Shown here: positions 1 through 64,000 of the stretch, in pieces
How positions within the stretch are numbered: the stretch's first letter is position 1
How the letters are laid out: each line of letters opens with the position of its first letter
Assembly (NCBI RefSeq): GCF_001194135.2
Contig: NC_068994.1
Coordinates: 59,066,552-59,130,551 of the forward strand
Origin: Octopus bimaculoides
Taxonomy: Eukaryota
Direction of reading: 5' to 3'
Length of the DNA stretch: 64,000 nt
Position numbers and translations under genes: made by a program
Notes under the pieces: generated by a model
Database searches by the model: none
What the model saw: only the letters and a program-made list of their open reading frames with translations
Told to the model about the DNA's origin: nothing

Positions 1-31
1 AAAAAACAATAACCAACAAAAAACAATGTTT

Positions 32-68
32 TCAATAGAATTTCTTGGCTTGTGCTTCCTTGCTTTGC
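32..68 (-). CDS. LMAN1: LMAN1 exon 15 (cytoplasmic tail KQSKEAQAKKFY*)
   Basis: 37 nt including TGA, acceptor ttctaattccag; KK plus di-aromatic C-terminus. The 3' UTR runs off the window. Confidence 0.96.
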
Positions 69-168
69 CTGGAATTAGAAAAAAAAACAGAAGAATATGA
101 TAAACAGATAAGAACACACACACATATCACCACCTCCATCACTACCACCACCATCATCATCATGCATG

Positions 169-205
<37 letters not shown>

Positions 206-593
206 TGGATCTTGTTCAGTCATTTATCTTGTCTTGAACTCTCCACTCCCTGGATTTTAGGTGAGTCCTCAATAAACATAATTCTCAAGGGGAATCAGCA
301 AGGCCCAGCGATGAGGGACAATCTAACTCATGGGCTTCCATGTAATTTCTATCGATCCAATTTCACTCACAAAAATTTGGATCAACTTGAGGCCAAGGTA
401 GAAGATACTTGTCCATGGTTCCAGTCAGTGGGATTGAACTGGAGAACATCATGATCACAAAGCAAACACACATAATCACACCACCTTAGTTCTTCAAAAG
501 GCCAACACGAGTAAAAACAAACAAACAATAATTTAAAGCTCATAAAGTTACCTGAGGGTTTTAAATGAGATTGATGAATAGTTAAATACTCAC

Positions 594-697
594 TTGTACA
601 TGGCATAGATGAAAAGAGCAGCAATCTGTACAGATAAACCAATGAAAAACACTTTCGGAGATATGCAGTTGATGTTAGGGCATGATGTGGTTGATCC
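594..697 (-). CDS. LMAN1: LMAN1 exon 14 (luminal cysteines and transmembrane helix)
   Basis: 104 nt: GSTTSCPNINCISPKVFFIGLSVQIAALFIYAMY; donor AA|GTGAGT. Confidence 0.95.
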
Positions 698-1856
698 CTG
701 AAAAAATAACACCACAAATAGAGAAAAATGGGGCCAGTGAGACAGATGGAATAGTTAAAGTAATATTAGGAGAATCTGCTAGGCATGTGTATAGACTACA
801 CAGTATAGAGACATTTGGTAAATAAACCATAGTAGAGTGACACCTGTTCTATGCCCAGACCAGTCATTGGGTGAGCTTTAAGGATTCTTTATATTTAGGT
901 AACAATATTATTGTATCAAAGCAATTTTAAGGTTTTGGTAGTTAATGAGACAACAGAGCAGTGAGACGTTCTTGGTGTCAATATGATAATATTCCCACAG
1001 AACAAACTGTAAAATGGTTGGCAAACAAACAGAGACGATACAGAGTAAAGGAGAGCTTTTACTCTTGCCAAGGGCATGTCAACCTCCCTAACACTAGTTC
1101 AATGATAAAATGCATTTAGTTCACACTGTTAAGGGCTTGATGTTAAGAAGGGCATCAAACCATAGAAACTATATGAAAGGTAGAACATGTGAATGAGATG
1201 GGAGATGTTACGGAACCTGTTTGAGAGGATAAGAACTCCGAAGAAGAAATGCTTGGACTGTGCCAACAACCCAGTCAACCCATGTCAGTTTGGAAAACAA
1301 ATGTAAAATAAAGATGTTACAAAATTGATATTTAAATCAATTCATATATATAAATGTCATCCTTGTCATTTTCACATCCACTTTCCATGTTATCATAGTC
1401 TTTGACAGGAACCAGTTGGATAGAGGAATACAACTGGCTTGAGTGTCTCTGTTTTAGCATGGTTTCTTTGGCTAAATGCCCTTCCTAGTGCCAACCATTT
1501 TACAGTGTACTGGGTGCTTTTCTAGGAGAAACCAAGGAGGGAGACTCGGTTGTTAATTTGAATATATTTGTTAATTATCCTTATTTCTTAATAACAAACA
1601 ACATATTGGACAATGTAATCCCTGGTAAAGACAGGGTGGCCAGAACTGGAATAACCTGGTCATAGGTTTGCTTGATTGGAGTTAAGCAACAACCTATACA
1701 TAAAGGTGTGGTTCATTGACCAATATTTTAGACTGTTATTTACGTAACCCTCTGGTAAAACCCTAAAATCCCAAATCCCATAACAGAACCAACCCTTAAA
1801 CATTCTCAACCCACAAGGAGCAACTCCTGTAAGGGTCAGTCGAATGGATTCCCTAC

Positions 1857-2040
1857 CTGAGATGTGTTTAAGATGTTCGCTGTGTCAGTGCGCACTTGTT
1901 TGATGGTGTCTTTCACTTCATGTAGCGCCATTTGCAATTGTATGTTAGACGCAGATCCACCACTTGGTGCATCACCGCCACTAGTTGCACCAACACCGGC
2001 AAAATGGTCAGCTTTCTCTTTGATTAAACCAATCAGTTGC
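1857..2040 (-). CDS. LMAN1: LMAN1 exon 13 (QLIGLIKEKADHFAGVGATSGG...ANILNTSQ)
   Basis: 184 nt, phase 2/0, acceptor tctattctacag, donor CAG|GTAGGG; stalk region. Confidence 0.92.
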
Positions 2041-2947
2041 CTGTAGAATAGAATTAGAAACAGACGAAGATATATTCACATGCAGCAGCCAACACAGATG
2101 CTCAACAACACACACCATCATCATCATCATTTATATGTTTGTGATCGTGTGTGTATGTGTAGAGGGAGGGGATTAAGGCAACCATTGGTTTATTTTTTAA
2201 ATTATCTCTACAGATATTCTATAGAATTTAGAGCCAGCACTGCAAGTTAAGGTACTTTGTATACGAATACATCAATGTAAACAATGTGATTGAAGATAGA
2301 ACAAAATAGGCAATAGGTGTATATGTATATTTGAAAAGTTCTAGCTCCTTCTTTGGCACTACATCTGACCTGTTAACCATCCACAAACACACAGTCTTGT
2401 GTAACTGGCATGTAAAAAGCACCCTTTGAATATTGGGTGATATGCTGTACCTGAGAAGAGCTGTCAAGCCTAACTGAAGCCAGTGCCGTCTGACTGGCAC
2501 CACTGGCTGCTTTCATTCCACCACTGGCACACAAGTCATCTACCTCTGCCTCCTCCTCCTCTCATGAACAATGCTGTGTCTAATACCAACAAGCACTGCA
2601 CCAAGCACTATGCATTGTCCTTCATTATCAGCAAACTCCTTTAAGCCTGAGCAGGACACACCAGACCACTTGTAATCACTCCAAATATAATGGCTCGTGA
2701 ACACTGAGACGTCTGATAGAGAATGCAAGGCAGCACATCTTTAACATAGCTAAGATTGGATTTGGGGAGGCACATCTTTCCTACAATCATTGATTTACAC
2801 CAGTCCAAGAGCCATATTAACAGAATCAATCTGATGCTGTTGCTGGTGGGCCTGCAAAGGCTATGGGCTTGGACTGCTTCATTCAGTTCCTAATTATTTC
2901 ATCAAGAAAGAAAAAAAAAAGTAATTCAATAACTGAACTCTTGTTAC

Positions 2948-3042
2948 CTTATGTCTTTCATCTGTGCTCGGAAATCATTTTGATTGTTAATCACCATATC
3001 AACTTCATGTCTCCTAATTGTGTCCACTGGAACTCCTGTGCC
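2948..3042 (-). CDS. LMAN1: LMAN1 exon 12 (GTGVPVDTIRRHEVDMVINNQNDFRAQMKDIR)
   Basis: 95 nt, phase 0/2, attttag acceptor, AG|GTAACA donor; restores frame between exons 11 and 13. Confidence 0.9.
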
Positions 3043-3485
3043 CTAAAATAATGGTAAAACATGAATAGACAATAATACATTAGTCTGTTTCCTATCAGAA
3101 GAAATATATTGTTTATTCATTCCACCGCAAAACAAAGAGATATCTACTGTTTCTATTTTCCATTTCTCTTTCAAGGGAAAAAGACATTTCATGGAACATT
3201 TTCAATTTAACTTATAGCAACAATAACAAAAGCAACAATATTAGTCACTGACTTTGTTCAGTAATACATGAGTATACATCATATATAAATATATATATNN
3301 NNNNNNNNATATATATATATAAATTATAAATATCATTACAATACAATAGTATTATTTTCCAGTTAAATAAAGCCCCATAAAGGTAAAATAATAAAAAGAA
3401 ATTAGTGGTACAACAAGGCAGCAATGTTTGCTGGAAATAGCAGTTGATAACCATAAGCAATATAAGAAGAGAGGGAGTTAGTTAC

Positions 3486-3668
3486 CTGTGCATGCTGCAT
3501 TGGTGGCTGTCCTGCCACAGGTGCCTGGATGGATGTGACTTTTGACAGAATCAACTCCTGGCGTCCAGATAACTCGTCCAGCCTCTTGTTCAACTCTCGG
3601 AGTGTTGCATATATGTTATTTTGACCTTCAAAGATCTGTTTCAGTTCCCTCTCACCTTGACTCTCAAA
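3486..3668 (-). CDS. LMAN1: LMAN1 exon 11 (FESQGERELKQIFEGQNNI...GQPPMQHAQ)
   Basis: 183 nt, phase 0/0; ERELxQxFEGQN motif; CAG|GTAACT donor. Confidence 0.96.
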
Positions 3669-4023
3669 CTGTAAATGAATCATAAGTACAATGACACCAA
3701 TCTTTATAGCATGATAGCCACTACATCACACCTATACAACTCATATCTACCATTACTACACAAGGTAACATGACTCAAAAGTGCACCATCGCACTGCGAT
3801 CAACCTCAGAAATATAGAAATGGGAGCGGTCACCCAGACATTAAACCCCTATCATTGTGTGAAGGATGGGTGCGGGAGGTATTGGACGTGAATATTGCAT
3901 TTGGTTGTTCAACCAGCCATGTACACAATATATAGGTCATCCGTTTAATTAGGATGTCCAGAGTTACACATCAACCAGCACATGCCACTACTTCCATGAC
4001 CACCACCACATCACCATACTCAC

Positions 4024-4084
4024 CCATTTATCCACATCAATGTCATATTTGTCCTTTGCCTTGTCTGGATTTTCTTTTTTAAAA
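4024..4084 (-). CDS. LMAN1: LMAN1 exon 10 (D-FKKENPDKAKDKYDIDVDKW)
   Basis: 61 nt, phase 2/0, acceptor cttgtttcag, donor TGG|GTGAGT; matches the FQKxHPD segment of ERGIC-53. Confidence 0.92.
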
Positions 4085-4129
4085 CTGAAACAAGAAAAGA
4101 GAGAGAGAGATGTAAATTTATGGCAGCGT

Positions 4130-4226
4130 GTGGGGTGGATGTTATGTTGCATGGGGTGGATGCTGTCGCGTGGGGTGCATGTTATGTTGCGTGGGGCGGA
4201 TGCTGTGTTGTGTGGGGTGGATGTTG
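4130..4226 (+). repeat. G-rich minisatellite (about 20-nt unit x5)
   Basis: gtggggtggatgttatgttgc-like units. Confidence 0.85.
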
Positions 4227-4344
4227 AATGGATTGGACAGGGGGAAAAAAGACCAGGTAGTCATGGATGGAATGTTTTAGGTCAACTAAATAAATGAAGA
4301 CCTTGGGCTTAACATCGGATACACACAAAACAGAGTCTCTAACC

Positions 4345-4500
4345 CAGTGTTTCTCAATCCTTTTTTTTGATCCATGGACCCCTTTCATTCCCATTTTACT
4401 CTCAAGGACCCTCATAATCATTCAATGTTTAAAAATTACTCATTATATTATTAGGAATTGTATAAAAGAAAATTGTTGAAATATCACCATTTTTTTAATT
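4345..4500. mobile_element. hAT-type MITE end
   Basis: Begins cagtgtttctcaa like the 42814 element. Confidence 0.4.
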
Positions 4501-4907
4501 GTAAGCTTTAATAACAAAACATTATGTGGACCCTAGTCAAGAACCACTCATCAAATCAATTGCTTGAGGTGGTAGAAATAGCAACTAAATATCCTTCAAG
4601 TGACATCCTGTTATCTTCAGGAAAGATACAGTGAATAATGTACGTCAGTTCAATGAAGGTTGCTCTACCTCAGAGGGAGCTTTTACATGCTTTACTTGAC
4701 TTGCTAAAGACAGCAGTATATTCCTTAAAATCACACCCACTGCTCTGAAACAGGAATGACACATTAAGCACTATAGTCAAAGTAGTCAAAGTTATCGGAA
4801 TGGAGTATCTTTGATCAGAGTTTGGCTCAATGAAGGCTGAGCTGGTGCTTGACCAACAACACCAGCAGCACATCTGCAGTCTTACTACTGCCCTCAACAA
4901 TACTCAC

Positions 4908-5002
4908 TCTTCTTTGGCCTGTTCAAGTTTCTTGTAATACTCTTTGAATTCTTCATCAAGTTTCTTTTTCTCGTCTTCTGACACTTTTGTGCCTGTGTCC
5001 AG
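4908..5002 (-). CDS. LMAN1: LMAN1 exon 9 (LDTGTKVSEDEKKKLDEEFKEYYKKLEQAKE)
   Basis: 95 nt, tgtttcag acceptor, GA|GTGAGT donor; acidic/basic coiled coil. Confidence 0.93.
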
Positions 5003-5205
5003 CTGAAACAAGATAAAATGACAGCCAAATACTCATTGAGTTGAGAAGAAAAACTAAGGAAACTTACAAATAGCAAAAATACAAACCTAAATTAAGTGCA
5101 CAGATACATCACGGGTTAAAAATATATCATAAAAAATTTATGATTTACTATTATAGAATTCTAAATCTACTGTTGAAATCAGTTACAAGATTATTTTTGA
5201 GAGAC

Positions 5206-5407
5206 TTTTACTTGTTTCAGTCATTTTGACTGCAGCCATGCTGGAGCATCACTTCCAGTCAAACAAATCGACCCCAGGACTTATTCTTTGTAAGCCTGGT
5301 ACTTATTCTATCATTCTCTTTGGCTGAACCGTTAAGTTACAGGGACATAAACACACCAACATTGGTTGTCAAGTGATGGTAGGGGGACAAACACAGACAC
5401 ACAAATG
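5206..5407 (-). mobile_element. SINE family B, 3' half
   Basis: tttacttgtttcagtcattttgactgcagccatgctggagc... Confidence 0.85.
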
Positions 5408-5446
5408 TAAAAGGTTTAGATTAGAACGAAAAAGGGTGTCACATAC

Positions 5447-5502
5447 CTGGTCAGCCGGAGCATGCATGGAATGAGTCAAGAACGCCATTACATCGTGGTC
5501 AT
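5447..5502 (-). CDS. LMAN1: LMAN1 exon 8 (DDHDVMAFLTHSMHAPADQ)
   Basis: 56 nt, phase 1/0, CAG|GTATGT donor; DDHDV motif. Confidence 0.96.
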
Positions 5503-5897
5503 CTGAAGAAATTATTAAATAGAAGACCTTCGTTAATGACAATAGATGTCATTGAATGGACTACACACACACACAACATTTATATTACGTTATGCACATT
5601 AATACAGACTAAAATATGTATTCATATATACATACACACCTAAGTAAAATACATAACACAGAACTGACAGACATGCACACTAAACTGAACGCACACGCAC
5701 TCACACACACAACATTACATCTACAAACGAATGGTGCACACAGAACCACATGCCAAACCAGATATACAAACCTCCACACAAATACAGATTTAGACAAGAA
5801 GACACACACAACACACAACCGGATATATCATTTAAACACACAAAAACTAAGCACAACACAAACACAGTTAAGATAGCAGAGTAAACTGTAACCTCAC

Positions 5898-6021
5898 CTG
5901 CCAATCCGCCTGTTGCAGCCGTCACCCCAAAGAATCCGTTCTTGGGAAGGTGGATGCCCTCTGCACGCAGACACAGTTCATATTCATTTTGGTTACTGGA
6001 CATCCCATTGTGAATAAACAC
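5898..6021 (-). CDS. LMAN1: LMAN1 exon 7 (VFIHNGMSSNQNEYELCLRAEGIHLPKNGFFGVTAATGGLA)
   Basis: 124 nt, phase 0/1, G|GTGAGG donor; AATGGLA motif. Confidence 0.97.
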
Positions 6022-7005
6022 CTGTAGTTAATGAAACACAATAAATAATGAATTTATTGACATTAGAAGAAGACCAAATAGGGCAAAGGAGGGCGTGGGG
6101 TCCCTACCAGGTAGAGACATTAGATAACAACAGGTATCTGCTGACAGCTGTGTAAATTTTATATCACTGGGTATCAGTGGCAACAAACACTTACAACATG
6201 AGAGTGGACCCATCCCAAAATTCTACTTGTTCTATGTTCAACCAAGCACGATGTGGCCTCTTACACCTACCCTGCAATGTCGTAATAAAAACAATCATAT
6301 AATCAAAATCCTGACGAGATAATGTATGATTAATTTAAAACAATGAGAATAATCTGAATACCAAAGGGTTAAACAGAAGGAACTACTGTTTGCTATCATG
6401 TCCTGTATACCTAGTATTATAAGATAACATACCACAACAATAAACCACAGATCTGAATTAAGTATATACTTGCATCAATCTCACATACAAATGACATGAA
6501 ACTGGTTATCTGGTGTTTATACGTGCATATACTTCTTTATGCATTATCATCATCGTTTAACGTCCGTTTCCTATTTGGTTGAGGATGCATTTTCCTGTGT
6601 GTAGGTCTTCTTAGTACAAGCAACGTGTATATGCACATACGTGTGTGTGTGTGTGTGTGTGTGCGCGTGTGGCAAATTCTTATTTAACTTGACTTTCTTG
6701 CCATCAAGGCTTACCTCCCTTGAACAAGATAGTTAACAGGTATTCCTTCCCTTGAGTCGCGCCGTCTGCTTTGGTAATGCAAGTCTTATTCCCCTTGGCA
6801 AAGGCTAATCGGATTTTCCTCACACAAGTCCTCAGTTCCCAGACCCTTGTGCATACACATCAAAAACTTAAGTACACACACACGCACAAGGCTAAATGCA
6901 GACAAACATACACACACACACACGCCAAACAGACACACATAACCATAAACACATATATTGGTCCTCGTACATACACTACTTCACTAGCATCTGTGAAATA
7001 CTTAC

Positions 7006-7105
7006 TGTGAGGGAGTTTTTATAATATTCCACTCTGGCCTTTAGCGGAAAAGGTTTGTTGCGGAAATCTCTAAGACATCCACCCAGTTGTTGGTCGTGTC
7101 CATCA
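7006..7105 (-). CDS. LMAN1: LMAN1 exon 6 (DGHDQQLGGCLRDFRNKPFPLKARVEYYKNSLT)
   Basis: 100 nt, acceptor ctccctgcag, donor ACA|GTAAGT; CxRDFRNKP motif. Confidence 0.97.
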
Positions 7106-7344
7106 CTGCAGGGAGAGAGAGAGAGAAAGAGAGAGAGAGTTGTTAATCAACCTACATCACTGCTATAGGTTATGATGATGATGATCAACACTTTGGAAAT
7201 ATTGCAGAGAAAAAAAGAATTATGAAACTCATCAATTCCATCAGTCATGATAATTATTGATGCCTATCCAATTATTACTCATGAAGATAAAGAGGTGGAG
7301 AGCATGGTTGGTGCCCAGAAGGGGTTAGGGGGAGGAGAAGATAA

Positions 7345-7605
7345 AGCTCCCATGCCGGTGGCACGTAAAAAGCACCAACCGATCGTGGCCGATGCCAGTA
7401 CCTCCTGACTGGCTCCTGTGCTGGTGGCACGTAAAAAGCACCCACTACACTCTCAGAGTGGTTGGCGTTAGGAAGGGCATCCAGCTGTAGAAACATTGCC
7501 AGATCAGAGTGGAGCCTGGTGCAGCCACTGGCTCTTCAGACCTCACTCAAATCGTCCAACCCATGCCAGCATGGAAAACGGACGTTAAACGATGATGATG
7601 ATGAT
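7345..7605 (+). mobile_element. SINE family A
   Basis: Same core and tail; internal tandem tgccggtggcacgtaaaaagcacc units. Confidence 0.9.
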
Positions 7606-7861
7606 AATTTGATCACTAATCTAGCAAGAATGGAGAAGTTGCTGAGAGAATATATTCAGACCAAAACAATTCTCTGGACACTTGTACACTTTGCAAAATG
7701 GTTGGCAATAGGAAAGGTATCTTACCATAGAAACATTCCAATAATAGAATGCGAGACGTGCTTCCTGAGCTATCTCCAAGAGCAATAACTGAATAGGAAA
7801 GTGAAAGTAAAAACAATGTAAAGATCACACACACACAAAAAGAGAATAAGTTGAGACTTAC

Positions 7862-7923
7862 TTCATGTGGCCATACTCCCTCGTACCATTGTTTAGCATT
7901 ACAAGAATGTAGGGATTATTTCG
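7862..7923 (-). CDS. LMAN1: LMAN1 exon 5 (RNNPYILVMLNNGTREYGHMN)
   Basis: 62 nt, acceptor ttttttcatcag, donor AA|GTAAGT, phase 0/2. Confidence 0.95.
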
Positions 7924-8812
7924 CTGATGAAAAAAGACAAAAAAGAGAAAGTGGAAATAAGCAGACAGTAATTAAAAAGTTCAATAAAACCTGCACTCTC
8001 CTCCTCCTACAAAAGACAAAAGAAGGATTATTTCTAGAATCTTCAATGATTTATATTTAATGCATTCAAGAGAGAAATTTGAAAATATGGAATTGCAAGT
8101 GTTTTAAACATTTTGGGTGTAGAAAATAAAAATTTTTAAATCTCACAATGAGAGATATTCAGCAACAGTAGTTTGGAGTAAAGATTATTTACCAACATAA
8201 CATGGCAGTCCTGGTTTAGGACAAATGTTGCTGTAATTTAGCCCCAGGGGACATCATCTCCAGCTGGCTATACGACACGTTATATTTTCAAACAAGGGAA
8301 TCAAAACTCTGCAAAAATCCGGTACTCACAGGAGGTTTGTGCAGGGCAACCAGCTGAAGGCCAACAGTTTGACAGAAAGTGATACGATGGTGGACCAGTG
8401 TTGTAGATAGGATTGGAGAAAATAATGGACAAGCAGGAGCAACATGAAAGCAGAAGTAAACTGAAGGACTGATGATGATGATGGTGGTGGTGTGTATGTG
8501 ATACAGTGGTTGGGCATCCAGACACCAAAAATCATGATGGAAAAGAAATGTGTTTTCTGCATGAAGCCTTTGGATCAACCACAGCTTTATGAGAGAAATT
8601 TGGTAGACAGAAACAGTGGTGAATGCCATCAGGCAAATTGTTTCCCTTCCTGACTGGTAGAGTCATCACCTGGCATTGTAGGACTCAAGAAGAGTCACTT
8701 TGCAACAAGGATTTGAGCTAGGTCACCAGTCTGATGAGAACTTGCTTCCTTTCACAGTCTTGGAGGCCCCGGAAAAGGTCACGGTACCAGTTTATTCCTC
8801 TGATCAAATCAA

Positions 8813-8852
<40 letters not shown>

Positions 8853-8947
8853 GTTTTGTAGAATAATGAAGTTAGAGGGAATTCCTAGTAAAAAGACATT
8901 TCCCTAATTCCAAAAGAAAACAATCTAACATGAACTGTAAAACTTAC

Positions 8948-9055
8948 CTGCCCATCATTGTCAAATGAGTCAAAGAAAAGCCCCATTCCATTCCATTTGT
9001 CCATATTACCAAAAACAGGACCTTCGATTGCTTTATCCAGCGTGTACCAGATGGC
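8948..9055 (-). CDS. LMAN1: LMAN1 exon 4 (AIWYTLDKAIEGPVFGNMDKWNGMGLFFDSFDNDGQ)
   Basis: 108 nt, phase 0/0, CAG|GTAAGT donor; FDSFDND Ca2+/sugar-binding loop. Confidence 0.97.
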
Positions 9056-9462
9056 CTGACAGTTAGAAGACAGAATGGTATTAGTTGTGTGCATGTGTGC
9101 GTGTGCACGTGTGTGTGTGTGTGCATGTGTGTGTGTGTGTGCTTGCGTGTGTGTGTGTGCGCTCTGGTGCTGCAATGCATTATAATTAAGCAGATAAGAA
9201 AGAAACTTCTTCCTGGACAGGTGTGATTCCCTCTGCACAGGTAATGCAGAATATGATGATCTGATAAGAAACACAACCAAATATAATTGATGGATTTGAA
9301 CTGACACCTTGAGCAAGTAAAGCAACATCTTAATAACTGTAATGCGGGGTAGAAATAGTGATGTAAAACAAATAATGAAAAGAGAGAGAGAGAGAGAGAA
9401 TAAGAGAGACGTATAAATAGAGAGAAGAACATAGAAAGGGATAACAATAGAAAAGGATTTAC

Positions 9463-9560
9463 CAAGCCATCAGCTCCGACCCTTCCACGGCCTGTGACCC
9501 GGAAGGTCACTTCAATGACCCAATTGTCATGTGGGACAGGATTTTTGGTCCACACCCAAC
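9463..9560 (-). CDS. LMAN1: LMAN1 exon 3 (WVWTKNPVPHDNWVIEVTFRVTGRGRVGADGL)
   Basis: tgttgcag acceptor, TTG|GTAAAT donor; conserved VTFRVTGRGRxGADG motif. Confidence 0.97.
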
Positions 9561-10084
9561 CTGCAACAGACATTGTACAACATTTTATATGTCACTTCAG
9601 CCTCATTAGTGTGTGCATGTTCATGCATATGATGGTGCACATGGAGTGTGTGTGTGTGTGTGTGTGTGCACATAAATATACAGAAGATGTAGCTGCTACT
9701 TTGTAGGTGCTGCAGAGAGTATGCGTGTGTGTGTGCGTGTGTGTTACATTGTGTGTCAATGTGTGCTTGTGTAGATACCTAACGGTTTACATGTAGTATG
9801 TATGCGTGTGCGTGTTCCATTGTCATGTGTAACTTTATGTATATGTATATGTATGTGCCAGAGCACTGCCTAATATATATGTGTAGGTGTCACACAGTGT
9901 ACAAGTCAGTGTCAATGAATGTGTGTGTGCGTACAGATGTCATGGTACAGATGCGTACAGATGTCATGGTATGTGTAAGGGACTGCAGTATACATCTGTG
10001 TATTTAAGGGCTGACTTGTGTGTGTGTGTGTGTGTGTGTGCGTGCGTGCAGTAAGGAATAGAAACAAACAAGATCAGTTCGAAC

Positions 10085-10141
10085 CTTTTTTACTTTTCAA
10101 AGATGTCGTCAGTCGAATATTTTCATCACCTGCGATGGCAT
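10085..10141 (-). CDS. LMAN1: LMAN1 exon 2 (57 nt, DAIAGDENIRLTTSLKSKKG)
   Basis: Acceptor ttttccag and donor AAG|GTTCGA; phase 1/1 joins exons 1 and 3; homologous to human NAIPSSDQIRVAPSLKSQRG. Confidence 0.9.
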
Positions 10142-10764
10142 CTGGAAAATAAGAGATTGTGGTTGATGATGACAACGTTGGTGATGACAATCAATCAATC
10201 AATCGTCCTATCTCTCAAGTTATCTGTACATGCACATATTTATTATATAACCATCATCATCATCATTTAGCATCCATATCTCATACTGGCATAGATTGGA
10301 TGGGTTGACACAATCTGACAAACCTAATGTCTACAGCTAGATGCCCTCCCTAATGCCAATCCTTTTGCAGAGCATATTGTGTGCTTTTCTCATGACTAAT
10401 GGAATCACTGAGTAAATCACAAGACAAAACCCCTTGAGAGGGTGAGAGTGCAATATTATGGGAGGTAGGTTTGTGCCAGGTAAAGAGAGGTTAAATTAGG
10501 GAAAAGAGATGGGCACCTCAGCCAGGAAGAGAGAAAAGGATAACAGAGATTGGATATCAGGTTATATCCTCAAGGTACAAGAAGGTGAATAGCGAGAGAA
10601 TAGGGGTAGAGAATTGAGGATGGCTAATTGGGTAGATATGTTTGCAAGGGTGTGAAAGGAGTGACAGATATGAGAGCATTGAAGGGTGAACATGGATAGA
10701 AGTGTGGGTAATGGTGAGTCTCAGTTTGGGGGAATGTAAGGAAAATAAGAGTGGGGCAGAGACA

Positions 10765-11083
10765 TGCTGGGGCACCACCTTGAAGAATTTTAGTCAAACA
10801 GGTCAACCCCAGTACCTTTTTTTTTTAGTTCTCTTTTGATGAACCACTAAGTTATGGAGATGTAAACACACCAAAACCAGTTGTCAAACAGTGGTGGGGG
10901 ACAAACACAAACACACACGATGAATTTCTTTCAGTTTCTGTCTACCAAATTCACCCACAAGGCTTTAATTAGTTCAAAACTATAGCAGAAGACACTTGCC
11001 CAAGTTGCCACACAGTAGGACTGAACCCAGAACCATGTGGTTGGGAAGCAAGTATCTTACCACGCAGCCATGCCTGCACCTAT
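10765..11083 (-). mobile_element. SINE family B
   Basis: Near full-length reverse-complement copy. Confidence 0.85.
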
Positions 11084-11834
11084 AGATGTCAACGGACAAC
11101 AAAGTTGTGAAGTCAGGTTGACGAACCTGGTAGAGGAGATTCCTCCCACCTGTATGGAAGATCCTGTCATAGGTGATGGGCATGGCCTTCCCTCTGGACT
11201 AAAAGATAAAAACTAACATACACAGGCAGAAAGAAAGTGAAGAGAAGGGATAATGGACAGATAGATGGGGGTATAGACATGTAACTGTGTAGACAGCAAG
11301 ATAAATAAGCATGGAGACAGGTATATAGGCAGGTGGATAGGTCGGTAGACATATATCTCATCCCCCTTCCCTCTCTTTGCCCCAACTTTTTACCTACAAG
11401 TATGAACCTTAGAAATTTAAACAGAATATGAACTCAACCCTCCTCATCAATCTGGAATGACCAGCAACCACCCACCCCACACACACACACACACAGGTAT
11501 CTCTGAACATTAAGGGATTTGAGGAGAGTGATTCAGAAATAAAAAAAACTGACTCAGATCATGACAACCTGTCCAACCCACACCAGCTTGGAAAGTGGAG
11601 GGAGAGGAGGGAGGGAGAGAGGAGAGGAGAGAGTAGAAGACCTCACCACATTTGTACCCAACCACATATAGCCATCTCCTCCCTCTCCCTCTCTATTTCT
11701 TAATGTGATACTCCCTTCCAAGTCTGCTTGGTTGTTTGTTGAGCTGTCTACCAGAATGTGTGTGTGAGCGTGTTTGACTATCCATCCATCTACTTTACTA
11801 TATAAATATATCTTTTATCTTTTTTTTCTTTTAT

Positions 11835-12168
11835 TCTTTTACTTGCTTCAATCTTCAGGCTGTGGTCATGCTGGGGTACTGCCTTCAAGAATTTCTTGTC
11901 ACATGAATCAACCCCAGCACTTGTTTTCTCTTTTAAGCCTGATACTTATTCTATCAGTCACTTTGGCAAACTGCTAAGTTACAGGGACATAAACACAGAC
12001 ACACAAATGGCAGGCTTCTTTCGGTTTCCGTCTACCAAATCCATTCACTAGGCTTTGGTCAGTCTGAGGGTATAGTAGAAGACACTTGCCTAAGGTGTCA
12101 CGCAGTGAGGCTGAACCAGGAACCTTGTGGTTGGGAAGCAAGCTTCTTGCCACACAGCCACGCCTGCA
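11835..12168 (-). mobile_element. SINE family B
   Basis: Near full-length reverse-complement copy. Confidence 0.85.
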
Positions 12169-13799
12169 GTTATGTACATGTGTGTGTGTGTGTGTGTGTG
12201 TGTTACTGGCCAGTTTCTTTCGTATTTCTTAGTCTTAATCCCACTTACTACAACAAATAACACTATTTGTTGTAACAAATTCGATGTGCATACACACACA
12301 CACACAGAGCCATTTATGGGTGGGGGCGATGGTGTGACACCCATGCCTTGTTCAAAACAGTAAAGATATAGCTAAAAGAATCCAAATTATTAGATGTGCA
12401 CATCATCCAATTCCTATTCCCTCCCTCTCTGTAACCACCTGGCTATCTACCTGGCTGTAGCTACCTATGTCCCTGTATCTTGGCGAATGTGTTTATATTA
12501 GTCTGTCACTTCAAACGGGTAACAGCAGGGCAAACCAACAACTCACTGACTGACCTTGCTTATAGTAACAGCAACAAACACCATATCAGAAGAATGCAGT
12601 TTGTCCTTGGGGAAGACAAAGCGAGGGGGGGGGAGGGAAGAAAGCTGAAGAGTCAGATCAGGGAGCTATAAATAACGAGGATCTGGCAAAGTGACAGCTC
12701 CCTCTTTATAAAAGCTGTCAGGTTTTGGAAGTCAAACTCAGCTGATACTTATTTAAGAGGTTTATAATAAAGATGATTTCTTTTTTTCTTTTTCTCAACC
12801 ATTCACTGATTTACTTGTAACTGTTTATTCACATCATAAACCTGAAGTCTATTGAATAATACGATTACACATACAGAGAAATATGTGATGGTTATTGTTG
12901 GTGGTTAGAGCCCCAGGTCAACACTAATACAGTGAACCTATGATCAAAACTTTACACTAGTAACCAAATGTCGACCCATCTTTATGCAAATAGGAGACAG
13001 AAAACTTCAATATCCAGTATTTTATTTTGAACAAGCAAGGTATGATGTGAGATTCTGCTTCCATTTTTGTAAGCAAAAATTCATCTGAAACAAAGGAAGT
13101 AAAAGCCATGAAAAATGGGAACATAGAGAACATCAATAGAGAAAAGTTGAAAGCAGTGTCACCCATGGGAAAATGCTAAGATTTTACACATGCATGTGCA
13201 CCCACCCACCCACACACATACAAACACACACACACCCTCAAACACATTATTTCCGACAACCAAATTTTACTTACAATGATTTTGTTGACCCAAGGTTACA
13301 GGTCAACAAAACAATTGTTTTTGAGAAAAACTTCCAGCTCAACACGGACAGAATGAAGGCCCAAAATATTTTCCAAAGAAATCTGAAACTGGTAGTTTCT
13401 GCTTCCATCCTGAATATTTTACTATTTTCTGAATTACTAATGCACCAATTTATAGACTGCTCTATATTGTTTTCAATTCTCAACCTACGATCACTTGATT
13501 CGTAGATAATATACCAAAAAGCCCTTGACTAGATTTGTGATATGTAAATATATAAAATCTGAACACTTTACACAGTTATAAAAATGAAACAGATCTAACA
13601 GCATGGATCAATACAACCTGAACTGCTGAACAGGAGAAATCCTGACAACCATCAAATGAGCTTAAAACATCAGAAAATTACTAAAGAAGATAACGAACCA
13701 CATTAAACAGATGAGAAGAAAGGCTTGCTTCCATGATTTTCTACAACAGGTTTACTGCTACTGACCATTGTGACAGGAGATCAAAAAAACTTCCAACAT

Positions 13800-14000
13800 G
13801 AAAGAAAGACCTTAGAGACTCCATGATGCCTGTGTATAAATAACTATGCTACATGGCAGTGAAACATGGGCTGTGATTGCAGGGGACATGCAACGGCTTG
13901 AAAGAAATGAAGGTGGCATGCTCTGCTGGATGTACAATGTCAGTGTGCGTGTATGACAAAGTGTAAATGTTTTAAGAGAAAAATTGGTTGTAGTGTTTGA
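13800..14000 (+). mobile_element. RTE-clade LINE remnant
   Basis: Translates to MLHGSETWAVIAGDMQRLERNEGGMLCWM...VLREKL (YGSETW motif). Confidence 0.8.
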
Positions 14001-14781
14001 GCAATCCACAGACATTTGGATTGTTAATGGTAATTCTTAGGCAGACTCAATGTGACATGGTGGCTTGGGTGGTTGATGACCTTGCTCAAGGAGATCATAA
14101 TTGAAAAGCAAACTTCTGAACCATTTCACCATGCTTCTGCCCATGATCACCACCACATAAAAAGTAACATTCACACACAACACTTAACACACAACCGACA
14201 ATAATTCACACACACGCACACACACATATTCACAAAGAAAGAAATAATATATTCCACGCACTTAACATAAACAATGGAAAATAACAAAAAGCTTAGATAT
14301 CATGTGTGTGTGTGTATGAATCATTTTTAATGCTGAAATTTGAAGGAGATAATAGCTGTTGGATGGTTGCCTTTAAATTTTATTTCATCAAAGGCTGGTG
14401 GTGGGATATCTCCAAAATATCTTCAAAAGAAGCCCATCAGGTTTGTCCCCCCACTGTTACTTCACAACCATTGTTGGTGTGTTCACATTGCCGCAACTTA
14501 GCAGTTCGGCATATGGAACTGATAGAATAAATACCAGACTTAAAAATATTAAAAAAAGAGGTAAAGGGGCTGATTTATTCAGCTAAAAATTCTTTAAGGC
14601 AGTGCCCCAGCATGGCCACAGTCCAATGACTGAAACAGGTAAAAGCTAAAAGATAAATGGTATGGAGAGAGAGAGAGAGGGGGAGAGAGAGAGAGAGAGA
14701 GAGATAGAGAGAGANNNNNNNNNNNNNNNNNNNNNNNNNNNNNNNNNNNNNNNNNNNNNNNNNNNNNNNNNNNNNNNNNNG

Positions 14782-14823
<42 letters not shown>

Positions 14824-15871
14824 AGGAGATTGATGGATGTGTGTGTGTGTGTGTGTGAATCAGTGAAGGCCATATTCTGAACGAAATGAAGTTGAAGATC
14901 ACAGCCATAGAGCTGTTGAACCAGTGACAGCCATAGAGTGAAGAACACGTCAGCACAGGCAGCAGGCTTGGAGGTGGAGGCGGTGGTGGTGGTAATTGTA
15001 ATGCTGGTGGTAATAATCAGAGTGGTGGTGGTGGTGGTAGGGGGGAAGTTGCATGGAGAGAAGAACAGGCAGAAGAGGAAAAGAATAGCCAGGAGAGAGA
15101 AGAGAGGGGGTACTCAGAATACAATAACTAGAAGAGGATCCAGACTTGAAGAATTTGCTGGGAAAAGACACCCTTCAAACCCATACTAGCATGGAAAGAG
15201 TGAATGAATGAATATCCATTGCATGCCATTCCAGGCCATGGAAACTGTAGGCAAACGACGACACGCATTACAATAGAAGCAAGCAAAACCGAGCTTATTG
15301 AGAGCAAGGTACCTTTTGCAAAGTCACCTGATGAGACACATCTGCACTGAAGGATGAGCCACCACCAGTTGTACAGCATTTCATTCACAAGAGGGACCGA
15401 TACAAGATGGGCGGAAACAATCTTTGTCATTAATAAAGAATCTTGTGAATGCCATTTTCTATTTCTCTCATTTGTCACGTGTGTGTGTGTGTGTGTGTGT
15501 GTGTATCAGGTATGTGCTCTCAGTAATTACTCAGGGTAGGCAGCTGGTGACCTTTATATAGTAAAACACACAGAAAATAAGCGAAACACAGGCGCGTGAC
15601 TGAGTTGAAGGCAGATTTACTTCTGCCTTGATAGCACACACAGAAAACGGTGTTGTAGGAGTGTATGCAGCATGTGTACTACAGCAGTTCAATGCATAGT
15701 TTAAATACTGAGATTGAAAAGCAGGGGCAAATTATACCTGCCTAATCTACAAAACAATAAAATATGTTGTATTTTATGCATAGTATTCAGATTAACCTTC
15801 ATAATTTTATTGAATTAGGTGCATATCTTGCCATAAAAAGAAAATGTTGCTATTAATCTATTTTATTCAAG

Positions 15872-16045
15872 GATCATTGTTTAACGTCCATTTTCAATGC
15901 TGGCATGGGTTGGATGGTTTCACAGGAGCAGGCCAAACCAGGGAGCTGTGCAGATTCCAAACGGTCTGTTTTGGCATGGTTTCTACAGCTGGATGCCCAT
16001 CCTAATGCCAACCACTTTACAGAGTGTGTTGGGTGCTTTTCATGT
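15872..16045 (-). mobile_element. SINE family A
   Basis: Reverse complement of family A core and tail. Confidence 0.85.
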
Positions 16046-16478
16046 ATGCGTGCATTTATGCAGCACTGGCAAAGGACAAACTCGTGTGTAGGGATGATGA
16101 TTTACTTGGCTTAAACAGGAATTTGGAAAGTTTCTTTGGTATTATTTATTCATCATTCTACATGTTTCATTTGTTTATAGGCATTACAAAGTTGTAGATG
16201 TTGGTTAAACATGTCAGATATTAGAAATTCTTCAGACAGAGAATAAAATAATACAAAATTTGCATTTGGCTGAAGCATTTTTATATAGTTAGTTATTAAT
16301 CAGGTGGAATATAGGGAGTTGAGAAAGAGAATAAAAAAACAAATCTAGTTGTATAGAAAGGAGAGAGACAGAGATTGGGGTAGTAAGCATGTATATGCAT
16401 ATGCACATATATCAATGTACATACATACACCTCATACACACACACAGACATACCCAAACACATACATATGCACACACA

Positions 16479-16523
<45 letters not shown>

Positions 16524-17805
16524 CATACACACACATACAGACAGACAGACAGTTATATTCCCATTTACATACATATGCAATCAAACACGCACACATTATC
16601 ACATGCTTAGATAGACACAAAATTTTAGATGCAGATTATGATAATGCTACATATAGTTTTAAACATACATATGTACATATATAAAGACAATCTATCTATC
16701 CATCTATGTGGGTGNNNNNNNNNNNNNNNNNNNNNNNNNNNNNNNNNNNNNNNNNNNNNNNNNNNNNNNNNNNNNNNNNNNNGCGTGTGTGTGTGTGTGT
16801 GTGTTTATGTAAAAAAATAAAAGAATTTTGGAGATGCACTTGCATAGCAAGTGACCTGATCTGAGATCGTGTGCTGGAACGAAAACAATTGCAGCGTGGA
16901 AGGTGTTTATAAGCCATTTAAAATAACACACAAAATCCGTTAGATTCACTTCAACATTTAAATTTAATTTGTCTTTATTGGGGTAAAACAGACAGATACA
17001 TAGGATTCAACATGAATGCTGTTCTACACTTTATATAAACTGGTTTCTTCTCACATAATTTAAACAAAAACAGTAGTTATACATCTGTACAGACAGACAT
17101 TCATACACATACATATACATACACATATACACATGCGGTTCAACAAGCTTAACAAGTAGTAGACCACTCACTCAAGTGAGTGAAGATATTAATAAAAACC
17201 ACACAACACCATGTGAAATTCCTCGGCCCAGAGTTTCCTGGCTGGAATATTAAATTTCTTTCATCATTTCTCAAGCTGATAATGTCAACATGGTGGGTTA
17301 ACAACTACATATGAGTTAAGTGAGGATTCAATGAGAATACCTGGTGGTGGTGGTGGTGGGGTGGGGGGGAGACAGATTGATTAAAGGGAGATAATTCACT
17401 GAACAGCAAACCAAGCCAAGCTCTTATGATGGTAAGAATTTTGTAAGCCATTGAGAAGCTCAAAAGAAAAACAGTGAGAAGATAGAAGTCGAGATATAGA
17501 AGGGTTATCAGTGTTTAGATGTTTGTGCATTCAGACGGTGTATAAACAGTTAGGTGAGGTCAATGGACATATCGCTACATACATGATGGTATGGGGGGAA
17601 TGTATTTACTGATTAGAGATCAAAAGAATCACAGCCAATTAATGGGTTAAACCTTGTGTGGACATGATGAGAAAATTTCGCTCTTAGGGTTTATACAGTC
17701 CCTGGAGGTTCACAGATTCTTCAAAAGATAAAGTTTTTCAAGTGATATCCTGTATGCTCACTTGACAAACTTAATCTTTTGAAGAACCTGTTTCCAGGGA
17801 AGCTT

Positions 17806-17965
17806 GTACGCAGGCATGTGTAGTTAGGAGGTTTGCTTCCCAACTAAATGATTTCATGTTCAGTCTCACTGTGTGGCACTTTGGACAAGTGTCTTCTGCT
17901 AGAGCCCCAGGCTGACAAAAACCTTGTGAGTGGATTTGACAGACAGAAGCTGAAAGAAGCCTGAT
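17806..17965 (+). mobile_element. SINE family B, head and core
   Basis: ggcactttggacaagtgtctt...tgtgagtggatttg. Confidence 0.8.
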
Positions 17966-17970
17966 GCATA

Positions 17971-17994
<24 letters not shown>

Positions 17995-18001
<7 letters not shown>

Positions 18002-18910
18002 ATGGCATTCATCAACCTGGAGAAGGCTTTCAACAGAGTACCCCTGGAGGAATCTAAGGGAAGTTAGGAGTAGTGGAAAGGCTTGTTGGAGGCATACAAG
18101 CCATGTACAAGAGTGGTGTCAGTAGTGTGAGTTAGCAGCCATCAGGAGAACAATGAATTTGGTGTACAAATAGGAGTGCACCAGGGCTCAGTATTGAATC
18201 CCTTCCTATTTATCACAATCCTTCAGGCCATTAAAAGAATTTGGGACTGGCCACCCTTGGGAACTACTACATGCTGATGACCTTGCTCTTATAGCAAAAT
18301 CTGTAGCAGAATTAGAAAAGAAATTACAGGTGTGGAGGCAAAATCTGGAGTGAAAGGACCTTAAAGTTAACCTAGTAAAAACTGAAGTTGTGAGCAAGAA
18401 ATGGATAAAACTCTTTTCACTAGGTAAGTGGCCCTACTTAGTAGGTAGAAAAAGTATTGGAAGGAATTCCATATGGGGTACCCAGTGCCAGCCATGGACT
18501 CATATGAGGTGCAGTGAAGTCATAGGAAGGTTAACAGAGAAAATAGTCTTTGTATGTAGTAGATGCACAGGAGTGACCAATACTAAGGACACACAGGAAT
18601 TAAGACTCTCTCAAATGCCCAGGAGGTTCCCTAGAGTTAGTAGACAGTTTCTGTTACCTAGGCAACCTAATCAGGAGTGGAGGAGAAAGTCTGAAAGCAT
18701 AGTTGAAACGAAAGGCTTCTCTTCAGAAAGAAAAACAGATTGTATGCTGCTTGTGTGTGAATGGTTGTACTCCTTGGTCGTGAGAGATGGGTTTTGAATG
18801 CAGATAACAAGAGAGGAATGAAGCTCATATGCTCCAATGGATATGCAACATCAGTGAACCTGTACAACAACATGCAAATGTGTTGCATACACTCAAGAGG
18901 CATTAAAAGC
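17995..18910 (+). mobile_element. RTE-clade LINE reverse transcriptase remnant, frameshifted
   Basis: GVHQGSVLNPFLF...WELLHADDLALIA...LKVNLVKTEV with stops and frameshifts. Confidence 0.88.
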
Positions 18911-19984
18911 ATCATATTAGATTGAGGAAAAGAACATAGTCCAAGTATTTAACAGATTAACTTCTTAAGTACTTGATTTAATTTTCTCTCTATTGTCACA
19001 TATTGTTCTCACTTTGGCAATTAGCAGATATTTTCTCCCGGAAGCCTTTTTAAAACACCAAGATTAATATTTACATAACCCCTTTAAGGCTCCTTTTCAC
19101 ACTGCTGCCTTTTAGCCCTGCTTGATTACTTGTTTCCAGACATCTTGAATCAGAGGTAAATTCAACAGCAGTGGCAATCAACACAACAAATATGGAGTAG
19201 AATCAAATAACAGCAGGAAAGAACTGTTTTCTGACAGCAAAAGATTGTTACCTTGTCCTTGTAGTTGTAAGAATGGATACAAGAGGATGTAAGCCTGAAG
19301 GGGTGGAGAAGTACAATATGATTACAGCTATTGAAGTGTAATCAGGTTCATAAGATCTACACCCTTTGCATCTCTGACTTGAGCCATAAAATTTTCACAC
19401 TCTTCTCTCTCTCACACACACACTGTTGTACTGACATAAAAGCTATGTAGCTACAGACAATACTACCATGCTAAAACCATTCACAAATGTTGGTGAGGTT
19501 GGTAATTGTAGTGTTGTTGATTGTATTGGTTTTCATGTAAGTGACAGTGAAGATCATATTACTTTTGTTCATTGTATTGTTGTTGCTGTTTGGTGTCAGG
19601 TTAATCCTTACTAACCCAAGATCAAAGACATTTCATGCAACTTTTAAAATACAATAGGAAACTACATTATCTTGTGTTTCTGGGTTTTTTTATATTTTAC
19701 ACAGAGTTGTTTATCTTGTTTGAAATATTGTTGCCAGTCATGAAGAAGTTAGCAGGTTGGTATTGATGATAGGCAGTGGTAGTGATAGGGAAGGTCAATA
19801 AGTTGATATTCATTGAGACTCAAGAGACTACACACACACACACACTATGATTATAGTTTTACAATTTGTTAAAATTTATCCAATTTTCCATAAGGGCAAA
19901 ATTACAGAATGTATCCTGAAATTACAATACCTGTAAGTGCAATATCCCATAAGTTGAGGTAGCAATAATGCATACATAAATACT

Positions 19985-20620
19985 TACAGGCTTTCATTGA
20001 TTTAGAGACAGTTTTTGATGGATGCCATGCTCAGTAAAGAAACTAGGTTTGGATGAATGGCTTGTGAGAGCTGTACAAGCTACATACAAGGATGTAGTGA
20101 TTGAAGAGAGATTCAGCAATGATTTCAGTGAGGAATTCAATATTAAGGTAAGAGTCCGTTAAGGTTCAGCCCTCAGTTGCCTCTAGGGAGTTACTACCAC
20201 AGCTGACGACAAAGGTCTTTTCTTTTAGAACGAAGGACAGATTGTATGATGCTTGTATTAGAACTGCAATGCTGCATGGTGTTAAGATATAGACTTTGAA
20301 TGCAGAAGACTTGAGAAGACTGGAAAGAAATGAAGCAAACAAGCGCTGTTGGATGCACAATACAGGTGTGCATGAATGGTGTATTATAAATGTGCTGAGA
20401 GAAAAACTGGGCAGAAGAGGAATCAGATGTTGTGAGCAAGGAAGAAGGCTGTGCTGGTGTGGGTGTTTGACGTGCATGGATAAGGATAGCTGTATAATGA
20501 AGATCCAATCACTAAAAGTAAATGGAACTTGAAAAAGTGGGAGACCCAGGAAGACAAGGGATGAGATGGTCAAGACTAATCTCAGGATGACAAAGGGTCA
20601 GGATGACTGACAATATGAGG
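19985..20620 (+). mobile_element. RTE-clade LINE 3' remnant
   Basis: DLRRLERNEA...VLREKLGRRGIRC...GRPRKT; similar to 13800 and 28375 remnants. Confidence 0.8.
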
Positions 20621-20827
20621 TTCTTGAGAAAACTCATCCACATCAGCAAAACTGAGCTTCTGTAGAGCTAAGAGAGGGAGGGGGAGAGAGGTGATGGAGG
20701 GAGGGGGAGGGAGAGAGAGAGTATGTGTGTGCGCGCGCGTGCACTTACAACTAGGCCCTCCACCCAATTCCCTTCCTTCTTAAGACACACCACCCATCAC
20801 CTCCCCAACTGCAGTTCCTCCTCCTAT

Positions 20828-21182
20828 CTTTTGCTTGTTTCAGTCATTGGACAGTGGCCATGCTGGGGCACTGTCTTCAAAAATTTTAATCAAACAAATT
20901 GACCTCAATACTTATTCTACTAGTCTCTTTTACCAAGCTGCTAAGCTAGAGAGATGTAAACACACCAACTGGTTGTCAAGTGGTGGTGAGGAACAAACAC
21001 AAGAACACACATGTATGTCTATCTACATACAATGGGCTTCTTTCAGTTTCCATCGATCATATCCACCCAGAGAGCTTTGGTTGGCCCCAAGGCTATGGTA
21101 GGAAACACTTGTCCAAAGTGCCACGCAATGAGACTGAACCCAGAACCATGTGGTTGGGCAGCAAACTTCTTGGCCACTTTTC
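20828..21182 (-). mobile_element. SINE family B
   Basis: Near full-length reverse-complement copy. Confidence 0.85.
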
Positions 21183-21779
21183 TTATGACCCAAAACCACT
21201 TCTGATCCCCACCCATACTTTCATTAAGCACCCACCCACCGTCCTACCNNNNNNNNNNNNNNNNNNNNNNNNNNNNNNNNNNNNNNNNNNNNNNNNNNNN
21301 NNNNNNNNNNNNNNNNNNNNNNNNNNNNNNNNNNNNNNNNNNNNNNNNNNNNNNNNNNNNNNNNNNNNNNNNNNNNNNNNNNNNNTATTAGACAACCGCC
21401 ACCCCACCCACTCACTTCTGGCACCTCTGCTTTTCTTATCCCTTCAACGTTCACCCTGACATCTCATCACCGATTTCTAGTTTCCACACCATCTTTTCTT
21501 CTAACATGTGAGTAGTCATGTAGCTTTTATTCAGCAAGAAACCTGTTCTGCGTTGGCCCCTTTTTCTCTCATACTCCCCCCACTCTCAACTCTTTATGCT
21601 CCTGATATAAAGTCCCCACCTCTACTTGAGGTTTTGTAGCCTTGCAAGCTGTATGATGACCTTACTACCTCACTAGTGTTGGCGGCACGAGAAAAACCAC
21701 TTATATAACACACTGTAGATGGGTTGGCATTCGGAAGGGTTGGTATCCGGCCTTAGAAATCATGCCACACATACTGGAG

Positions 21780-22326
21780 CACGATGCACATACGCGCGCG
21801 CGCACACACACACATCTACAAGAAGCCATATGTTCGATTCAGAACGAAATTGCCCATTTTCATTGTTGTAGATGTTCCAGAGATTAAGTGTTACTATTTA
21901 AACTCGCCGACCAATCACATGTTTACACACAGGCGTCTGGCTGGCCAACCTGTCATGAACCTTTTCAAGAACGATATTTAACAAGTTCCTACTGGTGTAC
22001 ACGCCATAAACTATAGATTAAGTGAGTAGCATCTCACGGCCTTGTTTCTTCCTAAATTTCGAAAAACATACTTTCAATATAATTTTAGAGAGATACGTTT
22101 CTGATAGTGTACGTTACTGTTCTGTTGATAGCATTAAAAAAATTTGGGTGTGGAGTTTCAAATCCTTCCCATTCCGATATTGTGTCAGAAAAATGTTTTG
22201 TTTTGTTTTTTTAAACATTTCATTATTTAAGCGTATATATTGGGTAAGACTAACGTTTCAAACATAGGAATCTAAGAAAGAAAGGGGGAAAATTTTATGG
22301 AAATCGGTGATGGCAAACCCATGGGT

Positions 22327-22398
<72 letters not shown>

Positions 22399-22790
22399 GA
22401 GAGAGAGGAAATGATCGGTAATTCTTCACCTCACAAAAAATTATGTAAATCTTATCAATGTAATCGTAAGGTGGACAGCCTTAGTAAACGTATGTGTGGA
22501 AGAAACGGGAATGGGCTGAAAACATTTATACGCTTAGCATACGGCGATGAATAACGGTGTTTTTCAATAAGTATCGGTATCTTGTTACGGACTGGTAGAG
22601 TTTCGGGTTGGTGAGTATGCGTGGGTGGGTGTGTGCACGCATAAATAGATATAGCTGGCTATTAATATATTATAAGGAGTCTAGTTCATACGCAAGACAC
22701 ACACATACACACAAACATACATCGCCATACATACATTATACACACACACAGACGTGTGTTTGTGTGTGTGTGTGTGTGTGAGATAGAGAT

Positions 22791-22849
<59 letters not shown>

Positions 22850-23079
22850 TGTCAGTATAATAGCTGGTATGTGTCACCGTGAGAATGTGGTAGCGGTGAA
22901 CGGACAACAGGACAAGACAAAATTAGATCTACACGTGTACAACAGAGACAGGCTACAAAGAAGCATCTGCATGACCAGCACCAATCAGCCTCCATATGGT
23001 CATTCGAATTGCTAGAAATAGCAATAAAATTTTTCTCAGATTAATTTCGCCGTAATAGAAATATGCACATTAGCTATAG
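21780..23079. promoter_or_regulatory. CpG-retaining island inside LMAN1 intron 1
   Basis: About a dozen CpGs in 22441-22680 versus CpG-poor neighbours; (GA)n and (CA)n flanks; + strand donor GTTG|GTGAGT at 22611. Confidence 0.4.
22330..22407. repeat. (GA)n microsatellite; one of dozens of (CA)n, (GA)n, (TA)n, (CAT)n and (CAC)n tracts
   Basis: Direct reading. Confidence 0.98.
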
Positions 23080-23930
23080 NNNNNNNNNNNNNNNNNNNNN
23101 NNNNNNNNNNNNNNNNNNNNNNNNNNNNNNNNNNNNNNNNNNNNNNNNNNNNNNNNNNNNNNNNNNNNNNNNNNNNNNNNNNNNNNNNNNNNNNNNNNNN
23201 NNNNNNNNNNNNNNNNNNNNNNNNNNNNNNNNNNNNNNNNNNNNNNNNNNNNNNNNNNNNNNNNNNNNNNNNNNNNNNNNNNNNNNNNNNNNNNNNNNNN
23301 NNNNNNNNNNNNNNNNNNNNNNNNNNNNNNNNNNNNNNNNNNNNNNNNNNNNNNNNNNNNNNNNNNNNNNNNNNNNNNNNNNNNNNNNNNNNNNNNNNNN
23401 NNNNNNNNNNNNNNNNNNNNNNNNNNNNNNNNNNNNNNNNNNNNNNNNNNNNNNNNNNNNNNNNNNNNNNNNNNNNNNNNNNNNNNNNNNNNNNNNNNNN
23501 NNNNNNNNNNNNNNNNNNNNNNNNNNNNNNNNNNNNNNNNNNNNNNNNNNNNNNNNNNNNNNNNNNNNNNNNNNNNNNNNNNNNNNNNNNNNNNNNNNNN
23601 NNNNNNNNNNNNNNNNNNNNNNNNNNNNNNNNNNNNNNNNNNNNNNNNNNNNNNNNNNNNNNNNNNNNNNNNNNNNNNNNNNNNNNNNNNNNNNNNNNNN
23701 NNNNNNNNNNNNNNNNNNNNNNNNNNNNNNNNNNNNNNNNNNNNNNNNNNNNNNNNNNNNNNNNNNNNNNNNNNNNNNNNNNNNNNNNNNNNNNNNNNNN
23801 NNNNNNNNNNNNNNNNNNNNNNNNNNNNNNNNNNNNNNNNNNNNNNNNNNNNNNNNNNNNNNNNNNNNNNNNNNNNNNNNNNNNNNNNNNNNNNNNNNNN
23901 NNNNNNNNNNNNNNNNNNNNNNNNNNNNNN
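23080..23930. other. Largest assembly gap (others at about 30756-30935, 38624-38753, 44118-44378, 51993-52557)
   Basis: N runs, mostly bordered by microsatellites. Confidence 0.99.
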
Positions 23931-23977
<47 letters not shown>

Positions 23978-24779
23978 ATAGTAGATTTATATGTATATAT
24001 ATATAAAATAGTACTTTATAAGTAATCTACCCAATGAAGTGACGGCACACAGCTGTTGCTGGATCGTATGTAATTATAGAATAATTTTATTTAAGAATGA
24101 AACCTTGGCAACTTACAGCTGTTGTCATTGCACACAAACAAATGTTGTAATTTATAATTAAAACCTGTTTATTCCATCATCTTCTTGTCTAAATTTTTAT
24201 ATAAATTCTATGCACTAATGGAGTGTCATATGTTTATCCAGCTCAAGAACATCCCTGCTGTATGATGGCATATGGTAGCCAATAACAGTATAGGAGCTTT
24301 GAAGTGCACATTGAGGTTATTACCCAGATAATATTGTGTGTGTGTGTAAAACAAATATAGGTACATCAAATACCATACAGCATAAATTCATGGTTTATTA
24401 AAAGTGTCTCTGCTTCTAGGGAATGTCATAATTACCAAATGGCAGGTATATGAGCGTATACGTATACAATTATGTGCTTTTCCTACAGCATTAGAGCATT
24501 TTAGCTCTTATTTCTAGCAATGTAGGAATCCTGACAATTATATTTTTCCTTTATGGTAACACATTGCACATGGCTGTTTATACTAATTTTGATACCAGAA
24601 AAATGCAGTGTCTACAGAGACATGGATTTACCGATGAGAAGATAGACTGAGGTTGGTAAATCAAACTAACTGGAGTTTTCTATACACTCACAGAGGTTGG
24701 CCGGCATTAATAACCAGTAAAAGCGACTACAGTATCCACTTGGATTCTATATATCCTTACCAACCATAATCTGGAAACA

Positions 24780-25030
24780 CACCCACACACACCTGTCAAG
24801 CCATGCCAGCATGGAAAGTGAATGTTCAATGATGATGATCCATTCACTTTCCATGCTGGCATGGGTTGGATGGCTTGACAGGAGCTGGCCAGGCCAGAGA
24901 ACTCCACCAAGCTCCTTTGGTATGGTTTGGTACAACAGGATGCTCTTCATAAGTGCAAACCACTTTAGAGAGTGTGCTGTATGTCCTTTATGCAGCGCCA
25001 GCACCAGTGAGGTCACCAAGTACCTTGCAA
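24780..25030. mobile_element. Two family A SINEs tail to tail
   Basis: 24-bp perfect inverted repeat around one (GAT)n tail. Confidence 0.85.
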
Positions 25031-26514
25031 GTGAAGAGCCACTTCAAGGAGTGGGGATTAGTGTTGCAAGACATGGATTTGTGCCAGGTGACGAGCAGCA
25101 GGTGTTGTAGTAGAGGAGGTACAGAGCTACGAGAGGAAGGGAAGGAGAGAGAAGATGGTGAAGATGTATTGGGGAATACTTTCAAGTTAGAGGGTGTGAA
25201 GGGGTAGAGAGGATTGGACAGGGTGAGTGGGAGATGGAGGAGAGGTGAATGCAGTTTTGTGGACACATGGAGGGAGGGGGGTACCGTTTTAACATCTACT
25301 TATCCATTCTGGCCTTGGTCCAATGAATATATACCGTGGAAGGATTATTCCTGCCACCAATCCCACCTGTAGGCAAGGAATGTAATAATCACTCAGCCAA
25401 TTAAATCAACCAGGAAATGAACAACTTTTCATAAGGGTTTGCAAGCAAACAACTTTGCCAAGAAGTCATTGATTATTACAAATCAGTGAACAAGAGGGAA
25501 ATACACAAAACACACAAGAAGATATACAAAAACGATTACAATACAAGAAGAAATCATGCTAGAATTAACCTCGCCTGTGCTAGTGCCACTTGAAAAGCAC
25601 TGAGTCCACTCTTCAGAGTGGTTGGTGTTAGGAAGGGCATCCAGGTGTAAAATCCCAGCCAAAACAGACTCAGTAGCCTAGGGTAGTTTTTCTACCTGGC
25701 CGGCTCCTGTCAACTGTCCTACCCATGCATGGGTAGGATAGTTGACATCAATGATGGTGATGATGAAGAAGGAATGAACAGGCTTTAATCCAAATCACAA
25801 CAATTGTTTCTGTGCAACAGCTGTTAGTTGCTGAATGTTTCACATTCATACATATTATTTTATAAATATAATCCAGGAATAGCTATGTACTTGCACATCA
25901 CCTGGCGAGTGATATACCATATAGCAATCAGAATAAAAAGTAAAGATAAGGTTGTTACATAACTTTGTTTGAGATTCCAATTGTGTCAGATGACTAGAGG
26001 ATCTGTCCCCACGAAACAGCCCTCAACCATTCTTCCTACACCCTAAAGTTATCATGATAAATTTTGAGAGTTTTCAACAAACATATACACTGTCGGAGGT
26101 GCTGTTGTTACTTAGTATAGGAGTTACAAACAACAAGAATTTTCCATCCAAATGATTCAGTAAATGGAGATTGTAGATGAAAGACATATCAATGTGATTT
26201 AGTTAAATTTGCCAAAACCACAGCCGCTGATAGATCCAGGTGTCATCAAGTTTAAAAGCAAGCTAGGACAGTGAAAAGAGAGAAATGAGAATTGCTACAA
26301 TATCCCCACTATTCTAATCATTGGAAAGGAAGAAAGCATATAAGTTAAAACAGAGGAAATTTGAAAGTAACTAAATAAAGAGCAGAGTGTGGGGGGGGGG
26401 GAGATTTCTACTGGGCATATGATAAATGCATATAGAAATTATGAATTAAATACCCACCTCTATAATCCATTCAAGAAATATTAGGTTTACTACATTTAAA
26501 TTAAATTAAATAGC

Positions 26515-26980
26515 CATCATCATTTAACATCTATTTTCCAAATTAGCATGGGTTGGACAGCTTGACAGGAGCTGCACCAGGTTCCATTGTCTGTTTTGGC
26601 ACAATTTCTACAACTGGATGCCCTTCCTAATGCCAACCACTTTACAGAAAATAATGGGTACTTTTTATGTGGCATCAACACCAGTACTTTTCATGAGGAA
26701 CTAGTACCAGTGTCACCTTACTGGAACATGTGCCGGTCGTTGGCAGTGTCACCGGACTGGCTCCCGTGCAGGTGGCACGTAAAAACACCTTTGAGCGTGG
26801 TCGTTGCCAGTACCGCCTGACTAGCCCTCATGCCGGTGGCACATAAAAGCACCCACTACACTCTCAGAGTGGTTGGTGTTAGATTAGATTGGAGCCTGGT
26901 GCAGCCTTCTGGATTGCCAGTCCTCAGTCAAACCGTTCAACCCATGCCAGCATGGAAAGCAGACATTAAACGATGATGAG
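26515..26980. mobile_element. Two family A SINEs in opposite orientation
   Basis: Minus copy about 26515-26700, plus copy about 26720-26980. Confidence 0.85.
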
Positions 26981-27165
26981 GATATATAGATTAGAGACAG
27001 ATATTCTCTGTATAGAGTCCATTTTGTAGTGCTCAAGAGATTCGAACTTGAGCAGGTAAAGGAATAAATGTAAGGTCAAGCAAGTTAGGAAGTCAATATA
27101 CAAAACATTAAATACATTTAATACAAAAAATGTACAACATATGTATGCATTTAAGAAAAAGTTCA

Positions 27166-27205
27166 ACTTCCAGAATATAAATGATATCATTTATATTCTG
27201 GAAGT
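27166..27205. repeat. 40-bp perfect palindrome
   Basis: acttccagaatataaatgatatcatttatattctggaagt equals its reverse complement. Confidence 0.97.
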
Positions 27206-27499
27206 CAGACTTTGCTGATATGCATACGTATGTACATTGTTTTGTATTAAGTGTATTTAATATTTTTTGTATATCGACTTGCCTCACTTGCTTGTCTTTA
27301 CAGTTGTTCCTATAGATATGAGAACAAAATGATTAAAAAATCCAGGTAAATATCAATAAAGCACTCAGTTTTAAATGAATTTGGTTAACAAGAACATTTC
27401 ACCTTCCTTGCCATGCATACTTTCTAACTTGTACCAATTGAATAAGAAAGAAATACATACATACGTATGTATGTACAGAAATATATTTTTATCAGTTAT

Positions 27500-27870
27500 G
27501 TGTTCCAGTCTTTTAGATTGCAGCCATGTTGGGGAACTGCCTTGAAGAATTTTAGTGGAACGAATCGACCTTGAGAGCTTATTCTTACTTTTAAGCCTGG
27601 CACTTACACTATCAGCATCTCTTGCCAAACCACTAAGCTATAGGAATGTAAACACACCAACACCGGTTGTCAAGCAATGATGGAGAACAAACACAGACAC
27701 ACATATATGGTGGGCTTCTTTCAGTTTCCATCTACCAAATAAACTCAGAAGGCTTTGGTTGGCCCAAGGTTATTATAGAAAATACTTGCCCAAGGTGCCA
27801 CAGAGTGGGACTGAACCCAGAATCATATAGTTAAGAAACAAACTTCTTACCACACAGGCACCTGTGCCCC
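27500..27870 (-). mobile_element. SINE family B
   Basis: Near full-length reverse-complement copy. Confidence 0.85.
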
Positions 27871-28374
27871 TAGATGTTTTGCAAACAAGTTGCACATGCA
27901 AGTGCTACCAGTCAAGAACTCCACATACCGGAACCCAGTAAGTGTATGGGGTCATCAGGAGAGAATGTGTGTGTGCCATTTCGGGGCCTACATCTTGATG
28001 GCATCAATGCGCACCCCCCCCCCACTCACTGATATGAGGTCCTGCTTGCTAGATCAACTGGTTATTAAAAACAAAGCTCAATATTTCTCTAGCCATCGCT
28101 CATCGTCTCTTTTTAACCAAATCCAGTGGCTAGCCTTTTCCACTGTATTTTAGATATCGGTCATGGTGGTATTTACTTCACGATCAGTTAGGCCTAACAA
28201 TAACAGCAGTCGTCTCACACTGTGTCCTACAGATCCTCTACATCCGACTTTGATTGGAAAATGCTCAGCTTTCCAGCTACATGGTTATGAAACTTGAGCT
28301 GTTACAGAAATGAAAGTAGCATCCTCCACTGGATGTGAAATGTCAGTTTGCATGTTCACCAAAGTACAAATGTA

Positions 28375-28560
28375 CTGAAAGGGAAAAATGGGCAAAAGAA
28401 GCATCAGATGTGCAAGAGGGAAGATTGCATTAGTAGGGTCAGTGATGTATATGAATGAAGAAGACAGCTGTATGAAGAAGTACTGGTCACTAAGAAGCCT
28501 GTGGAGAAAGCGAGACTGAAGAAGACACAGGATGAAGTGGGGGAAACTGACCTCAAGATA
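28375..28560 (+). mobile_element. RTE-clade LINE 3' remnant (degraded)
   Basis: Nucleotide similarity to 20400-20600 (gaaaaa.tgggca.aagaag.atcagatg, gacagctgtat.a.gaag). Confidence 0.55.
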
Positions 28561-29389
28561 TTAAGTCTCTTGTGCTGGTGCCACAAAAAAAAAAAAAAAA
28601 GCACCCAGCACACTCCGTGAAGTGGTTGGCATCAGGAAGGGCATACAGTTGAAGAAATGGAGCCAAAACAGACATTAGAGCTTAGAGCAGCCCCTTCACT
28701 TGTCTGTTTGTGTCAAACCATCCAACCCACACCAGCATGGAAAAAGGGATGATAGATGACAGAGGACCCAAGATATGTGGTGCACTGCAATACTCAAGAA
28801 GACCTGCCCACCACAACAGAATTGGGATCCTAAAACCAGACTGTCACATGAAAAGCATTGGTGTGGGTGCTGGCACCATGTGAAAAGTACTCAGTACACT
28901 CTGTGAAGTGGTTAGCATTAGGAAGGGCATCCAGCCATAGAAACCCTGTCAAAACAGACTATTGGAACCCAAGCAGTACAGCATTTTGTTTCCAAATTTC
29001 TGGCAGAGTGAATTGCATCATGGTGCTGTTTTTTCTCACAGACAGTGCCCAACTGACCCTACCATACTGTGTAGTTGACAAAATCAAAAACAAACAATGT
29101 GCATGCGTGAAATTAAGAATATAAAATGGCAACAATTTACCCATTGCACCAGTATTTATACACACACACATACATCATCATATATATATATATATAGATA
29201 TTCATTTATTCTTTTACTTGTTTCAATCATTTGACTGTGGCCATGCTGGAGCACCGCATTTAGTCGAACAAATCGACCCCAGGACTTATTCTTTGTAAGC
29301 CTAGTACTTATTCTATTGGTCCNNNNNNNNNNAACACCAGTTGTCAAGTGATGGTGGGGGACGAACACAGACACACAAATACATACATT

Positions 29390-29440
<51 letters not shown>

Positions 29441-29699
29441 ATTAACAGAATGAGATAAAAATCCAAGGCTGTGAAAGATTTCAGAACATTTATAAAGAGA
29501 AGGTCTTACAGCTGTTTCTGGAATGTTTTATATATCCCTTCATTGGAGTCAGTGCGAGAAAATGTGTGTGTGTGTGTGTGTGTGTACATCTACAGATGTA
29601 AAGCTTGAACACATCACTAGTGTTGTATCCTGGACTTACAAGATGCTTTGGGTCTGAAAACAAACACCCTCATCCAGGCAACCCAACCTAAGTTGACAA

Positions 29700-30075
29700 A
29701 GCCTAGGCCTGTGTGTCCAAATAGCATTTTACTGGCCCTATTGGTCACCTCCTTTCACCCCAGCCCATCTAGACATTTCCTCAGCAGCCTCTACACTTTG
29801 CTTGATTGCTCTTCTGCTTGCTCATATAATGCCTTAAGTCCCATAAGCCTTACTCACAGTGTAACCTGCAAACTCTCAACTACCAGCCTCCATTGCCAAA
29901 CACCTCATTCCCGACCATCACAAAAGCCTAGCATTACATTCTCTAAATGTCTTGCATCTTCTCAAGGCCACACTTAATTCCAACAGGATTAGCTGTCCTG
30001 TTGATTTGGAAACCAAGATATCTGGTTTCACCAAAGTCTTGATGATGTCTACTGGAAATTCCAGATCAACTTATA
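29700..30075 (-). mobile_element. REL-endonuclease non-LTR retrotransposon 3' remnant (R2 superfamily, HERO/R4-like)
   Basis: VDLEFPVDIIKTLVKPDILVSKSTGQLILLELSV...MEAGS*EFAGYTVSKAYGT*GI...VEAAEEMSRW: PD..(D/E) REL motif and typical C-terminus. Confidence 0.75.
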
Positions 30076-30152
30076 CAAGCCAGTCCAGTGCTGTGCAAAG
30101 TAATTTCTTGGGGTTGTTCTTGGGGCTATGCATAAACACACACACACACATG

Positions 30153-30560
30153 GGGGCAGGCATGGCTGTGTAGTAAGAAGTTCATGTCCCAACCACAAGG
30201 TTCTAGGTTCAATCCCACTGTATGGCACCTTGGGCAAGTGTCTTCTACTTTGGACCAACAAAAGCCTCTTGAGTGGATTGATAGAAGGAAACTGAAAGAA
30301 TCCTGTTGTGTGTGTGTGTGTGTATATATAAATTTTTGAAATTGTCTCAGCTTTAAAGCTGTGGTCATGCTGGGGCACCACTGTTGTGTATCTTTGTGTA
30401 TGTGTTTGTCTGCTGCCACCATTTGACAGCTGGTGGTGGTATGTTTATGCCCCTGTAACTTAGCAGTTCGGCAAAAGAGACAGACAGAATAAGAAATAAC
30501 AAGTACTAGGGTTGATTCCTCATTCAGCAATGGCCGCAGTGCAATGACTGAAAGATACAT
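30153..30560 (+). mobile_element. SINE family B (tRNA-like head plus CORE-like domain)
   Basis: ggctgtgtagtaag (A box), ggttcaatcc (B box), ggcaccttgggcaagtgtctt (CORE-like), internal (TG)n, tail tgactgaaa. Resembles the octopus OR-type CORE-SINEs (recalled, not searched). Confidence 0.85.
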
Positions 30561-30723
30561 ACCAGGCATTGGTTGTGTGGTTGAGATACTTGCTTTATAA
30601 TGACATGGTTTTGGATTCGATTCCACTGCACGGTACCCTGGGGAAATGGCCTCGGCCCCAGGCCAATCAAGGTCTTGTGAGTGAATTTCGTAGATGGAAA
30701 CTGTGCGAAAGCCTATTCTCTCT

Positions 30724-30755
<32 letters not shown>

Positions 30756-30996
30756 NNNNNNNNNNNNNNNNNNNNNNNNNNNNNNNNNNNNNNNNNNNNN
30801 NNNNNNNNNNNNNNNNNNNNNNNNNNNNNNNNNNNNNNNNNNNNNNNNNNNNNNNNNNNNNNNNNNNNNNNNNNNNNNNNNNNNNNNNNNNNNNNNNNNN
30901 NNNNNNNNNNNNNNNNNNNNNNNNNNNNNNNNNNNTGACTGAAACAAGGAAAGGAATAAAAGATACATACATACATACAGATACACGCACATGCAC

Positions 30997-31036
<40 letters not shown>

Positions 31037-31166
31037 GACATAACACACACGCATATCGATAATGGAGAGAGAGAGAGAGAGAGAGAAATGGATGGACAGA
31101 TAGATATGAAAACAAATAAAACTCGCAAAGGAGGTGCGGTCCATGATCTTTACCTCCGTCGATAGA

Positions 31167-31212
<46 letters not shown>

Positions 31213-32221
31213 GGGGGAAGTAGAGAGAGAGAGACAGAGATGCTGTCCAGCGTAACATGCTAACGGAGAAAGTTAAATACTGTCCTATTTAAGAGACACC
31301 TGAAATTAATACAAACATATGTTTATGTTAGAGAGTGCAATGGACGAAACTCTCGGTGCTCGAGTTACAATGGCCAGTTTCTGCCGATGGAAAATAATAA
31401 TAATAAGGTGTATAAACACATGTATTGAGTTCTATCCCACACTTTATTAGCATGTGTGTATGTTTGGTATTCTTCTGAGAGTCCGAAATACTCTTAGTAT
31501 GCGATAAACTGTAATGTCTTAGGAATCAATATGCTACGGAAATCGTAGGTTTAAAAAAATCAGTGGGAAAAAAAACTGCTACATCGGGCTTTGATTGGAA
31601 ACATTCGATCACACACATAGGCAGGAGTGTTTCAAATCACGGCTCGGCGGATTAGAGGAAAATACAAATTTGAAAAGTCTGTTCCTTTGGTGCGAAAAGA
31701 AAAAGAAGGTAATTTAGGTAAATAAACGGTTAATTACTATATATATATATATATATTACACACACACACACACACATTAGATAGATAGATAGATATAACA
31801 GAGCGTAAAGGATGAGGTACATTATGATAAACAAATGAGAGAAACCTCTTCTTTTCCATGATATTGACACATGCACATTGTAAATGGATCTCTGTCTGTA
31901 TCAACGATGAGCATTCTAATTATTAAGGTGATGCACAGGCAGACAGTATGAAACTATGTAGCAAGGACGGATTTTTGCGTTACAGGAATAATCCGATGAA
32001 CAGGCTTCCTCACAGTTTCCGTCCACCCAATTTTATCAAGGCTTGGGTCAACTTGAGGATATGGTCACCAAGTGGGATGGGAAATGATGACAAGTGATTG
32101 CAAAAAGAACTTCCTCACCACTTGGTCTGATTCACACACACACACACACATATATATACACACACATATAAACATATATACACACACACACACACAGACA
32201 GAGGTGAAATGCAATTCTTAC

Positions 32222-32516
32222 CTCCGCCGTATTCCCAGAACGGTATACTTTTGTCCTTTTGTATGAGATGTGGTCCTTTAAAACTGAGTTTATATTCGAA
32301 CCTGAGGCGAGGAACGGACGCAGAAACCATTGGAGCGGTGGAGGAGAGGACAAGGATGAGCGTTAAGGAAGTGAGGACTATTAGAGTATGGAGTGTGTGT
32401 CGACACGAACACATTGCTGTTACTGTGATGGGTGATGGTGCCGTGTTTCTGTTGAACATCTTCGGTGTTTGACAGCAGCAGCAGGTGGACGACGAGGACG
32501 AGGACGAAGACGGCAA
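32222..32516 (-). CDS. LMAN1: LMAN1/ERGIC-53 exon 1 (signal peptide and start of L-type lectin domain)
   Basis: Encodes a hydrophobic leader then RFEYKLSFKGPHLIQKDKSIPFWEYGG, matching the ERGIC-53 N-terminus. Donor G|GTAAGA at 32221, phase 1. Alternative in-frame ATGs at 32459 and 32414. Confidence 0.93.
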
Positions 32517-33700
32517 TGTGGCTTGAAATGGTTCACTGTGTTGTCGGGGAAATGGTGTGGATTTGCTGACATCTGGCGGACACCGGCAGAGTTAACGGTG
32601 GTTTCTGTCAATCGATACAATAGGGGGAGGGAAAGACACAACATACACACACCCACTCATATATATACATACGCATACAAATACACATACGCACAAATAC
32701 GTATACGCACACACTGACGCATACATACACGTACGTGCACACACACGCTTGCGCGCGCGCCCTCATGCCTAAGGGGAGATAATTGCTAGATATTCGACAT
32801 TAGACGTTGCGACAAACAACAAAATCCTTCGTTCGTCGACGACAAATGTTTTAAATTTTCTTTATAAATTCAGAAAATAATGTATCATGACAAATTTTTA
32901 TGGGAAATGGGAAAAAAATTGTTTGCATCTTGTCCACTAAACGGTTTTACTGTATAGAGGGGACGTAACTCTATATACCGTTTTCTCACCCTCTTTCTTC
33001 CCTCTCTGTCTCTTTCTTTCTCTCTCTCTCTCTCTCACCGTGTGTAGGTGTGTATGTAACGGTGTGTGTGTACGTGCATGTTTGTATAATCATGTATATG
33101 TGTATACGCATATATACATGTATAGAAACACATACGTATTGAAATAGAGTCTGAAATTATTTACTGCGCCAAATCCGTAATTTCTTTAAAACTTTACGCA
33201 TCGTAGATTACGAATCTCAAAATCCCCAAAACAAAAATAAAAACATTTGTTTTCGAAGAGGATGAGGTGATGATCGGAATTTTAACCCCTCCTTTCAATA
33301 AATCCAGAGTTATGACGTTTTCGAATATATATATATATATATATATTAATTTATGTTACGCATAATTTTGAAGAAACATATTTTCAGATGTTTTAAATCA
33401 AAAAGAAAGCCAGACCTGAAAAATTACAAATGTTGCCCACGTCCGCCTTTTTATTTATACGTTGACATCTACGATGCTTAAAATATGCTGATCCGAAATT
33501 CTGGTTTTTGGGCGGACTAGATTATTTCTGATTTTTTTTTTTTTTTTTCAATAGAAACTTCCCACAGATTACTTTATAGAAGATAACAAACGTTAATCGA
33601 ATAAAGATTCCAAGCGTGAAGTAAAGTTAAATATATTTCTGAAGGTGACAAAAAGTTCAAAGTTTGTAAAATCTTGTTTTTCTAACTATTCGGATTTTGA
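32517..33700 (-). promoter_or_regulatory. LMAN1 5' UTR/promoter, CpG-retaining region
   Basis: Visibly higher CpG density than the flanking introns, immediately upstream of exon 1. Confidence 0.6.
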
Positions 33701-33717
33701 AAAGTCTGTTTTGGAGA

Positions 33718-33805
33718 AACTTCCAAGTTATTGTCACCTTTTAAAATTCACACGCGCGCACGCGCGTGTGTGTGAATTTTAAAAGGTGGCGATAGCTTGG
33801 AAGTT
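33718..33805. repeat. 88-nt near-perfect inverted repeat
   Basis: 42-bp stem with five G-T pairs and a 4-nt loop. Confidence 0.95.
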
Positions 33806-36800
33806 ATATCTCATTCAGAGGTTTTAAAACTAGCAGTTTTGCTTCTATATATCATCATTATCATTATTATTTAACTGTTTTCCATACTGCCATGGGATGA
33901 TTATTTGATAAGAGTTGACAAGCTAGAGAGCTGCACCAATTGTCTGTTTTGGCAATGTTTCTACAGCTGAATGCCCTTCCTAATGCCAACCACTTTACAA
34001 AGTATATTGAGTGCTTTTAATATGGCACCGGCTCTAATAAGGTCACTAAGTAACTTACAAGAGAAAATCTCTGAGCTGAAGAGAATAGCAGTATTGAGGG
34101 GTGTGGCTTTATGTTAGGTGATGAAAAGTTAAAATGTGACACAGGAATAGAAGCAGGTGTCTTGCCATGGGGGGGGGGGGCAGATGGCTTCCCCAGTTGG
34201 AAAAGCGGCAGGGAAGAGAGACAGACAGACATGAGATAGTGGTGAAGATGTGTTAAGTTACGAGATGAATGTAAGTGTATTAGTCTTGTAGACTTATTAC
34301 GCATCCAGTGAAGTGTGCTTGCTTAATTTCTCCACAGCCTTCCCACACTATGCCACATGTTCAGTGCTGTGCCCATATTTCACTACCATGAAACACTATA
34401 ATGCATACACAATTATTTTTACAGACCCTCTTTGACTTGTTGGAAGAAACCCTTTGATGTCAATTGAAATAATAATTCTCCAAACATTTTCACCTCATCC
34501 ATCCTCTGTCTATTGTACTTTCACAACATCCATCTCCATCACTGACGAGGTTACTCAGGTAGCAGAAATATTTTAATTAATAAAAGCTTTCACAACAAAC
34601 AACACCTCAACATCTGTCAATATGTTTCACTACTATTGTATAAAATTGTATCTTTACATTCACACCTGCATAAACCTATTATTTCTGAATCAATCCCCAC
34701 TTGTTTACACTTACACCTGTGCATATATACACAGCTGTCCTCACCTTTTACAAAATACCTGCATCTGTTCACTTGTATACACATCCACATAGTGGCTTCT
34801 GTGTGTGTGTGTGTTTGTACTTAGATACCACCAGCATAGTCAATCTGTCACAGTTCTTCAAGCCTCCGTCTGTCTGGATTTCACACATTTAAGATATAAC
34901 TGGAATTTACAGAGCCATGTCTTCTGGAGCCAACCCTCTTCCTGTATCCATGTCATTGTAGTCTTTATATGCAGAATGGCTGCCTGGTGCAAAATGGGAA
35001 TTTTGTATTTAACAAATGATTGTGTAATATGCAAACACACACACATAATTCCATTTAATAGTCGTTATTAGATTGACTTGATAAGCACTAGTTTAGTAGT
35101 AGTATGGAGGCATGCATTGTAACGGCATGTTGCTGCATCCACTATTTCTTGGTGATTCCCTGCTATTCCTGGTAAATGATGCCTCCATACCACACAGGTG
35201 ACAACACTCCAACCCATGGGTCTGTTTTGGGTGGTGGTTGCTACAGAGAGTTTTATGAGGTCAGAGTGAAAACCCTACTTCAATCCCTTTTAGTTGCCCT
35301 TTATGACATGCTGAAGAAATGCTGGGTCTAGCTTTTGACTCACCAGTCCCAACAAAGCATTTGAGCAACACAAAAAATGAAGTGTTTTACTCAGCAATGC
35401 AACACGTCACCCAGTCCAGGAATTGAACCCACAATCTGATGATCATGAGTGTAACACCCAAACCACTAGACCACATACTATTGCTATTAATGCTCATTTA
35501 TTCCTTTTTAATTCAATTTTATGTATTGAAGTGAACTTTAGGTTCCAATTATTTCTGTTCATAATTGATTACATGAGCTTGACACTTTACACTGGGTTTG
35601 GAAAGACATAAGTATTGTCTTACACATTTTGGAATCTATTTTGTCCACGCATGCATATTTGTGGTTTTTTACAATATGACTAAGATTTCTCAAGTAGTGT
35701 TTCAAAATATATCTTTTTGGTGTTGAAACTGCAATGATTTCCAAAAGAATGGCTGATGATGGGATGTTTATACTTATTTAGGAAATATTGGTCGTTTTTG
35801 TGATGTAATTGTCAGTGGGTTCTGGATTTTGTTTCTTCTTTTCTGTAATTTTATGTCCTTCAGCATTCATCCAATGCCTGTTATGGGTATAGGTCTAGTT
35901 TTAATTGTTTTTGTCATTTATTTAGTTTTCTGTTTAAGGTTTGCAATAACACTCTCTGAAAGAACACGTTTCAGTGGCTGGAAACATGTTGGCCTTTGTA
36001 AAACATTTGAAAAAGAAACTTAGCTGTTTCTTGCAGTAAAATACAAATGAAAGCAAAATTTATTCATGGGTCCTTAAAATACTACTGTATTACTACTTTA
36101 CTACTTTGCTAGCATGGACTCCCACAAAATCCCAGGGGTCATATATACTCCAGTTGAGAACCACAGCTCAGAGCTATCAAATTATGAATATAAAATAAAG
36201 ATTCTTAGCACAATTTATTCGGAATAAAATCATATTCAGTGAGATGCAGTTCACATTAATGCTAGGCTGGGGTCTAACTGACAATTGTTTCCTGGTGAGA
36301 CAGAAAAGCTTTGAGATTGGATTGGAAAAATCTTTTTTCTCTGCTAAGCATTTGTTCATCTGGGGAAGGAATTTTTATTGTTTGGTGGTCTTTAAGAAAA
36401 CAAGAAGATGAATGGCTTGTAAGAATAGTGCAACCCATGCAGAGTGAGGTGGTCAGTAGCAGCTGTTGATCTTTTTTCTTTCCATCATCAAAATATTACA
36501 AAACATTCAAGACATCGTCCTTTAGAAACCCATCAACTCACCTGTGTTATAGCCAAATGAACCCATTTCCCCCGCTAGAAATGGCAGCCAAATATTTCTC
36601 AAATCATACCCTACAAGATGGAAGGTCATATTAGATAATGTAATTTCAAGATGTGCTACATCTAAAACTAATTCATGACTAGAAAGTTCAAATTTGATAA
36701 GCTTGCTGGATCAGGGCTGACCTAGGGTTAAACAATATGGGAATTAGTAGTCATACAGGGAAGAAAAACTGAAAGGAAATAAACCCTTAAAAACCTCATT

Positions 36801-39147
36801 CTCCTGACACTCAGGTCCAAGCAGGAGCCCAGCTGCCAGGACAGAGAGAGGGGCAACAGTGTCTACAATTAGGGTTACTGTTGCTAGTCCAAGATCAGTC
36901 CTAATCCAAGCAGGTCTATGATCAAAGATGCTCCAGATTATCTTTGATTCAGGCATAGTGTATCTTGGACTGCATTATTCAATAAGTTCCTCCTTTTCAT
37001 GATGGCAGGATTGTAACTTAAGATATATATGGCTGTTGTTTCTAGCAGAGGCTACCTTGTTATCATGGAACTCTGGAAATTGTTGCTGCTGCTGTTTAGC
37101 CTGAGTCAGCTATCAATGGGAAGATGTAGGATTAAAGGCAATCCAAAGATGACCATCTCATTTATTTTGTTTTGTTTGTTTATTTAGAATAACATTGGCC
37201 AATGTGTCCTTCAATTTCTAAGTGGTAAAGAACTGGTTTTTAATTCAAACAGTTTTTCTACAAACCATCACCTGTTCATAACATCGTTTTCCTTTCTGAA
37301 AATGAATTTTAAAAAGAAAAAAAAAAAAAAAANNNNNNNNNNAAAAAAAAAAAAAAAAAAAAAAGGTAGTGTTTGGCTGTTTTTTAATTAAAATCTTTAG
37401 TTCTCTCTCCTTATTTTTCAGTCTTTTTTTTTTTGGTCAGAATGGTTTTTCTTTTGTATTCTTCAGTCATTCAAAAGAAAGTCATCAACCAGACAGACAC
37501 CATCACAGATTATCTCTAATCCATGACTGTAGATAATGTAGGATGATAATGTGATTGCTAAAGTTGTGAAACCCCGTTTCATTCCAACCACAACAATTTG
37601 CTCCTCCTCCTCCAAAGTCAAGTTACGAAACCTGTCTCAACCAACAACAACACAAACATTTACACAATCTCAGTCTCACCCTCACTACTAGTTGCTGTAA
37701 GCTAACCCTAACCCTAACCCTAACCCCTTGCTAATTCTAGGCCATTTTACTTGTGACACCCATCTGCTTCTTCTATCATTTCCAATCAATTATATTCCCC
37801 TCACCTTCAAATTACACTTCAGCATTTCAAAGACCCATTTCCCCTCTACACTTCCTGTCCCTTTCTCTTTCTATTCATCTAAACATCAAAATACTGGGCC
37901 TTGAAATAAAATAATAGAATAAAGGATTTTTCTAGCCATTCTGTGGTCAACACAAACATGAAATAAAAAATAGTTGAATAGGGAGACAGATCAGAATCTC
38001 TTATTCAAAAAACCGAGGATGTTGGGCCTCGCAGGGAAACATTAGGTTTTCTTTCAACTCCTCTCCAGTGAAACCCACACACCTAACAAATGACAATTTT
38101 GAGTGATGGCAGAGCCAGTACAATTTGGGGCTTTGATTCAGAGCTTTGCACTGTAACAAAATTCAAACCTTGCAGTGGTTCGATTTTTGTGTGGAAGGAG
38201 GGGTGGGGGAATAGTTCGGTCATACTGTTATTGATGAGGTTGCTCTGATCAGTGCACCCCGGGCACAGACATTCGTAAGTGGATGAAAGTTTTAATCCTC
38301 CTGATTGAGGAATGTTGTCCTGGATTTAGGATTTGAATAAGTTTGCTGCTTTTAAAGATAGTAGGGAGCAGCTATGCTGAATTGTTTTGGCCCCTATTTA
38401 AAAGCTAGCATCAGGAAGTTTGCTATTAAGCAAGTCAAGACACTACAAAGAAACTTCCTGTCTCATGTGGTCCTAACATTTTAAAGAGAGCAGGGAACTT
38501 GACTGCTACATTGACCAGGTCAAGACATTACAAAGAAACTCCCTCTTCACTTGTAAGTTGCCTCAAGTTTAAAGATGGCAAAGAGCAGAAGTCTGTGGCA
38601 CAGGAAAAAGTATTGAGTACCTTNNNNNNNNNNNNNNNNNNNNNNNNNNNNNNNNNNNNNNNNNNNNNNNNNNNNNNNNNNNNNNNNNNNNNNNNNNNNN
38701 NNNNNNNNNNNNNNNNNNNNNNNNNNNNNNNNNNNNNNNNNNNNNNNNNNNNNTTATATGCAGTTTTAAAAAATACAACTAAAAGTGGAACATACATGAT
38801 GGGGAGGTGGTGGTGATGGCATCAGTGTGGCAGGGGTGTGTTATAGTGTGGTGGTGGTGGTGGTGGTGTGTGAAAGTAATTTCGTGGTAGGAGTGGTAAG
38901 AGTGTATATGAGGTAAGTGGTGGTGCTGTGGTCTGGCGTAGCAACATAATGGTGGTGGAGCTGGTGTCAGTCTACATGTAGGGAGTCTACTCGATTCAGT
39001 CCCCAGATTATCTCTCCCCATCATTAAACCCCTATTTTCCAAGTTCTTAGCTCCAAACCCTTATAACCATCCCCAACCACCACTACCACCACCACCATGG
39101 AAATAACCCCTGAACCACTGCTGCTCATCCCTACACCATTCCACCTA

Positions 39148-39184
<37 letters not shown>

Positions 39185-39227
39185 GCACTCCTTCCTTCTC
39201 TCCCATACATGGAATCAGTCATCTTTA

Positions 39228-39723
39228 TCAGGATGTGGGCAAGTGAAACATTTTGCGAGACAGGTAAACACGCAGTTTGTGAGGCAGTGGTAAAGTTGAT
39301 ACAAGCTTCATGTAGTCCTGTGAGGAATTATTTGCACACAGAGTCTGTTGGATGACCTTACGGCACAAGTTGCAGAGGGAGTGCGGTGACCGTATGCTGG
39401 TGGTGTACCACTCAAAGAACGCTTCGTCACCCTTGTCAGACAGCAGCTCAGGTGGGATGCCGGGACCTTTCCATTTCAGCCAGTCAACAAGATTGAGCAT
39501 GTCACAGCCAGCACAATACAACACCTTGATGCACGGCACTTGGTATTTCAGGTCTTCCTTGTAGAGGCCGGTGCTCAATGAGCTGACACACACATAGAGC
39601 GGGGTGTGGCCCCGTTTATCAGTCATGTTTACATCACTGTGCGCGGTCAGTAGGATACTTATCATGTCCTTTAACTTCCAGTGGGCAGCCACATTCAGTG
39701 GGGACTTGCCAGAATTGTCACAT
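39228..39723 (-). CDS. ASB-type protein, last exon with ankyrin repeats and SOCS box
   Basis: Acceptor tattgcag, phase 2; SPLNVAAH and TPLYVCV repeats, BC box PHSLCNLCRKVIQ and cullin box LPLPHKLRVYL; total 322 aa. Confidence 0.95.
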
Positions 39724-39885
39724 CTGCAATATACAAACAGGGAGGTTAATAAGAGAGAGAGAGAGAAATACATAGATCAGAGTGTAGTTCACAGAGTAAC
39801 GAGTTCGTATAGACATGTATGCAGGAGAATATTAATAGAGAAAGACAGAACAATTTCAACAGGAAGAGAGGTTTGTGTGTTGTGG

Positions 39886-39920
<35 letters not shown>

Positions 39921-40358
39921 AATCCCGAAAAACGAAGAACAAACACAAAAAAAAAAAATAATGCGAGGATGTGGCACATGTAAAGTATTAGCAGACGCTC
40001 AGGGAAGAATAGAAAGATGGTTTTACATTTCGAGCAAAGCTCTTCTTTGAAAACAGGAGACAGAAGAAAGTTCAATAGAAAAGGAAGAGTTATAATGCAA
40101 GCTGTGTCATCGTGAAGTATATCTGCATAATTCTCAGTCTGATGAATTAGTGATAGGAGACGTCTGACATGTTTTCCTACATGTGTACCTATTTAATTCT
40201 TATTGTTAATGAAACATGTGTAATACAGAATAAATAACACCAAAAATCCTCCAGTTTTCTGTTTTATATATATATATATATATACATAGAGAGAGAGAGA
40301 GTGAGAGGTAGGAAGAGAAACAGAGAGATAATGTTGACCATGAAAGTCAAGTACTCAC

Positions 40359-40600
40359 TTATCAAGAGAGGCACCGGCAGTGAGTAGCTTCTGTACAGTA
40401 GCAAAGCTGGAATGCACAATAGCATTCTGTACACAGATATAGAGGGGTGTCTGTCCATCTTTATCAGCACGATTAATATCAGCACCAGCCTGAACTAGGA
40501 TATCTACCAAGTGAGGACGACCATGATAGGCTGCCTTGTAGAGAGGTGTACAGTCATTACGGTCTGCTAGATTCACATTGGCACCAGCATTTAGAAGGAT
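40359..40600 (-). CDS. ASB-type protein, ankyrin-repeat exon
   Basis: 242 nt, phase 0/2: ILLNAGANVNLADRNDCTPLYKAAYHGRPHLVDILVQAGADINRADKDGQTPLYICV...; canonical TPLxxA ankyrin repeats; donor AA|GTGAGT. Confidence 0.96.
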
Positions 40601-41224
40601 CTGGAACGGAATGGTAATTTGAAGTTAGTGTTGGTGGCACAGGTGGTAGTGTTGTGTTGGTGGTAGCAGTGTGGTGGTGGTGGTATGGATACCATTTCAG
40701 CAGTGACTATATTGGGTCATGGTTGTTTGTTTAAGGATGGAGACAAACAAAGAGCAATTTAGGGAGAGATAAAAGAAAGTGTTTACTTAAGCTTTTGTGT
40801 GTGTGTGTGTGTGATGTGTTACACAACTATTGGACATCATCAACCAAATCTAGCTCCCCTATAACCAATAATATCAGATAACAGTAACAGAACCAACAAA
40901 CACACACACTGAAGAGAAAGCTCTTAGAAGTTACAAACAGCCTCCCCCCACCACCACATAAAAGACGACCCAGTAAGAACAAAACAAGACATATTATTTC
41001 TTCCACTCAATCCCATAGACACAAAACTAGCCCCATCATTAGGGTATGTGTACCTTGAGCACTGTTCTGGGGTACACACACCACCAAGAACACAAAAGAG
41101 CAATAACTATGACATCATGGCTAAATCTACCTTGTCCACTCTCACAGGTAACATCACCAATTCTCCTGCTAACAAGGGACTACAATATAGTCAACTTGTT
41201 GGCAGGAGTTCACTCAGCTTGTTA

Positions 41225-41385
41225 ACAACAAATAGCAGCCAAATCTCCCTCAAATCATAACCTACCATCTTAAATAAAAAAAAAAGAACACATTGGATAA
41301 TAGTCTTATGTAATCTTAAATAAATGATGAGGAGGTCATGGCTGGATTATCTTCTATAAGTCTGCCAGATCAAGGCTGACGGGGG
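41225..41385 (+). repeat. Dispersed repeat family C (SINE-like)
   Basis: gaaatagcagccaaatctccctcaaatca motif recurs near 4570, 23010, 36575, 49755, 51130 and 63400. Confidence 0.6.
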
Positions 41386-41456
41386 CTACTCAACAACATT
41401 CAGCCGACATCATCATCATCATCATCCTCAACAACAACAGCATTATTAATACTCAC

Positions 41457-41687
41457 CATAGTAATATCAACATGATTCAATGAGACAGCAGCCAAAAGAG
41501 GTGTGGTGCTGTCCTTCACACTGGGAACTGTAGGATTGCTCCAAGGGTAGTTTATGTCTGCACCTTCCAGAATAAGGTTGCGCACAGTCTCCCGTTCATT
41601 GCCCATCACAGCAAGGTGCAGCCGGCGCTCACGCTGTGGCATTCCAAGTACTGCTGCTTCGTTCTTACTCCACTTTGAGTTCCCCAT
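41457..41687 (-). CDS. Ankyrin repeat and SOCS box (ASB-type) protein, first clear coding exon
   Basis: Acceptor ctgcag at 41691, then GCC ATG G (strong context). Encodes MGNSKWSK...RLHLAVMGNERETVRNLILEGADIN...TTPLLAAVSLNHVDITM; donor ATG|GTGAGT. Confidence 0.9.
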
Positions 41688-42104
41688 GGCCTGCAGCAGA
41701 GAGAGACACAGAGAGAGAGATGGTAGCATGATAAGAGGGACATGGAATACAGAGTATATATATATCTGTGTGTACAAAAACAAGTGCGTGTGTGTGTGCT
41801 CTCCATGTTGTTATACATTGGACAGGTTATGCTGGTTTCAACCAGAATTACCTATTCAGAGTTACTCCCCCTCTTAGACGGCTTGGGGCAATGCTTCTCA
41901 AACTATCTGATGTGGCGTACCGGCAGTTTTTTTTCTCCCCCAATGTGCCAGGGACCGGTAATATTTCTTAGTAATATTAATTTATACCGGAAACAATATA
42001 TATAATGGATATAATAAAAGTTGATAATTTTTTAAATCTTATATTTATTTTGTAAACAAATAATACAATATTACATAAGCATTTTATAATGTTTCTTTCT
42101 TTTC

Positions 42105-42660
42105 TGGAAACTCGCCATGCTGGAGCACCACATTAAAGGGTTTCAGTTGAAGAAATCAACCCCAGGACTTATTTTTTAAAAAGCCTGGTATTTATTCTAT
42201 TGGTCTCTTTTGCTAAACTGCTAAGTTATGGAGACATAAACACACTAGCATCGGTTGTCAAGCGATGGTGGGGGGGGGGGGAACAAACACAGACACATAA
42301 ATATATATCTATACATATATATACATACACAAACACACACACATATAGTCAATTCAAACAAGAACAAGCAAGAAAAACAACAACAACGCAAGGACGTGGA
42401 ACAAGTACTGTGTTATTCGATGCTCAGGAAAGGAAAGAAAAGAAAGAGAATTGCATGTTTTGAGCGGAGCTCCTCATCAGAAATATAGAAAAAGTCTACA
42501 CACACACACACAGAACAGGCTTCTTTCAGTTTCCACCTACCAAATCCACTCACAAGGCTTTGGTCAGCCTGAAGCTGTAGTAGAAATCACTTGCCCAAGG
42601 TGGCATGCAGTGGGACTGAACCCGGAATCATGTGGTTGGAAAGCAAGCTTCTTACCACAC
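42105..42660 (-). mobile_element. SINE family B with expanded internal spacer
   Basis: Tail part 42105-42300 and head part 42515-42660. Confidence 0.8.
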
Positions 42661-42813
42661 TCATATCTATATGTGTGTATGTGTGTGTGATTGTTTGTCA
42701 GATTTGATGATGACCTTGGAACTACTGGAAGAAATTTGACAACAGAATAGAAGAAAGAAAGAAAGAAAGTAATAAGGAGAAGAAGAAGATGTTGTAATTA
42801 GCATCTCATACAG

Positions 42814-43388
42814 CAGCGTTTCTCAACCAAGATTCCCCGAAACCCTAGAGTTCTGCAAAAGGTTCCTAAGGGTTCCNNNNNNNNNNAAGATTCCCCGAAA
42901 CCCTAGAGTTCTGCAAAAGGTTCCTAAGGGTTCCGCAAGAAAGAGTGAGATAAGCTAATGATAATTTCATGATCGTAATATTACTTTACATGCACAAAAT
43001 ATCATTGGTTATTGTAATATAGACATCTGAGTGGTTGGCGTTAGGAAGGGCATCCAGCTGTAGAAACTCTGCCAAATCAGACTGGAGCCTGGTGTTGCCA
43101 TCCGGTTTCACCAGTCCTCAGTCAAATCGTCCAACCCATGCTAGCATGGAAAGCGGACGTTAAACGATGATGATGATGATGATGATGACATCATCCTCTC
43201 TAACCCATTATGTTATCAAAAAAATATAACCACACACACAGACATATGATATGATATTTACCTCATGAACTATGATGAAAAAAGGTATGAGAAAGATATG
43301 GTGTATAATTTATTTTGTACAGGGGTTCTTTGAGACATGGAATTTATTTTAAAGGGTTACACAAGGGTAAAAAGGTCAAGAAACACTG
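42814..43388. mobile_element. hAT-type MITE with nested SINE
   Basis: TIRs cagcgtttctcaacc / ggtcaagaaacactg; family A SINE at 43026-43190 inside; 8-bp TSD not evident. Confidence 0.6.
43026..43190 (+). mobile_element. SINE family A ((GAT)n tail), young copy
   Basis: gagtggttggcgttaggaagggcatccagctgtagaaa...catggaaagcggacgttaaacgatgatgat; many copies in window. Confidence 0.9.
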
Positions 43389-44085
43389 CACAAGAGTACT
43401 GCAGATGGTCAACCACTGGTCTAAAATATATGCTTTGTAAAAGAGAAAAATCATTCCTTTGGGTGCAGTTGTGACAATGATATTGATAGAGGTGGCCATG
43501 GAAGCTCATTGTTGATTGCAATACCAAGTATTTGTTTGAGAGATTTCAATGTGGGTTGGTCATTTGGAGCAGTTGAAGGGAACATGGCTTACAATAAGTT
43601 TTCTAATGAAATGAAACAAGAGCTCTTGATGAGATGAGGAATATTAAAAAAGGCCAGAGAAGAATAGCTTTCTATGGGTGTCAGTGGAGGAAAGATAAAA
43701 TGTATTGGACGGGAGTGCTTTGCCATTAATCAGTAGGTATTTGGAAATGTATTTACAGTAATGTACTAAACAAAGGGTCAAGGATACACACACGCACATA
43801 CATAGATGGTTACATATACATACAGACATTTCCTACCTTCAAAAAGTGAAACAACAGTTTGTGACACTCCAAAAGACAGTCAAATTGTTTGTGATGTTTA
43901 ACTTGCTTAGAATTGCCCATTGCTGCAGTTATTATCTATCCAAGACACAGTGAGGCCTTATTGAGGTGTGTGTAGTCCTAAATGAGTGAAGGTACAGTGT
44001 GACTTCACTGAGACAGATGATGTCCCAGCTGAGTAAAGCAGAACAGGGACTGACAACACTTGAGTGTGTCACAGTTTCTAAAGAA

Positions 44086-44117
<32 letters not shown>

Positions 44118-44377
44118 NNNNNNNNNNNNNNNNNNNNNNNNNNNNNNNNNNNNNNNNNNNNNNNNNNNNNNNNNNNNNNNNNNNNNNNNNNNNNNNNNNN
44201 NNNNNNNNNNNNNNNNNNNNNNNNNNNNNNNNNNNNNNNNNNNNNNNNNNNNNNNNNNNNNNNNNNNNNNNNNNNNNNNNNNNNNNNNNNNNNNNNNNNN
44301 NNNNNNNNNNNNNNNNNNNNNNNNNNNNNNNNNNNNNNNNNNNNNNNNNNNNNNNNNNNNNNNNNNNNNNNNNNNNN

Positions 44378-44431
<54 letters not shown>

Positions 44432-44601
44432 TATATATATATAACACTCTCCTTTGAAAATATATTTACACCTTTTTATCTACAGCAGGAAATTTTCTCC
44501 ACAACAAAACACAATGGATGGCTTTCTTATGAATTCGAATATGCCTCAAGCATATTTGAAATGGTAACAGGTTTATATTAATAACTAAGTACATCAATAT
44601 G

Positions 44602-44808
44602 TATGAGGTGGGTGAGCTGAGAAGTTTCTGGCTTTAAGGGTATGATGAAAGGCCTGGTTGGAGACCCAAACCTTCCAAGTTCTTTCACAGGGCTTAGAAA
44701 AACTGGATTGCTGCAATAAATGAGTGAATCTGAGGGGAGGGGAATATGTTGAATAAAATCATAATTAACTGATCTTCCTGTTTTTCTTTTATCCAAATCT
44801 ACCTCATA
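44602..44808 (+). mobile_element. Internally deleted mariner (MITE)
   Basis: Termini tatgaggt...acctcata are inverted; retains aggggaatatgttgaataa (RGEYVE*), the mariner transposase C-terminus. Confidence 0.65.
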
Positions 44809-46248
44809 CTTATTAACACAAAAGAAATAAGTTTTTTTTTAACACATGTAGAATTATAAAGAGAAGAAAAAACGCTTAAAATGCGCTTGGAGACTTAAAA
44901 AAAAACCATTTATTAACAAATACTTAACTGATTCCACAATTTCATGGCTTTCAAAAAGATGAAGCCAACTGGAGCAATGACATGTCTGTCTCCATGACGA
45001 CTGGAGTCTGAAAATTTGCTCCTTTTTTTTTCAGAGATTATTACTCAAATTGCCATCAGTTAAAATAAAATTTGGCTGGTAATTGTTAGCTTTTTCATAA
45101 TAGGTGGTGGTGTCTTCTAGAAAGAACATGGTGCTTTTGTAGTACTCAATACATCAATAACGACAACATCATATCTCTTAACTGCTTCTTTGATGATGTC
45201 ATTATTTTTGTGTTCATGGAAAAGACTCCAAGAAATAAATTAAATACTACTTGGAAGATACTACGCAATAAGGTTAACTGATAACGGATGGGTCAAAGCA
45301 ATAGACATTAAAGAACTAAGAAGGACAAAAATAATTCAAATAAAACAAATATTCTATTCTACAGTACCATACACAAGCATTCCACCCCACTCCCACCACA
45401 CACAAGCATTCCACCCCAACACACAAACACACGAAATATGGTAACATACAATATTATTCATCAAAACATTCCAGTATTGAAGCAAAACTGAAGAATGGAA
45501 AAAAAAACCCCCAAAACACTTGAAATATACAAAATATGAAACCCCAACAAGGCAGAAATGCATCCAGCATTTGAACTTGCCACTGCAGGGGAAGGTTTTC
45601 ATCTCCCTTCAATATATTATCTCCAAATGAATACAGCAATAAAGTTGCTTTTCTTTTTGCAATGTATTTACATTAAGTATGATACATATGTGGCTATTTT
45701 AATCTAATACAATGGATATAATGGACATTGTATAGATATATATTTAAATACAGAAACACATGTACATACATATGCACATACATACATATAATACATGTGT
45801 GTATGTGTTGAAAATATCAAAGATATGTGATAAAACTGTAGAGTTAGTAAAACTGCTTCAAACAGCAGCTGGATAAAGAAGATTAGTAAAACAGTGAAAA
45901 AGCAGGACAATATGATGATTATCAGGGGTTAAAGATGAGAAACAGAGCAAGGAAAATAGTTCAGTGTGTGTGTGTGTGTGTGTGTGTATTACTTGGTTTC
46001 TTTATCTTTTATAGGATTACCTATATCCTATGATGTGAGATGCAGATGAGAGAAAAGAAAAGGATCCAGACCAAATTTTGAGTCATTTTCTATCACACAC
46101 ACACACACAATGACAGTAATAATCTGGTTTCTTTTCATTAAACTTTGCCTGCGTCTTGCAGTGTAGACTTAGTAATGATAGGTAATCTTGTAAAACATAA
46201 AAACAGCAACTAACACATACACACACATTCATAGGTGTATACATACAC

Positions 46249-46283
<35 letters not shown>

Positions 46284-47303
46284 CTCATCAATATCATTGT
46301 TTTTATGTCCATTTTTCCACGCTTGTATGGGTTGGACAGAGTTTGTTGTGGCAGATTTTCTACGGCCAGATGCCCTTCCTGTTGCTAACCCCCACCAATT
46401 TTCAAGCACAGCAGTATTTCCCAAAGACCAGACATGTTCCTGCAGAATATTGGCAATGAATGCCAATGTTTGTATGACAGTGACAATCATTTACAACTGT
46501 TACATGATATCAAAACAAGAAGATACCCTCTTTCTCTCACACCCACACACATAATGGGCTTCCCTTAGTTTCCATCCACTAAACTCACTCAGAAAGGTTT
46601 GGTCAGCCTGAGGCCAGAAGATACTTACTCAAGGTGCCACACAATATCTCCCTTCCAGCTTCTCCCACTCATCCTTTTATAATGTGGGATAGCCATGGAT
46701 CTCCTCTGTAGCAAGACACATGTATTTGTTCCCCTAGCATATTCTAGCCTTCAACACCTAGCATAACCTGCCAAACCCTTCTAAATATACTCCCACTTAG
46801 TCAAGGGGAGGGCTGTCCCCTTTTCTTTTCCTTTCTTCACTTTTTCTTGCAAGTTACTTGGCGACCTCACTGGCAACACTGTCACAAAAATAGCAGCCTA
46901 CACACTACAAAGAGGTTGGTGTTAGGAAGGACATCCCAAAGCTAAAATTAGGGCCTCCCACTGCTCTGCAACTTGTTGGATCCTTTCAAGCCAACTAACC
47001 CATATCAGCTTGGAAAACAGATGTTAATTGATATGTGTGTGTATATGCACACATACATTGAAGTATATATACAAATATTTATCCACACACAGACACCCAC
47101 ACACTGAAATATAAATGTCATCCCTCTGATGGTAACAGTTATTACAAGGGAGGTAATCATCTTGCCTTTGTGTGAAGCAGGATTAGAAAGTTGTAATGAA
47201 AGTTAAGGTATTGCAAGGAAAAAATGACACAGAATTTAAGGCGGTGCTTCAGCATGGCCACAGTCAAATGACTGAAACAAGTAAAAGAGTAAAAGACTTA
47301 ATG

Positions 47304-47349
<46 letters not shown>

Positions 47350-48363
47350 CATTAAGTAAACAAAAAAACTNNNNNNNNNNATATATATATATATATTGCA
47401 TTAAGTAAACAAAAAAACTTTAATATGTAAATTCTGTGTCCTTTTTTATACATATACTATACACACACACACACATATATATACATATATATATATATGT
47501 ATAGTTTACTGTACTGTTTAAGGTAGGGTCAACAAAAGCAAAGAACTTCATCCAGTGAGGGATAAATATCATTTAAATATCATGAAATGATACATACATC
47601 TATCTCATTCTCTCCCCTCCCTCCCTCCTTCCCTCTCTCTCTCTCCATATATACATATGTATAAATGCTAATCCTGTTTTGAACTGTGATGAGATAATTA
47701 CTGCCCACGTAATAGCTGTAACAAAGAGAGGGATCACATGCTTGAAAATTTTCAGTTGTGATTTGGGAAAACCACTTGAAACTGTTTCTGACGGTCAAGG
47801 CTTTTGTATTTGTGAATAGATAAAGTCTGTTCTACTGTACACAAGGGAACATCACTACAAAATAACAACTTGAGACTTGTGTTGTCTACGCTTTAAAGAA
47901 AACATTAGAAAGAACGTGTGATGTTGTTTGTAGCTAAAACTAAAAGTATTGCCTGAGACATTCTCACAAGGGAAACTGTTATTACTCTGCATTTTAACAC
48001 CAACAACTTCCTCTCTGTTCTTTCAATTCCTAATCTTCTGACATTCTTTAAAATAAACAGATGGAAAATTTCATGAATTTCCTTCAAACTAATTATTTCC
48101 ATCTGAAATAAAATGTCTCTTTTTATAAAACGTTTCAGATTATATTAAGCTGAAGATTTCTAAAAAGAATGAAATAGTGCTCTACATGATTACCAACGAC
48201 TTCTAAGAACATTTTACTAAGTCAAGAATAAATGTCTATGTGAATTCTATGTACCTTTTCCTTATAATTGCTTAATTTCGACTTCAAATTTCTAATCTTC
48301 TTTTATACTGAAATAAAATGATTATCTCTCTTGTAAAAACTGTAACTGTTAGAAGGCTAACAC

Positions 48364-48396
<33 letters not shown>

Positions 48397-48946
48397 TGTA
48401 TACTAGTAGCTTGGAAGATAAAACCCCTCAACTGAGCAGTATTAAGGGGTGCAGCCTTATGCTAAGTGATAGGAGGTTAAAGTATGACAGAGACAGATAT
48501 CTTGCTGTAGGGGAGCTACATGGGTAACCATGTTGGAAAAGAGAAAGAGAAGGATGGTGAGGATGTGTGAAGGTGTATCCTTAAGCTCAGGAATGTGAGA
48601 AGTGACAGAGAGGATTGGACAGGGGGAGTGGGTAGGGAAGTAGGCTCATGGGAGTGTGAATGAAGATTGGGAGATGTGTGTGTGTGTGTGCACACACGCA
48701 TGTACTCTCTCACACACACACACACACATATGTATGCATGTATGTATAGAGTGGATGTGTATATTAGACTTATGGTTGCTGCCACCACACATGTAGTTTA
48801 TGTTTGCTTTATCAATGAATTGGGGCTACAAACCAGCCCCACATTAGCAGCAGCAGCACCACTACATTGCCACACTCCAACTTCACCACCACCACCACCA
48901 CCACCACCACAATCACATGCTGCCCTACCAATAGGCAAGCCTTCAC

Positions 48947-49322
48947 CTGGTTATTTGACCTTGTAGAAATAACAGTTGAAAACTCTTTCGAACCACATGT
49001 TACCATTTTCAAAAAAGGGGACCATTTGTATAGGATAAGCAGGACAACCTGGAACTTTTTGGGGTCTTTTTTTTTTCAGTGTTAACGAAAAGTGTAAAAG
49101 AAAATTTACGCTCATAACAAGAACAAGAACAACAATAATGAATATTAATAATAATTGAAGAATATTCACTTTGGAAATTGTCCATGTGTAGATGCTCCTC
49201 AATTGTGAGACACACCGGCAGACAGGGGTCAGAGGACAGCATTTAGAGATGGGGAAACCACACCACATTTTAGTCAAATCCATCACGGTTGCCTCTGTGC
49301 TCACTGTTTTCAATGACTTCTG
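48947..49322 (-). CDS. Candidate exon carrying an ORF with a hydrophobic segment (stop at 48951)
   Basis: (CT)n tract then tandem acceptor tcagCAG; open frame QKSLKTVSTEATVMDLTKMWCGF...ILQLLLIFIIVVLVLVMSVNFLLHFSLTLKKKRPQK...YFYKVK*; donor CAG|GTGAAG 4 nt after TAA. No family recognised. Confidence 0.45.
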
Positions 49323-49389
49323 CTGACATGTGTGCGTGTAAGAGAGAGAGAGAGAGAGAGAAAGGGAGAGCAAGAGAGAAAGAGGGAGA

Positions 49390-49425
<36 letters not shown>

Positions 49426-51791
49426 GTGTGCAAAGTTTGTTGCTGCTGCTGCAGTTGTTGTTGTAGTGTTTACTGCAGCAGAATGTATTAATACATTTAG
49501 CTAGGATTACAGAACGATGGCAATAAAGGTGGTGGAGATATAGGTTGGCTGGAAGTAAACACTATTACTACTACTACCACCACCACCACCACCACCACTA
49601 CTATTTAATAACAATAAAAAAAAAATCAATGATTAAGAACATTAGCAGTAACAGCATTGATACTAACTGCAACATCAACAACATCCTTCCTACCCCCCAA
49701 TCCCTCCCTCCCACCAGCAAGTGAATGAATCTGTTTGCAGTTTCATTGATCTGCTAGAAATATCAGCCAAATTTACATCAAATAATATCCAAAACTATAA
49801 AAAAAAACATCAAAGGACAGCAACGTCTGAATAAAAAATGAGCTGGAACACAGCAGCAGGAACATCGTTGATAATAGGGCTGATGCAACTGGGCTAATCT
49901 GCAGTTAAATAACACCAACAACAACAGCAACAGCACAACAACAACAGCAAAAACAGTACAATAACAACAACACTAATGCAAAGAGAATCAGAGCATTAGC
50001 GGCACCAATGACAAAAGCAAACAGAAGACAACAACGCTAAGACTTACATACAACACTGCTACATAAGGGGATATATGAAAAAAAGCTGAATAACAGACAT
50101 ACTTCTTAAAGGAGCAATCCTAACTCCCTACATTTGGCCAACAGAAAGAAACAATAATACAAACAATATGTTTGGTCCTTCCTGTAGTATGCCAGTCCTA
50201 CCTGGGCCCTTAATCTCTCCATTATAAACCACAATAAAATACAAAGGACACAAGACAGTGCATGATGCTTCAACTCACAGGTTGTACACAGATCAGCTCC
50301 ATAAACCACATCCAAAACACAACAAAAATATGTAAAATGAAAGACAAATTGGACATGAAACGAACACTGCTGTCATAACAAACTTCCCCCTCTCCAGTTC
50401 CTGTCACTACATTAAGAAAAAAAAACCACTTCTAAATTTCCAGATATATTCAAATGCCAGACACATTTAATAGCCTAAAGCATGACTACAACACCATCCT
50501 ACAAACATTATCTCTCTCCCTCTATCTCTTAGTCAACCCTGACAAAGATAGACACAGAAATAATTGTAATAACTGTAATCTCAGTGATCCCTAAAACTGC
50601 CCAAAACAAGGGGCACAGGAAGAGCAGTTGTTGCCTTTTGACTGAATCTGTTTTGCCTGTCAACACAGTGGGCACCACTTCCAGAATTGGCAGGAATACA
50701 GAAAGTAGACAGATAAAAAGGGGAGAGTGTAGCATGTCCAAAGTGTCTTACTGTACCTCGTATAATTCCTCATTGCATGGCAAAGAGTCTGGTTGGGTCC
50801 TTGGCCTGACTCAGATATGCTATAACTCAGAATATAGATCTGTGGGTCATAGCTTGTTGTTTGGCCAACTACTTAGATGCCACAGGACAACACAACACCA
50901 CCAACAACACCACCATCACCTCCACCATAAACCAACAAGAGAGACTATGTGTGCTTACTGAAACTAGGAGGTACAGCATCCAAACTACACACACTCATCT
51001 AAAGAACAAAAGAAACATTGAATAATGCAAGGATTATCAAAGTTGGAGTATCAGTGATGATGAGTCTTCTACTGGATCAGGACTGACTCAGGGTTAAACA
51101 ACAATAATAAATATCAATATATTCAATCAATTTGCTAGAGATAACAGCCAAGTTGCCCTTAAACCAAGCCCAACCATCTTCGAAACAGACACACTAGATG
51201 ATGAGGGTCTTGGGTTCACAACACATTGGAAAAATGTGGGATGGGCATGGTTGGAAGGTTTTTGATTAAATGATCAAGGCTAGCCTACAGCCAAAAAGGA
51301 TTCCAACACCACAAGCAAATCCCAGTTATATGTACAACTTTCAACTTAATGTGACTCGGTGTTTTTTCTTCCATCCTGTCTCTCCATATTAAACTTGCAC
51401 CACGAATTGTGGTCCGTCCACTCTGCTACAAAGAAGTGGTGTGAGGGAGGTTGGCATGTTCATACTGGCACAATAGCTGCAGTGCTGCCATCTGATGACT
51501 ATTAAAAGCTAGACACAGCTACATTCGTACACATTCACACCATTACACTCAACCAGTTAACTGTTATATAGATACTCTCTCTCTCTCTCTCTCTCTTTCT
51601 CGCGCAGACACACACACACACACATACTAAACTGTACTTACTCTTGTGGTGATAAACATTGGCATACATACACATTCATGTCTGTGTTAGTGTGTGTGTG
51701 TGTGTGTGTGTCTATACACACAATCAGAGATACAAACACACCTGCACACTTCAATTGTTTATATACTTAATGCACTAACAAAGACACATGC

Positions 51792-51825
<34 letters not shown>

Positions 51826-52557
51826 AATAGAACACACACACACACACACACACACAAAGTGAAATGGTATCAGACAATCCAGGCATTTACTTCAGGTACC
51901 ATTTTTGTGAACGGCAGTTATTTGGATTTGTAGGAAAGAGAAATTCATCAACAGAAAATCTGGAAGGTTATCTTCAGTCACGGAGTATATATNNNNNNNN
52001 NNNNNNNNNNNNNNNNNNNNNNNNNNNNNNNNNNNNNNNNNNNNNNNNNNNNNNNNNNNNNNNNNNNNNNNNNNNNNNNNNNNNNNNNNNNNNNNNNNNN
52101 NNNNNNNNNNNNNNNNNNNNNNNNNNNNNNNNNNNNNNNNNNNNNNNNNNNNNNNNNNNNNNNNNNNNNNNNNNNNNNNNNNNNNNNNNNNNNNNNNNNN
52201 NNNNNNNNNNNNNNNNNNNNNNNNNNNNNNNNNNNNNNNNNNNNNNNNNNNNNNNNNNNNNNNNNNNNNNNNNNNNNNNNNNNNNNNNNNNNNNNNNNNN
52301 NNNNNNNNNNNNNNNNNNNNNNNNNNNNNNNNNNNNNNNNNNNNNNNNNNNNNNNNNNNNNNNNNNNNNNNNNNNNNNNNNNNNNNNNNNNNNNNNNNNN
52401 NNNNNNNNNNNNNNNNNNNNNNNNNNNNNNNNNNNNNNNNNNNNNNNNNNNNNNNNNNNNNNNNNNNNNNNNNNNNNNNNNNNNNNNNNNNNNNNNNNNN
52501 NNNNNNNNNNNNNNNNNNNNNNNNNNNNNNNNNNNNNNNNNNNNNNNNNNNNNNNNN

Positions 52558-52594
<37 letters not shown>

Positions 52595-52664
52595 CAAATA
52601 TATATATATATATATACATCAAACTAGACAAAGGTTATGAGAGTTATAAAAAAAGTTATTGCAA

Positions 52665-52880
52665 AACTGGTTAGGACCAGGATTAGCCTGATGTACAGCT
52701 TGGCTCTGTCTCCTGAAAAGACATTACTAATGTATTTGTTGTGAGACAAATACGTGGTTAGGAATAAGCCTCTACACTTAGCATTTTTGATCTGGAGAAT
52801 GCCTATAAGTGGGCATAGCTCACGGATGACTTTAGTGCACAGTTTGGGGTACATGAGGGATCACTTCTCAGCATCCTTCT
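52665..52880 (+). mobile_element. RTE-clade RT remnant
   Basis: DKYVVRNKPLHLAF/DLENAY and DDFSAQFGVHEGSLLS segments with an internal deletion. Confidence 0.7.
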
Positions 52881-53344
52881 ATTTATTATAGTTCTCACTA
52901 CCATAACAAAGGGCCTTATTCTTAACTCATTCTCTCACTGACCCTCGGACACCATCTTCCCCTTCCCTTCTTATTACTCCCTTCCATTTTGTCCTTCCTT
53001 CGTCCACCATTTTACTCAGGTAGCACTGTGTCATCTCTTACTCAAGCTGCCTACTCTCTTCCTTAACTTTTCTTAATAAACCTCACATGCTACATTTCCC
53101 TTTCCCTCCTGTTACCCCCATTTCTAATACAGTTAGTCCCCTAATGCCCTCTCACAAAAATAAACCTGTGTAACTCCTGATAAAAACTATCTTGTATCCT
53201 AATGAACAGTCCAATCAATTTTGGTATGGAAGACAGACTGACCACCAAAGCTCCCTATCCTATCACCACTTTATCTTTCCCATTTCCTTGTTAATTTCTG
53301 CCATGACTCTTCTCCTTCCCCTCTTTTATGGCTCTTGCCTCAAA

Positions 53345-53952
53345 AGATGTACCGAGAGTGATAAAAATCAAGCATCCAGCCAACATCCTGGTGTTTGGAG
53401 GGATCACTAGTGATGGCGATGTTATGCCTCCATTCATGTTCCCACACAGAACACGGAGGTCTACATCAAATGCCTGGGGGAGGTAATGCTGCCCTAGGTC
53501 AAGAGGGTGGAAGACCCTATGTCTGGCAACAGGACTCTCCACCATGCCACACAAGCAGGAGAACCCAGTCATGGCTGTCCAACAATTTCTGTGACCACAT
53601 AACCCCTGATACCGAACTCTCCAGACTGCAACCTCCTTGGTGATTATGTGTGGGGCACAGTTGAGCGAGAGACCAGCAAAACTCCTTGTAACACCAAAGA
53701 TGAACTGAAGGCAAGGATTATGGCAGCATTCACCAACTTAAACAAGGAGACTATCCAGAAGAGTTGCAGAAGATTCCAAAGTTGTCTGGAGGCTGTGGTT
53801 GGAACCAATGGCGATTTTATTGAATAAATTTACTCTTTAGTCTTTCAAGATATTTTTATGTAATTTTGGTAAATATGTCTGTTAAAATGAGATGTCAGAG
53901 TTATTTTCATTTTTGCATAATTTAGACGACAGTTTATTCACCGCAGCCTGTA
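53345..53952 (+). mobile_element. Tc1/mariner transposase 3' remnant (DD37D/maT-like) with right TIR
   Basis: KHPANILVFG...YVWQQDSPPCHTS...PNSPDCN..DYVWG...GDFIE*; element ends gcagcctg followed by TA. Confidence 0.85.
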
Positions 53953-54254
53953 TATATGTAACACTTAAATAATTACCGGATGTATAAAATGAAGGAAGCC
54001 AATAACTGTTACAGATCATCATCATCATCATCATCATCATCATTTAATGTCCACTTTCCCATACTTTCCTGTGTCAGATGGAATTTGCTGAGGCAGATTT
54101 TCTACAGCCAGTTGTCCTCCTTGTTTCCAAACAAGGTGAATGTTGGTCATGTATACCCCCAAGATCAGACATGTTGTCAGGGACAATTGGAAATGGAAGA
54201 CACTGCTCACATGATGCTGGCATACATTTACAAGTATCACATGGAGTCAAGGCA

Positions 54255-54450
54255 AAAAGACAGTGTAACACACACACACATACAAATATATGACAAGCTT
54301 CTTTCAGTTTCCATCTACCAAATCCATTCACAAGGCTTTAGTTAGCCTAGGACTATAGTAGAAGACACTTGCCCAAGGTGCTATGCAGAAGGACTGAACC
54401 TAAGGCCATGTGGTTGGGAAGCAAACTTCTTACCACACAGCCACGCCAGT
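54255..54450 (-). mobile_element. SINE family B, head and core
   Basis: agaagacacttgcccaaggtgc...ttaccacacagccac. Confidence 0.85.
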
Positions 54451-54575
54451 GCCTGTGTGTGGTTGAATCTTTGGTCAGTGCCTTATCAATTCTGACATCA
54501 GCTGCCCCCTGATGGTCACAACAATCTACAATACACAGCTTTCTAGTTGACTCATTTCTATTAATAAGGACTTAC

Positions 54576-54719
54576 CTGGAGGTCGTAGTTCAGCAGAAAT
54601 TCGGAAGATGTCATCATAGGGGTGAGAGTCGTGTCAGTGCCCCGGGGTTCAGGGTTTCCACTATGGTCCTGAGCATCTTCTTTTAAATCAGGGGACTGGA
54701 CGCAGCTCATCATCTTCAT
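54576..54719 (-). CDS. Candidate 144-nt exon (MKMMSCVQSPDLKEDAQDHSGNPEPRGTDTTLTPMMTSSEFLLNYDLQ)
   Basis: Pyrimidine tract plus caacag acceptor, perfect CAG|GTAAGT donor; only frame 0 is open; phase 0 matches the 49322 acceptor. Could be 5' UTR. Confidence 0.5.
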
Positions 54720-55884
54720 CTGTTGGATGACAGAACATAGGTGAGATAGGGGACAGCAACACACATTTGTGTACACATACACACACACACACATATATGC
54801 ACATACATACAGAAATATGAGAAGTAACAGATGAGATGTGTTCAGAACCAACACACGTGTGTACAAATGTGAGTAGCCACATATACATACACCTGTATAC
54901 ATATAAACCCATTCTGATGAGACACAGCAAACTATAAACAGTCAAAGGTTACCCATCAAACGATGGAACACCTGTCATGTTTACAGGAGACATGGGTTCA
55001 AGTCGCACAGGCAGCCTTCAACTTTTCCTATCTAAAGGGGATTTTTAACCCCCTATTTACATGCTATTATTTATAGCTTCATCTGCTTCAAAATTCGTCA
55101 TTCTGGAAAAGAATTATCTGTGATATTCCCATGTCTGCAGCATCCACTCCATCCTCTCCTTTGCAATTCCTTCCCTACCATCGCTGGCCTTCACTCCATC
55201 ACCTCCACCTCCTCAACCAACACCAACAACTCCACCCCCACCTCTATTGATGCTGCTCCCTCCACCAACCTCACCAAACACTGGACATTCCCCCACTGAC
55301 CATTGCTATGTCATCATCATCACCACCAGCTATACTTTCTCAGCCTCCAGCATTTTAACACCCTATACATCTCCACTTCTCTATGTCCCTGGGAGGATGG
55401 AAGGAAGCAATGACTTCCACAGTCACTTCGGGGTTAATCCCTCTTGTATTATGCCAAGCTAATGATAGTCAGGCAGCTTGAAATGCTTTTATCATTCCAT
55501 CAGGGGGTGCTGTGAAGTGACTTGGTATTTTGACACTTGTCGCTTAATGTGGGAGTTTTTTCTCCATGGCAAACTGCAGTGAAAATGGCTTTTTTACATG
55601 CCAAACATTTTTGAACCGATTTAAATGTTTAATATGTACACACACACACACACTTATTTATTTATAATGATTTCAAATTTTGGCACAAGGCCAGCAAGTT
55701 AGGGGAGGGGGTAAGTCAATTACATCAATCCCAGTATTCAACTGGTACATATTTTATTGATCCTGAAAGGATGAAAGGCGAAGTCAACCTTGGCAGAATT
55801 TGAACTTAGAACATGAAGATGTGTGAAATGCCGCTAAGCATTTCGCCTGATGTGCTAATGATTCTGTCAGCTTGCTGCCTTTCG

Positions 55885-56115
55885 CATCAGTTCATCATCA
55901 TCAACATGTAACATCTGTTTTCCATACTGGCATGGGTTGGAATGGTTTGACAGGAGCTGACAAGGCCAGGAACCACACCAGGTTCCACTATCTGTTCTGT
56001 CATGATTTCTACAGCTGGATGCCTTTCATAACACCAACCACTCTACAGAGTGTACTGGGTGCTTTTTATGTGGAACCATTACCAATACATTTTATGTGGC
56101 GCCAGCACCAGTGCT
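55885..56115 (-). mobile_element. SINE family A
   Basis: Family A core in reverse complement. Confidence 0.8.
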
Positions 56116-56789
56116 TTTCATTGATAAATTTGTCATATAAAAGTGAGTATAAATATTATGAAACAGAAAGCAAGGAGAAAAAAAGGTCCATGAGAGTTCT
56201 TCACAGATAGGTAGATGTCCAGAGATTTCATACATTAATATCACAGATAAAGGGGAAGAAGAGAATCCAAAGTCATCCTTTACAGCTGTTTCTGAGAGTT
56301 GGTGATCAATAAGTGTAGTCGTGGATATTGTGTGCATATATACATGTACTAAACTGGTACATGTACTAAAATGTAAATGGAATAACACAAATTTAAGTTA
56401 TAATTGTAGTGTCACCAATGCCATCATCAGAAGGAATAAATTTGGCTGTTGAAGATAATATCTATAAACAGAAAGCCTTATTGTGACAGAGGGAAAGAGA
56501 GTGGGGATAGAAAGTGGGGGTAGGCAACAAGAAAGGTTTAAAAGTAAGAGCATAATCAAAATAACATTAGAGGTGGGTGTGGGGACAAGAAAAAAGAGAG
56601 AGAACAAAGAATGCATAAAGTAGAGGGATGGAGAAGTAGCTACATCATCAGTTAACATTCACTTTCCATGCTGGCATGGGTTAGACCAAGAGGAACAAAT
56701 TCTGTGAACAATTCCTTTCACATAAATGAAAGAAATCAGCATCGTCTTGACATTGGACTTCCCTTGACACACATTTTGGGAGGTCATGG

Positions 56790-57290
56790 TGACATTGAAT
56801 GCTTCCACTGACTTGATCACTGCTTTGTTTCTGGGTCGTAGCCATAGCAACCAGCTTTCCTCACCTGGGATGACCTTCAAAAAAAGGTCTGGATCAACTT
56901 CCAGTTCACGACATGCATTCAGTTGTGATTGCTTTTGATCTTCTGTGAAACAAGTGAGGCACCAATTTTGTTGCAACTCGTTTCATTCGCAATTCCTCGC
57001 TCAAAATTCGTTGGCAGCAGCTCCAGGACACATCAGTCATATCAACAAGTTCGTCAATTGTTTAGCAAAGGTCCTCCACAATCAGTTCGTGAATTTTCAT
57101 GATGTTTTCATCCATTTGGAAGGTTGACAGTTGCCCTCAACAAGGTCTTCAAGGGCCAAGTGACCATTCCTAAAGCGTCCTTGTAAGCTGTTTGAAGCCT
57201 GACAGTTGTTTCAGCCACTGTTTTCCCCAGTGAAAATCAAAAATTTCATGGAAGCACACTGCTCCTTCATCTCAGCCATCTCAAAAATCG
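56790..57290 (-). mobile_element. mariner transposase 5' remnant
   Basis: MAEMKEQ...TIDELVDMTDVSWSCCQRILSEELRMKRVATKLVP...GEESW/YGYDPETKQ*SSQW. Confidence 0.85.
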
Positions 57291-58266
57291 ACAAACAAGG
57301 GAGAAGCACTGCAAAACAAAGACACACCACGTAGCAGTATGACCTCCCTATATGATGCCGGTCAGCAGACTAATGCCTGAGGGTCACATCAAATGGCTTC
57401 TAGTAGAGTAAGTCTGAATTGGCTTGTCCCACAGAGAACACTTCTGGTTACTTCTGGGTACCCCCTTCTATACACACACACATACACAATAGTGAAATGC
57501 AGGACGATGTCAAAAGAACACACAAAGGATGTGGATACACCCACCCCTCATCAGTTATTGACCAATCACATTTTCAACACCTGTGCATATATACACATAA
57601 ACACACATATGCATATATCTTTATACACACATACATATATAAACATACATATACACACATATCTAAACACATACATATACAATTAGATAAGATACAAATA
57701 GTATTTCATTAGCATAATCAATATAAATATTACACCACAAGTTTCATTAGAACAATGGATTAAATTAGATTTAAGAAAAATATGAACCTACTTGAATTAT
57801 TGTAGAAAACAGATGTTAAAGTGAAGTGGTAGGGATTTGTTTGAGGAGAAGTGATTCAGGTTCTGTTGGCCAAAGAAGATGGAGTACTGAAGCCAAAGAC
57901 CTGTGGATCTGAGGAAACACTAAAACTTGTACAACAGAAAGGGAAGTAGTGAGCCACAGTTTTGAATCTGAGGGAACTCAGCTCATATAAAGGAATTTTC
58001 CAATTTGTAAAAGAATCTTGATAGCAAACCAAATGCCACAGACAAGAAAAGAAAACGAAGCAGAACTCTGTGGTCAGTGAAGTTTAAACGATTGAAGAGA
58101 AGAATTGCTTGACCAGAAGTATGTTGTCCAGTGAGTTGAGAATGACCAAAGGTGTATTTTTCCAGGCAACAGAGAATTTCAGAAGTCTTTTTTACGTCCG
58201 GGGAGCATAGAAAAGTATGTTGTCTTGGCAACTGAGAATGACAAGAAGCTGAAGGAATTTGTTTAC

Positions 58267-58303
58267 CTGGCTGCTAACTTTGAAATTGTTTACAGCATGT
58301 GAC
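58267..58303 (-). other. Candidate 37-nt 5' UTR exon
   Basis: ttgttgcag acceptor and CAG|GTAAAC donor; contains a mini-uORF ATG CTG TAA. Confidence 0.35.
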
Positions 58304-58449
58304 CTGCAACAACATTTCATAACTGATAATCTTTTTGATTAAAACACATTTTTGGATAATCCAGCTTATTAAGTTTAAGCTTCACTGCTGAGATTAGACA
58401 AAAATAAGAAACTTGAACCTCACAGATTCTGTTTCAGGTAAGATATTAT

Positions 58450-58830
58450 GAAGCACGACACCTTAGATTGGTGTTTGGTGCCACTGGATTTCTTTCTGCA
58501 ACCTTTTTGCTTTTTAGGTAGAGGGGCCTTTGCTTCTTGGTGGTCATATATCTCCGTAGAAAATATTCCTGTGAATCTTTTCCACACCATTGGGAAACAG
58601 GTGGTTGGGGGATACTTTCTGACATTTTCCCCCTTTGTTCTTATCTGTAATGTGTGTCCCTTCTCCCTTAACAGAACCAATAAGGAACAAGTCACTGTTG
58701 TAAGCATTAGTCCAACATCTCTGCTAACGTGTCTTGGCCACTCATCATGTTCTTATACCAAAATCCTTTTACTTCATCTGGGCCAATATACCATCCAATT
58801 AAGTCATTTCTTGATCTGTTTCAAGAGAAG
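58450..58830 (-). mobile_element. R4/Dong-like LINE reverse transcriptase remnant
   Basis: GPDEVKGFWYKN and YPPTTCFPMVWKRFTGIFSTEIYDH...LPKKQKGCRKKSSGTKHQ (cf. NYRPITCLP..WK..TG...EQKGCR). Confidence 0.78.
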
Positions 58831-59046
58831 GGCGGAGGGGGGTAATAATCCTGCTCAACTTTTCTCTCTCTCTCTCTACCATATTTGTCTCTTTCTCTTT
58901 TTCTTTAATCCATTATGCTTTCTTCTTTTGAGCTTCTCTATTTTTATTATGGTCTGTTATTACTGTTACACCTTTTCGCATCACAAGTTTCTTTTCTCAA
59001 CCGTATTTTCTTGTTTTGGTTTATAGTTTAGCTGCTTTCTGGTAAG

Positions 59047-59312
59047 TACAGGGGTGGACTGAAAAGTTCATAGGCTGACTATGAAGGAGTGATGCTAGAG
59101 CTGTGAAATCTTGCATGAATTAATTTCAACTCTTCTTATTAATAACTGTATTGTTTCTTTCCAGCTAAACTGACAGCTGACTGCTTAAAGAAGACTTCAA
59201 AAGTAACTAATAATGACTTCACTTGAAAATAGATAAAATTTGGTGTCATGGTGTTATCAAGTACCTCTCAGAAAAAAGGGCTTAGCTCCCAAGGACATTC
59301 ATGCTGACATTG
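59047..59312 (+). mobile_element. mariner 5' end (TIR and transposase start), interrupted by SINEs
   Basis: tacaggggtggactgaaaagttcataggctgac terminus; DKIWCHGVIKYL/KKGLAPKDIHAD. Confidence 0.7.
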
Positions 59313-59349
59313 AGAGGTAATAGAGGTCCACCAGAGTGAAATAATAATC

Positions 59350-59815
59350 CTTATCATCATCTGTGTTTCCATGCTGGCATGTGCTGGATGGTTTGACAGG
59401 GGCTGGCTAGGTAGAAGAGTGCACCAGATTTCACTGTCTGTTTTGGCAGAGCTTTTACAGCTGGATGCCCTTCCTAACGCCAACCACTCAGCTGAGTGCT
59501 TTTTACGTGGCACCATCATCATCATCATCGTCGTTTAACGTCTGCTTTCCATGCTAGCATGGGTTGGACGATTTGACTGAGGCCTGGTGAAACCAGAAGG
59601 CTACACCAGGCTCCAATCTGATTTGGCAGAGTTTCTACAGCTGGATGCCCTTCCTAACGCCAACCACTCTGAGAGTGTAGTGGGTGCTTTTACGTGCCAC
59701 CGGCACGAAGGCCAGTCAGGCGGTACTGGCAATGGCCACGCTCAAAATGGTGCATTTTATGTGCCACCTGCACAGGAGCCAGTCCAGCAGCACTGGCAAC
59801 GATCTCGCTCGAATG
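59350..59815 (-). mobile_element. Two tandem family A SINEs
   Basis: Older copy about 59350-59510, near-consensus copy about 59514-59815. Confidence 0.88.
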
Positions 59816-61014
59816 TCTTTACACATGCCCATAGGTAAAAATCTGTTGAGCACCACTGACTCAGATGCAGGCTTTCTAGAACATTACCAAATCACTACAT
59901 TTACTAAAACACTAAAGAAGGCTTGTTTATTATTTCTAAAAAACCAGAGAAATCGAGACTGCTTCAATAAATATATTGCACTGTTTAGTAGCATTTTTCA
60001 ACAGCCTGATTTCAAATTTTGCCATGGTTAACTTTGTCTTACATCTCTCATGGAATCAAAAAAAAAAAAACCCTGAAAACCCTGCCATGTACAAGGGTTG
60101 ATTTCATTGACTACGTTGTTCCTATTATGACTTTGTTGCCTTCTACGAATGTTTCTTCTTCAACAGTGTTGTTGTAGTTGTTGTCACTGTAGTGAGTGCG
60201 CTACAGCCAACTGCTGACGATTTAGGATTAACACAGATTTGAAACCTTCATGGCTTAGATGTAAATAGATAAATCTCAATATTACTTACACTGTTATTAG
60301 ATTGGGAAATGGATTTTGTTGTTGTTGTTGTTGTGGTGGTGGCAGTAGTAGGGATGGTGAGTGACAGTGTTACAAAACGAGACAGAAACATCTGCCTCAG
60401 CCCGCACCTCACTCCTGCTCTTTCACCTCTAAACATTTCCACTCCTTCCTCGTCTACCTCACTTTATTCTCTCTCTCTAATAATCTCTATCAACTTCACG
60501 TCACTTCCTTCTCTGCACTGTCACTTTCTATCTATCTATATGTCTTGCTCACTCTCTCTCTCTCATTACTTACCTAATGACAAAGGAGTGTATTTATTTC
60601 ATTCTTTCTCAATTACCCTCACATTAACAACACACACACACACGTGATCATCATCATCACCTCTTCATGCTGGGATGGGTTGGGTAATTCAAGAACAGCC
60701 AACAAATCCAAGGACTGCATTGTGACCCAAGCTTGTCATAGCATGGCTTCCATGGCTCAATGCCTTTCCTAATGCCAACCGTTTTACATAGTCTATTGGG
60801 TGCTTTCTCATACCCACCCACCTCCATGGTTAAGGAGTTTGTGCTACATATTCAGGAAGGTCGGTAATTTGTGCTTCCAATTCTGCCTTGAAACCCGGAA
60901 TAGACCCATTGTGTAGTCGACAAAATCAAAAACAACGCACATGCGCAAAATTAAGAATATGAACTGGCGACAATCTACTCATCGTACCTTCTATGTATGT
61001 ATTATAGCATCTAA

Positions 61015-61269
61015 TATCAGAGACCTAGGAGTAATTGTTGATAACAATCTCAGCTGGAGTGCCCACGTCAACAGTAAGGTCGATATAACTCGTAGGATGA
61101 GCTCCTGGATTTTAAGAACCTCCCCGTCCAGAGAACAAGGTGTCATCAGTCTTCTTGTCTCCTCTTTTCTACGGCCACACCTCGAATACTGCTGCCCCTT
61201 GTGGTCTCCACATACAAAATAAAAGAGCTCGAAAATTGAATCACCCCAGAGATCAGACACTAAAAGAAT
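61015..61269 (+). mobile_element. CR1/L2-type LINE remnant
   Basis: RDLGVIVDNNLSWSAHV...RPHLEYCCPLWSPH. Confidence 0.85.
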
Positions 61270-61370
61270 GGCGATCTTTCGATACGAGTCCGAAATATCG
61301 GCCTTTTCCGTAAAAAGTGTCTTCGGCGATCTTTACCAAAGATCGGCCGGACTCGTATGGAAAGATCGCC
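61270..61370. repeat. 101-bp element with 23-bp inverted termini
   Basis: ggcgatctttcgatacgagtccg ... cggactcgtatggaaagatcgcc (1 mismatch). Confidence 0.93.
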
Positions 61371-61569
61371 TAGTTCACATATTTAAGTTATATATAGGGT
61401 CAGAATAATGAAAGCTTAGAATCCCGAATCTCAAAAAAAAAAAAAAAAAAAAATCGTGAGAGATATTGATTTAGTTTTAAAAGGGAGTTTATTTGAGAAG
61501 CATAAAAACATTTTTTATGCTACGTTAGATTAAGAAAAGACAAGCGAAATGGTAAGCATATTCACTTAC

Positions 61570-61720
61570 AAACAAAGCTTATAATAAAAGCGTATTGCAA
61601 GAACACAGTTTTAAAAACAACAGCGAAAACAAAGAGTTTGTCGATCAAACATTGTCGGTCTTTCAAATCTTCCGTTCCTCAATATTTTCCCTTTTCCCGC
61701 CATCTTACATTACAAACATT
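61570..61720 (-). promoter_or_regulatory. Candidate first exon/promoter with YY1-type motif
   Basis: CpG-retaining region; AAGATGGCG (61698-61706) on the minus strand; donor TTT|GTAAGT at 61569. Confidence 0.45.
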
Positions 61721-64000
61721 AAAAGGGACGAATTGTATTGTTTGGGACTCTGCAGTGAAGAGTGAAGGTGAAGGGAGATAAGCAGATGTATGATAATTGC
61801 TCGGTTATGTTTTTGGTGAAAGTATTATATTATTAAATGTTTTCGTTTTCCAGACTTTATTCTTAATAAAGAAGTTTCATGTAGCTCTTCCCTTAGCTGA
61901 CTTGTCTTTAGATGGTTTAGCATGATTTTGAGATATTCATCATTTAATCCCAGTTATACTAATATACAAGGCATGACAATGGAAGTTATTTGAGAAGAAA
62001 TTAAACGACCATTGGTTGCTGTTTAGCCCACGTTCAGTTCTAATACACACAGACCTATGATGAAAGGTATTCCAGCCGTGGCCATCATGTCTTCTTAGAG
62101 TTGCGATTAGGTCCCCATTATCCAATGTGTTCTTTTGTAAACAATACGGAGTAATTTCAGGTAAATTAATTTTAACCAGGTCAGGCGACCACATAGAGGT
62201 TTCCCTGTTGGTGGAGGATTTCAAGTGCCTGCAATAGCAATCATAAGCTAATATAGCAGTTGGTAACTGCTATATTAGCTTATTGCATGGAGTTCACAAC
62301 CTCCAATGAGTGTGGCCAGAAGAGAGCGATGACAATTCCTTTGAAGTCCCGAGAACCAGTGCTTTGGCCTGAATTTCAAATAAATTGTTACTCTTATACC
62401 CATCTTTCCAAAAAGCGATCACTGTTTCATGGAGAAAGGAAAAAGCGATGAATTGGGTGGGTGTCTCCTTCTGTGAAAGAATTTTTTGTCCAGAAAATGT
62501 AGTTTTTTTTTTTTACATTTCTGCCTCTCCATAATTCCGTACCCTTTTCCTGGTAAATTCATTATATTGTATCCTTCTTACGAAACGGGTGTTGAAGTAA
62601 AACAGAATTTCTCACTGTTATGTTCAACAGATGATGACTGGTGTTTCACCTATGCTAGGTGATCAGCCAACCTACCTGACAACTGTGGTGTAATTTAGAT
62701 ATCGTAGAAATAGTTTTCAGAAACACATTGAATCCACGGCTTGCGTTCACGAAATTTCACACATTACATTTTTCATCTTCAAGTCCACAATCATTCATTG
62801 CATCCCACAATTAGTGTAAACATAAACTAGTGCACACATGTTAACAAGTTCACTTATCAACCATGTGTTTCAGGTTTAATCACGTTGCACAGCACTTTGA
62901 GTAAGTGTCTTTCACTGCAAGTGAAATTTAATGATTGAAATGTGTGTAAGGGGGTGTTGATGGGTTTATTCCCGTTCTTGGGTGGCAGATTAAATCAGTT
63001 GTCCGGTTTAACACCGCCATATGACACTTAGGTGTCTTTATTCAAGTTCATTCTGCTGTATGCGTTAAGGTTAGATCCCTAATCCGGGGATAATACGCCC
63101 AGTGTTCCACTAATTTCGGAAAAAGTCATGTAGGCTACACCTCCTCCTACGATTGAATCATTAAAAAGGAAGTTAACATAACCTAATAAGTATCATTAAT
63201 TTTAGATGGAGACCTCATAGACTCACTTCCTATATTCTTTGTTGAATGGAGACTGGCTCGAGTTGAATTCAGTTGTTAAATTAACAAACAAAATATTCGA
63301 GTCCTTTTACTGATATCATGTACTGACTGTAAGCTTAATTCTTCTAACACACGAGAACACTGGCTGGCGAGGGTGACACCTATGAGACCCCTCGACCTCC
63401 TAGAAACTGCAGCCGAATCTCCTTACCACCTTAAAAAAGAAGGATCTTTAGGATGGCCGCGAAAAACACGTAGAAGGAAAAGGTGAGATGTGGATAAAAA
63501 TTTCATCTGGGATGATCTGATACGAAACAATTGTGGAATCACCAAAATTCCAATAAGACACCAGGGGTGGGGTTGAGGATGTAATATATTTCATTATAAG
63601 GGAATTCGATGGACGATCGATCCATTCATCTTCAAATGCACGTGTTTAAATCGTCCCGTACGATATCTGACAGCAACATCCTATCCAACCAGGACCTTCC
63701 AGGCATAGACAGAAACCTTCCAAACTGGACTTTTGAAATCGACCACAAATAATCCTTCGGGACGTTTAGGAAGGAGACGAATCCTTACAAGAGTCTTCGC
63801 AGTGCGTGTGTCTACAGGATTTTAAAAATTTACGAAATCATTGCCAGTAATTTTTTAAAAACAAGAGATTACAATAACGCACGCGTCACACACACACACA
63901 CACACATATATATATACATAAATATGAGTTGAGCGTGCATTAAATACAAACACATGTGTGAGTGTGTGTGTTTGTATATATATATATATATATATATATA

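What the first reader, a model, noticed from the sequence alone, without database searches (positions are those of the whole stretch)
41685..54719. Upstream membrane-like ORF poised either 7 nt before, or fused in frame to, an ankyrin-SOCS-box E3 adaptor
Seen: a 144-nt exon (54719-54576, perfect CAG|GTAAGT, only frame 0 open) is phase-compatible with the acceptor at 49322. Together they give a 171-aa ORF (110 aa from the ATG at 49283) with a Cys-rich segment, a ~25-aa hydrophobic stretch and a KKKRPQK cluster, ending AAG GTC AAA TAA CCAG|GTGAAG. Splicing the donor at 48947 to the ASB acceptor (41690) gives TAA-CCAG-GCC-ATG: a stop 7 nt ahead of the ASB start, a bicistronic/termination-reinitiation layout. 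Using the weaker donor AAG|GTCAAA at 48960 instead skips the stop and fuses in frame (...FYK-AMGNSK..., 492 aa). Knowledge: SOCS boxes with LPLP recruit ElonginBC-Cul5, and the positive-inside rule would put the ankyrin/SOCS part in the cytosol. Inference: a splice switch between a soluble ASB plus small membrane protein and a membrane-anchored Cul5 adaptor. Caveats: the hydrophobic stretch overlaps T-rich low-complexity sequence, and ORF1 may be 5' UTR or a separate gene (candidate acceptor ttttatttcag at 48103).
Basis: partly seen in the sequence, partly recalled or inferred. Interest (0 to 1): 0.7.

Follow-up and report, generated by a model that had tools for sequence, protein, structure and literature searches.

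The report
Alternative N-terminal exons of octopus ASB gene
The upstream reading frame is not a membrane protein or a second cistron: two pieces of it are separate, already annotated alternative first coding exons of an octopus ankyrin-SOCS-box ubiquitin-ligase adaptor, and the membrane-like part is T-rich intron that happens to stay open in this one species.

Summary
The window is Octopus bimaculoides (CM046614.1).

The proposed architecture does not hold.
- RefSeq isoform X1 (371 aa) joins the 144-nt exon (54719-54576) directly to the ASB acceptor at 41690.
- Isoform X2 (361 aa) starts at the ATG at 49283 and leaves through a third donor, AAA|GTGAAT (last exon base 49170), upstream of the hydrophobic stretch.
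- I rebuilt both proteins exactly from the window.

In gap-free O. sinensis and O. vulgaris:
- the 13 codons between the acceptor at 49322 and that ATG carry two in-frame stops;
- the sequence after 49170 has three indels that are not multiples of three, so the TAA is out of frame and the C-terminal ~40 residues differ completely.

The 144-nt exon is under strong purifying selection (dN/dS 0 to 0.14). RNA contigs of another cephalopod show it spliced directly to the ASB exon.

The hydrophobic stretch, KKKRPQK, the TAA and both proposed donors are therefore intronic. A third, apparently unannotated, phase-0 leader exon lies at 43920-43837. All four assembly gaps are intronic and their flanks are collinear with the gap-free relatives.

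The parts
57792..57803 (-). 3' end and donor (ACAATAATTCAA|GTAGGT, last exon base 57792) of an upstream 5' exon. It is non-coding in O. bimaculoides (ATA). In O. sinensis the orthologous exon ends ATG ATT CAA and supplies the 'MIQ' of isoform X1.
54576..54719 (-). Leader exon 1: 144 nt, phase 0, 48 aa (MKMMSCVQSPDL...TPMMTSSEFLLNYDLQ). It is spliced directly to 41690 in RefSeq isoform X1 (XP_014779238, 371 aa). It is an internal exon, with an acceptor aacag|ATG.
   Evidence: exact reconstruction of P0124; dN/dS is 0 vs O. sinensis (4 synonymous, 0 non-synonymous changes), 0.066 vs L011 and 0.14 vs L001; the same junction appears in RNA contigs of another cephalopod.
49284..49322 (-). Segment between the acceptor-like site at 49322 and the ATG. 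It is open in O. bimaculoides but carries two in-frame stops in O. sinensis and O. vulgaris, so it behaves as 5' UTR.
   Evidence: 4 substitutions in 39 nt.
49170..49283 (-). Leader exon 2, coding part: ATG at 49283 to donor AAA|GTGAAT. It encodes 38 aa, MDLTKMWCGFPISKCCPLTPVCRCVSQLRSIYTWTISK (Cys-rich), in phase 0. It is used by RefSeq isoform X2 (XP_014779239, 361 aa) and by O. sinensis X3 / O. vulgaris CAI9732604.
   Evidence: exact reconstruction of P0125; 3 substitutions in 114 nt against 42 in 441 nt of flanks, Fisher p=0.008; a homologous exon with the same GTGAATATT donor is present in L011.
48951..49169 (-). Intronic read-through of leader 2. It contains the T-rich hydrophobic stretch, KKKRPQK and the TAA (48953-48951). 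It is not conserved as a reading frame.
   Evidence: 19 substitutions plus three non-3n indels in 216 nt. (54% T; 3.9% background for open frames of this length). (no counterpart in L011).
48945..48962 (-). No annotated isoform uses them.
43837..43920 (-). Candidate leader exon 3, in no protein record I found: ATG to AAG|GTAGG, 84 nt, phase 0, MGNSKQVKHHKQFDCLLECHKLLFHFLK. The ORF length and the donor are the same in four octopod genomes.
   Evidence: no protein record carries it.
41457..41690 (-). ASB exon A. It carries the common acceptor ctgcag|GCC ATG GGG; the ancestral start ATG is at 41687 (MGNSKW...).
40359..40600 (-). ASB exon B (ankyrin repeats).
39228..39723 (-). ASB exon C (last ankyrin repeats and the SOCS box: SLCNLCRKVI BC box, VSTLPLPHKLRVYL Cul5 box). 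The stop codon is at 39230-39228.
47053..47160 (-). N-terminal exon of the older O. bimaculoides model (UniRef A0A0L8GQG8: MITSLVITV...CIYTSMY). It lies in low-complexity sequence and is absent from the RefSeq and O. vulgaris models, so it is probably an ab initio artefact.

Best explanation
**Proposed model.** The region is the 5' half of one gene, an ankyrin-repeat-and-SOCS-box (ASB) substrate receptor of Octopus bimaculoides. Several alternative 5' exons are each spliced, in phase 0, to a single acceptor (41690) that lies 3 nt upstream of the ancestral start codon.

**Products**
- A 371-aa protein with an acidic, Ser/Thr/Pro-rich 48-aa leader (exon 54719-54576).
- A 361-aa protein with a 38-aa Cys-rich leader (49283-49170).
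- A 322-aa protein that starts at the ancestral MGNSK. This form is annotated in O. sinensis and O. vulgaris.
- Probably a fourth form with a 28-aa basic leader (43920-43837).

**What is shown.** They stay in frame only in O. bimaculoides and only by chance.

**What is inferred.** The leaders change what sits at the N-terminus of the adaptor. In other molluscs and in annelids the protein begins MGN[SA][KR]S, a myristoylation-type motif. In cephalopods this Gly is internal in the extended isoforms, and position 6 is Trp. I therefore expect the choice of leader to set localisation or regulation of the Cul5 adaptor. The Cys-rich leader is a candidate S-acylation site. This step is untested.
For: **Locus and isoforms**
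- The window is identical to the O. bimaculoides CM046614.1 gene range.
- RefSeq proteins XP_014779238 (P0124) and XP_014779239 (P0125) are reproduced residue for residue. The exon sets are 54719-54576+ASB and 49283-49170+ASB.
- The same two leaders and a 322-aa form are annotated in O. sinensis by Gnomon.
- The Cys-rich and the 322-aa forms are also annotated in O. vulgaris. That pipeline added alternative forms only from Iso-Seq/RNA-seq PASA assemblies (PMC10700109).

**Leader 1**
- RNA contigs from 47 Logan assemblies of another cephalopod carry ...NYDLQ|AMGNSKW. An in-frame TAA lies immediately before MMKMMSC.
- dN/dS is 0, 0.066 and 0.14 in three comparisons.
- Its length difference in L011 is 15 nt, which keeps the frame.

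**Leader 2**
- It has 3 substitutions in 114 nt, against 9.5% in its flanks (p=0.008).
- A syntenic homologue in the distant octopod L011 ends at the same GTGAATATT donor in phase 0.

- Stops lie upstream of the ATG and frameshifts lie downstream of position 49170 in O. sinensis and O. vulgaris.
- Between O. sinensis and L011, the collinear blocks blastn recovers are leader 1, leader 3 and the three ASB exons. The leader-2 homologue shows up only by tblastn.

**ASB identity**
- Pfam finds ankyrin repeats and a SOCS box.
Against: **No direct RNA evidence for this species**
- I could read no O. bimaculoides RNA data. The junctions rest on RefSeq and ENA gene models and on RNA contigs of another species.
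- A rare, species-specific transcript using donor 48947 or 48960 cannot be excluded.

**Weaker support for leaders 2 and 3**
- The annotated donor AAA|GTGAAT matches the consensus less well than CCAG|GTGAAG.
- Translation of leaders 2 and 3 is less secure than that of leader 1.
- In L011, open frames of at least 65 and at least 28 codons occur at 13% and 34% of positions. ORF retention there is weak evidence on its own.
- Leader 3 is in no protein record.

**Untested function**
- The lipidation and localisation role is inference only.
Confidence: 0.85

Rival explanations
1. Exon 54719-54576 joins the acceptor at 49322 to make a 171-aa Cys-rich single-pass membrane protein. A choice between donors 48947 and 48960 then gives either a bicistronic mRNA (stop 7 nt before the ASB ATG, with reinitiation) or a 492-aa membrane-anchored ASB.
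For: - The arithmetic holds in O. bimaculoides.
- The 19-residue window ILQLLLIFIIVVLVLVMSV has a Kyte-Doolittle mean of 3.27.
- CCAG|GTGAAG is a good consensus donor and is conserved in three Octopus species.
Against: - No annotated isoform in three species uses these junctions.
- No protein among 5.8 billion clusters contains the junction or the hydrophobic stretch.
- O. sinensis and O. vulgaris have two in-frame stops in the linking segment.
- In those species indels of +2, +1 and +2 put the TAA out of frame and rewrite the last ~40 residues.
- The hydrophobic stretch is 54% T, and open frames of this length are common in this window.
- There is no counterpart in L011 beyond the 9 nt at the donor.
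Confidence: 0.03
2. ORF1 belongs to a separate small gene nested upstream of the ASB start. An example would be one that continues at the acceptor near 48103.
For: The ORF begins with a conserved ATG.
Against: - The only database relatives of ORF1 are ASB isoforms that use its first 38 codons.
- The TAA lies upstream of donor 48947, so any further exon would be untranslated.
- The frame is not conserved in sister species.
- Pfam gives only a sub-threshold TMEM9 hit (E=0.3, 11.4 bits against a cut-off of 28.6) on the T-rich stretch.
Confidence: 0.02
3. The upstream exons are real but act only as 5' UTR. Translation always starts at the ancestral MGNSK ATG, and the in-frame upstream ATGs are annotation artefacts of choosing the longest ORF.
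For: - The MGNSK Met is retained in all cephalopods and is the start in almost all other lophotrochozoan orthologues.
- A 322-aa isoform is annotated.
- Leaders 2 and 3 have only modest evidence of coding constraint.
Against: - Leader 1 has dN/dS of 0 to 0.14, keeps its frame through a 15-nt length difference in L011, and has a fully conserved 19-residue motif across cephalopods.
- In RNA contigs a stop lies directly before its ATG cluster.
- Cephalopods have replaced the Ser at position 6 of the myristoylation-type motif with Trp. That fits a Gly that is no longer N-terminal.
Confidence: 0.1

Closest known systems
ASB (ankyrin repeat and SOCS box) substrate receptors of Cullin5-ElonginB/C ligases
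   Same: - N-terminal ankyrin repeats plus a C-terminal SOCS box (Pfam).
- A BC-box SLCNLCRKVI and a Cul5-box LPLP, read directly from the sequence.
- A size of about 320 aa, similar to short vertebrate ASBs.
- The only PDB hit for the C-terminal third is human ASB7 (8y1u, E=1).
   Different: - No clear one-to-one vertebrate orthologue was established. The ASB7 match is not significant.
- NCBI names the protein 'PP6 regulatory ankyrin repeat subunit B' from ankyrin similarity alone.
- The orthologue family found here is lophotrochozoan, with a conserved MGN[SA][KR]S N-terminus.
Genes with alternative first/5' coding exons spliced to a common second exon, giving N-terminal isoforms
   Same: At least three 5' exons, all in phase 0, join one acceptor (41690) and give proteins with different leaders and an identical body.
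   Different: - The common acceptor lies only 3 nt before the ancestral start codon, so the whole ancestral protein is kept and merely extended.
- The leaders appear to be restricted to cephalopods.
N-terminal lipid-anchor motifs (N-myristoylated MGxxxS/T; S-acylated Cys clusters), from my general knowledge
   Same: - Non-cephalopod orthologues start MGNSKS.
- Leader 2 has five Cys in 38 residues, with the KCC and CxC positions conserved in L011.
   Different: - Cephalopods have Trp at position 6, and the Gly is internal in the extended isoforms.
- No lipidation was tested. This is a resemblance only.
Termination-reinitiation / uORF-regulated mRNAs
   Same: Under one hypothetical splice (48947>41690), a stop would lie 7 nt before the ASB ATG.
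   Different: That splice is not annotated in any species examined, and the stop is out of frame in O. sinensis and O. vulgaris.

Membership tests
ASB (ankyrin repeat + SOCS box) protein | Ankyrin repeats N-terminal to the SOCS box | tested here: met
   Pfam Ank_2 8.1e-42; Ank 2.5e-28 in five stretches, residues ~23-210
ASB (ankyrin repeat + SOCS box) protein | C-terminal SOCS box above the curated threshold | tested here: met
   PF07525 scores 29.5 bits against a cut-off of 23.5, residues 270-312
ASB (ankyrin repeat + SOCS box) protein | BC box (S/T/P-L-x3-C/S/A-x3-hydrophobic) and Cul5 box (LPxP) | tested here: met
   SLCNLCRKVI and VSTLPLPHKLRVYL, read from the translation. The motif definitions come from my general knowledge.
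ASB (ankyrin repeat + SOCS box) protein | Binds ElonginB/C and Cullin5 | not testable with these tools
   Needs co-immunoprecipitation or in vitro reconstitution
   ILQLLLIFIIVVLVLVMSV has a Kyte-Doolittle mean of 3.27, but the DNA is 54% T
   All annotated isoforms of O. bimaculoides, O. sinensis and O. vulgaris leave the exon at 49170, before the segment. No protein in the collection contains it.
   Indels of +2, +1 and +2 in O. sinensis and O. vulgaris; the C-terminal ~40 residues are unrelated; absent in L011
Bicistronic / termination-reinitiation mRNA | Upstream stop within a few nucleotides of the downstream start on one mRNA | tested here: inconclusive
   True only for the hypothetical splice 48947>41690. 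No transcript data for this species could be read.
Bicistronic / termination-reinitiation mRNA | The layout is conserved in relatives | tested here: not met
   The TAA is out of frame with the ATG in O. sinensis and O. vulgaris
Alternative 5' coding exons giving N-terminal isoforms | Different 5' exons joined to one common acceptor in frame | tested here: met
   P0124 and P0125 are rebuilt exactly from the window. The same forms occur in O. sinensis and O. vulgaris.
Alternative 5' coding exons giving N-terminal isoforms | The junction is seen in RNA | tested here: met
   Met for leader 1 in another cephalopod: 47 Logan RNA contigs, L001-L008. O. bimaculoides itself could not be tested.
Alternative 5' coding exons giving N-terminal isoforms | The leaders evolve as coding sequence | tested here: met
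   Leader 1: dN/dS 0 to 0.14, and a length difference that keeps the frame. Leader 2: constrained (p=0.008) and with a homologue in L011. Leader 3: suggestive only.
N-myristoylated protein | Gly at position 2 and a small residue (S/T/A/G/C/N) at position 6 | tested here: not met
   Cephalopods have MGNSKW, with Trp at position 6. Non-cephalopod orthologues have MGNSKS/MGNARS, which meet the feature. The motif definition comes from my general knowledge.

The most novel reading that the evidence does not exclude
Cephalopods may have converted an ancestrally N-myristoylated lophotrochozoan ASB adaptor (MGN[SA][KR]S start) into a gene with a cassette of at least three mutually exclusive phase-0 leader exons. 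These are an acidic/phospho-type leader, a Cys-rich leader and a basic leader, all spliced 3 nt before the old start codon. Promoter or first-exon choice would then switch the Cul5 adaptor between membrane-associated forms (S-acylated Cys-rich leader, or exposed Gly2) and soluble forms.
Probability: 0.15. Interest if true: 0.45.

Novelty: already known. Interest (0 to 1): 0.2.

Why it matters
- It removes a false lead. There is no membrane-anchored or bicistronic ASB here. The gene and its two main isoforms are already in RefSeq.
- The case shows that in T-rich cephalopod introns an exon's reading frame can run on for 70 or more codons and mimic a transmembrane segment. Comparison with a sister species settles the question.
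- What remains of modest interest is evolutionary. The cephalopod lineage added coding leader exons in front of a conserved myristoylation-type start of a Cul5 adaptor.
- One further conserved leader exon (43920-43837) appears to be missing from current protein annotations.

Tried and rejected
- **PDB sequence search with the whole ASB protein.** It returned only generic ankyrin and DARPin hits. The C-terminal third gave only ASB7 at E=1. No vertebrate orthologue is claimed.
- **Pfam on the 171-aa ORF.** It gave only a sub-threshold TMEM9 hit on the T-rich stretch.
- **Exact look-ups of P0002 and P0001.** Both failed because only the longest product of each gene is indexed. This was solved with P0123, P0121, P0126 and P0124.
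- **Logan contig L013.** It proved to be unspliced or genomic, with intron sequence upstream of the acceptor. It gives no junction evidence for Octopus.
- **Species of the RNA runs SRR292714xx.** A literature search for the run accession found nothing.
- **Literature search for ASB plus myristoylation.** Nothing relevant was found.
- **ORF retention in L011 as proof of coding for leaders 2 and 3.** I down-weighted this after finding that open frames of those lengths are common in that locus.
- **The MGNSK start of leader 3.** It might be a duplicate of the ASB start. It is MNNSK in O. sinensis and O. vulgaris and MAHSQ in L011, so I do not claim a duplication.

Full report
**Observation**

- The 144-nt exon 54719-54576 is open only in frame 0. 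It is bounded by aacag|ATG and CAG|GTAAGT.
- An acceptor-like cag|CAGAAG lies at 49322. The joined ORF is 171 aa and ends KVK-TAA.
- The donors with last exon bases 48947 and 48960, and the acceptor ctgcag|GCC ATG GGG at 41690, are as described.
- The stop lies 7 nt before the ATG under one splice. The 492-aa fusion follows from the other.

The downstream gene has three coding exons (41690-41457, 40600-40359, 39723-39228).
- It encodes 322 aa with ankyrin repeats and a SOCS box above Pfam's threshold.
- It has a BC box (SLCNLCRKVI) and a Cul5 box (LPLP).

The letters are therefore all there. The open question is whether the proposed exon connections are real.

**Identity of the locus**

A search with the 171-aa ORF against 5.8 billion protein clusters returned one hit. 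It is an Octopus vulgaris ankyrin protein that begins MDLTKMWCGFPISKCCPLTPVCRCVSQLRSVYTWTISK|AMGNSK.... It uses only the first 38 codons after the ATG at 49283 and then jumps to the ASB exon.

A second search and a cluster look-up gave the full set of annotated isoforms.

| Species | Isoform (accession) | Length | N-terminus |
|---|---|---|---|
| O. bimaculoides | X1 (XP_014779238) | 371 aa | the 48 aa of the 144-nt exon + AMGNSK... |
| O. bimaculoides | X2 (XP_014779239) | 361 aa | MDLTK...TWTISK + AMGNSK... |
| O. sinensis | four isoforms | 374, 371, 361, 322 aa | the same two leaders, a 322-aa form starting MGNSK, and a form with three extra residues (MIQ) |
| O. vulgaris | three isoforms | 361, 322, 248 aa | Cys-rich, MGNSK, and a SOCS-less form |

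I rebuilt X1 and X2 residue for residue from the window.
- X1 uses exons 54719-54576 plus the ASB exons.
- X2 uses 49283-49170 plus the ASB exons.

The window's gene range is identical to CM046614.1 of assembly GCA_001194135.2.

The real donor of the second leader is AAA|GTGAAT, with last exon base 49170.

The O. vulgaris annotation added alternative forms only from PASA assemblies of Iso-Seq and RNA-seq (PMC10700109). The donor at 49170 is therefore supported by an annotation pipeline independent of NCBI's.

**Assembly gaps**

All four gaps lie in introns.
- The gap-free loci of O. sinensis (L009) and O. vulgaris (L010) are collinear with the window across the whole gene.
- At 42877-86 the flanks overlap in the relatives.
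- 44118-44377 corresponds to about 165 bp.
- 47371-80 lies in simple repeats (about 0.5 kb in O. sinensis).
- 51993-52557 corresponds to about 1.0 kb.
- The gap-free O. sinensis gene encodes the same 371-aa structure, so no frame depends on a gap.

I aligned 49420-48850 with O. sinensis and O. vulgaris and translated each.
- The 13 codons between the acceptor at 49322 and the ATG read QK*LKTAST*VTV in both relatives. An exon1-to-49322 joint ORF is interrupted there.
- The 38 coding codons have three substitutions: two synonymous and one Ile>Val.
- After position 49170 there are 19 substitutions in 216 nt and three indels of +2, +1 and +2 in homopolymer runs.
- As a result the last ~40 residues are unrelated. 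The TAA is out of frame, and the phases of the two proposed donors are swapped.

In the more distant octopod L011 (GCA_054771915.1), blastn against the window finds only the 144-nt exon and the three ASB exons.

The 72 codons that remain open past the true donor in O. bimaculoides are not unusual. About 3.9% of all minus-strand positions in the window have at least that many. The hydrophobic segment is 54% T.

**What the upstream pieces are**

*Leader 1 (54719-54576)* is a well-behaved coding exon.
- Against O. sinensis it has four synonymous and no non-synonymous changes.
- dN/dS is 0.066 against L011, where a 15-nt length difference keeps the frame, and 0.14 against RNA contigs of another cephalopod.
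- In those RNA contigs (47 Logan assemblies, L001-L008) the junction ...NYDLQ|AMGNSKW is direct. An in-frame TAA sits immediately before MMKMMSC.
- The motif TP[LV]TPMMTSSEFLLNYD is invariant across these species.
- Leader 1 is an internal exon. An upstream exon ends at 57792. It contributes ATG ATT CAA in O. sinensis but reads ATA in O. bimaculoides.

*Leader 2 (49283-49170)* is more conserved than its flanks (3 in 114 nt against 42 in 441 nt, p=0.008).
- It has a syntenic homologue in L011: MGILDLTLLCCDYVRPKCC...KCCDVPFLCQCVALLKHLYARTVSR|GTGAATATT.
- That homologue keeps the same donor, the same phase and the conserved Cys positions.

*A third leader.* I also found a collinear conserved block between O. 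sinensis and L011 that is not an annotated coding exon.
- It is an 84-nt ORF ending AAG|GTAGG in phase 0, at window 43920-43837.
- It has the same length in four genomes: MGNSKQVKHHKQFDCLLECHKLLFHFLK, MNNSK... in O. sinensis and O. vulgaris, and MAHSQLEEDDRQVDCVLQFHKILFHFLK in L011.
- No protein record carries it, so it is a candidate third leader.
- In L011, open frames of these lengths are common. For leaders 2 and 3 the case therefore rests on sequence and donor conservation, not on ORF retention.

**Mechanism**

*Shown:* one ASB gene has several 5' exons that each join one acceptor 3 nt before the ancestral ATG. The resulting proteins share the ankyrin/SOCS body and differ in their N-terminal leader.

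*Inferred:*
- Orthologues in bivalves, gastropods, a chiton and annelids start MGN[SA][KR]S, a myristoylation-type motif (Gly2, Ser6). Cephalopods have MGNSKW preceded by leaders.
- In the extended isoforms the Gly cannot be N-terminal.
- I therefore think leader choice changes localisation or regulation of the adaptor. The Cys-rich leader is a candidate for S-acylation.
- None of this was tested. I give the gene-structure claim 0.85 and the lipid-switch idea about 0.15.

**Comparison with known things and novelty**

- The protein meets the sequence definitions of an ASB. No vertebrate orthologue could be assigned, because the ASB7 hit has E=1.
- Alternative first coding exons are an ordinary way of making N-terminal isoforms, and these isoforms are already in RefSeq.
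- The transmembrane and reinitiation readings fail the tests that could be run.

I rate the finding as already known and of low interest. Two small residues remain: the cephalopod-specific leaders placed in front of a conserved myristoylation-type start, and the unannotated exon at 43920-43837.

**Limits**

- I could not read O. bimaculoides RNA data. The one Octopus Logan contig recovered (L013) is unspliced.

Noticed in passing
window 43837-43920 (-); L009 36559-36642; L010 20449-20532; L011 26259-26342: A conserved 84-nt ORF (MGNSKQVKHHKQFDCLLECHKLLFHFLK) ends at a conserved AAG|GTAGG donor in phase 0 with the ASB acceptor. It is apart from leader 1 and the ASB exons, the only collinear block blastn finds between O. 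sinensis and the distant octopod L011. No protein record contains it, so it is a candidate unannotated third leader exon.
   Followed up: partly
N-termini of orthologues P0004-P0029: Non-cephalopod lophotrochozoan orthologues begin MGN[SA][KR]S, a myristoylation-type motif. Cephalopods have MGNSKW with upstream leaders. Several non-cephalopod models carry short Cys-rich in-frame leaders (MCCPVWNIILCRV-, MSLVCKCVR-, MLFLRSCCCLKGEPEC...).
   Followed up: partly
window 57786-57803 (-): An upstream 5' exon ends ACAATAATTCAA|GTAGGT. The O. sinensis orthologue reads ATGATTCAA and supplies the MIQ of isoform X1, whereas O. bimaculoides has ATA. The 144-nt exon is therefore an internal exon.
   Followed up: partly
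window 34910-34978 (-); L010 41262-41351: This is the homologue of the far-downstream 3' exon that gives the O. vulgaris 248-aa isoform (P0001) a C-terminus without a SOCS box. The O. bimaculoides copy has a 15-nt deletion. The isoform leaves ASB exon C at an internal donor after ...KLKDMI.
   Followed up: partly
window 47053-47160 (-): The N-terminal exon of the older O. bimaculoides model (UniRef A0A0L8GQG8, MITSLVITV...CIYTSMY) lies in TG/CA-rich low-complexity sequence. It is absent from the later annotations and is probably an ab initio artefact.
   Followed up: no
window about 32459 downwards (-); L012 32261-35492: The next gene downstream on the same strand encodes a legume-like (L-type) lectin domain protein of about 533 aa (Pfam Lectin_leg-like). 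The same neighbour is present in O. vulgaris and L011.
   Followed up: no
window about 56662-57061 (-): Broken open frames resembling a mariner-type transposase (e.g. ...VIPGEESWLLWLRPRNKA...) lie in the intron between the upstream exon and the 144-nt exon. This looks like a decayed transposon.
   Followed up: no
window about 54290-54460, 42500-42690, 21030-21220 (-): Repeated interspersed-element copies translate to ...GFGRWKLKEA... [quoted passage not shown]
   Followed up: no
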